Source: Rhodosorus marinus CCMP1338 (lineage: Eukaryota > Plantae > Rhodophyta). Taken from it: 64,000 nt of DNA. The stretch covers positions 1,240,001 to 1,304,000 of the forward strand of contig JAMWBK010000002.1 of NCBI GenBank assembly GCA_029953675.1, written 5' to 3'. A program made the position numbers and the translations under genes. Positions within the stretch are counted from its first letter, which is position 1; every line of letters starts with the position of its first letter. This document shows positions 1 to 64,000 of the stretch, one piece after another. The notes beneath the pieces were generated by a model that made no database searches, was not told the DNA's origin, and was given only the letters and a program-made list of their open reading frames with translations.

Positions 1-419
1 GGCCAAGTTCCTCGCTTGTCTGTCCGCAGAAAACCAAGCGATAGACGCGGTCGGGCTGGCCAATGCCTTAACTCCTGAAAAAAGAAGAAACGCAGGTATT
101 CTTCCCTGCCGCAGTGCAGCCACCCCTGACCAGCTCATCTTTCAACCCTGTTCTGATACTACTTTCAGCAAACAGAGAACTCCCTCCCTTATCCACATCT
201 TGTCGCTGAAAACTGTTCAAGGTCAAGAATAGCAAGAATCGGACCACATATGCGGTCGTTCAAACACATCCACCATTCGTCCTTGCTGATATTCTATCCC
301 TTAACGTCTTTCTCACATAACTTAACATTCTTTTCTGTTCTGCTAAAATGCGATGCTCAACTTTGCAACCTCATCCCCGTCGTTGACTCCATCCACGAAA
401 CAATCTAGCGAATGGTTTT

Positions 420-483
420 TGTGCAAGTGGGATTCGAACTCGCGACCTTTAGCAGGAAGCCAATATTTCGCTACCCCCCCCCC
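420..483 (-). pseudogene. Degenerate tRNA-like remnant (A-box and B-box), possibly SINE-derived
   Basis: Minus strand reads TAGCGAAATATTGG (A-box-like, 473-460), then GGTCGCGAGTTCGAATCCCAC (T-arm/B-box, 447-427). The spacing is about 12 nt too short for a cloverleaf and the stems pair poorly. Confidence 0.3.
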
Positions 484-930
484 TTCCAAAACTGTCTGCA
501 GAAATTAACGACGACCGCAATTAACGAAATTAGCACCCGGTTCGTAGTTTTCCATCCAAAAACAACACAATGTTTGAACAGAGGAGTAATTACATGAAAT
601 TTGTGTATTACAGCACTATTTGCGCTGAGTGGATTGTCGATTGGGATTTAGTCTGAAGTCATCGTATGTAATTACATGGTGATACTTCACGGTGAAATTA
701 GCCGGGTGGGTTTGAAAACCTCAGCGACGTTGTTATTTATGCTTTTTGACGCTGATTGCGTGTGTCATAGTCGTTTTGGGGTTGCGGAAGGGGCCCACTC
801 TCACGGTCATGTGGCTTGGGCTAGAAGACGGGCTTATTTATTACCGCGCTTTTTTTTTTTAATTTTCTGTAGCCCCGCAGCTTTACTCCGTCCAAGTGCG
901 GCTTAAGGGGCTCTTTGCCTGCTTCCGGAA

Positions 931-1467
931 ATGTCTCGAGATGAGAGGTCTTACGATGGACGAGCAGATGACAACGGGCGGGCGGTTTCAAGGGTGAAGA
1001 GGTCCTATGCTTGGAACTTCTTTCGGCAGGGAGAAAAGCGTGGCCTGTTCTGGGAAGCATTCTGCAATGCGTGCGAGAAAGAGGGGATCGAAGGGACTCC
1101 AGTGACGGGTCGCCCTGAGACCATGATCAATCATTTGAAAAATTGTCCCCATGTTAGTGAGGAAACCAAGCAGACGTTGACCCCCAACAGCCTACGTCTA
1201 TACAAGCGGAAACCGGAGGATTTGGCTCGGGAGATGAGAGGTGAGGGAATGGACGCGGGAGGCGACATGACTGCACCCTTCAAGAAACAAATATACAGTA
1301 AGAGCATGGAGGAAATGGAGCATGAGCGTGAAATGCTTCGGATGAAACAAGAGCATGAGATACGAATGCAGCGCGAGAAAGCCGAGGCAGAGCTCAGAAT
1401 GGAAGAGGCTCGCAAGGAATGGGTGATTTCCCTCGTTGAATCGCTGAACAAACGTGATCGAGAGTAG
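931..1467 (+). CDS. BED-type zinc-finger protein with C-terminal coiled coil (178 aa, single exon)
   Basis: KRSYAWNFF...FCNACEK...MINHLKNCP matches the zf-BED pattern (W-x-x-F, CxxC, HL-x2-C). The E/R/M-rich helical tail is EMLRMKQEHEIRMQREKAEAE. Confidence 0.75.
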   Translation: MSRDERSYDGRADDNGRAVSRVKRSYAWNFFRQGEKRGLFWEAFCNACEKEGIEGTPVTGRPETMINHLKNCPHVSEETKQTLTPNSLRLYKRKPEDLAREMRGEGMDAGGDMTAPFKKQIYSKSMEEMEHEREMLRMKQEHEIRMQREKAEAELRMEEARKEWVISLVESLNKRDRE

Positions 1468-4061
1468 CTGCGTGATGACAGTTAATCGAGTGGCTTTCGC
1501 ACCACATCCCGACGTTGATAAGCGACAACTCATCCATCCCACGTAGCCTCTGACATAGCCCTCGAGCTGCGGAGATGGTCGGGTGGACCCTTGGAAACTA
1601 AATATTATAAAGCTCCGCATATGCCTTCAATACCAACCCAGCCCCTGTCTCCCACAATTGGTTAGAATGAGTCTTGTATCGCAGAAACGTGAGGGAGCCT
1701 ATCTTGAAAGCGCGCACTCCGCCTTCCTCAGCCTTCCACACAATGAGCCCCGAGCAGAGGCAGGGTCCTCCCCTGTCGGAACTGGGCTTGGCCGCTCCTC
1801 GTCTGTCCGTCCCTACGCGCCAAGCGGAATTAGAAAAACGGACTCCGAAGCAAGCAAACCTTCGCGCCGACCACAACACCTCAAAACCTCAACCGGCGAG
1901 AAAACAAAGGTTTTTAGCCTGCTCTTTCCATATACAGAAGGGTACGAAAAAATGAAAGCTCAAAGGCACACACACTTCGGCCGTCCAGTCCGACACCTCC
2001 GCACCCAGACAACAAAAAGGTCACCGGCCACAACGACCCTTCCACTACCCCTCCTCCCGCCGTTCGGTTCAAAAATACGAATAAATCCTCTCTTGTCATC
2101 ATAAGCACAGCGAACGGCAGCAGCAGGTCACTTCAGATTGCTCCAGCCAACATAAACCAAAAGTTTATCCAAAACGAAACAAAACCTGAACGAGAGGGCA
2201 CTCAATCCCTCAACTAGAAACAAAATCCAATCTCGAGTTATATTGACTGAAAAAGTTATATAATTTAGTTTTTATGAATATCGTGCGAAGATTCATTGGT
2301 CTATTGATATTATAAACCAGAATTAAAATGCGTCCAATCTCTGCAGATTTCTTTCTTTTGTTAATGATTGGATAGATTTTTAGAGTATCAATCGTTATTA
2401 ATTCCATCAATCTGGTTACCGGGGGGCGGGGGGGGGGTGGCTCAATTGCATTTCAGGGGGGGTGTAAGAAGGCTTATGACACGCCCGACAAAGGCACAAG
2501 GAGGTTGCTGCTGCTGGTGGACTAGCAAAGTCAGTCAGGTAGACTAGAGTTTCAGTAAACACGAGGATCAGCAGTTTGTTTTTTACCTGTGACTTGCTTT
2601 TTCCCGTCCCGGATCAGCACCCTGAGTTGGTCGGTTGCTCAGTAAAACCATTGGGTGAACGACAGCTTCTGGATGAGGTTTATCAAGACGAGCTGCGTCG
2701 CCACGGAACCATGAAGCCAGCGAGAAGCTACGGCATGTACTAGATCAAGAGCATTCGATAACCAGTCGAACAAGACGACATCATGAAACTGAGGAATACA
2801 TGACAAAAGCCACCATCTCGCCATTAGCGGTCCCTTTTTCAAACTATGTGTGTTTTTGTTCAGAGTCCAGCTTCGTGGTGGAGCGTGAGGAGAAACAACG
2901 CTAAAGGCGCGCGACAGGCAAAAAAAGCAACGCTTTGAGCACCAGGGCCTCAGTAAAACCAAAGTCTGTAAAAGAGAAAACTCTTTCAGAAGCCTCAAGG
3001 AGATGCCCAGGCGCACTGCCCAAGACCCGCCACGAACACAAAACCAAAAGGGCCCCTTCAACCCTTTTAGAACAACAAAAACAAACAGTTCTGTTTTTTA
3101 CCTTTGCTGGCGACGTTTCATAAATTTACTTCTTCTCTTTTAATTTGTTTTAACGAACAGTTTCATCAGGGAATCGCTCTCCACGGCCACTTTCCACAAT
3201 TGACTTTCTACCGGGCTCAAAAAACTTCCAATTCCTTCCTTCTATTATTTATTATTTTTCCAGAACGGTAAAGGAAAACTTGACTACATCCTTACGGGGT
3301 AGGGTGGGCGTGGTGGGGAGGGGGGCGGAGTGGGAGGGGTGGGGGTTTCTTTTCTGCTACCGTTCATGTGCGAGAAATATAAACTGTCGAAAAAGTTTGA
3401 GATTGATCTGCCCCCTGAGGGGTTACATAGTAGAAACTATATTGTTGAATTCGATGTTTGAAAATATTCATTAATTTTGATTGTATTGCTTATAAATAGG
3501 CAGTCGGCCGGGGGTAATTCTGATTGGAATTTGGTAGAAGGCTTTAGAGGAATGAATGAGAAGGCCCTTTGCAGGATTGAAGGACGGAGTGACCGGGGGG
3601 GGTGGTTGGAGGTTAGCTAGTGTTGTTGATGGCGGCTATGTGAAGGAGGCGAATTGTTATTATTGGCTATTAGTCACGGCTGTTTACGATTTTGGGACAG
3701 GAGGAAGCTCTTTAGGTGTGCTTGTTTTGAGGTGTTTATGGTTCGATATGGATATATTGTTAGAAGTTGGAGGGTATAGTTGTTTCCGGGGGGTGGGGAA
3801 GTGAGCGGATGGAAGGGGATGGAGGGGCAGGTTTCAGGGAGGTGGGGTGGTGGGGGGGGAGGAGGAGGGGATGAAAGGGAGTACTGTGAAGTGCTGAGGA
3901 AGGGGGAGTTCCATGGTGTGACTAATAGAGGACTCCGCTGTGGAGTTTGGGAATGGGTTTTTGAAGGTGGTTGTTGATGTTGATGTTGGCTTGCAATGGG
4001 CTTGGGAAGGGAATGAGTTTTGCTAGAGTGGTGTGGTTGCGTTGAGGCCGTTCGAAATACC

Positions 4062-5535
4062 ATGGCTTATGTTGGGGGCCGTGGGATGGAGGGTTTGGGG
4101 CTCGTGAAAGAGGAGAGCGTTTTCGAACCCGATTTGGACTCGTTTTTGAATGAAGAGGGCGAGGTCGTGGAGGGGCGGAAGCAGGTGGCGCAAGAACAGG
4201 ATTGGGATAGACTGCTTGGTTTCGGAGCAGAGAAAGGTCTCCAGCCGGCAGAGCAGCCCGGGCAAGGCGATGGATTCTTGCAAGGCGTAGTGAACACGGA
4301 GTCAGCAACAGCAGCTGTGGAGAATCAATTATTTTATGGTGATGACTTCTTTGGCGTTCCGGATCAGAGCTTAGGTTTGGGAACTCTTTCAGAACCGCTG
4401 GGTGGGGCTAGTTTCGATACCCAGAATCTTGACTTTCAAGCTGGAAACCAAGAAGTTCAGGTTGCACAAAACCATGTTGGACATGATGTGCAGAGTCTCG
4501 ACTTGGCAGCTCTATCAGGGCAACCTTTACAACGACCGGGCTTTCAGCGCAGTATCACAACAGATGTATTGATGGGAACTGGAAGTAGTAGTATGCAGAT
4601 GACGGAAAGTGGCAGTTCTTTCAGTCGGAACCTTCTCGATACAGGGCTGAAGTTGGAACACTCAGGCAAAGGAGGAAAGCGAAAAGCATTCGAGCAACGA
4701 CGCCACGGCGGGAGTTTCGATGGGGCGACAAAGGCTCGGGTCTTCCCGAGTGAGTCAAGGAGTCTGGACAACCTAGCAGAGCACGTGAGGGGAATTTCGG
4801 TGCAGGAACCATCTGTCAAAAACTGCAAGTGCCATGTCTGTGGGAAATCGTTTGCAAAGAAGTAAGTGTCCCAGCAAAGGTGAATGTAATAGTGCGAACA
4901 ACCGGGAGTCGGTCGTTTCGTGGTAAGCACGTTTAGTACGTGTCATGTCCTGTTGGTAGCTGATGCTTTTCCACTTCGGTTTTTTTCAGATATACGCTAA
5001 TACAACATCAGCGAATTCATAATAACGAGAGGTCACACAAATGTCCAATCGAGGGGTGTGGAAGGGATTTTGTGCAGAGGGCTAATCTCTCCCAGCACAT
5101 GAGATACCATACGGGTGAAAAGTAAGCTCATTGCGCGATGATCTCGTTAGGTGTTCCACAGTCCTTAGGTTTAGACCCACTGACCTCACAGTCCGGATGT
5201 GAATAGGCCTTACGTTTGCGACGAACCTCATTGCAATGCAGCATACTATCAATTGGCCAACTTGAAGAGCCACCTGAAAGCCAAACATGGTATGGACCTA
5301 ACTCCAGCTGCTGACAGGTCTGAGTTTGGTTTAAGGTCCGTGTGCATCACAACTGATTGATAGCTTCTTATATTGTGTAGGCCGAGACGCGCCGAGAAAG
5401 TGCAGAATCCGAGGATGCGGAAAGGGTTTTGTCACTGTTGAAGAACTCAACGAGCATCTTCGAGTAGAGCATGGAAGAGCACCTATCGCGCCTCCGAAGG
5501 GACTCGGCTCTTCCAATTCTAGTGGACATTCTTGA
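4062..5535 (+). CDS. C2H2 zinc-finger transcription factor (4 fingers, 4 exons)
   Basis: Exons 4062-4861, 4990-5121, 5207-5289 and 5381-5535 are joined by GT-AG introns. They give [74 protein letters not shown] and [24 protein letters not shown]. Confidence 0.92.
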
Positions 5536-6952
5536 TGATGGTTGGAACTAAGTGGTGTAGCGCCTCGCCGACGCAGACGTGCCAGAGCTGACAACGGCTT
5601 GTCAGCAGAAGTAGGTGCTCGGTTCATAAACCGATTTTTTTATTCATCATCTTACTAGAATGTGAAAGTCCCGGTTATGGAGTCCTTCTCCCGGGTCTGG
5701 GCGGCGAAGTAAGTGCAGTGCATGACCGAGCAAGCGCGGACTATCTACTATGTGATGGGTCAATGGAAAGTCCAGTTTTGTGTTTTTTGTTTAAGTTTTG
5801 GTTGGTTTTACTTTCTCAAACTCGGGATGAAGATGAGGAGTCCTTCCTCTTATATTTTAGCTGCCGAATCTTTCAAAAAGATGGGGCACGCAACTTTTGT
5901 CATAGTTACACTGACCGGTTTCCAAGACTGCGACGTTGCATACGATTTCCACTATCCTAAGCTATTGAGTTTATAGTTCCCTTTCACTTCTAACGCAGAT
6001 GTAGCTTGCGCGTAGGTACAATTGACTGACGTCAGCGTTGATGGAGAGAAGAGTCGACGAAATTGTCAAAGGGTGAATCGCAAGGTGGGTGTTTCGCCAT
6101 GCAAAATTTTGTTTTTGAGTTTCGAAATTGCCGCCCGTTTCGCGGAGATTTCGCGGCGGTTTTGTCGACTACTACGTGTGTTTTACTGCATGCATCGTGG
6201 AGGACTTCCTTATCCCATGTTCGGAAAGAGTTTACCCAGTGCTCATTCGACGAATCTCAAGTCCGCGATGCAGAACAAAGTTAGAGAGGGTTGGGCAGCA
6301 AGCCGGTGTTTTAGGGTCTCGAGCTTGTGAATCAATCAATGCTTTCACATATACTAATTTAGCTTGCAGTGCGCTGCGACCTAGCTGGTGCCCACGGGGT
6401 GATTGGCTTGCGCCTAGAGAACTTACTCTAACGTTTTTTGATTGTTTCGGCTGTGCAGATTTAAACGACAATGATTGGGACCATGGGTTCCACCGTTGAA
6501 GTCCACCAACTGGCGAACAATTGCCATTGAATTAGTTGCGAGAGATACATGAAACGGTCGCGCTGGGAAATTTTCCGTTCACAGTCGCGCAGGATGAGAA
6601 ACTAGTGGGATCAGCACGTCTTCTTTAATAAGTGAATACCGCACCAATTTGGTGGAGAAGTCTGATACCTAGAGCAGGTGTACATAGAGTCATCAATGAA
6701 GGAGTCTTAGCCCGCCTTATTAAGCGAAGACAAGGGCAAGCTCCCTCGCGGAGCTCATGAAGCTCACAGCTCGTTTAGTTTATCTTTGTGTTATGATGTA
6801 GACGTTCTCTTCGACTGTAGAAGAAGCCATGGCGGGAAGATTAAAACGAACGCGAATGGCGGTCTCGGTGACGATGTTGCCCAATGATTTGGCACTGTCC
6901 AACACAAGAGCAACCTTATAGACTTCAGAATCAACGTCGGGCGCTCGTTCTT

Positions 6953-7830
<878 letters not shown>

Positions 7831-9211
7831 TCACCGGAACAGAGCACAGGCCTCTTCGTCATCCAAAAGCAACTACGAAACGCTCCATGCAAACCAATTC
7901 TCAAACTTCCATCCTGTTAGTTACAACATTCTCATCTCGCACTCGTATCAAATGTCTCTACCTTTCGGTCTTATTCAAGAGGATCGCTCCACTCAGCCAG
8001 CCCCACCTGCCTCCTCTCCAGACACATCTCCATTTTAGCTGTTTGCCGTTTGTTGACACCACGTCACTAAAGCCCTCAGTAATCTCTAACACGTCAAAAC
8101 CCCTTCTCTTTCTTATTGAAAGAAATACTATTTAATAATTTCCCAAATTGGAATAATATTCGCCACTCATAGGCCGAGAACAGTTTCAACTTGCAATCTA
8201 TTTTCTCTGAAAAACAAATATTCTGAATCTGTTCGATTTTGCTAAAAATAGAATCGTTTCCTTTCTACATCATCAATCAAAAATGAATAAGAAAATGAAT
8301 TATTTAACGACGCGTGTCTCATACGTTCAAAATTGATTGACTGGTCTGAATCGGTGGTTTGGGAGTGTTGAATCCTTGAATATTGTTAAACATTTTACTG
8401 TCTCTTTGTGGAGGGGGTTACAGGACATGCAGAGCGTGTTCAGGGTGAGTTTGTCCCCTGACCGGAATCAGGTCCTTGCTGTGGGAGGCTAGTGGATCAG
8501 TAATGTCCGTTTCGACTACCCATCCTGTTTGACGGAGCGCTTTCGAGAGGTTGAGTTGTCGATGCTGATCTCTTGATGCTTTTCGGGAACGAGATCTGTT
8601 GTTGGACTTTTTAGTGGGATTTCTGGCATTTTGCTGGGATGAAAGGCCGCAGGTTCAAGGCAGACCCCAGAAGCGGTGCTCCGTTAAACAACATGTCAAC
8701 CCTCCCTCAGTTCACATCCAATCTGACCGTCAGTCTATGGTTAAACATCTTGCGGCGCCAATGTTATACAGCTCTCCCCTGAAACTGAACTGGGCAACTG
8801 TTCCGAAACTAAAGCACACTATATTGAACCATGCGCCACATGATACATTAACGTCAATAACTCCATATTTCAATGTGTTTCCAGTAGGAAACAAATGATA
8901 AAATATATAATTTTGCTCGTAAAACATAAATATTTTGTGCTAGTGTACAATTTTGTATTCTAAGTCTGGTGCATTTATTTAGGAACACATTTGCTACGGA
9001 TCCTTCTTCCGATGAGAACTCAGGTTCGATGGAGCTGCTTGTGCTCCCGGAGGTCTTATGGTGTGAGCGTTCTCTTGGGAAGTCGTCTCTATATGGGTTT
9101 GGTTAGCGCCCATGGATGGCTATTGGGTTGGCATCTGATTTGTTTCTTTGAGCAAGAAGACAAAAGGATTTGGAGGAGGAAATCGGTTGGGAAAGATTGA
9201 CGCCTTAAAAT

Positions 9212-9975
9212 ATGGCAATGACTGAAGAGGTTTTGGGAATCGTTGGTGGGCTGCTGGTTGGATTCCTGATCGGCCGGAGCAGAGGCGGAGGCGGAGCAGG
9301 AGGAGGTGGCTTTGACGGAGTGTTTTCTGAAGGGAGCGGATTGCGTGGAGAGTACAAGATCGTTCTCTGTGTGCGGACGGTATGGTTTTTCTTTCCAACA
9401 TGATTGGTGCAGTGTTGGCTTTGCCTCCGGCCTAATTGCTAGCTGATCGTTTCTTTTCCTGACACGCTGAATAATGGTAATTGAATTCGGCTAGGATTTG
9501 GGTATGAAGAAGGGAAAGATTGCGGCTCAATGTGGACACGCGACTTTGGGAGTATACAAGGAGGCTGTGAGGTTCAGGCCGAGAGAAGTGAATGCTTGGG
9601 AGGAGAATGCTCAACCAAAGATCGCGGTAAGTGGTGTGTCTCGTCAACATGACTTGATGTCGTTCTCCGCGATTAAGTACTTTGTTTCGGTTGTTTTCTT
9701 AATTGTAGCTTCAAATCAAGTCAATGAACGAAGCAAGAGGTCTTGAGAGAGCCGCGAGAAGCAGAGGAATTCCCACTTACATGGTTTATGATGCTGGTCG
9801 AACGCAAATATCAGCCGTAAGTGAAGCCGAGATGACCCTAATCTATCCTAGCTTGTTCAACCCGGCTTACTATATCGGTTCCGCTCGGTTGCAGGGAAGC
9901 ATGACTGTTCTTGCAATAGGACCAGCGCGGAAGGATGAGCTTGACGCTATTACTGGGAAGCTGAAGCTCCTTTAG
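9212..9975 (+). CDS. PTRH2: Peptidyl-tRNA hydrolase 2 (Pth2/Bit1 family), 4 exons
   Basis: N-terminal TM segment and Gly-rich linker, then VLCVRT|[36 protein letters not shown] and ITGKLKLL*. Confidence 0.95.
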
Positions 9976-10336
9976 ACTGTAGCTATCTGTGGATGCACAC
10001 TACACACTAGGAAAAGTGTTAACGCCCGTTGTACCCTAACTTTCCGGAAACATATTAGGCCTAACTAACTTTACAGCACTATGCTTCCTTCAGTCTACGA
10101 AGAATCCGGCTCTTGCGGCCTGTAATTTGATATCAGACAGGCTCGCTACTGTTCCAGATGTGGGAGGAAACCTGACACTCTGAAACTTCTTGAGCGTAGC
10201 ATCCTTGAAGCCTACGGCGAAAAATAATTTTTAATAAAGACCAACGTGAACTTATTTAAGAATAGCCTCCAGGGTCAAGCTTGTTGGTCTTCCTCTATTG
10301 ACGCTGGTTTTCAGTCCGTGTCATTCTCCTCGGTCA

Positions 10337-11479
10337 TTATCGAGAAAAGACGACGGAGATCACCTTCGAACAGAACATCGGAGCCTCAGCAAAGTCGAAA
10401 ATGATGCTATCGCGCATGTAGCTGGGTAGCTCAGTGAGGTTCTCGGTTTCTATGGGTTCGTACTCTACATCTTCACCGGAAACTGTCAGTTGGAAGCGCA
10501 TCTGTGGGCATAGAACAGAAGCAGCTCATAGTGAGACAATCTGGAACCCCCGCTCCGAAGTATTTAGACATTATCTGATTGACTTACCTGGCGTTGCCTC
10601 TCGGCGTTTACAACGAGAATCGTGAAAGCGTTGGGGGCAGTCTGATTCACAACAGCCCCGGTAAGTATCTGCAAGATTCTAATAATACCTTCACAGGACC
10701 CTGGCTCAGAGGAAATCTCGCTAGTGGTGATTGCCTTGACCTTCTCTTCTGGAACTTCCTTGCGGGATTCGAGTTTGTCGTTGGACGAATCCTGCATTTC
10801 CAGAGCCTTCAGCTCGAACTCAACAAGCTGAGTTTTGATTTCAAGGAGCTCAGTCCTCAGGGCGGCATTTTCACGACGGTAGATTTCAACGTCCTTGTAT
10901 GCATTGACTTCTTTGCTCTTTTGAGTAAGTGTTCGAAGTCGATCTACTTCATCCTTGTACCGAGTCAACAGTTCGTCGGCAGCCTGATCAAGGTGAACGA
11001 ATTTGCGAGAGCTTTTAGATGAAACTGCTCACTGAGAAACTGACGTTTCAAGTTCTTAAGAGCATGCCCAGGCAATAACGAACCGTAGAACGTTCAGTAA
11101 CGGACTGCTTATATTGCTGATATATATTCTCTACGTCGGAGAATCTCAGTTCCTTCAGCTTATCGTATTTCGTCTGAAGTACGGCCATCTCCTCACGAAG
11201 CTGTGCTTCTCGTTTTCTGATGCCTTCACGATCCTTTCTCTCTTCATTTTCATAGAACGAAAACCGTCTCTTCTTAGAATTCGCTGCATCTGCCCGTTGA
11301 GCATCGGGCAAATCTCCGCCTGTTGGTATGTTAGAATCCACTTTCGAGAGGGGCTTCTTTTTCACAATCTTCTTCTTCGTTGAGAATGTCTGGACCGCGG
11401 AGTCTTCTCGCCTCTCAGATCCGGATTTCACCGCCAGCCTCTCGGACATGCGCCGTTGCGGGACCTCACTCCTCATCAT
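10337..11479 (-). CDS. CSM1: Csm1/Pcs1 (monopolin core, plant TITAN9-like) kinetochore protein, 3 exons
   Basis: Coiled coil LQTKYDKLKELRFSDVENIYQQYKQ. The last exon (10501-10337) reads MRFQLTVSGEDVEYEPIETENLTELPSYMRDSIIFDFAEAPMFCSKVISVVFSR*, which resembles the Csm1 C-terminal RWD fold (yeast LPEYLFETLSFP). Confidence 0.72.
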
Positions 11480-12834
11480 ATCTCAAACCACAAACAGAGG
11501 AAAACACAGCTCCACTAACAATTCAGAAACGCCTACAAACCACACCCTGTCTTATGGGCTTCCCATTCAATCTCGACGATGAACTTCTCCAGTCTCCACT
11601 TTTCGTCTTGCTTAGACCCACCTGTTCAGACTCGCCGGTCCAACCGTCATTACCCCATCCTCATCAATCAACCGAGTCGTTCATCCAGTAAAGGATCCAA
11701 TCCCAACGGCAAGTCACAATTATTATCGAAAAACGAACTATTGGAGTTCTTTAAATTTAAATATGTAACGTCTCATATTCAATCTATATTTGTCTACTGT
11801 AAGCGTATAATGATTGAATTTCCAAGTCTTTTTATTTCGAGCCGATGATGCATTGACACGACCGGACGTTGTGTCGAAAACCGACGAGCTGAGCTAGGAC
11901 AGTCTATGGATCATGGGATCTAGAATCTGGTGAGGTGATAGGATCTATAACCATCCCGAAGAATGAGTCCTGCGAGTACCTCTTCCTATGACTTGACTTG
12001 AGTCAGCCTACGTCCTCTGCCAGCGGACACTACATTTTCTTGTCAGGGGTTCAGGGGAGTAGGATTTTTGAAAGCGCAACTCTGATCCCCAGATTACACG
12101 ATCATAGAAAAGGACAGGACTTCATCACCACTTCCATCGATTCGCAAGAGGCGGGGGAAGACAAACCTTTTCAACTTTTTGAAGGTACCCGGATTTCCAA
12201 CACAGCAGTTTCAGACTCCGTCCGGAGGAGCTGCCCTACTCTGGCTTACGAACTCACCAAGGTCCTGACTAAGAAGAAACAGCATACTAAAACCTGTCTT
12301 AAACTGTCTAGAGAGTTCGCTATCCTAACAATCAACCAGACCTCAAGACATCCAACCTCTCCCATCCCCTTTTTATTCAATACGACTAGGACAGACTGTC
12401 CCACTCCGGAGAGCCACCTGCGCTTTGGTTTGTCTACCGAAGGGGTCGTCGATGGGAGTTCTAGTGGAGCTTGTGAGTTTTCAACGACAATGGGATGATG
12501 AGCAGACGTTACGGAACTAAAGCAGGATAATATATTGGCTGGAAAGGGTGCTTACCAACGAAAGGTTCCCTTTTGTTATATAAGTCATTTGATAAATCAA
12601 AATCTGAGATGTCTGGGTAAAGGCGAGTGGTTCCGATGGATGTGCAGGTTCGGGGTTCAAGGGGATGAAGAGTTGTATTTTGTATTTTGGGGTTTGTAGG
12701 ACTGTAGAGGCTTGAGCATTTCGGGGGGAAGGGGGGGGGCCGGGGGGGGCGGGGAGGGAGGAGGAAGAAGGTCGCCATTATGAGCGTATGAGCGACCTTT
12801 AAAGGTTGCGCTTTTTCCTCGGCCCTTAGTTGGA

Positions 12835-14754
12835 ATGGATACAGTTTTGGATTTCGAGAACAGTGTCAGTCTGGATGGCTTCTTCCCTTCGTCGCAAATA
12901 TCTGCGAGGAACCGTGCGAAGATCATCAACGACCCCATATATGGACATATTGAAATGGACGAGTACGTAGTAAACGTTATTGATACAGACCATTTTCAGA
13001 GGCTTCGGGATTGCAAGCAGCTTGGCATGTCAGACCGGGTGTTCCCTGGTGCGACACATACTCGGTTCGAGCACTCGGTCGGAGTGGCACATCTTTCAGG
13101 GAAGCAGGTGACGCACCTCTTCCACAAGCAGCGCGGGGAAATTTTTGAGAGTGAGGAAGACTACAAGAGCAAGAAAAAAATTGTGGAACTCGCGGGCCTA
13201 GTTCACGATCTGGGCCATGGTCCTCTTGGTCACGTTTTCGATTTGGCGTTTCTGAGGAATGCTCTTACTGAATCTGTACAGTCCGGCACCCCTGAAGTTC
13301 ATCACGAAAAACGGTAAGTCAACCTTGCTCAATGCAAAATTTGCATGTTCCGTGTGGTCTTAGCGGCTCCGAGTCCCCTCTCCCTTCCAGATCTGTAATG
13401 TTGCTCCGCCACCTGATTGATAAGAAAGGCTTGGACCTGTCCAGAGAGGAGGAAATTGCGATTGGCGAGCTGGTGATGGGTCACGGTAGTGTTTTCAAGG
13501 AAGAGCCTTTCATGTATCAAATCGTAGCGAACGAGAAGAACAGTTTGGACGTAGGTCTTGCTATCTTTCACTTGGTTTTCTATTCTGTGTTCGTACAATG
13601 CAGCTTTAAGCGAAGAAGTCGCCTTTCAACTGTCGGTCACGTCTTTTTGTCTCTATCCAACAGGTTGACAAGTTTGACTACATCCAAAGAGATACCAGAA
13701 ACCTCAACGTTCGATGGGGATTTGACCCTGACCGACTCATCAACGCCTCTCGAGTTCTTGGAGGCGAGTTGTGCTATCACAGAAGGGAGGTTTATACCGT
13801 CTACGACATGTTTACTACTCGGTTCAAATTGCACAAAGTAAGACAAGCGGGATTATGCTCTGTGGACGGTTCGTATTCTTAGGCCAAGGCTGACCGTACC
13901 ATTTTTTCGCTCAGGTCATCTACAACCACCGAACAGTCAAGGCAGTAGAGTTGATGGCTGTCGACGCCCTCTTGGCTGCTGATTCCGTCCTGAAGATCTC
14001 GGAGTCTATTACTGAACCCGAGCGGTTCCTCGAACTATCTGATTCCATTCTATATGTGATTGAAAGAAGCAAAGATCCGAAGCTGGCCAAGGCCAAGCAA
14101 ATCCTAAGCAGAATTTCCTGCAGGGATCTGTACAAATTTGTTGACGAGGTTCTCATCCCGCCTGGTGTAGAGCAAATTAAAGAGGTAAACTTCAACTTGA
14201 AAGCAAGTGGCCGGGTTGCTTCTCCAAACCGTGGCATCTGAAACGTTTCGGGTGTATATGGGTGTTCATGTTTTGTGCGAAACAGAGCGAAATTGCGAGC
14301 TGTCAGGAGGATGGATTGCCCCCAATCGATGCATCCGATCTATCCGTCTATCTAATTAAGGCAAACCATGGGATGGGCACACGAAACCCAGTAGAAAATG
14401 TTGATTTTTACAAAACCATTGAGGACGTTGAGCCCTTCCGAATCCAGCTTAGTGATGTATGAACTCACCTGACAGTTCTTGCTTCGTCACGCCAGAACCG
14501 CTACGCGTGATTGATTGGTCGCAATGGCTGCGTTGCTGAAACATTCTACTTCTCTTTGAACACGCTCTCGGCCTTTGCAGATATCGTATGTCATGCCGGA
14601 AATTTTTGAGGAGCGCCTGCTTCGAGTGTACAGCAAAGTCCAAGGGAAGGAGGAGAGTATCAAGAAAGCCTTCCGAAGATGTTTACATAGAAGGGGAATA
14701 ACCAGGGAGACCGAACGATCTCGAAAACGGCACCTCAGTGCCATTGCTGAATGA
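12835..14754 (+). CDS. SAMHD1: HD-domain dNTP triphosphohydrolase (SAMHD1/VENOSA4-like, no SAM domain), about 6 exons
   Basis: INDPIYGHI, FQRLRDCKQLG, FPGATHTRFEHSVGV, LVHDLGHGP, HHEKRS, LDVDKFDYIQRD, IYNHRTVKAVELM. The stop is at 14752-14754. Confidence 0.93.
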
Positions 14755-14924
14755 TCAATACCACAAGGGGTTCAGGTCTTAGCAACCAGTACAAACCAAT
14801 CGGAAGAATTGGAGAAGCGCTGCGAAAACGATTGCTTGTATTGTCAAATGTATAATCAAAAATGCGTCAAAACTCAACGGAGCACAAGTTAAATTAGGAG
14901 CTACAGTAGCGATCGGGTTCGAGC

Positions 14925-15807
14925 TCATTGAGCTGACGCTGCTCCGGGGTCACGCAAGGACTGCTTACCCTCTTCGTTATCGTCGGTATTCGAGTCTCCA
15001 TCAATTTTCCAACTCTGATCTTCTTTGGGGTCTTCTCGATTGACTGTCTTTATCGCAGCTTTGGAGTAGAATGGCCGATCAAATGCTTCAAGAGGAAGCT
15101 CCTCCTCCCAACATGACATTCGCCTCAGCGCCGCCTCGGCTTCCTCAACTACTTCGGCATGCGACATACCGCGGATCTCAGGCTGGACGTAGAAGATGTA
15201 CTCTCGCGCACGCACAGCATGAAGCGGCATCAGTAGCCTCAGGGCTTCTCGTACCTTGCGCTTCGCGTTTGTCCTGTTTTCCACGCGGAATGAGCAACGA
15301 GAGCACTTAGAATCCACACGGGAGATCAAGGGGATTCAGCTGCTCAAGAAGGGCATCTTTCAACCGAATCGGGGAAGGGTGATCAAATGAATTTTCGAGC
15401 CAAGTACCATCGCTTAGGAATATTTACCTGTGAACAGCACGTTTACCCATGACCGCCTTTGAACACACAATGTGCACCCAGTACACACAGTTTAATTGCG
15501 GTCTAACCAGGTAGCTACGTTTAGTATTATACTGGAGACGCCAGCTCTTTGCTCGAAATGCAAGCTGAGCATCGCTGCTTCCGACTGGGCGGTTGCTTTC
15601 TCGCCTCACCCCTGCTCGGAAGAAACCCCAGCGTTCCCGAGTCGTCGGGAGAGACAGTTTAACTCTTCGCCCCGGCTTCGGCTCATCGCTCCCGGCGTTC
15701 TCTATGCTCCTACAACACGTGATGGGAGAGGTTCCCAGCTCTCGCCCTCTCCGGCGCGGAAAAAAAAGCGCATCAGCCAACGTCAAACCTTGCATGAACC
15801 CGATCAT
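14925..15807 (-). CDS. rnpA: Bacterial-type ribonuclease P protein subunit with N-terminal targeting extension and acidic C-terminal tail, 2 exons
   Basis: Splicing out intron 15427-15274 gives IVCSKAVMGKRAVHRTNAKRKVREALRLL...YIFYVQPEIRGMSHAEVVEEAEAALRR, which aligns with the RnpA core (VSKKVG.AV.RNR.KR..RE..R). Confidence 0.75.
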
Positions 15808-16189
15808 ACCATAAAAGCCGTCATCGCAACATTCCGCCCACGTCAATACCAAAGAATTCCACGCTCTGACGTCCTCATTGTTGGGAAATAGTAACACACT
15901 CTCAAGGTCTCTCGATTCCTCCGAACTACACTCCGCGATCGGCCAAGTCCTCGAAGCCCGGAGTTTCCTCCCTCCCTAACCTCCGCGATCTCATTGTTCA
16001 GGTTTTCGTATCGCCGACCAGATTCTGGAACGCACCTTGTTCAGCATCCATTGGAATTGAGAAGGGGAATGAAAACTTGGCAGAGCTGAGGCAGAAGGGC
16101 AAGCTTGATTCGAAGTCGTAGAGGACAGATGTCGAGAAAGAAGAAAGGATCTTTTTAGGATGCAAAAAATTCATCTACCAAAGCCGCAA

Positions 16190-16800
16190 CGGCGTTCGTT
16201 CTTTATCAAATGCGAAATGTCCGTCGCCGACCTCCGGGTATGAGAACCAGCCGGGCAACTGCTGTTCTGATAGAAGCGGATATCGGTACTATTGTATCCA
16301 TCTGGGAGCCTTTGAAAGACAGCCTACTCTGCGCAGTGTCAACTCTCCTCTCCAGTCTTCTGTGTTGAGCATCAGAAAAATTGTCCGATATGTAGACTTT
16401 CTGGTATATCGGATGCATGGTGGGGGTCATTTGAAAGATTTCATAGCTCCTTTTACACGATAGTCAGCTTGGGCGCTGTCGAATCTGAATTAGCTATGGT
16501 ATCCAAGCTCTCCACTGGTAGTACTTGCAACCGCCCATCCACCTGAGCACTTGCTCTTCTCCTTGCCATATTGCCAAATCCCGCCTTCAATGTAGCAAGA
16601 GCGATATTACCCTCCAAAATCTAGAATAAGATACATAATCCGTTGGCCAGCACGGCGAACGTTACCTGCACATCGACCTCTGGACTGGCGACAGGCATCA
16701 GTTCAAGACGTATAACACTTCAAGAACATGGCCACTGCTACACGAGCAGAGTCATCAATCCAGTGCCAGTATTTGACTCGTGAGTAGTTTTTCTTGGCCT
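16190..16800 (-). CDS. Hypothetical spliced gene, product unknown
   Basis: Canonical donor and acceptor sites join VIRLELMPVASPEVDVQ|ILEGNIALATLKAG..., and there is an open frame at 16206-16430. No recognisable domain; boundaries are uncertain. Confidence 0.3.
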
Positions 16801-17424
16801 TCGTTTGAAGCCAATGTTTCAAACCGCTAAAACAGCTGAACGGTTCCCGGGACAGTTAGCACTTGGTGACGTCTACTGCTCCGAATATCTGGCCAATCTT
16901 ATAGTAGAGTCACCTTTCCAAGGCGGATAGGTGACGCAAGGCTATGAGCACATTAGAAACCCAAACGTGCAAGAAAATTAGCGATTGGAACATGATTTTA
17001 CTTGGACGAGAACAATGACGAATGTTACAGTGGGAGACTGACGAATGTTACATTTGAAAATAGCGACGGTCGCGAGTCAGTGGGCAGGAGTGCCAGTGGT
17101 GCCTATGAAAGTCTTTCGCTAAGGACGATTCAGCCTGATTTCGTTTGAGAGTGTTTCATGCAGTATATTCAATTCGGAGTTTTCTACTCGCCTCAAGTTT
17201 CATAGAGTCAGCAAGCGTGAAGATTAGAATCTGGGGTGGGGTGGTTCCAGCTTGATTTGGGAGAGAGGGTGTATTGGTCTTCGCGCTCGGCTAGGCATCC
17301 CAAGCAGAACCTGCTTGTGTTTTCTGGACTTTTTAAGGAGTATAAGGACCCTTTGTTGCCGGGATCTGAAAAGTTTGAGGAGGATTCGTTTCATGGCAGT
17401 GGGGTGTGCGCTTGGCGGTAGAGG

Positions 17425-20267
17425 ATGGGGAGGTTAAGCTTTGTAAGCAGCGGTTCCGGGGCAACCGGTGGAGTCCTAAGTAAAGCTGCTGCTAGTCCCT
17501 GTAGAATTCGTGGTTTTCGTATTGCACGTGGATTGAATGTCCGTGGAGAACGGTGGAGAATCTGTATTGAAAAAAGCCGTTCGCGTTCCCTCGTGGTGGT
17601 AAACAGTGTTGGGGATGGTAGTTCTCAGGAGAACCAGAGCCATACCCGGAAGCGCGTGATTGCGAGGAAGTTTATACTACGGAGGTGGTTGTCGATTCTT
17701 CGGATTGGGCTAGCTTTTGGTCTCGTTTTGTTTGTGACAGCCCTTGCGACAAGCTCTGGGAAACCTTTTCTTGCGACCATCATCGTCGCTCTTCTCTTCC
17801 TGAACGTGCTAATCTACGTGGCCCCTTCCAAGCATGGCTTGACCGATGGAGAATCTCCCAGAAGCCTTCTTCCCCCATCCGCAACTGTAAGTTGGTGGCA
17901 CGTTGAGGACGTCTACGGCGGTGAACAAAGGCGAACATGCTCAAATCAACTTTGCGTCTACGGTGACAGGTCCAAACATCCGATCCGCGGGAGAGTTTTC
18001 TGGAGCAATCTGCGCAAATAGTTGAGCAACCAAGTGTGGGGGAACGGATTGGTCAGCAATCAGCCCGCCTTGAAGAGAGTTCCAGAGAGCCAGCCAGCGC
18101 TGGATTGCCTAGGTCTCGAGATCTGTATGTAGATACCCTAAAAGTAAGCTGTTCCGCTCTGCTCAACATACTCCGGATCAACCAAGTACCGTTGGACTAT
18201 TGCCAACGTCGAATCACGAGCTTTCCAATCACGTTTCCCGGTAATGACGTTTGTGTTTTGCTACTCGGAACTCCGCTAGGCTGATCTGAACGAGCTCTCA
18301 AGAGTTATCGACACCCAGAGGAGCTTTCTTGCCGGACTTGAAGACAAAGTTACAGAGCTCACCGCAGCCAGAGATCGTACGGAGGATCAGAATCGTCATC
18401 TTGCAGCCGAGAATCAGCGACTGCTTGAATCCCTCAACCAACGAACACGACGGTTACAGGATCTTGAGGAAACGAACTCCATATACAAGATCAAGGATCG
18501 TCAACGGGAAGACGACTTCGCGAAGACGGAAAAGTACGCCTGAACAGCGCAGGGAAAATTTAGTTTGATCTTCTTCGTCTCAGGTTCGTTCGCTAAGTTG
18601 ATCTCGGCATGTGTCACTTGTGCCGATTCTATCGACAGGACTGCGCAGGGACTCAACGTAGATAATCAACAACTGCAGATTGAAAAGAAAAGACTGCTCG
18701 AGATAAACTCGGATTTAAAGCGTCAGATGGATGAGCTAAACAGGTAGGATAAGTCTGATGCAGTACGTTAGGCAATGCTTTTTGACTTACGTGCTTGCAT
18801 TTTTTCTCCAGATCGCTTGTCTCCTGGGTGAGCACACCAGCTCCTGGTGCGGCGGATCGCGTAGACCGATCCCCTTCCCAGAAGTCCAACGATAAGATCG
18901 AGACCTCTGATAGCCTACCATCTGAGGTAGATTCGGTCCTGGACCCGATGACTGTCGAAGACGATGAAGCTGAAAAGGCCCCTGCAGCGTTTGATGAGCA
19001 GCCAGAACCTAATATTGCGGAAGAGAATGTTGCTTCGCATGTTTCGGAGGAGAGCTCAATGCCTCAGAGTGGCATGGAGTCGCCAACGCGTAAAAAGGCG
19101 GATACGGGCACTCCAGTGACAGAGGAAGGTCCGCAGGGAAACAGCCGGCTCATTGACAATCCATACGGCTTTTCCAGGGCGGAGTTCGACTCGACTCCCA
19201 CACCCCCGGTCCCAGACCCCAGCGAACCGGTAATGTGGTATCACCCTTGACACCCTCTAGCATATGCCTCCCTGAAGAAAATGTGTTGGATTCCTGTATT
19301 GTTGCAGAAATCTTATTCGCTCAGCAGTTTGGAAGGAGCCAGGGCGCTGATCCAAGAAGCGAAGGCTGTTGGTGGCTCGCAGGCCACACCACTTTTTCAG
19401 CAAGCGGTAGGCGGATAAGAACAGAGAGTTCTCCTCTAGTCCTATTGTGGAATTTGAAGGCCCTTATCAATCTGTGGCTATGTTATCCACCTTCCTGCGT
19501 TTTGAAAGCGGAGCCCGTATCACCGGTCTAATTCTACTCTAATGGTCTGATTACATTAGGTGAAAATGCTTGAGGACGTAGAAAGGCAATTTCCGGATGA
19601 CCGCAATGTTATTTGGGAGCTCGGTACATGCCTTTTGGCCTGGGGCAAGAGCAATCCTGGAGGGAAATACGCTGATGAGATTCTTTCCGAAGCCGGGGAA
19701 AGGTACGCTTGGTAGTAGTGAAAGGAAGGATGCTACGGCGACAAACCCGTTCCGCGCTTTTTGACCATGGAAGCTCCTAATTACCTCTACAATTCACATA
19801 GATTTCGCGCTCTCTCTAGACGCGACTCAAACGATGAGGGTTGCTTCTTCAACTGGGGATTAAGCTTGTGCGTTCGAGCCGCACAGAAACCCACGAGCCC
19901 TGCTATAGAACTGTATGATAGTGCATCCGGAAAGTACGAGAGGGCTGTACAAATCAATCCGAAGTCGAGAATCTCATGGTTCAATTACGGGCTGGCAATT
20001 ATGTCCAGGGCTAGGTGCATGGAAAGTGCAGGTACTGAATAGTCCTCCCGCTCTTTGACGGTCTAATATTGTGCTATCACTGACGTGGATATGGCATCAA
20101 CCTTTTTCTTAGCTGAGAAACCACCAGTGGAGGACCTGATCTACTATTACGAGCAAGCAATGATGCGTTTTGAGAGAGCAATAGACCTGGATTCTAGCGA
20201 CTGGAAAGCGCGAGAGTATAGAAGAATCTGCCGAGAGACCCTGCTCAAATACTCTCGAAACCCGTGA
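17425..20267 (+). CDS. Probable plastid-targeted membrane protein: transit peptide, 2 TM helices, coiled coil, acidic linker and C-terminal TPR-like repeats (multi-exon)
   Basis: S/R-rich N-terminus (MGRLSFVSSGSG...), hydrophobic LAFGLVLFVTALA and FLATIIVALLFLNVLIYV, heptad exons at 18280-18743, and TPR-like CFFNWGLSL, KYERAVQINP, SWFNYGLAI, RFERAIDLD. Confidence 0.65.
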
Positions 20268-20299
20268 AACGCTAGACCCGAAGATGCTATAAATCGTCT

Positions 20300-21042
20300 A
20301 GATTGTCACGCTTAAACTCGGCCGGCAAGTACACTGGTGGAGCTAGGGTCAACCTTGAAAAGTGCGTGTACGACTCAGCATGTGAGCCAATAGTAGGGCT
20401 GCAAAGTTCGTTTGTCCTTTTTTGGGTAGACTCGTAGATGGAGCACGATGCGGGGGCTGCTTGGAGAGACGGAATCAAGACGAGCGCTGAATCATTCTAT
20501 GGCTCATAACAACTGTTCCTGTAGCTCCTAACTTGCAGTTAGCAACGGATAGGGTTGGGATATACTAGTAGGTTCGCAAGTGAAGCCTGCAGGAGCAAAC
20601 CGTAATGCCGCAATCTGTGTACAGACGGACGCTGGTTCCAGCGTCCTGGAGCCGTGGTTGAAAATCAGTTGGCTACGAGCTCTAGACTGGAGCAAGACCA
20701 CCACAGTATGGAGGAGAAATCATCGACACGGGGCAGAGTGGAGGTCATAAGCCTCCAACGTAGGTATAGCTGAAGCACGCTGTCAGGCTGGGGTAACCTA
20801 TTAGAACCGGCATGAAGAAATTTTTGATACATTACCATTCGCCAAAACGCTATTGCAAACATACCATTACGAATGCGACTTCGGGTAGGCAGAGTTTCAG
20901 GCTTATAGCTCCCTAGACCGTTTTCGCGATCACTGATGCGACTCACTCGCGTTTCCTCACTTAATTGAGTTTTCGTGCTGTAGCGTTCTAACACTGCCTT
21001 TTGATTAGGGGCAACGTTCTCTCCGTTTGCCCTAGCCTTCAT
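20300..21042 (-). CDS. Hypothetical small spliced gene
   Basis: An ATG-initiated frame from 21042 (MKARANGENVAPNQKAVLERY...) ends at a strong GTATGT donor near 20865. The downstream exons could not be resolved. Confidence 0.3.
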
Positions 21043-21392
21043 CCTCTCAGTGCTGTTGTCTCTGAATATAGCGATGATGGATTATGTTCCGACATACTTC
21101 CACCACGCCGGAAAGTATGAATCTCGGAATATGTTCTTAAGAAGAAAAAGCGATGCTTAGATTTCCTTACAGTGCGAGTGGACAAAAATTTCCATTCTTT
21201 TTCGTTTTGGAGGGTGGGGATATGATCATCGGGTTTGGTGAGAACCTAACGAAAAGGGTCAATTAGCTCTGTGTTGCGGACAGGTAAGGAAGATTTGGAA
21301 GACTTAGGAGGAGACAAGTGGAGCTTAGGTTTTGGTAGGATATAGAGGGAATGAGGATCTTCGCCTTAGAGGTTCATTGATCTGTATTAGAT

Positions 21393-22419
21393 ATGGCGAG
21401 CACCCTTTTCGTAGTAACAGGGGCTTCCAGAGGATTGGGAAGGGAAGTGGCTGTGACGCTCGGCCGTCGGATTGAAGTGTTAAAGGAGGCCAAACCGTTC
21501 TTCGTGTTGTTGGCGCGAGGAGCAGAAGGATTAAAGGCTACGAAGGAGCAGATTCTAAGCGTTTCTCCGAACGCTGAAGGTTGAGCTTCCTCCTCAAGGT
21601 GCTGCAAGCATTGGTTAGGAAATTGATCACTCCTGATATGACGTTAATTGTCCTCTTTGGCCAGTCTTGACTCAGTCTGTGGACCTGTCTAAAGTCCCAG
21701 CATGCTCGGATACACTTCGTGAAGCGATAGAGACGATCAGTTCTGGTCAGACTTTTAAGAATGCAATCCTAGTGAATAACGCGGGAATCATCAAACCACT
21801 CACACCGCTGCTGCAAGTTAAACACACGGATTTCATGGAGAGTTTCTCTCTGTCCGTCCTCGGCCCCTTAGAGCTTCTGAAAGCCTTTAACAAGGTGAAC
21901 AGCCAGAAGAAGACCGTAGTCCATATCTCCTCAATCATGGCACTCATGCCCAAGGATTCGTGCGGAGTTTACGGCTCGGTCAAAGCTGCTAGTGATGCTA
22001 TGCATAGGTACGAACCAATAGTATGCTATTCCCGAATTCATGCAATGACCAATCTCATTTTCGTACGTCGCGCAGGAGTCTCGCAAAAGAAGAGTCCGAA
22101 ACCTACAGGGTGGTCAACTACTCTCCGGTACAACATGATGCTCTTCCGCTTCTCCCCCGCATCTTGCATCATGGTTTCAAAAGTAACGTGCAAATGTTGT
22201 TCGTTCTAGGGACCGATGGACACAGATATGATGACAGAGATTTCCACCGATCATCCAGATACCTATGAACGTGCAATGTGGAGAGAAGCACGACAATCAG
22301 CCATACGCCCGGAGGACTCAGCCAGAAAGTTGATGTACCTGCTGGAGAGAAACGAATATAAGAATGGAGCGCACATCGATATTTACGACCTCGACGAAGA
22401 CGGTGAAATCATTCGATAG
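21393..22419 (+). CDS. SPR: Short-chain dehydrogenase/reductase, sepiapterin-reductase-like, 4 exons
   Basis: VVTGASRGLG, LLAR, LVNNAG, VHISS, catalytic YGSVK, NYSP|GPMDTDM, and C-terminal GAHIDIYD. Confidence 0.85.
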
Positions 22420-22499
22420 AAGCGTGCTTCGTCCACGTTCTTTCGGTGATCAACAGTAGTCGACAACAAGGAGTCTGCAGGCTTTGACGTCCCCTGCCA

Positions 22500-23239
22500 C
22501 ATATGCCGGATACCCAAACACGCATCCAACCTCAACCAAACATGAGGGTGGCTTCCTTTTCAACTGGATCTGTGCGGATATTCGACCATGAGCAAGATCT
22601 CATTGCTCCATTGCTCCTCGGATTCAATTGAATTGTCCGTGCGAACAGGAATGGCCCTCGGATCATCTACAGGCCGTTGAGCTAAAACTCAGCTTTCCAC
22701 TGAGCTGTTCCACAACGCCTCTATAAATCACTTTGCGAGTGTGAACCGAGCAGGATTTCCAGGCCACGTCGTAAAACAGTCACAAACATCCCAATTTGGA
22801 TCGATGGAAACTCCCGCTGATCGTGTTCACATGACACTCAGTCAGATATTCCAGGAGATACTCATTACCCCGCTTTGACTTTAGGCTCCTCTGCACGACT
22901 GCCTATTCCAAGTAATGAGTAGCAAAGTTGTTTGCTCATAGCATCTCCAAAGTAACCAGTGCATCACAAGTAGAGCAGCTTTCCCGTTGGATTTCCCATT
23001 CTCAACTTCCTCTTTCCAGCAAACTCCGACTCCACTTTCTTCCACCTGCCGATGTTACCACGCTCCTCCTCCAGTTGCATTTGCCTATCAGAAATGAATC
23101 GCCGTATCACCGGACGTCTTCTAGACGCTTTCAATAGCGCCAGAATGGCCACTGAAAGCGCCAGACTAGGTACAAAAACCGCAACCACTGGCACAAGTGC
23201 TCCAGCCAGCAGCATCTTCTTCAACCCAAACAACAACAA
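22500..23239 (-). CDS. Hypothetical protein with N-terminal hydrophobic anchor
   Basis: ORF 22964-23239 has a long hydrophobic start (LLAGALVPVVAVFVPSLALSVAILALL). Possible further exons lie to the left but were not resolved. Confidence 0.3.
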
Positions 23240-24729
23240 CGCAAAAAAAAATCAAAACAAACAAACAAAAAAACACGAAAGCCAAGCCTAGTCTCCTAAC
23301 TGACCTTCTCAGATTCTCACTCGCCCTGTATCACTTCTGTTGAACAACTCGTAATCACAAGCAAGCCCAGGGTTCCAGACTTTCAGACTCTCGTACTAAT
23401 GAGCTTGTCTCCCTCCACGCAATGAGATTTAGCTGGAATGTGCTGTTCAGGGATTGACGAGATGACTGACGGAATTTTTTGTCTGCTTGGCAAAAGAGGA
23501 TTCTCAACTGATGGATCAATTCTATGAGGCTGGCAGGTGTTATGGAATCCTCAGCGCCTGGTGGCCACACTTTATGTCTTGGCAAGGATTCTATGAGGGT
23601 TGGGTGCTGGTTTTGCTCACGAGCAGCTTATGAAGACCTTAAAGCAATGTTCAGGCCTTGGTTCTGCCTGCCCCGAGTGCTTGTATCCACCGAGTGCTTA
23701 GTTCTGATGTTGTCTGAATCGTGTCTCGGACTTCAGCAAAGAAGCTGATCCGCTGAAATCATTAATTCGTGTGAGGCACACTGATCGAAGTATGTAGGGG
23801 AGGATGAAAGTTTATGCGTCCCAAGCCCAGACTAGAGAGGTCTTCAGAAGCCACGGTTCATACATATTCACAGCGCCAGGACAGTCAATCAACCGATTAA
23901 TACTGTGGTTTAGGAAGTCACTACAGACGGTAAAATCGCATAGCAAACCTGGGAACGGTGGGAGGAGTGCTGGGACTATGTCTGAACGCACAACTTCACT
24001 GGCCAAAACGCAAGACCATCAAACCATGTGACAGTTCATACATAGATTTCTACCTCGCTCTTCAATCACATAAAACAAAACAGAAAGCCTCCTGCTTCAA
24101 AGGCGAGCATGCCCTCTAAACAACAAGACCCGTCAAATGCCGATTCCAACAACCAAAAGCTAACCAACCCTGAAATAGATTTCCGCAAAGAAACCCTTTT
24201 TTCGTCATCAACAGTTAAAAACGATAACCTTAATACAAAATACACTATACAATCCGTAATATCGATGCCCGTCGCCCGCCGGCGCCTCAAGACCTAAATT
24301 TATTTTCTTAAAACGAGAAAAATGGTCGGTACCATGATTTTGAGGAAAAAGTTTCAGTTCATGGCAGAGTGACTTTTAAACGAATATAATGTTTTTGTGA
24401 ATTTTGAGAATATTGAGAAGTCCATTCCGGAGGCGAAGTAGCGACTAATATGACACTTAAGAAGGAGATAAAAAGGACTCGAAAAAGTTTTTGGTATATG
24501 ATTAAGCTGATGGAGAATGGACGTGAGACATTTGGGGATGGCGTTTTAGGAGGTGGGAAGAGGATGGAGGTCGGGAGTGAGTGAGGCAGTAGATAGGAAG
24601 GAAGGTGTGGGAGGATCGATAGGGTGGGAATAAGGGTACGAGTGAAAGGTTTAGCGTACCTGTTTTTGGTTTACTAATCGATTAAGGAGGTTCTCTGTTT
24701 TTTGGGGTGGGGACGTGGAAGAGGAAAAC

Positions 24730-25185
24730 ATGGTAAGTGAGAGGGTTGATATTGCGTGAGTTGGTTGTTAGAGTCGTGTTTGCTGAGCTTGTGTGTTTCT
24801 TCTTCATTTTGGTCTTTTTCTTTGCTTGTTTGTGGAACCGTAGCCGAGGGAGATTAAGAATTTGAAGGAGTTTGTTCTCCGAGTTAAATCAGACGAGGCC
24901 AAGTCCGTGAGAATAAAGAAGAACAAGAAGAATGGCTCGACGAAGTTCAAGGTTAGATGTAAGAAGTACCTTTATACGTTTAGGGTTGATGAGGAAGTCC
25001 TAGCGAAGAAGGTTGAGGGAAGCATTCCGCCAGGTAGGAACATGATCATGGTCTGATTTTCGAGAGGAAGCCAGTGCAGGAGGAATTCCGTGCAGGCACA
25101 CAAGAGCCTCTCCCGTTACTAACGCGCGGAACTCTCGTTCTTCGTCTCGCTCTATCTAGGCAAGCAAGTGGAACGATTCGCTTAA
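24730..25185 (+). CDS. RPL38: 60S ribosomal protein L38 (eL38), 3 exons (exon 1 is ATG only)
   Basis: Exons 24730-24732, 24844-25033 and 25160-25185 give MPREIKNLKEFVLRVKSDEAKSVRIKKNKKNGSTKFKVRCKKYLYTF...SIPPGKQVERFA*. Confidence 0.95.
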
Positions 25186-25553
25186 GCAAGGACGACTGCA
25201 GGAAGGAATGGCTTTAGAGTGCTTTTGTTTAGCCCATGTGGAATTAATTCATCGATCATAACCAAAAAATTGAGGAGAGTACGAAAGTAAATATTTGCTC
25301 TTTGAACACAAGTGGATGTGGGGATGGACACGACCCGCGCGAGGTCGTACTCAGCGAAAGTGAGCCTAATCGCAGGGCTGGAAATGAGGGAAAATCGTCT
25401 TGCAAGCGAACGTGACAGTTAGAGTTCGTTCATAGTGCATTTGGTTTATGATGGATGTACATTCATAAGAGAAGCTGCCAGATGTTCGGTTCATTCTAGA
25501 AGAAGCACGACGTAATTGATCGCATGCTCAGATAGGAAGGTTAATCAAGCGCC

Positions 25554-28500
25554 TCATACTTTTCCTGTAAACCTCGACGTGCTGTTGTAATCGTCGTACA
25601 GCTCCCTTAAGGACCGTTTCCGAGTAACCGATAGAGTTGAGTTCATGGTTTCCATATCAGCCTCGGTGCAGTCCCTCAGTACGGCCAAGATGCCAGGCAT
25701 TAGCGCTTTCCGAATCCTGTTGGACGTGCTCATGATGCAACCGTAAGAAAGTCGCCGCGGGTCTGTTCGAACTGCAGCTATGTACTTACAGTATTGTGTT
25801 GTAAACAGACGATTCGAGGAAGGCGTTCAGCAACGGGCCAAAATACTTTCTGATAGCTCCCGTTGACGATGGAGATTTACAAAACCGCTCGAGAGCCTTG
25901 GAAACGTCCAGCGCCAGCAACTCTCCAGCCGTCGGGGTCATCGAGATTAAATACAAGAAGAGTTCAAGAAACTCTGGATAAAGAGATCTGCACTGCACCG
26001 GGCGATGTTCCAGTAACGCCCCAAGTAGCTGCAGCACAGGAGCGTAGTTGACTACAGCTTTAGAGTGCTCATGAATTCCTATTCTTCCGTTCGCTACATG
26101 AACGAAATTTTTGGGGAGGCTTACTTTGCAAGCGAGTGAGGGTACTCGATTCGAATCCTGCTGCTGCATCAACCGAAGACATGATAACATATGCGTGACG
26201 TCTCTCGTCTGGACTGTGAAGAGGTCCTCTTTCTCTACTACAACGATTGTCGCTTCCAAAACCTCAGTCAGCAGCAAATAATCCGACGTCGTTTCTGGGT
26301 TTTCCAACTGCATGCTCTCTAATGTCAAAATCGCTTGTGCGCAGAGGTGAGCACCATGGACGCGTAGGAAACGACGTTTACCACCGCCAATGCCCTGTGC
26401 GCATAGCTCATATCAGGCATCCGGACAGCAAGAAATAGAGTACCAAACAATTTCTCATACCTTTCGTGAGCATTGGAGTAGGTTCGACGCTGCAAGCACG
26501 GCGCATTTCCTCCGGACCGACTCAGCAGACCTGAGGTCAACTTCAATCGCAAATACGAGAGCTCTCAGGGCTTGCCGGGACGATCCGCTCAATGCGAACT
26601 CAGTATGGCATTTCTTCGCGGCCCTGAGCTCAGCATCACTCTGTCAAGTTTTGATCAACATCGAATTGATGAGGGGAACCACAAAGGACGGTGGAGCGCT
26701 TAGAATATACCAAAACGGCAAAGATTGAGAACTGTGATTGCACACCTTTGCATCGAGACAGAATAGCAGGAGAGAAATGAGCTTCACAGTTCCGCTTCCA
26801 TTGAGAAAGTGCTTTCGTGAAGAGACGACGCTGAGTAGTTCAAAGGCTTTAAGCGGTCGGCTTTTGGAATTATTTCCAATGTAACGGCCGCACAATTGAA
26901 GGGCAGAGGATGCAACTGCAACAAGCACGTCGTGCATCACTTCAACTTCTTCGAGCAATTGCCAACAGTTCAGCAGTAAGAGCGCAAGCTCCGCTGGCCG
27001 GTCCAACAATTCGGCATCTCCAGGCCCCTCTACGGCCACAAGCTCGAGGTGCATAGCCGCTGCTTGTCTAAGGAAACGGATTAAGACCTAAGGCATCAAC
27101 TAATGTCAGACCCTTGAACTGCACACGGCTAAGCGATCGGGATTTGAGAAAGCTCACTGGTTGAAATGGATCCTTGAGAACGCTCAACTCGGAAATCGCA
27201 GAAAGGGCTGCGGATGTGAACGTGAAGGACTGCAAACTCGTTGTTGCGAAGTCTTCGAATATTTCAATCTGCTCTTCTCGGGTCAAAAGGTCCTTGAGAA
27301 GTGCAGTAACAATTGTACTTCTGCTTTGGACTTAACAGCGAGTAACATGATGAAGATTTAGCAGGCGAAACTTGAGCAACACAGCACAAAAGGACCAAAG
27401 CGGTAATAGCATGGACTCACTGTGGGTGTACTGATCCTCAGGACTGAACAGTATTGCTCGAAAGTCTACACTCATCTGTTGGACGCGATGGAGAAAAGTT
27501 CGTGAGCATGACAGAAACTACAGTCCGACGCGAGGGGGTCGCTTACATTTTCAAGGAGACCAGAAGGATTATTTCGGGCGGCCACGGATAGAAACTTGAA
27601 GCATGCGCTCAGCAGAACACCCTCTTCAGTCCCTTTTGCTTCAGAAAATGTTGTCATTACTGCAGCTGTGCACATACTCCACGAATCGGAGCTCTCGCCA
27701 ATCGGCAAAAGGCAGAAAAGCTATAGAAATGCCGGTCTTAGGGTTCGCGCTCCGCATATTCAGAAGGATCCTAGACTTGTACCTACCTCCAAAAGACGAG
27801 CCCTCAACTTAGTTGAAACTCGTTGTATAGCGACTGGAACGAAGTCCATATCCTCCGATATGGGTTCTTGTTGTCCTTTGCTGGTGTCACATACAAGCGC
27901 GACAAATGCCTGCGACAAAACCGTTGGACTGCCTACGGGGAAAGTCAGCAGGTAGTAGTACATTTTGATTCAGCGGAACAAAGCGATTCTATGCCTTTGC
28001 ATCCTTACTAGCCATTTCGCAGAAGCGGTTGTCAACTGCAATAAGGTCTCCACCCCATGAGGAGCCACTGGCTACCGCGAAGAAGACTGCAGCCGCGTAG
28101 TCAACAAGGAGCTTGCGGATCGAGTCTTTCTCCTTTCGCCTCTTTGGAGAAGCCCAGGAAGCGCTCTGGCTGCTCAGAATAATCAACTGAAAGCCAAAGT
28201 CGAGAAGCTTCGCATAGTCTGCAGTCTCTGTTTTGTGAGTGCGACAATCAATCTACCTCATCAGCTCACAACCTAGGCACCTTTCCGTGTAGGCCAACAT
28301 TGTAGGGACGCTACCTTTCTTGGAGAGGGCATCTGCTAGTGCCTTCACAATTGCTTTCATTCCGTGCTTGATCATAGCGTTTCGGTGAGAAATTCGACGC
28401 TTCGACGGGGTTTTCGCCAAGTAGACTTTCGCTCTGAGTACATACAAGGAGCTCTGCAATTTTGGATTACTTTTGTCCAGTAGTTTCTACAAAATCGTGA

Positions 28501-30847
28501 ATAAGCACATGACCAACTCCGTCAGTCGCCGCGTAACCCTCGAAAACAAAGCTTGTTGAGGTAACTGTTAAACTGCTCACACACAGCTGTCGCGCTTGAA
28601 GAGCAACTTCAAGCGCTGACGATAAACACTTCTTGTCCAGCGTATGACTGTAGCAATTGAGCATCGTCTCACCCAGCTCATTTCCTAACTCAGCAATCTG
28701 CGAAGAAGATGAACTAGCAGCGCACGAAGAAGAGCAGACAAGCGATTGAGACAAAACGGGTTCCACTCAAAAGGCTAATTGCGCTCTATTACCTCAAACG
28801 ATCCGCTGTTGCATCCAGCAGCTTGGTCTGAACTTGGAGAGCGCTCTTGTATGCAATAACAGCTCCAACTTTCGTCATCGGCCTCTGCCGCCAAGCTCGA
28901 AAGACAGTTCCAAGGAGGAAACACGTAAGCGGACGACTGTTCAAAAGTCGACCGGGCCAACGGCACATACAATGGTAAAACATAAATAAGATAATTTAAG
29001 CCGACGAAGCCGTTGTCTAGAGTGGATCTGCCCTCCGCTTGAACCCAACATACCCGTCATCACTTCGTTTCGCAGTGGTTAGCGTATTGGTACACAAGTT
29101 CAATTGCGGTTCCGGCGCAGCAATGAGCTGTTGCTCTACAGCTTGGGACACCTTTTCAGAATTAGTCAGGAACCTCGTACTATGAGTTTCTACTCTTTCA
29201 CACATCTCGAAGAAATCAATGACCTGCGGAAAAGTGGAATGTCAGAATGACATGTAGTTGGCTCTGCTGCTGACGTCGGTGGTGGGTACGTACTCTACGT
29301 CGTTTTCCAAGCGCCGCAACGATCTGACAAGTAAGCTCTGTGATATCTTCAACATTTTCGCCGCGTCTAGAAGGGGAGGATTTGTGGAAAACCAGCATTA
29401 GCGTCAGCTCCGGAAAATTATGCATTCTGTCCTACTTACCGCGCACAATCCAGTATTGCTTGAAAAAGACCCTCCACATCATCTTCAATGACCTCAAAAA
29501 AATCTTCTACAGCTTTCTGAAGGATTTGAATGAATCCTCGGTTTGCCAAGTTCTTCTCCGCTGCCTTGAATAAATTGGAAAGCAGAGAACGGATCTCAAG
29601 CATGTCTGTCATGTGCTGAGCATGGACATATATCTTCTCCGAAATTGCGTAGGTCAACAAAGATTCTATTGCCCTGTGCAAGCAAATGACTGTTTAGCGA
29701 GAACTGATGTTGTGGAACTTTTCCGATAAAGCCGACTTACTCCAGTGGCAGGGTAGTAGTCGAGCTCTCAAGCTGGTCCAATAATGTGGTCAGCATTTTC
29801 TTGAAAAATGAAAGGACGAGTAAGTTTTCCGAGTGCTTCACCACCAATGCTGCCCCGCGTTTCATCTTCCGAGATCTGGTGGCACTGGGCATCAGCGCCC
29901 TATCTGGAAGAGGTTAGCAAGTTTGAAGATTTAGGAAAACATTCGAAAGCACAACATGTAAGATCTAATAGGCGGAAATTTTTACCTTTGACACTCTCTG
30001 TGAACTGCTGAAGAATTAGCCTCGATGCGAAAGCCAGCTCTGTCTGATCCTCAATGGCGGCAACCACGTCGAAAACGCCGTGAACGTAGCTTCCTTCTAT
30101 GAGGATGTCTGTCAGACGCGTACTAGCAAACAGGGTCTCCCTGACTAGCGACTTCAGCGAGCGGCATGCTGATACCTCCCATGAGCTATCGATTCCCTTC
30201 AGCGCGCAGAGTGCCCTAATGGCCTTTGAAAGAACCTTGCTGCATACTAGTTGGAAGCATTTCTTTACGCTGCTGTCCGAAATTCGCGATTTCCTGCACG
30301 TCTCACTCAGTTTGAGGATAACCCGCTTGAAGTCTTCACCAATCCCAAGCAAACGTTCGGTATTGCGAGTGTATCCATCGTACAAATCGTCAAGAGACGC
30401 GCCAAGCAGCTCTACCAGAGCATCGAACGAAAATGGGTTGTTCAGAAGCGATCCGTTGTATGGTGTTCCAACTAGATCTAGAATTTGATACACCGTTCCC
30501 AAGGCTACCACACGAGTACTCTCCTCAACCACGGCTTTCTTCAATGTCTGAATCACTTGGTTTGGAAGCTGAGCTACCAGATGAGGGTACTCAGTGAGAG
30601 TCCTTCCCAAAAGCTCCCAGTAAGTGGTTTTTACTTCCCGGTCCAAAATTTCCCCTGTGGATCCTGAAGTTTGTGTCAGCCGATAGCAAAGATGCCGCAA
30701 AACCAGCTCCTCAGATCGGATAACCGGGGGAGAGCGGCGATCTGCCGGAGCCAAAAGCCTTTGTATCAAGCCCCTCTTGTCTCCATCAGCTACGGTTGGG
30801 TCCGAGAGCTGTCGAAGAGCCCCCTCACAGCTCAGCGGGTCTGCCAT
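25554..30847 (-). CDS. URB2: Large helical nucleolar pre-ribosome-associated protein, Urb2/Npa2 family (many exons)
   Basis: A chain of Leu-rich exons runs from ATG 30847. The C-terminus IRKALMPGILAVLRDCTEADMETMNSTLSVTRKRSLRELYDDYNSTSRFTGKV* matches the Urb2 C-terminal signature (L.PGi.alld.c...l.....a.l....r..fk.Ly.dY....k..G). Confidence 0.75.
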
Positions 30848-31026
30848 TTAAACGAGGTTCTTCCTACTGCATTGTCTGAAGAACCATCTCCTTTATCGTC
30901 TTCAAACAGATCACATGACTCAAGAGAAATCTGATCCAGACGTTCAACTCGTCAACAAGACTCCCATCCCTCTAACACCTTAAGCACTTGTAGCCGCGCT
31001 CATGAACGACACGTGAAGACAGTCAA

Positions 31027-31354
31027 TAACATTGGCTGAAGACGATTTGGCCAAGAACCCGGGACGGAATGGCAACGTAACATTGGCCGCTCTCGGAGAG
31101 GTCGTGGGTAACATTGGCCAGGGCAGTTGGCCAGGAAATTGCGGAATGAGCGCGAGCTAGTGCGATTTTGGCCGGCGTGGATGCTAAGCAACATCGGCGG
31201 GCTCAGTCGGCAAACAAACGAGTTGGAATGGCAAGGTACAGTTGGTTTCCATTGTTGGCCGTAGTGGAAGTGGTGTGTAGCATTGAACAGCTCGCATGGC
31301 CAAGAAAACCTCTTGGAAATAGCATGAGAACGATTACTTGCTCCGGCTTTGGCC
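31027..31354. repeat. Cluster of TAACATTGGC / TTGGC motifs upstream of URB2
   Basis: The exact 10-mer TAACATTGGC occurs at 31027, 31078 and 31109. TTGGCC also occurs at 31047, 31127, 31168, 31255 and 31349. Confidence 0.6.
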
Positions 31355-32595
31355 CCAAACGATTTGGAGCACTGGCTGGCTCATTTTGGACCGGAAAGCT
31401 GGCTGGAAACCCTGCTAGTATTTCCCGGTTCAACCGTTGGGCACGGTGAAAGCAATCTCAGTAGATACTGGATATACTAGAGTGACCAGCCCCGTATACT
31501 ACTGGAGGCTCCTGGACTGAGTACGAGAACCATAGCCGGCTTCATCTTTTCCGAGAAATTCTTTTGAGTTAGCTTGACAAAATCGGAAAAGTGAAAGATG
31601 AGAGAGCCAGTGGTGGATCGAAATTGTATTAGTTCATCAAGATAATTCTGTGTTTTGTAGACGTCACGAATTCAGCGGAGCTCGATTGTACTCGCCTAGA
31701 CTGATAAAACGTTCCACGAGTTCGCCGTGTACTACGCGTCACCGGGGTTGGGACACAGAACCTCCTTTTCTGCTTAACCTAGCTAGAAATGGTGAATCCT
31801 ATTTGATCTATCGACACTGCCCATCCTCTTAGCTGGCACGTGAGACGAGCGGGCGGCTAAAGGGACGGGATCGGATCAGCTGAGAGACCTCCACCGCGAC
31901 TAGGTGGTCGCAAATCTCCGCGAGATACAACTGACCACTACTCTGGTCCTCTAAGATACCTCGGAACAGAGACCTTTTTTCGAGTCGATTTGGGCTGGGG
32001 CATCTGGTATGAATCATGAGAACGTAGTGGGAACAGTACGTTCAGCAAGAACGCTTCCGAGGTCAAAGCGGAAGTTTTTCACCCCGAGTTAGGAACAGAG
32101 TCTTTGTCTCTAAAAAGTCCGCCGTGACCTGTAGGAAACGATGGAGGATTTTCTTGAGAAAAGCTACCATTCGATAGGGCGCGGGACGGTCCGGGATTGC
32201 TGAGAGTGCAATTGGGGCCTAACATGTTGGTGGGATTCGTGAATGGGCCTTCGGAACTCCTCAAACAAAGTTTCGGGATGGACCAGAGGAGTCTGTAAAT
32301 CTTGTTCAAAACGGGTCTTTTAATCCATCACGTAGTTGTCCAGCTAAGGTATGCGTTTCCGAGGGCCTTTTGTGGGTTCGCCTCGAAAGCAAGATCATCG
32401 AACACCGCGAGGTTTCCTAAATACAAGTATCCGGATGGACCTAACGGTTTTGAAAGATAGACATCTAACTCTCTGAAGCAAGCGAAAGGCTCAAAATTTC
32501 GCAGTCGAGAATGGTTTTCGCAACGGTCCATCGCCTAATCTCAACATGATTTCCACGCCCCGAGCCACTGCTGACAGTAGAATTATGTCTAGTGA

Positions 32596-33254
32596 TTGCA
32601 TAACACGTGTCCAACTGTTGCGACTGGACGTCAACTTGTATTTTTTAATCTAATTATTGCAGCCCCCAACTTCATTCAAATTTCATTCGATGTTCCAGGC
32701 TCCATTCGGAGCCTTAGCGGGGGTGAGTTTGGGTATGCATTCGAAAACAAACTCAACTTTGTCGAGCAGACGACCCAGAACCTGGATACTGGGATGAAGA
32801 AGGAAGTACAGGTGAACAAGTTTGGACTAGTCACGGTTGGATCATACACAACCGTTGTCACGAAACCTCACCTTTGTGGGCACGAAAAAAGGCTCTTAAG
32901 CTTTACCCCATCCCGGGTGGTATTGAGCAGCAGACACTTTCGCAGTCAACGAATGTTGAAGAGGCTATGGCAGCTCTCACGGGCTCCCTGGAAACAAACG
33001 AAGTCGTGTTGAAGGCGTTCATTCTCACCGCGGACGGTATGCCGAGAGGGCGGGGACATATCCTTCACGGAGTCGTTGCGAATGCCGAGGAGATGAGGGA
33101 TAACGGCATATCGATTTTCACTGTTGGAGCTGCAAACGATGAATCTCCACCATTTGTAAACGCGATCTCAAGCACGAACCTGTTTCTTCCAAGCAGCAGC
33201 ATCGAGAAGTGCACGGACGCCGTAGATGATGTATTTTGCCAATGTCGGTGGTGA
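32596..33254 (+). pseudogene. Frameshifted von Willebrand factor A (vWA) domain gene
   Basis: ISFDVPGSI (degraded DxSxS), FGLVTVG, then a frame switch near 32875 with no intron signal to STNVEEAM, FILTADGMP, AEEMRDNGISIFTVGA. Confidence 0.7.
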
Positions 33255-33935
33255 AATCTAATCGTCAACAAGTCCACGTGAACGTGCAAGCTGTCAACCT
33301 AAGGGTGTTTTCATCTACTCTTTCACGAAGATCACTTCGGATCGCCTGGAGCGGGGACTCATCCACTCGGTACAGTGCGATCGGAATTCGTAGGTCTCTA
33401 CGTTGGGTGATCTTCTCAATATACCCACCCACGTTCTCTTTAGACTCACTCCAGTTGGAAATAGTGGAGCTTCTGGGAACCTCTACGGTTTGGAGACTCG
33501 ACCACGCCTCCGGTGTCCATCTGGCAAAAGAAGATACAAATTGACTCCACTGCACGAAAGTTAATAAGCAATAAAAGTGAGTGCGGACGGCCTATTAAAC
33601 TGAATCGACCGCGAATCTCAGGAACTGGACGGCTGCCACCCAATTCTTCACAGACGAGCAGGGCTATCATGACACTTTGTCGAGAAGTCGCGACTAGGGG
33701 ACAGAAGCTGCGATTACGCCTACTAGTGCCGACTAGAAACAGATCATGGTTGCGAAACTGATTGTTTGGGTTTGACTAAAAAGTTTTGGACTCTAGAAAT
33801 CCGCGGGTGTAGCTAGAAAGCAGCTTCAAGTCTCATCTTCTCGGGATCACTCTATAGCGACGATGTTTCAGTTTATTCCCTCGTACAGACTTCGTTCACG
33901 ATGATGTGGAAACTTTGTAAACAAAATTACCAAAA

Positions 33936-33969
33936 TTCGGGTTTTGGGGGTATATTCCCAAAACCCGAA
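33936..33969. repeat. 13-bp perfect inverted repeat
   Basis: TTCGGGTTTTGGG (33936-33948) and CCCAAAACCCGAA (33957-33969), with an 8-nt loop. Confidence 0.8.
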
Positions 33970-35830
33970 AACAAAAACTGTTGATAGTTGCCTTGACGGC
34001 CTCTTGCCTAAAGATCAGGTGTGGCATTAGTTCTATCACGAGTAGCAACTTTGATGCATCTAAGTTCTGGACGCTCTCGCCACAAATATTTTTCTAAAGC
34101 GGTTAAAATGTTTTGTTCGTGGCATGTCTTTCACATTTTCCGCGTTTTGCTCAGAATTCGTACTCCTTATGATGTGGAGCACCGGTTCTACTGCTCCCGA
34201 CGAACACCCACCAATCTCTCCAAAGCTTCCCACCTGTCCCATTCTCCTCAAAATTGCCCAAAACCAAAAACAAAAAAAGTTCTCCAAAAAGAAGAAGAAA
34301 CTCCGCCAGATTTCAGTCCCTTGAAAAACATTTTATAAACGACAAAAATCGTTAGCTTCATTAACAAATCCTTCACAAATTTTATAACAAAATGTTTTCT
34401 TTTTTTTCCAAGTTACTTTGATTTCATTAATTTTGCTAACGCTGAGTCCCAAATGGTTGGATACTTTCATCCAGTAGCCATCTGTTTTCTAAATAATCCA
34501 ATTCTATTGGTTTTAAAAAAATATTATATATATATTTTTCATCATTTATAGCTCGATGACCTTCCCCTTTTACGACGTTCCCTTCTGATCCACTGTGATA
34601 ATTGGACGACGATCAATCGCATCGCTTGCACATGTAATCAAAAAGAGAGAATTTGGCTGGCTTGTTTTTTTGTAAGGAAAGGGTTTCTGCTATGAATTTT
34701 GCGCCGCATGTAACATTGGATCTCTCCAAAATAGGTTCGGTTGGCGGGAGAGAATTAATCATTTCATGGAATTCAGGGTTTTCTCAGGTGCACGGAGTTG
34801 TAAAAAGAAAAGAAAAAGAGGAAGTGGTCGAGAGGGGGGAGGGGGGGATAGTTTTGAACGACGTTGTACCGAAAACAAAGTCCACGACCCAGGCGTCTGT
34901 TTTGGAGGTTGAACAAAGTGTTTTTCATCTATAAGTAAAAAGTTTGCTCTACAATAACCTTCACCCAAAGTATGGATGGGGGGGTAATTTCTGATAAGAA
35001 TGTGGACAGTGAGGAAAACGGGAAGAACGGAGGGGGGGGAGGAACACGAGGAAAATGCATTAAAGATAATTATGAGTTAAAATATATATCATATTCTTCT
35101 GACTGACAAAGTGGAGAGAAAAGTAGTTAGTTTTATATTGATAAACTTTTGTTGAAGCGAGAAGCGAAAAAAGAGGAAAAAAATTTTAAAATTTTTTGTT
35201 GGGGGGATAGAGAGTGGGTCGTTGGCAGATTTTTTTTTTTTGCAAGAGGAACAACGAGAGCGGAGAGGGGTAGGGGTGGGAAATTGTGGTTTGGCACTCA
35301 GGTTGGAAATTGCGGATTGTGTACCCCGTCTCTTCACAATCTTGCGTAGAGCCAAAGAGTTTGTAAGGGGGTCTTATATTTTGATCACCCTGTACCTTCA
35401 TTTCGATCGATTTTTATGCACATTTCTTGCTTAGGAGAATATTCAAGTGAAAGCCTAGGCATGGATTGGTGAGCGAGTAAGTACGGCCCTGATCCAAAAT
35501 GGGGTTAAGGTGCGGTGAGGGTGTGTTTTTAATAGTGTCCAGGGGTTTTTGTAGGATTGAGGGTGGATCAGTAGTACTGAGCTGTCCCAGCAAATCCTCG
35601 TTTCATGTTTCGTGGCGTTCAACAAATCTACTACGGCCTTGGATATATAGATCATCTTCGCTTCAGCTATTTGCGAAGGAGGGCAGGGAGATGGGGTAAG
35701 GGCTGTTCGACTGAGGGCGTGGGAGACCGGTGTTTGTGTTTTTGTTGGAAGGGTTTTGTATCCTTCTGACTGCACATAGCGTGGAGAAGTTGTTTTGAAC
35801 ACGGTTCTCTGTGTAGCTCAGATCTCAATA

Positions 35831-38800
35831 ATGAAGTTGCTCTACGTGGTTGGAGCCCTGCTTGTGCTGGTGTTGAACAACGCACGCGGCCAGGTCATCG
35901 ATCGTGACAATATCTTGCATGAGCTTGTCATTGAGGGAGAAGGTTTCCGGTCGCCGTTGGATTTCGACTGGATCCCGGGAAATGTGGAGCGAATCATTAT
36001 CTGTGAGAAACGAGGACTTATTCACCTGGCAGTGAATGGAGTGCTACAGTCCAAGCCTTTCTTAGATATTCAGAATAAGGTTATGTCCGATTCTGGTAGA
36101 GGGCTGATGGCATGCCTCATTGATGTCGACTTCAAGAAGCAACCCTATCTTTATGTATCCTACACGGACAGTCGAATTTCAGACAACCCGAACGGCCCTC
36201 AAACTGGTATTGTATCTCGATTCAAGGTTAACGCGCAAATTACTGGGGCGAGCGGAGAGGTTGTTATAGCGGGAAAGTCAACGACTGGGAAGAACGGCTG
36301 CGGTGGAAAGGAGAGCATCGGAAAGAAGGACATTATTTGCAACGATGCGAACATGCACAATCATGGAGGGCTCACGATGAATCCCCAGGGCGAGCTGTTC
36401 GTTGGACTTGGAGATGGAGCTGACCCACCGGTTTTCGACGACCTGCCCATCCGTGCAGTGGACTTGGACTGGACAGTTGGCAAAGTCCTCTGCATTCAAC
36501 GAAATGGGAACGCGTGCAAGGGGAACCCGTTCCAGAAGGGCAACGATTTCAAATCTAACCGTGCTAAGGTGTGGAATTCGGGGCTCCGAAACCCGTTTAG
36601 GGTAAATTGGGATCCCGTCTTGAAGATACCGCTCATCGCACACGTTGGTTTCGCAAGTTTCGAGAGCATCTTCGCCGGCACTAAGGGTAAGAACTTCGGT
36701 TGGCCTTGCCTGGAGGGACCAAAGACAAATATCAAGGCGAACAAATACGATGAGTGTAAAGACATTGCCAAGGGAAAAACAAAGGCCGGCGGGGGTTCGC
36801 TCTGGGACTATGACCACGATTTGGGAACATCCGTTACGGGCGTTGCTCGCTTGAGTTCGAACAAATGGCCAAACTCTCTCAAGAACATGATCGCAGTGTG
36901 TGACTACACAAAGAGTTGGATCAAGCTCATTAAGACAAACAAGAATGGTATTCAAGGAAAGCCAGAGGATTTGATGTCTGATGTACTGGGACCAGTACAG
37001 CTGAAGCAGGGACCGGATGGTCATCTCTATTACATTTCAATCATTGCTCAGAAGATATTCCGGATCAGGTATCAGCTTGACAAGAGTAGACCAGTGGTTT
37101 CCAGAGTTTCTCCACCACAGAAGGCCACCAACGTAGAGACAACGGTCCGGGTTGGAATTACTTTCTCGAAGAAGATCAAAACCAACAGCATTAATGCCAA
37201 GAACATCAAACTTCAGCAGTCGAACAACAAGAAAGTCGTAAACGCAAAGCTAGACTGGGAGGCCGGGACGAACACCGTCTACGTGGAGCCTCGGAGCCCA
37301 TTGAACAAGAACGCGCCCTACGTGATTCTCGTCTCCGGAATTGTTGACACCCAAGGGAGAAAGATGAGAGGAAGTTTCAAATCGCCCTTCAAAACGGGAG
37401 AAGGATTTTCACTCTATATTTCTGATCTCAAGTTTCAGAAGGCTACCAACGGTATCAAAGCACCTGTGCTTCGGGACAAACAGCAGTTCCAACCAGCGCA
37501 GAACGTCATTCCACCATTGTCCCTTCGAGGAGAAACTTACCGCAAAGGTCTGGGCACTGTTGCCGAGTCAGTGGTTACGGTGAAGTTGCCCGCTGGCTGC
37601 AAGAGATTCCAATCCTATGTGGGAGTGGATGATTTCAGGAGAAACTTTGATTCTGGAGAAATGATCTTTACAGTCGAGGGAAAAGGTAAAAAGGGAACCG
37701 AAAGGCTCTACAGAAACAATGAGGTTGTTACAAAGACGGATCCAGCGCTTTACATTGACGTCGATGTTAGCGGGTTTGAGACGGTAAGCTTCATCTCGGG
37801 CAAGACGAAGAAGGGCGGAGCTGCGTCAGCTGTGGGAACTTGGGGGGATGCACAATTCCGGTGCGGATCGTACGATAAGGCCGAGCCGAAAGTTGTCAAG
37901 ATTACGCCCGCATCTAGTGTTGGAGTCAACCAGGAGATCATTGTCCTGTTCAGCGAGCCTATGGAGATTCAGAGTACTATTGAGGCAACGACGCTTCATC
38001 TTCCGGTCGAGAGCGGTGGTTATGGCTACGACCTTGGAGTGCAGATTGAATTCAATAACAAGCAAACTTTCATGACTGTCAAGCCGAGCATGCCGCTCAA
38101 CTTTGATACTGAGTACGTGCTAAGCATTGGCAAGGGTGCTACCGATCTTTCGGGAAATTCCCTGAAATCGAATACGGAAAAGAAGATCAGGACCAGAAAG
38201 GAGGGCACATCTGGGCAAAAGATCGGACTCACAGAGCTGAAAGCTAAGAATGTGAAACCTCCGAGGAACTTCTCGAAAGGAGCGAAAGATACTGTCGAAC
38301 TGCAACCGAATGTCGCTGTGGACTACCTTGTTCCTGGAAACTGTGGATCGTTCTCTTTCGATATGAGTGCTAAACAAGGTGGGCAAAACATGCGGCTGAG
38401 CGTGTCCGCGGACGGGAAGGTACTCTGCGGGTCTGGCCCTGTTAACGCAGGCCAGACCAAGAGGGTTAAGTGCGACGTACTTGGCCAAAACGACGTCACT
38501 CTTAGGCTAACGGGGAACGGAGGCGTTGCAGTTTTATCCAACGCTGAGTTCAACTGCGCGCAAGGTGCGAGGCTGCCCAGATGTGAATTCGGGAAGTTGC
38601 CGAACAAGTTTGTTGTTGGGCAGAGGATTTGCTACAGTGCGACGTGCTACGACTTCAAGGGAAACCAGATTCCTAAGAACAAGATGCTCTTCCTTACGCA
38701 GCTTGTCCATTGCCAGAAGGACTGCCACTTCCACGAGGAGCAAACTGTTGAGAATGCAACGGGTGGATGCTACAAGGCTCCTGATCATGGGGACTATTAC

Positions 38801-39112
38801 TACCTTGAATTTCAAGTCTTCGCCGACGACGGTAAGAATACAGGCATGGCAGCGCGTCAAGTTCGACCGGAAACTGCCGCTGTTACTGTGACCACGATGC
38901 CACCAGGTGCTGTGGTTGGAGTAGATTCCTTATCTGGCCCATCTCCGCTGAGGTCCATTGTTTTAGTCAAAGCAAGGTTCACAATCAATGCGTCGAAGCG
39001 GTCGGGTAACAGACAATTCAAATTTTGGGATGACAACAAGAAGCAGCCGGCGGACCGTGAGTTGTTGTTCAACAAACCTGGGCCGAGAAAATACAACGCT
39101 GTGTACAAGTAA
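35831..39112 (+). CDS. Secreted multidomain PQQ-dependent sugar dehydrogenase-like protein (GSDH propeller, Big_5, NPCBM, Big_5, degenerate NPCBM, C-terminal beta domains), 1093 aa, intronless
   Basis: Signal peptide MKLLYVVGALLVLVLNNARG. GSDH motifs HNHGG, LFVGLGDG, SGLRNPFR, NFGWPCLEG, GPDGHLYY. Big_5 motifs PVVSRVSP..ITFSK and PKVVKITP..FSEPM..TDLSGNSL. NPCBM motifs YISDL..GETYRKGLGT..FQSYVGVDD..WGDAQF. Confidence 0.9.
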   Translation: MKLLYVVGALLVLVLNNARGQVIDRDNILHELVIEGEGFRSPLDFDWIPGNVERIIICEKRGLIHLAVNGVLQSKPFLDIQNKVMSDSGRGLMACLIDVDFKKQPYLYVSYTDSRISDNPNGPQTGIVSRFKVNAQITGASGEVVIAGKSTTGKNGCGGKESIGKKDIICNDANMHNHGGLTMNPQGELFVGLGDGADPPVFDDLPIRAVDLDWTVGKVLCIQRNGNACKGNPFQKGNDFKSNRAKVWNSGLRNPFRVNWDPVLKIPLIAHVGFASFESIFAGTKGKNFGWPCLEGPKTNIKANKYDECKDIAKGKTKAGGGSLWDYDHDLGTSVTGVARLSSNKWPNSLKNMIAVCDYTKSWIKLIKTNKNGIQGKPEDLMSDVLGPVQLKQGPDGHLYYISIIAQKIFRIRYQLDKSRPVVSRVSPPQKATNVETTVRVGITFSKKIKTNSINAKNIKLQQSNNKKVVNAKLDWEAGTNTVYVEPRSPLNKNAPYVILVSGIVDTQGRKMRGSFKSPFKTGEGFSLYISDLKFQKATNGIKAPVLRDKQQFQPAQNVIPPLSLRGETYRKGLGTVAESVVTVKLPAGCKRFQSYVGVDDFRRNFDSGEMIFTVEGKGKKGTERLYRNNEVVTKTDPALYIDVDVSGFETVSFISGKTKKGGAASAVGTWGDAQFRCGSYDKAEPKVVKITPASSVGVNQEIIVLFSEPMEIQSTIEATTLHLPVESGGYGYDLGVQIEFNNKQTFMTVKPSMPLNFDTEYVLSIGKGATDLSGNSLKSNTEKKIRTRKEGTSGQKIGLTELKAKNVKPPRNFSKGAKDTVELQPNVAVDYLVPGNCGSFSFDMSAKQGGQNMRLSVSADGKVLCGSGPVNAGQTKRVKCDVLGQNDVTLRLTGNGGVAVLSNAEFNCAQGARLPRCEFGKLPNKFVVGQRICYSATCYDFKGNQIPKNKMLFLTQLVHCQKDCHFHEEQTVENATGGCYKAPDHGDYYYLEFQVFADDGKNTGMAARQVRPETAAVTVTTMPPGAVVGVDSLSGPSPLRSIVLVKARFTINASKRSGNRQFKFWDDNKKQPADRELLFNKPGPRKYNAVYK

Positions 39113-39772
39113 CTACCGAAGGCGAATCAACCGATATGATTTTGCGGCAGAGGTGCTTTCCAAGTTGCAAACAAATTTACCTAAAGCAGTGGCGTGAGAT
39201 CTAGGCCAAATCTGCTGCGCGTCGTGGAACTGATTCTCAGTAAAGAAGATCGATACGATATAGTCGTGCGCAATCTCTGTCCGATATTGCTCAGCAGCTT
39301 TTGCAACTGTGACGCCGATCCGGGAAGGCCAAAAAGGGATATTCTCAAAGCCGACGCATTTCGGTTTTTTCAATTTTTGTCCGTCCATGCGAAGCAACGC
39401 GTATGCCATGCCCGATAAAAGATTTTGCAGTCACGCGCGCCGTAAACACAGCAAAACAATTGCCAGCTCGAGTCCCCAAAGAAAGTCCTTGTATTCCTTG
39501 CTACTCAGCTACGATGCGAGTGATCAACAGAGCTCGTTGAGTTCTTAGGAGCCGGCGGTCGTCACACCCAAGTCATGTGCAGCTGACTTAAGAAGGAATC
39601 GGACCAAGGACCTGCCCTTCGATTCGTTTCCGGGCGGCGAAGACCGCTGACTCTGATATCAGCAAAATATAACAGGTAATTAGGGCTGTCACCGTCTGAT
39701 CAATCTTCAAGTGGACAGACTGTTGAAAAAAAGTAGAAAAGTATGGAGTGCGGTGGCAAGGACTTGGAGTTT

Positions 39773-39808
39773 AAACGCTGTGGCTGCTTTAGCCACAGCG
39801 TTTTTTTT
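39773..39808 (+). other. Intrinsic-terminator-like hairpin followed by T8
   Basis: AAACGCTGTGGCT-gcttt-AGCCACAGCGTTT is a 13-bp perfect stem that runs into T 39801-39808. The function is unknown in a eukaryote. Confidence 0.5.
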
Positions 39809-39830
39809 CACCTGTGTTGTTTCCTCAGAG

Positions 39831-39931
39831 TAGGGTTGTGCCAAGTGGGTCGGGTTTTTCGCTGTAGACCCCTCTAACCCCCCCCCTGGGTCGTAAACAG
39901 CGAAAAACCCGATCCACTTGGCACAACCCTA
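39831..39931. mobile_element. 101-bp MITE, probably hAT-type
   Basis: 35-bp TIRs TAGGGTTGTGCCAAGTGGGTCGGGTTTTTCGCTGT (39831-39865 and 39897-39931, 1 mismatch), flanked by direct repeat CTCAGAG (39824-39830 and 39932-39938). Confidence 0.8.
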
Positions 39932-40436
39932 CTCAGAGTGTGCGTACTCTCGGATGATTTGGCAGAAGCACGTTCACTGACCTGGGAGACATCCTGGCTT
40001 TAGCCTAGGCAAATCCACCAAACCAGGCGAACCTTGGTTTCTAGGGAATAGGATCCCTATTATCATCGCACTCAACTCCCAATCGCTCAAGTATACAGCA
40101 GAGCAAGCGGATCATAACCACTCTTTCTGTCTCTCAAACCACTGACCGCAAATCCTCGACGAAAGCAACAACACACTCACACGCTCCTCTTCGTGCCGCA
40201 CTCGCCAATGCCCACAAAATGCTCACTATCTCAAACATATAATAAAAATCAAAAAATACAATTTTCTTATAGACCGCAAGCCAAACCACAAACTTCTCAC
40301 CACGAAACTACTCAGAATAGGTTTTTGAAGAATAAAGTTTTTAAAATACATTTGTTTCGCATTGCCCGATGACGAAACGGTACAAAAGCGGTGGTGAGTT
40401 TGTGTGCAACGGCCTTGGGACAGTTGGGGATGGCAT

Positions 40437-40484
40437 AGAGAGAGAGAGAGAGAGGAGAGAGAGGGAGGAGAGGGAGAGAGAGGG
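40437..40484. repeat. Imperfect (GA)n purine microsatellite in a 5' leader
   Basis: agagagagagagagagaggagagagagggaggagagggagagagaggg. Confidence 0.9.
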
Positions 40485-40557
40485 TTTTGTTACATTTCAG
40501 TCCTAGGATTTGAAGCGATTTCGTTCACCTGTTTTGTTGCTTTTGGAAGAGGGAGAA

Positions 40558-41255
40558 ATGATGGATACTTGTTTTGTGTTGAGTGGTTTGAAGTTGGGTC
40601 GCGGGGTTGGAGTTGGGAGTAGGGCGATGGGTAGTAGGAGCGTTGGAGTGAGGGTTGGTAGGTTTAGGATGGCAATTGAAGGTGGTGAGCAGGCTGATAA
40701 GTCTAAGGTGGCTGAGCTTGAGGATCTGGCAAGGATTGAGGGGAAGCTTGGGAGGGAAGTGATGACGGCCGATGATGTCGTTTTGTTGAGGGATGAGGGC
40801 GTGAAGGAGTACAATAGTATGTATATGGAACGAAGTGCGATCGCCTTTGAAGAGATTTGAGCTGATCTTGTTCTTTTCTCACGCGTTTAGAATCTCTCCT
40901 TCAGTTGCTCGGAGATACGGCTTTTCTCGGGCTCTTGGGAGGCGCCGTAATATCTTTCTTCTATCCGTTCAACACGGCACTATCGTTTGAGATGGGAAGT
41001 CTTGGATCGGTGTTGTACGTTTTCCTACTTTCAAGGACTGTGGACCGTCTCGCGGTTAAGGCTCGGGAAGGAGCACGTGGTTCTGACATCTTGGGCCCCG
41101 CGAGGTTCTTCGTTCTGGCAGGGATCATTATCTGGCTCGCGAAAAACCAGGACCGAACAGGCCTCCCCGTCATTCCCGCAATCCTAGGATTCCTGTCCTA
41201 CAAAATAGCACTTTTGCTTCCCCTTCTGAACGGGAAGGAAGCGATTGACATCTAG
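40558..41255 (+). CDS. Plastid ATP synthase assembly protein (cyanobacterial Atp1/UncI, CGL160-like), 2 exons
   Basis: A transit peptide (MMDTCFVLSGLKLGRG...RFRMA) precedes intron 40817-40890. The four hydrophobic segments end in LPVIPAILGFLSYKIALL, matching the Atp1 motif lPiflGFltYKa. Confidence 0.8.
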
Positions 41256-41500
41256 AAAGGTATCCGCGATATGTGCCACTTGGTAGACAATCTCGTGGCA
41301 AAAACAGACTCGTTCCTCTTTCATTTTTGCTCGGACAATACTCAAAAATGAGGAAGAACCCGTCTGCTAACTTCCTTAAACTCGGATGTACAAAAACAGA
41401 AGCAAATTCAATTAAATTAACTTCCTTCCCAATTGAGATGGAATGATGACCAGATTAGCCACCACCCCAAGCTCCCCGTGGAAAGCAAGCTGTACACGAA

Positions 41501-43529
41501 CTACCACCTCAGAGTGTTTTTGTTTCGTCTGATGTATTCATCAAGTTGATTCCAAAACTCTAGACAGACTTTCACATCTTCGTGTCGACGATTTCGATCA
41601 ATGGGAATATACTTGACGTTCCATCCCTTCACGGCGCCATCCACTTTATCCCCAAAGTAGTGAAAGAAAAACCCTTGCATTTTACCGAGGATCTGCGGTG
41701 GGGTTCTTCCCATTTCCGGGGGGAATCCCTGAAAACAAACAACCAAGGAACAGGACAACCGGTTTAACACCTTGTTGAGCCAGAAGATCAACTCAGAGAG
41801 CGAACGTAGAAGTTTCCACAATGTGAAAGAGTCCGGGAAAAAACGAAGAAACAACGCATCGCCATGGTCTCCCCATTCTAGTAGAGGTTTTGGATCCATA
41901 GGTAGCGAGACCCGGCACTCCTATGGATACCAACAACAGAACCAAAGACGAATGCATTCGAGGATCAAGCTAGTCTATCAAAAAACGCTGTCGATGCTCG
42001 TGATCTGTTGGCCAAATTCGAAGCGGTAATCGGATATGCGAAGATGGAGAAGCATCACAGCACACGAAAAGCCCTCGATACATCTATCATGGAAAATTCC
42101 TGGGTGGGACTGGGCTTCTGCGAAATGCTTCGGTAACGTACCTTGAACTGCCATTCAGCACCAGAGCATATTACAGCGACAACTCGATCCCAATCGCTTG
42201 CGCTCAACTGGCGTATGTTTGCAACAAGAAGATAATCTACTGTTTCTCCGGTTCTCCGGCTGTTTCTCTGATGTTTGACCTGGTTCCATTCCAAAAAAGT
42301 TTCATGGCCACGTGAGTCACGGTGAGGAGAAAGGCATTTTACGCTTTGAGGCAAGCGACACGGTTCTTGTGGTGAAGTTACCTGAGACCCCGTTGGGGCT
42401 TTTCCTTCCTTTACAATATCCATCGCGGGTCTGAAAATCTTCTCCCGAAGCAGCAACGGGAAGTTGGCAAGGTTGACAAGAGACGACATGTCTCTCGCCC
42501 CGGGCACGATAATAATCGGGGTTCGATTGGTGGAAACGCGTGGCCTTTTCGCCGGATCCTCTGGTACAGCGCTACTGTTTGGTGGACGAACAGATCCAAA
42601 GTTTGTGCCCGATCCAGGTCCCCGAGTTGCAGCTGTTGGAGCTGAGCTAGGGGCCTTGGGTCCCATCTTTTTGAAGGTACCGGAAGGATCAATACCAAGT
42701 TCATTCAGATCGGTACCCATCTCTTCCCTGTAGAATCTCGCGTTGTCAACACGGTATCGATCTCCTCTGGGATCAATGGTCTTGGCGGCAGCTTCCCTAT
42801 AAGGACATCGAGAAAAAATGCAACAAAAAGGTCCACGTATCTGAGATATTCGTAGTCGATTCCGATGATACCGGAAGGACAAGAATGCTGGCATTACCTT
42901 TCCTCGAAAGCAGCTCTTCTGGCATCCTCCAACTTCTTCACACAGTTGGCTAGAGGCTCGAGTACATGCTTGAAGGATCTCGCCTCGATAACTAGCATCG
43001 AGTCTCGTGTTCTGAGGACCTTTTCTCTGGACATGATCTCCATCAGATCTCTCTCGATGTCTTCTGCGGTAGCAATCGCCGCGCCCTTGGCGGTCTCTAC
43101 TGTACCATCCTCCTTTTTCAATGTCTTGGATCCACCAATTTGAGCAATCTCAGAAGCCTTTCCAAGCAAATAATCCAACACATCCCGCTTGTCAATGATC
43201 TGGACCCTCTCTATTCCTTCTTTTTTACATTCTTCATAGTATGCACGCATAGGAAGGTCCTTCTTCATAAGGAGAAACCATAGTGAATCCAGTCCGTACT
43301 GTTCTCGACCCCTTCCCTTACTAGTCAATCCCTAACCAATCCGTACAAAACCCAGGACAGGGTAAGCAGTCAAAGAAAGAAAACAACCGAGTGCTGAAAC
43401 AGCTACGAAACTCACCGTTCTCGCTGTTCGGGCAAGTCGTTTTCCATTCGAGAAAACAAGCTCATCTCCTTCAAGAACCACTGGATCTTTGTTGATACTG
43501 GCCTCCCTCAATAGCTGTACTGCTTCCAT
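41501..43529 (-). CDS. CDC73: Parafibromin / Cdc73, PAF1 complex subunit (multi-exon)
   Basis: MEAVQLLRE..., IIDKRDVLDYLLG, SREKVLRTRDSML, TPIIIVP, DWDRVVAVICSGAEWQFK, VKGWNVKYIPIDRNRRHED..FWNQLDEYI. Confidence 0.93.
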
Positions 43530-43564
43530 AGTTATTTATCTATCCAGCTTTTTCGTCTTGTCTT

Positions 43565-44480
43565 CTACTCTCCTACCCTGTGCACTCTCTTTTCTGTAAA
43601 TTCTGACCTCACCAAAGCTTCTTTAAACACTTCGTTCCAGGAACTATTTGACCCGCACCAAGCATGCCCTACCAAGTTTCCCTCACCGTTAGAGGCCTGA
43701 TCTTTCCAACGCTGAAGCTCAAGCTTCTTCAAAAGCTCACGAAGTCTACGAAGTGGGCTTTCCCAATCCTTGTTTTTCAACTTAATGTGCGGCCTGTTCT
43801 CATCGACTCGCGCTTCCTTTGCAGATACCAATCAGCAAGGCTTCCTCGATCAACAGTCTTCAGGAAACTCGGTCAAAACCGGGGTCAAACCGAGAAAATG
43901 AACGCCGCCTTCCTCAACTTCAAAGATTCCATTCTTCCCCAACCAAAACATATATCTCTGACCTCACCGCCCGGTGCCATCCTTCCTGCTCCGGAATCCA
44001 CTTCACCGAATTCGATCCTTACAATGCCAGCTTTCTTCGAAAGCCTCCTGAACGTAACGTCCAAGAGCTTGCTCAGAGCTCTAGAAACCGGCGGAGGTAG
44101 CGCGGCCAGGCTTGAACACTGAAGGTGGACAAAGTTCTGACTGCGTACGAAACTCACAAGCGAAGGAGGCGCAAAAACTAAGCTCAGCCAGCAGAGTACT
44201 AAGAGCGACATAGCTTCACGCCGGACAAACTTGTGAACACGAAAACCACTATTGGATCGTGTTCCGTCCTAACTTTTCCAGATGCCTGAGACTCTCGAGC
44301 GATGAAAGGCTGAACCCATTTGTACTTCAAGAAGACCAACTGCATCTTCTCGACACCCACGGCTGCCACGGGCCTACCTCGTTTAATTCTATGTTGGAGC
44401 GCTTTGGAAGCGTGCTGAAGTGATTTTCAGTCAAGAGTCAGCCGGTCTCGGATGAGCTCCATTGATAGTTGGGACGTTTC
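43565..44480 (-). CDS. Hypothetical multi-exon protein immediately upstream of CDC73
   Basis: In-frame GT-AG joins give ..QPFIARESQASGK|FVRREAMSLLVLCWLSLVFAPPSL|CSSLAALPPPVSRAL...MAPG|..ENRPHIKLKNKDWESPLRRLRELL... No family was recognised and the start is not certain. Confidence 0.5.
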
Positions 44481-44938
44481 GTAATGCTCTGTGTAGAACT
44501 TCAATGTAAGTTTCTCAATTTTTAATCACATGTTTTTACTATCCTGCCGTTGGAATCATCTTGGCTTTCTGACTTGATATTCATAAGCCAAAGGGTTCGT
44601 TTCTGATCTTTACAAAGCTAGTGTCCGCCGTGGCGCAAATTAATTTGATGCTGTTCAGTGATATCCGTATCAAGATCTACTCCCCTGGCCCCTACGACTC
44701 AGTTAGCCACGTACAAATGGCAATCTAGTGTATATACATATAAAAGCCGTCACTTCTCAGCAGTAGCTTTCGGAGCAAAACACGGAGCGAGGTTCCCGTC
44801 TTCACAACGCTGTGAAAAGTGGTCCACAGTGTGCCGAGGAAGTCTGGACCGCAACCGTTTACGCTTGTCAGTTAGCCACTATCCCACCGCTGGAAGGTTT
44901 CTCGAACTGGTGCCTTCTCTCTTTGTGTTGCCCTGGAC

Positions 44939-47207
44939 TCAATGAAGTTCCTCCCGTATGAAAGCGCTCGTCTGTGTCTGCATTAGCCGCCTGTAAATTG
45001 ACTCATCGCCTTGTCGCATCAACTGTCTGTGTGATCCCTCCTCCACGACCTTGCCATCATGGACGACGCAGATTTTATCTGCAGAAAGTATCGTGCTCAA
45101 GCGATGGGCGATAACAAGCGCAGTTCTTCCGTCCATCAACCGGTTGAGAGCGTCCTGAACGAGCTTCTCCGACTGCGCGTCAAGAGCAGACGTGGCCTCG
45201 TCAAGTATCAGAATTGGCGCATCCTTTAGAACAGCTCTTGCGATAGCTATCCTCTGTCGCTGTCCCCCAGAAAGTCCTCCTCCTCTCTCGCCAAGAACAG
45301 TCTCGATGCCGTCCGGTAATTCCTGAATGAACTCCTCTGCGTTTGCAAACTTAATCGCCCTCATCAATTCATCCTCGGAAATGGTCCTGTTCCGGACGCC
45401 GTAGCAAATGTTCTCGCGTATGGAACCGGCAAACAGCATAGGATTCTGGCTCACAAGCGCCACTTGATCAACATACCAATCCTTTTCAAGGTCATTCACA
45501 TTCGCACCGTCCAGAGTTATAGTACCCTCCTGCGGTTTGTAAAACCTTGAGAGCAGCGCAACTGAAGTACTCTTGCCTGTAAATCGAGGGAACGCGACGA
45601 GAAAGGATGAGTCATTGGGACGCGAAGGGTATCCATAAACTGAGGAAGCCTTTCCAACACATAGATCAACTAGATCATCAAGACGAACACCGTACCTGCA
45701 CCACTGGGCCCAACAAGGGCAGTCACCTTATGCGGCTCGAGATTTACCGAGAAGTCCTTGAGAACAAACTTTTGAGGCCTTGTCGGGTAGGCAAACGATA
45801 TGTTTCGGAAGAGTACTGTGCCGGAAACTTTGGGCAGTTTCTTCACACCCGTGGGTTCATCTGCGGACGCGTTGGATCCGAGAATGTTTGACAAGCGTTC
45901 GAGAGTTCCGCGGCCTCTGCCAACGTCCGCAGCTGTATAGGAGATACCTTGCACAGCAAAGCTCAGCATGTAAACGTAGCCAATGAACGAGATGAACCTC
46001 GTTGCCTGGAGTTGGCCCGCCATAACCAGAAAGCCAGAGGCAATGGCAATGGTCAATAGAGTCGAATAAATGGCGAACCGATTTGCAGCCTCTACACCGC
46101 TCTTCAGCTGACCAATCTGCAGGCTGACTTTCCCCGCCTCCCCAAGGATTGATTCCAGAGCGGCAGACTCTTTCTCCTCACCGCCGAACGATTTCACGGT
46201 CCGAACCCCAGAGAACACTTCAGCAACCTTGCTCGTCACCGCCGCAAACGCCACACTCTCACTCATCGCCAGCTTGCCCAGTTTCTTCCCTAGCGTGGTT
46301 ACGATTGTCGCTGCTATGGGGACAATGACACAGAAGACTATAGCAATCTTGGGTTGGATACATGTAAGCATCACAACTACACCGATCGCCTCTAGCACCG
46401 CCCGAACCCCTCTGTCTCTGCCCAAATTGTTCCATACCATATCTCGAATCTCTCCAACGTCCTTTGCAACGGCGGATGTCAGTTCCCCAGAGGAATGCGT
46501 ATCGAAGAACTCGATTTCCTGCGAGACGCGATAAACGAGAAAAAGCGAAACCTTCAGAGTCAAAATTTCAACATCCGTCTTGGAAAAGACCAAACGAAGT
46601 AGCTGCGTTTTCATGTTTTCGCCATAGAGGCGGAGCCCCTCCGAGCTCCCTAGTGGGAGTTGATGCGATGCCCGCTGGATATCAGTGAAGTAATGGTACA
46701 TACCCGATTGAGAATATCGCGGAAAATCCGTTTCTTGGTACTTAGAATAATTTCCTCCGTAACTCTGCACACGGTTCGGACCCAAACGATGGTCGCCAGG
46801 GGCTCTATTATGTACAGCGCTGCGACCCTAACGACGCTGCGAAGCAGCCTCTCGTGTCCACCGGGCTGACCAGCCTCCAGTGACAAGATCGTACGGGTGA
46901 CCTCGGCGAATGCCAGGGGCATGCAAATAGCAGCTCCAGTTGCTGTCAGCACTGCAATCACACAAATTGCAGCTCTACGCCACTCGCGCCGCACAGCGTC
47001 CCACAAACCCGACGAAGCAGGTACGATAGGCGATGGTTCGGGCTCCTTGTAAACGGTAGGACGGACCTGTACAGGCTGAATTACGCTGGCAGATGCCTTT
47101 ATGACTCCTCGCACACGAGGTCGTACACTCACTCTCTGACAAGCGCCTGGCCTTGTCCCCACCGGAATCGGGGTCCAGCCACCTCCAACAAAGCCATTCA
47201 TACTCAT
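44939..47207 (-). CDS. ABCB28: Plastid ABC half-transporter, ABCB subfamily (Arabidopsis ABCB28-like)
   Basis: Transit peptide; EFFDTHSSGELT..NNLGRDRGVRAVLE; FSGVRTVKSFGGE; FIGYVYMLSFAVQG; Walker A GPSGAGK(S); LSGGQRQRIAIARA; ILDEATSALD; IAHRLST. Confidence 0.9.
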
Positions 47208-48395
47208 ATCGATATCAGACAATTCTAGAAACAACTCCTTTGCAAAAAGACCTCTCCAACCCTAAGCCTCAAGCCTCAGCGCGGCTCTACCCTCAAGCTC
47301 TTCTACCCATAGAAATCAATCGCCCCACGCACTATCTCACTACACCATCTCAAGGGATCAACCCAAACCAAATCAGAAAACAACCCAGGTAAACCCTCAG
47401 TTTAATACACACAGCAAACACTCCACGCTTGGAAGAAGCTTGCCCACAGAGCTACATTCCCATCGAGCAATATAGTAGTTCCGCGTCAGAAAGAACCAAG
47501 CTTACGAGGCCAACTACGTCCGTAAACCTCCTCGACAAACAACGCAAAAGAAAAATCGAATCGCAGAATTGTTTCAGAGAGAACACAACTAAAAGCAGTT
47601 TGGAAGTAGCTCATTAGTTGCTTCCCCTCTGCCTTTGTGTTTTTTCCCTACGGCCAACCAGTCCTCACACGTGCAAACCTTCTAGGCCAATGTGTCTAGC
47701 TCAGCACTACCGCAACATTGGTATGGGGGGGTTGGTCCTCCGCCAAGATATCGGAAGAGTTTCTGACCTCACAGGGTTTCGTCCTTGACGAAGGGACATC
47801 CATTCAGTATCCCTCCATCTACCCCCCTCCCGCAAGTATCAAGTCCAACCTAAATTTATTCAAATTATAGATATGAAGGGGTTTTGTTTTGGATTCTATA
47901 GGGGGTAGATGAATTGCATATGGATTAATCTCTTATCGAAAAGATTGAATTGAAAATGGGATTAAATCTTCTGGGCTTGGTGGAAGGTCCTCAGTACACA
48001 GCCATTTCCTAGGTCGGTATACTGGTATTGCAATGTACGCTGGGGTGGAAAACAAGCTATTCACCGGAGTTTGATTGATGCCTTTCAAGCACGGGGAGAA
48101 ACGAGCAACCTGAAGCATTTGGTCCCGCATGCTAGGCTGCAGCCTTTTGGATTGTCGTGAGATTCTATGTGCGAAAGGGGGGGAACAGAAGCTGTGCAAC
48201 CTATTATAGCCGTGACAGGATTGTCACTAGTGAGCGTTCGATACTCTTAAAACTTTCTCAGCTCCAGCCCGTGGGAAAAGAGCCACGCACAAAACCGTGA
48301 TAAGTCTAATTTCCGATTTACCACATAAATATCCCCTCAAAAATAACTTACTGGACAGATCATGTACAACAATACTGTATCAAACTCCCCGCTTC

Positions 48396-49423
48396 TCATG
48401 CCGCTGCTACTGGAACGTTGGCAGATTCACGCCTCAGATTGGTCGCTTGCCAGGCAGTAGTCAGAGAGGATATACATTGGCTGGCAATATGAATAGACTT
48501 GGCATCATAAGAATGATGTCGGTTGTCAAAGAAACACATTACCGCCACGACCTCAGTTCCTAGAATGACTGGAACACCGAATCCTGACACAATACCAGAT
48601 CTATCGCGAAAACCGCATTCATACGTTAGCGACTACACCACTGAAGATCACGAAACCTGATGAAGTACCCCGGTTTCGGTGCTTACCTGAAAGCCATGTC
48701 GGCTCTAGTGCTACTCCGACTATCAGTAGCGCAACCCATCCATTCCACAGAACCCGTCCTCCAAATTCTTCCCGGCATGCACTCCTTGTCGACTATAAAC
48801 AATTGCCGAGAGTAATTGGAAAACTTCCTAAGTCCCACTTCATCACCTGTCACGATACTGTGGCTCATCTCCAGGACTGCATTTCGATCATCAGCACTGT
48901 ACGAGAGTAAACAAAATTCGTCACACCGAGTAAGCACTAATTCAGGTGCGTTCCCCGGCAAGCAGGTCTCAATCTTCGCAGTTTGTGCAATTCTACTCTT
49001 CTTCCTAGAGTCTACTCACCATTCCTTTGCCGAGCTCCATAGCTCCGCATACCTCCATCCGTTCTTGGTGGTAAAGGCTTTCATGAACGAGTCCAGTACT
49101 TCCAGAAGAGATTTTCTGGATCTGACAAGCGCGGCGCTAGTGCCCATAAGCTTCCTTCTCGCCTCTGGGCCAGCCATGGTCAAGTCCAAAACATCTGCCA
49201 GCTGCTTCTCACTGGTAACCTCGGCATGTTTTAATTGCTCAACAATAATCCCCTTTGCAACTTCTTGTACCTCCACCGAGGAGGTTGTTACCGTCGACAT
49301 GGGCGACATGGTTTCGGTCCCATATGACTCCAAACCCTTCATTCTCAACTTTCCACTTCCGTACAGAAGACTCGACTTTGCGAGACTAGTTTCCGACGAA
49401 CTCATCATCATATCGATAGACAT
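48396..49423 (-). CDS. GAF-domain protein (GAF_2-like), about 3 exons
   Basis: NGWRYAELW, FSNYSRQLF...MPGRIWRTGSVEW..., GFGVPVILGTEVVAVMCFFD. No output domain is visible before the stop at 48396. Confidence 0.7.
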
Positions 49424-52272
49424 GCTGTACCCACTCCACCCACCCCCCCTCGTCAAGACCTTTCAACAGCTCGTTTTCTTCTCGACACCACCCGCACAAT
49501 CCCTACATTCTCACCCGCCAAACGCACACCCACCCCCGACCCTCTACAGCCCAAACGCTATACGACCTCCACTCTCTTGTCACTCACATATACTCCCACT
49601 CCCCCTCCCCAACCACCCTCCCTTCCCCATCCAACCATCGAACTTCTGCGTGAAGCTTTTCTCTGATCAACAGCCTTATCAATGGTATATTGTGATACGC
49701 ACTAAAATGCGGCCCCCTTCTATTTCCCACATTTCCCATCCACTTCACAACTACCTCACAAAAAAATCCCTAGTTGCCAAATACATTCTATCCCCCTCTT
49801 ATCAAAACCTAAAATCTCTTCGTTTCCAGGAATAGATTCCACCCCATTTAACCATATAAACAATATACATACTATTATTTCTATATAAGAAATATAATAC
49901 ATAATTTTAATATCCAATAAATGGTTAAGTAGGGTTCACCTATTTACCGTTGGAAACTACAACCACAGCATTACTATTTCAAGGGTTGACCCCCCTTTTA
50001 GTATTGCACACAACCCCCTCACCATGTTGCCCAATAGTCAACAAGCCTCTAAAAAATCCCTTAGCTCTCGCTTCTTATGTTTTTTCTTTTAAAAATCAAA
50101 AACTTATATGTTTCGAATGTATCCGAATGGACTGAAATTTCAGCCCAGTGAAGATTCTTTCTTTTCAAAAAGTTTGCATTTTTTTTATTGGCACACCGGG
50201 ATCAGGAGTGGTGGGAGGGTGGATGAAGAAAGAAGGGGGCGGGGGGGGAAGGGAATGAGGTTGAACAATTCAGGTGCGGATACAAAAAAAGGCTCTGATG
50301 GGGCGTCACAGTACGGATTGACAGAATTTGACAGGGGAGGTGGTCTTCAACTAAAGCGCACAGCTTCCTCACACCCCATCTCGTTCTTTCCGCAACGGTT
50401 TTTGCTCTTATCTAAAAATATTCCTCTCTGGTGCAATCAAGTCTCCCTAGAAAGCAATCTATTGGAGGATCGAGGATTGAAGTAAAATAATAATTAAAAT
50501 AAATAATTCACGGGAGAGTATTGGAGATGAGGGAGTTGCAAGGAAGCTTGAGGACTTCACCTCTGACGCAGGTCGCGAGAATAAGATAGCGTATTGAATC
50601 CTGGAAAGTCTGTATTTTGAAATAAAATGCCGTCATTCCAAGAGACTTGAAAGTCTTTGCGTCAGGTTTTTATGAGATGAGTTTGTGGCATAGCGGGATA
50701 ACCCCATCCAGGACTGGTGGTGGAGATCTCAAACGAAAAAGTTATCTGGAGGGTATCATCCCTGTAAACATTGTCTCATATGTTGTTTAACTGTAAAAAC
50801 GAAGAAAAAGCTACGATACTGATCAAATAGGGAAAAAGATAACTTTTTGCTGGGGGGAATATTTATGGAAATAATCTTGTTCGGTTCGTTTGTACATCCC
50901 CCCATATTCATTTCTTGCTGTTGATAGCCTTACACTTCTATCTTACCCATCCCCCCCCATGCAAAGAGCAGAGCTTGGCGTGAAAGCTAATCCATGAAAT
51001 CAATTTTGTGTGAGACTTTTTTCGTGAACGATTACCGGCCTTCTATTTGAAATTCCGCTGAAGAGCATATCATAATATGGGGCTAGCTCCACAGAAAAAC
51101 TTCAACGTTTATTCGCAAAACTCAAATTGAGCGTATCTGCTGACGGACATGCATCATGGATTACAGCCATGAGATATCGCGGTATACGAATGGCATGCTT
51201 TGAGAATTACCCAATGATATTCACCCACAACCTTGATCAGAGATATTCTATTCAATTAGCGTATACCAAGTGTCCCCTTCGACTGATCTATATGTAGGAC
51301 TCTGGTGGAAACTTACCAATCTACAATTTAAGTTTTGTTTTTCTGGATGTTATCTACTTGGCCTCCATTGGTAGAATATATTCGAATACAGCTATAATTT
51401 TAGATATATTTGATATCATTGGTAGAAATGTACCTGATGCGTTAAATATTATTTCCTCAGGAAGAGTACTTTTCAGGCCCATGTCCAATTAGCGCCTTTT
51501 TTATGAAAGAGATTAATCCGTCGGTTATTAATAGGAGTTGACTTACCCGCCACGCGTCCTAAGTATCCAATTAATCTCTTCTAAAAACCTCTTCTCCAAC
51601 CAAATTCTCTTCAGTATTTTCGTCGTGTTTTCATCAGAATTAAGATCACCTTTCACAAGAGAAAGTTGTTGGCTTTTCGGCATTTCAAAAAAATTACAAA
51701 TTCCGTTAAGCAGATCGGACCGCACCCTGCTTAAAGAATGTTGTGGAGTATTGAATGGAAGCTGAGAAACTGATGTATTCTAAGCGGACCGCTCAAGGAT
51801 CTATTTTGGGAATCATGCGTGCTAATGCGAATGATTTTGAAAAACCGCATTGTCGGCTGAACCGTTATACAACGGTACACTTGAAGATGACGGCGGGAAA
51901 GTGCCAGCAATTTGCTTGTAGCCAATATGGCATCCCCTGGATACTGCAGCAGAAATTGCGACATTTTCACAATTCGTTTTTCAAGAATTCTTGAGCATTT
52001 CTTTATGGGGACAGTACGGCCCATGATGACTCTCTTGCGCGTGAACCATCAGGGAGAGATGGGAGGATGGTGTCAGTGATAGATCAGTGGTGCACACTGA
52101 TCAGAATCACTTCATGATGACCGTCCCTATGATCAAATGAGGACATCAATGGAATATGGGTTTGTGCTTGTGCTCTCAATGACACCATAGCTAAGAAAGG
52201 CTTGCAGAGGAGTATGTATGTTTTTGACATGTTGACCATCCATACTCATTGTTGCTGCCATCCGGTACAAAT

Positions 52273-52329
52273 CGACTAAGAGACGGTATAGTGTCGTGAC
52301 TTGCAGGACACCCGACCGTCTCTTAGTCG
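52273..52329. repeat. Hairpin with a 15-bp perfect stem plus a 5-bp inner stem
   Basis: CGACTAAGAGACGGT (52273-52287) pairs with ACCGTCTCTTAGTCG (52315-52329); the inner stem is GTGTC/GACAC. Confidence 0.8.
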
Positions 52330-54037
52330 TGCGACTGCGTATTCCACGCTACTGGGGAAACTGCTATCGTGGGAAGCGTGTAATACTTTGTGAATACAAA
52401 CAGTTTACATTCATCATCGTTGACCCAGAGAAAACGGCCCTGAGAGGGAGAGGGCTTGGTTAAACCGAGAGAACGGGCCTCGAAATTAAGGTCGCACTAG
52501 AATGCAACAGCATAAAACTCATCGAAGAGAGGAAACGCGAGTGAGTCTCATCTCGATCGCGAAAATGGTCCCGAAGCCATGTCCGCCCTAAACTCCAATT
52601 GAATCCAAAGCCTCGATAGCAAGCGGAACGAAACGGTGTGACACACGCGATTGCAGGGTGAGTACGTTCGGTGGTGGCTCCTGGTACACCTTTAACGTAT
52701 AAACGAGCCATGAACATATACTTCCAAGGGCATGTACCACGAGTACATGCTCGAGTTCATTCCCCGGACATGCACTGCCAGTCGTTTCGATTTCTCGCAG
52801 CTGTAGGATCAGAGGGTCTAAAAACTGTACCTTTGCTCACGTACTTTGTTCGTTTCACAGTCAATTTCGTGAAAAGGATATGAGGAAGGATCACGAAACT
52901 CGATCGGGGGTGATTCGAACACCACAGCCAGCTCACGTCCAAGCTGACGGCAGACTAGAATTTTGAAATTAACTTTTGCGGAGCGCGATCCATAGAAGGG
53001 CTACCTGCCATGCTTCGTCCGCTGAGCTAGTTGTACTTTGACCATCGAATCCGCCGTCCCTCCAAACCAACACAACAACACCTCCAGCGAAGCCAAGCTT
53101 CCTGGACCCGAAGCATATCTAACCCGTCAAAAAGTGAAAAATGAGGGGTAAACGCAAAAAATGCTTTAAATGTTACTTTCCCGGACCCGTCTGTGCTTCT
53201 CCCTTTTGCTCACACTCTTAGTTTTCCCTACCTTTCACTCTAAACGCTCACCAGATGGAGGTCTGGTAAATGCGGGGGTGCGAAGGACCGACGCGTCGAT
53301 CACAGACTTCATCCTTCCCCCCCACATCCAGGCTCACCCTGCTAGGTCAAATTCGTCAGGGGGTAGCCAGCTGGGAGTATTGTGGGATGCCCTCCCTCAC
53401 GACGGGCGCCCAGCTGCTATGGTCATCGCTGATTCCCAAGCAGTTGGGCTTCTAATAGCGTTGAGGAGTACTACAGGTGAGGCGACAAACATCGCAATTT
53501 GCCACGGGCTATCTTACGTCCACGGCGGCGCGGGTCGGCCACCATCTGGCCACCCCCCGTGGTGAACACACCAGTTCATTAGTGGTAACTCTGGGGTTAC
53601 ACCAAAACCACTTCATCGGTTGAAGAGCGGTGAAAAGCTAATTAACGTTGTACTCACCCATTTACAACACCGCGGGCTGAATGCCACGATCGATAAGAGC
53701 GCGTGTTCACAGTGAGGTTCTAGCTGTTCTTGCTTTTTTCAGGGCAGAGCCAATTCTCACATAAATGAAAGCAGTCACCCGCTTCACTTTCAGAGTAGCT
53801 CAAAACAGGACTGTCAACGCCTGCGTGGTCGGCTTTGCATTAGTAACATGTACAAATGTACATTGCTTGGTACTAGGAGATCTTATCTGTCGAGGCTTCG
53901 TAGAAATGAAAGGTGAAAAACCGGTTTTTTGGCGATGGGTCCGACAAGTGTCGGCTTCTTTGGAAGAGGATTTGGTGCAGGTCAAGGAGCACGCAGCTGG
54001 TATGTAAACAATATTGGGCGAGTTCTTGAATAAGACA

Positions 54038-56127
54038 ATGCTTCAGGAGGTCATATATAGCCTTGCGGGATTTCCTGGAGATGTTGTGTTCGAGGATCCA
54101 GCGCCGTCTGCCGGCGAACCCGCTGGATTGAAGCTTGCCGATGGCATTCCAATCCTGGAGAAGAGCGAGCGTGCGAGTATTACTCGCGTACTGAAGATTG
54201 GATCTGCTGCTAGGGATATACAGTACCTTAGAGATGTTGGATGTGACTCGCTCTACCTCAGCAGCGTCTTCGAGAGTGCTGGGGCGATCATCGAGAAGTT
54301 TCAGGATGATCTGCTGGATATGGAGAGGAGGGCGGGGCTGGAATTGGTATGCAGGCGTTTGCTTTTTTTTTATTCATGTCTTCAAAAAAATGGCCGCAGC
54401 TTACTTAAGCAGATCCCTCTACTCTCCGCAGCTAACTGGGGCAACTAGCTTGGAGCTCGCGCTCCGATCTTGGGAGACTGTTCTCCCGGAAGCGTCCGAT
54501 TGCATTCGTGGGGCTTTCGAACAGAAGCTTTCAGGACCAGATGTTCTCAAATACATACAAGCACGAAGCTCTCGTAGCCTTTCGAATCCTTCAGTGAGTA
54601 CAAAACTTCAAAGGAACCTACAAAGGAGAGGATAGAGCAAGCTTCTGACCGAACTCTTGGCGAAAATGGAACTGGCAACTAGATTCTGAAGATGTACAGT
54701 TTGCTCATAAATGGCTGTGAGGCGACAACGCGCGTGCAGCTGTTGAGCTGGCTCCTGTATGGCCATATTATCGATCCAAATGACGAGTTCTTCATTGAAG
54801 TCAGCGATGACGGAAAAGTCCAACAAGTCCGTGAAGAGAGACTTCCGGTTTGGATGGAGTCGAAGAACGCTCACGATTTGCTGTACGCTGGACAGGCTCT
54901 GGCGGAGATGCGACAGCGCAGGCACGAGATTAAGATAGACTTCGGACAGCATGTCGACGAGGTTGTTGCCGCCGGGTCTGAATTCGCGATGGGCATTGCT
55001 GTGTCAAGGCTCAAGAACAAGGTATCCAAGGAGGTCGGTACCCTCGTACCGCCTGGTTCAATTAAAGAGCTTCTGTCCTCCATACGCGACTACCCTCTTC
55101 TGGGTCGAGGGCTAATGTGGGACCTATTCATCGAGGAAGTGGACAAGTCCTTTAATATTGAAGCGGGAGTCAGGGTGGCGGAGGAACTCGTCGAGAACGT
55201 GACCTTTTCCTCGTTCAACGGTGTCACCAGCCCCTGCCTGAGCCCCCCGTGGCCGTTGTCCGAGGTAGTCACAAGTGAGCAGGAGCAGCTTTACGCGGAC
55301 GTCTTCACGATGCTGTTATCTGTCCGCAAAGCGGGAAAGCACGTGAACAGCGCTTGGTTAGCTATCCATAGACATGGTCTTCTGTCAAGTCGTCAAAGGT
55401 AGGGAAGCAGCAAGTGTTCTCGCGCTACGACGCAGTCTCTCCTGTTTGCGCTGACGATCTTGGCTCGGTTCTGGTGTGAAACCCGTAGGCTTCAGGACAA
55501 GACGGAGCGTAGGCTGCAATTGTTGTTTCAGGCGTTGCGAGCCCGGATGGGAATTCTATTACAGAACTTGATTTTCTACTTTCAGAGTGATGTAGTGGAT
55601 TCGTATATGAGCGGCTTAAGTTCGCAGCTGGAGGAGTCTTCCGACGGTTTTCCAATGGCAGTGAAGTTGCACAAGAAGGCTATAAGCGGAATATACACCG
55701 AGGTACGTACTACTATTTGTGCCATGTGTGGGTTCAGCTTTCTTCAGCTGCTAGGGTGCAAAAGCTTGTCACCCTGACTGAAATCGTTGCTTTCCCTCGC
55801 ACCGCGTTGTTTCTATAGTGCTTTGTGGGGTCGAGAGTGATCAGCTCCTGCCTAGTCCAAATCCTTGAGCAAGCAGAAAGGTTCACCTCCCTTGTTTCCC
55901 AACGGGAAAGGTCATGGAAGTGTGATGAAGAACCAGACCTTGGGAGCATGCTTGATGGCTTGGAGAAGCTCGAAAGAGACTTCAACCGGAGTTCGGGACT
56001 ACTATTTGAACTTTTATCCAGCGTCAAATCTGTACAAGGGTCTTCTAATCTTGCCCGATTGATACTGAGACTGGACTGGAATGGAACGTACAGCAAACGA
56101 ACTTTGTATTCTAAAAACTGGCTGTAG
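54038..56127 (+). CDS. TUBGCP4: Gamma-tubulin complex component 4 (multi-exon)
   Basis: MLQEVIYSLAGFPGDV..LEKSERASITRVLKIG; QLLSWLLYGHIIDPNDEFFI; LLSSIRDYPLLGRG; PPWPLSEVV..YADVFTMLL; NLIFYFQSDVVDS; LILRLDWNGTYS. Confidence 0.88.
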
Positions 56128-56344
56128 TGGCTCAGATGGAAGAGGGTTGTGGAGGCCACAAACATCGTCCCACAGAAACAAGGACTTCTGTGTAACAGCC
56201 CAAATGAACCTCACGGTTCAGATGCTTTGATCTATTCAATGCAAGACTCCTATCCATAACCAAATTCGAACTGTTTAAATACACACAATTAATATCACTC
56301 TGAACAAAGCAAAGCAAACACGCAAATCGAGTCCAGACGCTTAA

Positions 56345-57559
56345 CTAGTCGCTTACTGAGAAGCACCGAACAACGTCACGAACTGGAGCTCGGCAAATGG
56401 GACATTTCTGCCCGTTCGCAAGCAGTCCTCTACCACACGCCGAACAGGTGCACATATGCCCACAGCTGTAAAGTAGACTATCAATTGAGCTTTCCAAGCA
56501 TACAGTACAACGCCCACTTTTGAGGGCTTTTCTCGATGGCCCGGCTACCAAGCCCGGGCTGTGGTCCTTTCCGATGCCAGAGTGTATTGCACTGGCAACC
56601 TCCTGTCGAATTGCACGCTGAATGTCCAACTGAATGTCAAACCCTGCCGCAACCGCATTCCTGAGCTGTGCCACCTCTTCCTCCAGCTTTCTCAGCTGAG
56701 AAACGAGTCTTCGATCCCAGAACTCGTTCCCTCTTGACGGAACTGACCAGGCGTTCTCTCGTTGCTGTTCTTCCCTTTCAAACAGCTCAATTTCTTCCTG
56801 CATTGTTCTCTGTCCAACGGCGACCTCTTCCTCCGTCGCATTTCTTGCCTCCACTTGACGAGGACGGTACACGTTCTGCAGGCTTTCTCTGTTCAACGTG
56901 ATGTGCTCGAGTTGATGCCGGAACTCCGACTCAAGCGCACCTGTTACGAAACGAGCCTCTGCCAACTCACTCCCCCATGAAGCACTTCGCACCATTGAGG
57001 GAGCGTCTGCCTGGGGCTCCGTGAAGAACCGAAGAAGCCTCTGTGTCCCACAAATCGAAACAACAAATCCAGACAGCTTCATGAGCTTCAAGTTCCCGAA
57101 ATAAACTCATCTCGCTATTCAAGGCGGTGCCCGGTTCTCTTTTCTCACCTGAACTTGATGTCTCTGGGCCAAAGCGCGAACTTCCTCCATAACAACGGAC
57201 GGGGACTCCCTGTATCTTCGCATTTCTGGTTCCATATTCTCTTGATACTCATACAAGGGCTCCTCCGCTTCACGCAGTTCAAGCTCATCCTCGTCAAGCA
57301 AGCTCTCCACTGCATCTGATACAATACGCTGCAAGTCCCTGAGGAAATCTCTCTCCACTTGCCGAACTCGTGCCTGAAATCAAAAAAGAAAGCAGGTCGT
57401 GAGCCAACAGACACCATCATACTTCGCAAGCTATGAAGCTTCTTTCAACCCCACCTGCTCCCTCAATGTCCATAGCTCTCGCACTTGCTTTATATGCGCC
57501 CTCCTCGCGAACGAAATCTCTCCCTCTGGAGAGACGCTATTAATAATCGACGCACTCAT
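56345..57559 (-). CDS. RING-finger (C3HC4_3, Neuralized/EDA18-like) E3 ubiquitin ligase, 3 exons
   Basis: Coiled coil QLDIQRAIRQEVASA, followed by CTVCLESSIDSLLYSCGHMCTCSACGRGLLANGQKCPICRAPVRDVVR. Confidence 0.88.
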
Positions 57560-59125
57560 TCTCCGGTCACCACTCCCTTCTACTTCACCACCCACAAAAG
57601 CATCAGCCTAACCGTTCCTGCAAAGTATACAAACAGCCAAACCAAATATATCTATATCTAAATATATATGTCCTGAACCAATTTCACTTGAAGATCAAGA
57701 ACTTAAACAAAATCCTCTTATCACCACTTTTACTCCTGGCCTCTCCTTCAGTTCCATTAGTCTTTTACCAAACATCTTCTCCAGCATATCCCCCCATACA
57801 TCCCAAACCTACTTTTGCAAAAGTTGGAAAAGGCGCTTTCATCTTCCGCCCGTTCCCACTCTCAAACATCCACCGAAAAGGCCATGCGAAAACTAACAAA
57901 AACCACGTTTTCATGGACGAAAAACACTCTGGTGGCTGTGTGTCTATTTTTTTGCAAAATCTTTAAAGCATTCCTCACGTCCCGACCTTTAATGACAAGT
58001 AAAACGCCATGACAGAAAATGGGATAATGTGAGATTTACAATTACCAATATCCCCTCAGATATGAGGATGGAATATTTTTCCCGAATCGGTTGCCCGTTG
58101 AGTTGAAAGTTCCTCGTCCACGGTAATTTTTCACATAAAGCAGTTTTTAGCTTCTTGGCGGCTGTTACCTAGGGAGTTGAAAGTTTTCTTGGAATGTTGT
58201 TCACTGGCTTTACTTTGGGGGGGTGGGTGGCTATCATAATTTCTCATCTGCTTGAAGCTCAAGCCGATTCAGATTTATCCTCTACGAAATATTCAGAAAA
58301 ACATTCTCCCTTGGATATAGATGTTTTAGTCCGGAATAAACACTGCTCGGTGTACATTAAATGGGATTTTAGAACGCAAACATTAAAGGGGAAAGGGAAA
58401 ATTAGTCGGATGTGAAAATTACGTCATTTCGGCCTGGGATACTTCACCACCATCCAAAAGAGTTCAGGGGTTTCTAACCGCCAAAGCCTACTCAGCACAT
58501 TAGCGCAATAATCATTTTTACATAGAAAAGTGGACGATATACGGCTGAGGTAAATTTCTTAATTGTCTTTATGGGGGTAAACCTTGTTGGTGAGAGGTAG
58601 GGTTGCTGGGAGACCCTCAAAATGTGCGTTTCCTGACTTGATGTTTGTCACGAGTCAGGGGGGGTCGATTGTACTAAAAGCTTCCTATATTCTCTATTTA
58701 TGCTCCTTTTTTCTATTTTGGTTGAATTCATAAGAATTGTTGGTATTTTACGCAATACAGCTGTAAAATATGTTACTCGTCGATAAGTCTCACCTAAACT
58801 TACGAAACCAAATGATCACAAATCGTCGTGCTGATTGGACAGTTGGTTTTGCATATGAAAAGGGCTTGATATTGAGCCTCCAGTACCCCTTGATCAATCT
58901 TCAAGTTGTGTAGAAGGCTATCATCACTTTTGCTTATTGAGAAGCGTATTTGCGTCTCTCAGTTTCAGCTCTTGGACCACTTCCTTATAGAAGAACGGGC
59001 TCACCTCCCACAGATGAAGTGTTTGGAGGTCGTCCTTCTCAGCGTTCCTCTAACTGTTATGACAGAGACCGCGTGTGGAAAGCGCAACGTTGCTGAGGGT
59101 TCAAGTTGACTCACGAAATCGAGTT

Positions 59126-59170
59126 AGTATTGTAAAAGCTGGCTGAAACTCAGCCAGCTTTTACAATACT
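59126..59170. repeat. 21-bp perfect inverted repeat with a 3-nt loop
   Basis: AGTATTGTAAAAGCTGGCTGA-aac-TCAGCCAGCTTTTACAATACT. Confidence 0.9.
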
Positions 59171-59442
59171 GAATAATTACCCCATTCAGCATCTCCAAGG
59201 AGATCTGTTAATTGTACAGCTGAGAAAGATTGCACCGAGGCCGTTAATGAAACCCCCACGTGTGTGTGTGTTTGGTTAAAAAAAAAAATTCCGTCTTGAT
59301 TTCAGGCTTCTTTTTTGCTTATCATTTCGCCATGTGCCGCGCGTCAATCCTGAAAATGACATGGTCCAAAATTTGGTTTACTTGTTGTTCACAAAATTGT
59401 ACTCCCCCCAAATTTCCCCCAGAACCGGTACCCCCTCTTTTT

Positions 59443-59666
59443 TGATCGCTAACGTACCTGAGTACCTACAATTCATGAAGTACTCTATCGGGTAGTCCAC
59501 CGTCGTACGACGAGGACGAGCGATCCAGTTCAATCACTATACAATCGTCTACGCTACTACGTACCGGTTATCTACTAACTACCTACGATACTGCTCTACT
59601 ACCGCAATACCCCCCCAAGGGATGATCCCGAAGGGCCTTCACGGCCAACGCTCCCCCTCGAGATCA
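59443..59666 (-). repeat. Putative 3' LTR and polypurine tract of the Copia element
   Basis: The RNase H ORF runs into GAGGGGGAG (59659-59651, a typical Copia PPT) followed by CGTTGG, probably a mutated TGTTGG. An alternative PPT, GGGGGATAGGGAG, is followed by TGATC (59666) ... GATCA (59443). The boundary is ambiguous because the 5' LTR lies outside the window. Confidence 0.45.
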
Positions 59667-60402
59667 CTCCCTATCCCCCATTTAATTTCGGACACCCCTA
59701 GCTTCGGGCGGAGCGATTCGAAACGAACTCGCTCCAGAGGTTTTGTAAAAATGTCGGCTACCGTTCCCGGCGTACCGAGGTAATGCAACTTAACCTCTCC
59801 GCGGACGCACATCGTTCCTTCGAATAGTGTAGCTTCACAGATACACGTCTCGACATCTCGTTGCTTGTACCTTCTGCCCAAGATATGCAGGAGTTGTTGT
59901 CCGAATAGGCTAACATGGGTTTCTCGACGTTTCTGCCCAACTCTGCCAGAAGTTCTTGCAACCACCGTTGCATCGACATCATGTCCCCCAGAGCCTGATA
60001 CTCTGCCTCTGTGGTTGATTGGGCAACCGAACGTTGCCGCCATGACCTGTAGCTCACCGCAGAACCATTCAGAGTTACCAGTATCCCAGTGGTGCTCCGT
60101 TTGCTCTCCTGATCAGCCGCCTCAACCCAAATCGATACCCGATTATCTGGTACATGCGATCAGATTCTGATATGTTACCAGATTCCGAAATATCCCCGGA
60201 CATTAGGAGTGGTTAAGTGGTTAGGTGTCCGCAGGTAACGGACGACTCTTTCCGCCTGTTCGTAATCACCTGCCCTGTAACTACTCATCTTACTCGCCAG
60301 CTGTCCCACAGGCAATGTCCGGGAGGGTTCTCGTGCTAATGTAGGGCAGATAACCCACGAGCGCTGGTAAGGTAAATCCGTCATCAGGTTCCCTGTAACC
60401 GT

Positions 60403-62642
60403 AAGCTTTACTGGGCAGCTGCCTACTGCAGCGTAACACTACTTCTATCGCTATCTAGGGGAATGCTTGCTCCAACCCCGCTACCGGGGTCTCATGCTAC
60501 GTTCTAAAGAAAAAACAGGCACCAGTGGATTCTCCAACTGGTCTACGCGCAAAGCGCCTAGCGCTATCTCCGCATTACCTCGCCAAAGTTGCCGGTTTAT
60601 CTGCGACCTGATATCGCTCAGTTCTAGGCTCCGGTGCAACAAATGTTTGCAGCTGTCCCGCAGAAACTCCTGTGCCATCGGTCCAGTCCGCCCAAATGTT
60701 TCTATTGCAATTGGGATGAACTTGTCATCCGGGTGTTCTATCGTCATCGCCTCCTTGTAGTGCGCTTTCTTCTACCTCTCTGCACATCTTGCTGCATATC
60801 CACTCTCCTCCTGACTACGCCTCAGATACTTCCCTTGCAAAGTAGGCACAACCGTCACGTCCAGCGCATACCGTTGAAATGTCCTCGGATGCGTAGCAAT
60901 GATGTCTGGTCGTAGCCCGTAATTTTCAAAGTACTTCTCTGGCTCCTGCTCGATGTCCACAAAGTTCCACCGGTTCAGCCACCTTGCGATCTCCGTGCAT
61001 ATCTCGTCATGCCTACGTTGCCACAGCCCAGTCGACGTGGGGCAATGATGAAAGCGTTGTACTCCATTTGCTCCGTATTTACCACGGCATCGAGTGTATT
61101 TTTCCGTAGTTCGCAGCCCTGGAATCGGTAGCCCCAGTAGTTGTCGGATACCTGCATTTCGATCGAGCTCAGCTTTTTCGGCTCCAACGTCGGCAGTTCG
61201 CGCGGCCAGACTCCCGATCCAGAGCCCGCCGCCGACCTGATTCGAGCGCGATGTTCGCCAGAGATGCGCGGATTGTTAACCAGGCGTTGGAATGCTGAAT
61301 GGTGTGCCTCCCGAGAGAGAGTTTGTTGTGTAGAACCATTATTCCAATCGCCACAGTCTTCTGGAGCGTCTGCTGGGGGGTTTTCCCTTGTCTGCTGCAC
61401 GGTGGCCAGTCTTCTGATCCGCGGCGGAGTTTCGGGCCGCAGCCTGCCTTGTATCGCTCGAGCCGATGATTGTATCTGCTCTGCAAGGTGTTCTGTGGAC
61501 CATTGTAGTCGTGTCGCGGTGTTCGTAGCCGGATTTCTGTCTGTACAAACCTGCCTCTGCAGCTCAGCAATGTAAGGCCAGTCGCCTGTATTGCTTCGAA
61601 AGGTATTTGTCCAAGCCGAGTAGTAAGCAATAGGCTGGATACGCCGTCGAGTAGCGAACCCCAATCCCCCCCACCGGCAAGGCAGCGCAGTCTGTTCCCA
61701 GATGTGCCCCAGGAGCTCCTCGTCCTCCATGCCAGAGGTAGCGAGGCCTCCGAGCAAGGTTTCCCGATTATATCTCATCATGGTGTCCGCCTCCCGTGCC
61801 AGACTGCGGCCGAACGGGTAGGCTAGGCATCGTAGCAGGTAATCTAGCCGCGTTTCCGCGCAGCACCTGAACAATGCGACCTGCGTTAAGTTCATGTTGC
61901 GGTAGCTGTGCTATTTCCTTGATGAGCTTTTCGTGCTTATTTTGAAGCGCACGGCACTCGTGCTCGATATATTCCCGGTTTCCTATCGGGATCGAATGGA
62001 TAGTCACGCCTTCTGGGGTGACATGTATGCCAGGTATCTCGCGATTGATGACTCGCGCCGTCGTCAAGGCTCGACCGTAGAGCGTGCATTTGTTGAGTTG
62101 TAGGCGGGCCCCTAGAGATGGGAGCATAGTTCGGCTCCAGGCTAGTGCTTGCTTCAGTTCCTGCAGCGGTCCCACGATCGTAATACCGTCATGGATAGCG
62201 ACAATCGTTAGATCCGAGAACTTTGTTCGTAGAGCTTTTAGGAACGGTGCAAGTGCTAGTGCATGTAGCACTGGCCCAAGAGGGTCTCCCTGTTGTACTC
62301 CCGTAGCTGCTTGGAGTGTCAGTCGTGAGTGTTCCGTTTGATTCTCTCCAGGTGTAGAGCGCCAGCCGCAAAGCGTCGGCGAGTCCACTGCGTCGCTTCC
62401 ATACCCAAGTCTGTAAACCGCCGCAAGCTCCGGAAAGTGCTGGTCCACGAGTTTCTTGGCGAGGCGTCGATCAATCCTGTTGAATGCATTCTCGAGGTCA
62501 AGCCTAAGCACCACCGCGTCTGGTTCACATGACAGATGGGCCTGGATCTCGTGAAGTGAGCGCACGCTCCTGGTGCCTTTACAACTAGGGATCGGAGTCA
62601 GTGGCGGATGCGAACGCTCACTTCACGCGATCCAGGCCCACC
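60403..62642 (-). mobile_element. 5'-truncated CRE-clade non-LTR retrotransposon (RT plus restriction-like endonuclease) nested in the Copia RT
   Basis: RT: LDLENAFN, GVQQGDPLGP, IHDG (decayed xxDD), LQLNKC, ALPCRWGGLG. Degenerate CCHC (YTRC..FHHC). RLE: RRHDEI, LRPDI, ALDVTV, FIPIAIETFGR. Candidate 7-bp TSD TAACCGT (60396-60402) / TAACGGT (62643-62649). Confidence 0.88.
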
Positions 62643-64000
62643 TAACGGTCTCTGCGCGCTCCTTGGTCGCTGGTGTGTTAAATTTCCGGCATCCAGACAT
62701 GGCATAGGAGTGAATTACCTCCAGAAAGTACGCGGTCTCGTTGAGGTAGACAAGTTTCCTCGGCCTATCCCTCACTATCTTGACGTCCAAGAATTCATCC
62801 ACCTCACCAAGGACCTTCATTTCATACAGTTCGTTGAGCACCATCTTCGCAACCGCTATGTCAGCTTTCCTACCGATAACCAACAGATCGTCCACGTAGA
62901 CAGCGACGATCGTAAGGTTCCGCCTGAAAACGCATCCGTCAGACCTCGTAGGCTCGAACCCATGGTTCGTGAGGTCGTGGGACCTTCGCTCTGGAGTCGG
63001 AACCCTTTAGCATGAAAAGTCCTCACCGAAAGTAGACTATAAGATAAATCAGGAATGTCATAAACGTCCTTCAGTACTAGATCCGCGCCTGAGCGTAAGG
63101 GGAAGATAATATCTCCCTTCCCAACGGCGGGACTTGACAAGTTGTTCCCGAAGTATATTGGGGTCAGTTCGATTTCCTTGTAAACGTGGAAATATCTCCG
63201 CTGGTTACAAACGTGGTCGGTGCAGCCGCTGTCGACCAAGAAGTTACTCTCGACAGGGCGAAGTTGCTTTCGCACCAAACTCGCTGCAACAAACTTCCCT
63301 GAGGGTACTCCCTCTTGAAGTGTCCCTCCTGCACCTCCAGCAGGGTCGGCCTCTCCCTAACCTGTGCCGTCAAGGCCCTCGTCTTCCGGGGCTTGTCTCT
63401 CGGCCTGCTTTCGAGCCCAATCACCCTCGAATAGCTCTCCAGCTCCCTCACAGTGTTCCCCCACCTGAGTGGATTCGAGGGTCGCCAATGAAGGTAGATG
63501 AACTCCTGGAAGGATTGCGATCCTTCCAAGGCGCTCCTCAGAATACGCTGCGTTTCATCACCTCTGGGCTCCTCTCGGGTAATCGCCGTGATCTCCGCGA
63601 ACTCATCCTCGAAGTAGTGAATGAGATCGCTCACGGACACCCCTAGCCGTAGGCGTCTGTGGTTAAGCCTCGTCCAGACGGCATCGGCAGATTCCCCCTT
63701 CCTGGAATCGTACCGATCCAGGAGGCTCAGCCAACACCGCCTGGGGTCCAGTTGCGCCCTCCCCATCGCAACGTCAAGCGCTGGGGCCTGCAGCGTGGAT
63801 GAGAGGACCGCCATTACAAACCTGGCTTCATCTCTCTGAATAAACGGATCATCAACCTGGCCCCCGTTGAGTTAATGCTCCTCATTCCCCGCGATGACAC
63901 CGGTGTAGCCGTGGAAGTTCAGGTACGCGAGCATCTGAACTTCCATCGGCCGAACGCCGACCTGTTCCCTTCTCTTCCGGAGAAGGGTTCAGGCATCCTC

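Follow-up and report, generated by a model that had tools for sequence, protein, structure and literature searches.

The open reading frame at positions 35831-39112 is, with high confidence, a genuine and transcribed nuclear gene with a single exon in the red alga Rhodosorus marinus CCMP1338. It belongs, with the same confidence, to a family of at least ten copies that is confined among eukaryotes to the Stylonematophyceae and goes back to a bacterial modular gene transferred once, long ago, the transfer being followed by duplication and by adoption of the host composition. Its function can be proposed more tentatively: the single most likely option, which we place somewhat below an even chance, is a secreted sGDH-like carbohydrate oxidoreductase, tethered by a CBM51-type module and using a quinone cofactor. 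Taken whole, this explanation blends a well-supported origin with an uncertain mechanism and is, in our judgement, evenly balanced between right and wrong.

The gene and its locus

Reading-frame translation of the window, i.e. the whole stretch of 64,000 nucleotides that was analysed, gives at 35831-39112 (+) a single unbroken ORF of 1093 aa plus stop. The frame is open from an upstream TTG at 35795 to 39112 (+), its first ATG being at 35831, and the ORF is by far the longest of the window (1093 aa vs 371 aa for the next one). At ~48% GC, chance would practically never leave 1093 successive codons without a stop. In the R. marinus genome, 24,821 introns are spread over 8392 genes (PMC10250338), the host average being ~3 introns per gene, and the flanking genes (Urb2, CDC73 and an ABC transporter) are eukaryotic and intron-containing, with gene models longer than their coding sequences (the 442 aa of CDC73 extend over 2029 bp, the 654 aa of the ABC transporter over 2269 bp). 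The intronless 3.3-kb ORF described in an earlier note on this DNA is hence borne out, as one frame of 1093 codons among intron-containing neighbours.

The absence of introns and the bacterial nature of the nearest non-algal relatives would also be expected if the gene were bacterial contamination or part of a chimeric assembly. Nevertheless, it sits well inside a 3.48-Mb contig of a long-read assembly, with Urb2 and CDC73 on either side, and since these neighbours are intron-containing eukaryotic genes on a long-read contig, contamination, which the earlier note had raised as a concern, is excluded. Base composition and codon usage are moreover those of the host (GC 0.50, GC3 0.58, RSCU r=0.62 vs neighbouring exons), the GC of the bacterial homologues being 0.61-0.67. 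A transcript of MMETSP0011 is 92% identical to the gene and paralogue transcripts are present as well, in independent MMETSP strains, while the paralogues are at least ten and spread over 5 contigs. With this evidence, we consider a non-algal source to have a negligible probability.

Indeed, at least ten loci on at least five contigs of R. marinus encode paralogues, which show 43-58% identity (same-genome members P0002, P0004, P0005, P0008, P0010, P0125, P0268, P0271 and the fragment P0131). Four loci were read from end to end (the 35831-39112 gene, P0002, P0005 and P0008) and all are uninterrupted ORFs, and the P0010 locus, annotated with an intron in the record, is one continuous 1102-aa ORF. 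The earlier note has to be corrected on two points in light of these results: the gene is not a lone, single recent acquisition but one of at least ten copies in an old family with fully ameliorated composition, and it represents a gene family and not a multi-component system.

Domain architecture

The protein consists, in this order, of a signal peptide, a GSDH propeller, a Big_5 domain, an NPCBM/CBM51 module, a second Big_5 domain, a weak second NPCBM and a 189-aa C-terminal block. The features are as follows.

35831..35890, +, signal peptide (aa 1-20, MKLLYVVGALLVLVLNNARG; predicted cleavage before Q21), read from the sequence, with equivalent hydrophobic N-termini in paralogues
35891..37075, +, six-bladed GSDH-type beta-propeller (aa 21-415), by Pfam PF07995, AF2, Foldseek and residue conservation
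37076..37405, +, Big_5 Ig-like domain 1 (aa 416-525), Pfam PF13205, 57 bits, match aa 417-522
37406..37870, +, NPCBM/CBM51-type carbohydrate-binding module 1 (aa 526-680), Pfam PF08305, 97.5 bits, match aa 528-676
37871..38200, +, Big_5 Ig-like domain 2 (aa 681-790), Pfam PF13205, 50 bits, match about aa 682-782
38201..38542, +, degenerate second NPCBM-like module (aa 791-904), Pfam PF08305, 24.5 bits, marginal
38543..38869, +, first Ig-like domain of the C-terminal block, with a putative metal site, by alignment and AF2
38870..39109, +, second Ig-like domain of the C-terminal block, InlB-B-repeat-like, by alignment and AF2 model
39110..39112, +, stop codon, by reading-frame translation

Read by eye, the N-terminus MKLLYVVGALLVLVLNNARG followed by Q looks like a signal peptide, with an n/h/c pattern and with positions -3/-1 occupied by small residues, and from this predicted signal peptide we infer that the protein is secreted. 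The Pfam GSDH match (PF07995) covers aa 40-402 and scores 91-95 bits against a cut-off of 25. The AF2 model of the propeller is six-bladed (pLDDT 91.7, pTM 0.93) and its top Foldseek hits are all of sGDH/Asd type, with 7cdy, 2g8s, 3a9g and 1c9u matched at E-values of 1e-20 to 1e-22 and TM(target) of 0.81-0.86. NPCBM module 1 finds 2vng (CPE0329, E=1e-4) and 7js4 (E=2e-5) by sequence in the PDB. The second NPCBM match, at aa 824-898, reaches 24.5 bits vs a cut-off of 23.9 and covers profile positions 44-122 of 137 only; the module is kept among paralogues. The architecture proposed earlier hence stands, with GSDH, the two Big_5 domains and two NPCBM modules, the second NPCBM being partial and marginal.

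Origin of the gene family

In a neighbour-joining (distance-based, not maximum likelihood) tree of GSDH-domain sequences, the algal sequences form one clade with a bootstrap of 199/200, or 200/200 when segments of Asd, 2ISM and sGDH, extracted from HMMER alignments, serve as outgroups. This clade is nested among 192 bacterial sequences, and bacteria are monophyletic to the exclusion of algae in 0/200 replicates. With a midpoint root the tree was split along the long stem of the algae, and outgroup rooting was used instead. The single algal clade nested in a bacterial family therefore supports one old transfer from bacteria to algae, followed by expansion. The best bacterial identities, 33-36%, are scattered over several phyla, and the NJ tree singled out no donor lineage, the architecture being closest in Acidobacteriota but the nearest GSDH-domain neighbours differing.

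Among the top hits, mostly without taxon label, from 1.84 billion cluster representatives (50% identity), eukaryotic members are found only in Rhodosorus and Bangiopsis (P0123), together with one contig without taxon label. These hits show no broad vertical distribution across eukaryotes, and the horizontal origin suggested in the earlier note is supported, with Stylonematophyceae as the only eukaryotes and as one clade within bacterial diversity. Vertical descent from an ancestral eukaryotic GSDH/HHIP-like gene, lost almost everywhere else, is very improbable: GSDH-fold proteins do occur in animals (HHIP), plants, brown algae and fungi, but the HHIP match (E=6e-4) is far weaker than those of bacterial proteins (E down to 1e-122), the full multi-domain architecture including the His-cluster block is shared with bacteria only, and the algal clade sits inside bacterial sequences.

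The bacterial family is very large: a search at E<1e-3 gave 14,635 hits, and the species genomes of GTDB contain at least 593 loci, from many phyla. Acidobacteriota and metagenomic proteins carry a GSDH-(Big_5/NPCBM)n-block arrangement, partly collinear with the algal protein (query residues 38-781); the bacterial domain mix named in the earlier note is hence found again, mainly in Acidobacteriota. The transferred gene very probably combined a GSDH-type propeller, Big_5/NPCBM modules and the His-cluster Ig block already. After transfer it was duplicated over at least five contigs and took on the host base composition, with no introns gained in the four fully read loci.

The propeller active site and the question of PQQ

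The propeller residues conserved over 18 algal and 192 bacterial sequences are H176, R253-N254-P255-F256-R257, V272-G273, E278, W291-P292-C293, E295 and D358-Y359. H176 falls on the His of the motifs HFGGR (2g8s) and HNGGR (3a9g) and is the equivalent of sGDH His144, the general base (for the roles of His144, Arg228, Asn229 and Gly247, see PMC6881810); all 18 algal sequences have it, as do 191/192 of the bacterial ones. The pair R253-N254, part of GLRNPFR, is matched in the alignment by GHRNPQG and GIRNPQG and corresponds to sGDH Arg228/Asn229, which contact the quinone oxygens of PQQ; it is nearly invariant in the 210 sequences. G273, equivalent to sGDH Gly247, is invariant and is followed by Phe (Trp in bacteria) vs Pro248 in sGDH, where this loop provides the catalytic Ca2+ with carbonyls of the main chain.

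By alignment to the R-I-R strand of Asd, which we provisionally take to be sGDH Arg406/Arg408, the equivalents of these two residues are Gly387 and Val389 in the algal protein; that of sGDH Lys377 is Thr360. The bacterial clade shows the same substitutions, its consensus being Ala/Gly, Gly and Val. A PDB search for sGDH Arg406/408 with the last propeller blades returned only insignificant matches to virginiamycin B lyase blades, and the sGDH-type NCBIfam model TIGR03606 (non_repeat_PQQ) scores 26 bits vs a cut-off of 434.55. Alternative basic residues are present in the propeller (K60, R90, R130, R208 and R257) and are candidates for lining the pocket.

The use of PQQ suggested in the earlier note, in its strictest form, would be that of a canonical PQQ/Ca2+-dependent soluble aldose (glucose/galactose) dehydrogenase of sGDH/Asd type, binding bacterial PQQ in the standard way. 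The Pfam GSDH score above threshold, the PQQ sugar dehydrogenases as best structural matches and the conserved equivalents of His144, Arg228, Asn229 and Gly247 agree with it, yet the replacement of all three PQQ carboxylate ligands by Thr, Gly and Val, RNPFR in place of RNPQG and the TIGR03606 score make it a distinctly improbable reading. What stands of the PQQ inference, a weak one, is the catalytic His and the Arg-Asn pair; the carboxylate ligands Lys377, Arg406 and Arg408 do not. Furthermore, since HHIP, which is not a PQQ user, also keeps the catalytic His (PMC4133262), conservation of this residue is weak evidence for PQQ. Eukaryotes are not known to make PQQ, as the earlier note states; eukaryotic enzymes that use it are already known, namely fungal AA12 (PMC4133262), which binds PQQ without several canonical ligands (PMC4133262, PMC6881789). 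PQQ dependence of the algal protein is a proposal.

A propeller that processes or binds carbohydrate without any cofactor, either as a Ca2+-dependent lyase/hydrolase or as a lectin-like glycan binder like HHIP, and that trims or organises extracellular polysaccharide, is somewhat unlikely but has several observations on its side. The HHIP propeller binds glycosaminoglycans, and Foldseek significantly matches structures of HHIP, some of them with heparin bound; the canonical carboxylate ligands are missing; none of 268 homologues has a redox partner domain; and 3/5 bacterial loci examined lie in Wzy/Wzz/glycosyltransferase polysaccharide-synthesis clusters, Wzy-type clusters being a typical place of polymer-processing enzymes. 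On the other hand, the sGDH-type His/Arg-Asn constellation is nearly invariant, the likeness to PQQ enzymes (TM 0.81-0.86) exceeds that to HHIP (about 0.6), and there is no similarity to known polysaccharide lyase families.

The C-terminal block

The 189-aa block models in AF2 as two Ig-like domains and has no match in Pfam or NCBIfam. The first domain (pLDDT 92.4) holds H960, a C961...C965 disulfide loop, H966, H968, D985 and H986, so the motifs quoted in the earlier note are present as H960-C-QKD-C-H966-F-H968 and P984-D985-H986-GDYYYLE. H960, H966, H968, D985 and H986 are invariant in an alignment of 21 algal and bacterial sequences, while the Cys-Cys spacing is variable and both Cys are missing from one homologue. 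Against the PDB, Foldseek returned for this domain generic Ig, pilin and FnIII matches only (TM<=0.43). In the second domain F1063, W1066 and D1068 are invariant, and the homologue P0121, from Logan run SRR22824290, has a weak Flg_new_2 (PF18998) match at this position. The invariant four-His/Asp cluster probably binds a metal, at what is a putative site; this metal may be structural or may serve an electron relay, the relay being speculation. Two other assignments were rejected: CX3CH in HCQKDCH as a c-type haem motif (Cys spacing of 3 to 7, one homologue without both Cys) and a Cu/Zn-SOD-like fold (no SOD in the top 50 Foldseek hits). Neither CxxCH nor a cytochrome partner domain was found in any of 268 homologues.

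Local phmmer and profile searches show the block to be widespread and common to the algal protein and bacterial GSDH homologues, in agreement with the earlier description of it as typical of bacterial GSDH proteins; in the first search, 37/110 bacterial matches carried the His-cluster Ig domain. The profile matches of the block are mostly short fragments, and a word-indexed search with the block alone returned nothing, missing even the 92%-identical orthologue, which is an artefact of the method and not absence. Two apparent stand-alone copies on long contigs were inspected. The first (L090) follows a 204-aa GSDH fragment in a long-read metagenome assembly and was rejected as stand-alone; the second (L091) has no GSDH gene among its called neighbours, with nothing but short ORFs upstream. 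Because L090 looks like a frameshift-broken GSDH gene and L091 is an ambiguous case, there is no firm evidence of the block occurring independently of GSDH.

Proposed function

In the mechanism that we tentatively prefer, the CBM51-type NPCBM module or modules would tether the secreted protein to galactose-containing extracellular polysaccharide, where the propeller would act as an sGDH-like carbohydrate oxidoreductase. His176 would be the general base acting on the sugar hydroxyl, and a quinone cofactor would have its carbonyls polarised by Arg253 and Asn254; this cofactor would most plausibly be PQQ obtained from associated bacteria. As the carboxylate-binding Lys/Arg/Arg are absent, PQQ binding would have to be non-canonical, as in fungal AA12.

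A purely structural matrix or adhesion protein, with a catalytically dead propeller and only the CBM and Ig modules mattering, would account for the multi-Ig, multi-CBM architecture, for a family expansion of the kind expected of cell-surface proteins and for the FG-GAP, PA14 and Calx-beta modules of bacterial relatives. We find it improbable, given that the putative active-site residues are conserved across paralogues of 43-58% identity and across bacteria, a conservation which argues for selection on a pocket. Similarly improbable, and a bolder reading, is that the propeller, together with the Ig domain of the four-His/Asp cluster, makes up an extracellular redox unit complete in itself. Such a unit would be a polysaccharide oxidoreductase of a new class, dependent on quinone and metal and without cytochrome partner, which would modify exopolysaccharide in bacteria and would have been captured and expanded by stylonematophycean algae for remodelling of galactan-rich mucilage. 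If so, the alga would depend on PQQ made only by associated bacteria.

An old bacterial multi-domain gene thus resides in a red-algal nuclear genome, intron-free in the fully read copies and in ~10 copies, and this intron-free persistence and expansion suggest an adaptive role at the cell surface or in mucilage. Should PQQ be used, a eukaryote would for a second, independent time be seen to rely on a cofactor that it cannot make. Moreover, as the bacterial clade is annotated 'PQQ-dependent sugar dehydrogenase' without the canonical carboxylate ligands, the chemistry of one member would re-annotate thousands.

Comparison with known systems

Searches of the literature found no characterised member of the clade, and no paper on the family or on NPCBM together with sorbosone dehydrogenase. 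The uncharacterised bacterial 'PQQ-dependent sugar dehydrogenase' proteins with PKD/NPCBM/Big_5 and the block, from Acidobacteriota, Chloroflexota, Myxococcota, Actinomycetota and others, share with the algal protein the propeller clade (NFGWPCxEG), the C-terminal block, the module types and partly their order. They differ in sequence (30-35% identity), are often larger (FG-GAP, PA14, PKD) and in some cases lie in polysaccharide-synthesis clusters.

The soluble PQQ sugar dehydrogenases (A. calcoaceticus sGDH, 1C9U/1CQ1; E. coli Asd/YliI, 2G8S; P. aerophilum 3A9G; 7CDY) have the six-bladed propeller in common with the algal protein (TM up to 0.86), and their catalytic His, Arg-Asn pair and Ca2+-loop Gly align with it. 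However, identity is 16-19%, and the algal protein lacks the Lys/Arg/Arg carboxylate ligands, has RNPFR for RNPQG and an extra conserved WPC.EG motif, is multi-domain, CBM-bearing and by prediction secreted, and falls far under the TIGR03606 cut-off.

CBM51 (NPCBM) modules bind galactose and blood-group A/B glycans. Compared with those of Clostridium perfringens GH95/GH98, algal NPCBM module 1, which strongly matches the Pfam family and finds 2VNG, is joined to a propeller instead of a glycoside hydrolase, and its second copy is degenerate. The HHIP propeller is of the same fold family, a significant match and, like the algal protein, without canonical PQQ carboxylate ligands; it is a weaker match than the PQQ enzymes and belongs to a signalling receptor with EGF domains, of unrelated architecture.

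Fungal AA12 enzymes (CcPDH, TrAA12) are, like the algal protein, eukaryotic and secreted and combine a six-bladed PQQ-type propeller with carbohydrate-binding domains. They use exogenous PQQ through a non-canonical ligand set (PMC4133262, PMC6881789), and the algal parallel is a proposal. Their structural match is much weaker (TrAA12, Foldseek TM about 0.57, E=1e-10), the algal protein has no AA8 cytochrome domain, and lineage and origin differ. Among the CcPDH PQQ ligands R273, H363, R430, N431, H539, H560, W563, N564 and R621, three of nine (H363, R430 and N431) have clear algal equivalents.

Gene structure and domain organisation

On the forward strand, an open reading frame at 35795..39112 has its first ATG at 35831 and runs from there for 1093 codons plus a stop (ORF listing), which makes it threefold longer than any other ORF in the 64-kb window. 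We assign this gene to a clade of GSDH propellers, captured by red algae, that has so far not been characterised and that bears a His-cluster domain without a previous description. The uninterrupted frame and the domains described in the earlier note were both confirmed, Pfam recognising GSDH, Big_5 and NPCBM. The N-terminus, MKLLYVVGALLVLVLNNARG up to a boundary before Q, reads as a predicted signal peptide, and the protein (35831-39112, +) is organised as follows:

Residues 40-402: GSDH propeller (Pfam, 91-95 bits)
Residues 417-522: Big_5, first copy (Pfam, 57 bits)
Residues 528-676: NPCBM module 1 (Pfam, 97.5 bits)
Residues about 682-782: Big_5, second copy (Pfam, 50 bits)
Residues 824-898: NPCBM module 2, partial and marginal (Pfam, 24.5 bits; cut-off 23.9)
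Last 189 residues: C-terminal block (zero Pfam matches even at E<=10)

Among solved structures, NPCBM module 1 matches 7js4 and the CBM51 from CPE0329 of C. perfringens (2vng, E=1e-4). Modules of the CBM51 family have galactose or blood-group A/B glycans as ligands. A 248-aa antisense ORF (36278-37024, -) lies wholly within the GSDH coding region; we regard it as a shadow ORF that arose by chance.

Genomic setting

The window belongs to JAMWBK010000002.1, a 3.48-Mb contig of GCA_029953675.1, the long-read nuclear assembly of R. marinus CCMP1338, which is 31.2 Mb in size and has 8392 genes with 24,821 introns (PMC10250338). The models flanking the gene encode Urb2, a CGL160-like protein, CDC73 and an ABC transporter, and each spans more genomic DNA than its CDS and therefore has introns. 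Exons of a gamma-tubulin complex protein, a RING protein and a reverse transcriptase are found elsewhere in the window. In composition the gene (GC 0.50, GC3 0.58) matches its neighbouring exons (GC 0.50-0.53, GC3 0.44-0.64; r=0.62 for RSCU), the GC of the bacterial homologues being 0.61-0.67. Furthermore, MMETSP0011, from a different R. marinus strain, contains a transcript 92% identical to the gene. Given the contig placement, the intron-bearing flanks, the host-like composition and codon usage and this transcript, contamination or a chimeric assembly, against which the earlier note had asked for a check, is excluded for practical purposes.

Of the 2-kb bins, GC is lowest in 50001-52000 (0.41) and next lowest in 34001-36000 (0.42), which is intergenic or promoter sequence ahead of the gene. 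GC rises to 0.54-0.55 at 60001-64000, compared with about 0.48 across the window, and this GC-richer stretch holds an ORF with a reverse transcriptase domain (RVT_1, E=1.5e-8; 61768-62565, -), probably a retroelement.

The algal gene family

By tblastn the window contains one copy of the family. Full-length relatives with 43-58% identity are present elsewhere in the same genome, on contig 1 (NDN08_005580, 005582 and 005564), contig 4 (NDN08_002108, 002109 and 002138), contig 8 (NDN08_006430) and a 2.2-Mb contig (NDN08_004412). Beyond the window, the chromosome-scale contig JAMWBK010000002.1 also carries NDN08_007382 (P0131). This fragment of 351 aa consists of propeller alone, shares 50% identity with residues 7-348 and groups with NDN08_004412 at 90%-identity clustering; it may represent a pseudogene or a duplicate that was cut short.

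In the paralogues P0002, P0005 and P0008 the CDS length equals the gene span, hence these genes are single-exon. P0010 (NDN08_002138) is a continuous ORF of 1102 aa at 5923-9231 of locus L005 (contig JAMWBK010000004.1); its deposited model has 1028 aa, a downstream start and a 144-bp intron. Such an intron would cost the conserved C-terminal block about 50 residues, and it is probably an artefact of the gene model.

Outside Rhodosorus, a homologue (P0123) is present in Bangiopsis sp. CCMP1999, also a stylonematophyte. P0121, a protein of 1258 aa with the same architecture, is encoded on a 7.2-kb Logan contig (L007, SRR22824290) and groups with P0123. Its gene has a GC of 0.61 on a contig of GC 0.54 where other sizeable ORFs are absent, and its source is probably a further stylonematophyte or a related alga.

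Bacterial relatives

An exhaustive HMMER search matched 14,635 proteins at E<1e-3, of which 604 also pass E<1e-30. The top non-algal matches are metagenomic proteins with the modules of the algal protein: P0124 is collinear with residues 38-781, P0129 reads GSDH-Big_5-NPCBM-block-NPCBM-Big_5-NPCBM and P0132 GSDH-NPCBM-Big_5-NPCBM-block. Scanning GTDB species genomes for NFGWPCxEG, a signature of the clade, gave at least 593 loci, with identity of at most 35%, in Chloroflexota, Acidobacteriota, Myxococcota, Actinomycetota, Planctomycetota and further phyla. Carriers of a homologue that can be cultured include Archangium gephyra, Pyxidicoccus fallax and a Luteitalea strain. The NPCBM/Big_5/block architecture is seen in Bryobacterales, Luteitalea and other Acidobacteriota, and the bacterial character that the earlier note had ascribed to the domain mix thus holds.

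Where the neighbours of bacterial NPCBM/Big_5/block genes were examined, three of five genes are located within polysaccharide-synthesis clusters with Wzy, Wzz, glycosyltransferase, epimerase and flippase genes (L006, a 79-kb ENA contig; L009, a JGI contig; L030, a Luteitalea sp. MAG); the other two (L021 and L038) lie outside such clusters. The polysaccharide setting suggests a role of the bacterial homologues in exopolysaccharide processing.

The C-terminal block

The block, too, proved to be bacterial in character as previously proposed: it is borne by 37 of the 110 bacterial matches of the first search, usually downstream of a PKD domain, and by most bacterial proteins of the NPCBM type. 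Neither Pfam nor NCBIfam covers its algal or bacterial copies, and block-only database fragments are annotated "hypothetical protein" with no Pfam domain. On the ENA long-read metagenome contig L090 (4456-6669) a bacterial GSDH-PKD-block gene appears to be split into separate short ORFs, probably by frameshift errors of the long-read assembly; splitting of this kind can yield spurious "stand-alone" blocks in protein databases. For a second seemingly stand-alone block, L091, a GSDH gene was not found nearby.

H960, H966, H968, D985 and H986 are invariant in 21 aligned algal and bacterial blocks, as are P1013, G1026, F1063, W1066 and D1068. C961 and C965 border a loop of variable length, and one homologue lacks both cysteines; for these reasons a haem motif was rejected and the pair is predicted to be a disulfide. 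The AF2 fold consists of two tandem Ig-like sandwiches (pLDDT 92.4), with only generic pilin and FnIII structures as PDB matches (TM<=0.43). Since the His/Asp positions fall on the disulfide-stapled hairpin and the following loop, their clustering suggests a putative metal site.

Phylogeny and gene transfer

NJ trees were built from 210 aligned GSDH domains (350 columns), 18 of them algal. Without an outgroup the 18 algal sequences form a single clade in 199 of 200 bootstraps; its sole unlabelled member, P0174, joins R. marinus transcripts at 90%-identity clustering. With Asd, TTHA0570 (2ISM) and sGDH segments from the HMMER output added as outgroups, algal monophyly reaches 200/200, 24 successive bacterial-containing clades enclose the algal clade, and bacteria are monophyletic to the exclusion of algae in 0/200. 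The nesting and the taxonomic distribution support one bacteria-to-alga transfer that would predate the Rhodosorus/Bangiopsis split, followed by duplication, in distance-based trees that resolve no donor lineage. Horizontal acquisition, which the earlier note proposed, is supported; a single recent acquisition is not, the family being instead old, expanded and ameliorated.

The propeller and its relation to PQQ enzymes

The AF2 model of residues 21-415 (pLDDT 91.7, pTM 0.93) has the PQQ sugar dehydrogenase structures 7cdy, 2g8s, 3a9g and 1c9u as closest matches (E 1e-20 to 1e-22, TM(target) 0.81-0.86), followed by HHIP (about 0.6) and then TrAA12 (about 0.57). Work on sGDH assigns the role of general base to His144 and places Arg228 and Asn229 on either side of the PQQ carbonyls. 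The ligands of the catalytic Ca2+ include Gly247 and Pro248, and the PQQ carboxylates are held by Lys377 and C-terminal arginines, Arg408 included (PMC6881810; PMC6881789).

The proposal of a possible PQQ enzyme finds only partial support. H176, R253-N254 and G273 align with the general base, the Arg-Asn pair and the Ca2+-loop glycine, and are essentially invariant in the 18 algal and 192 bacterial sequences. The carboxylate ligands, however, are replaced: T360 stands at the position of sGDH Lys377, and the Asd strand R-I-R-D-V corresponds to G387-P-V389-Q-L. T360 and G387/V389-type substitutions typify the entire bacterial clade too, and the NCBIfam sGDH-type model scores 26 bits, missing its cut-off of 434.55 bits. 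K60, R90, R130, R208 and R257 are invariant basic residues specific to the clade, and a cytochrome/CxxCH domain occurs in 0 of 268 homologues.

AA12 enzymes bind PQQ although several canonical ligands are missing (PMC4133262); missing ligands are therefore no proof against PQQ. Candidate PQQ-type redox chemistry is the likeliest single option for the propeller, unproven and in our estimate somewhat short of an even chance. As the AA12 family already provides eukaryotic PQQ enzymes, PQQ use in an alga, if true, would not be unprecedented.
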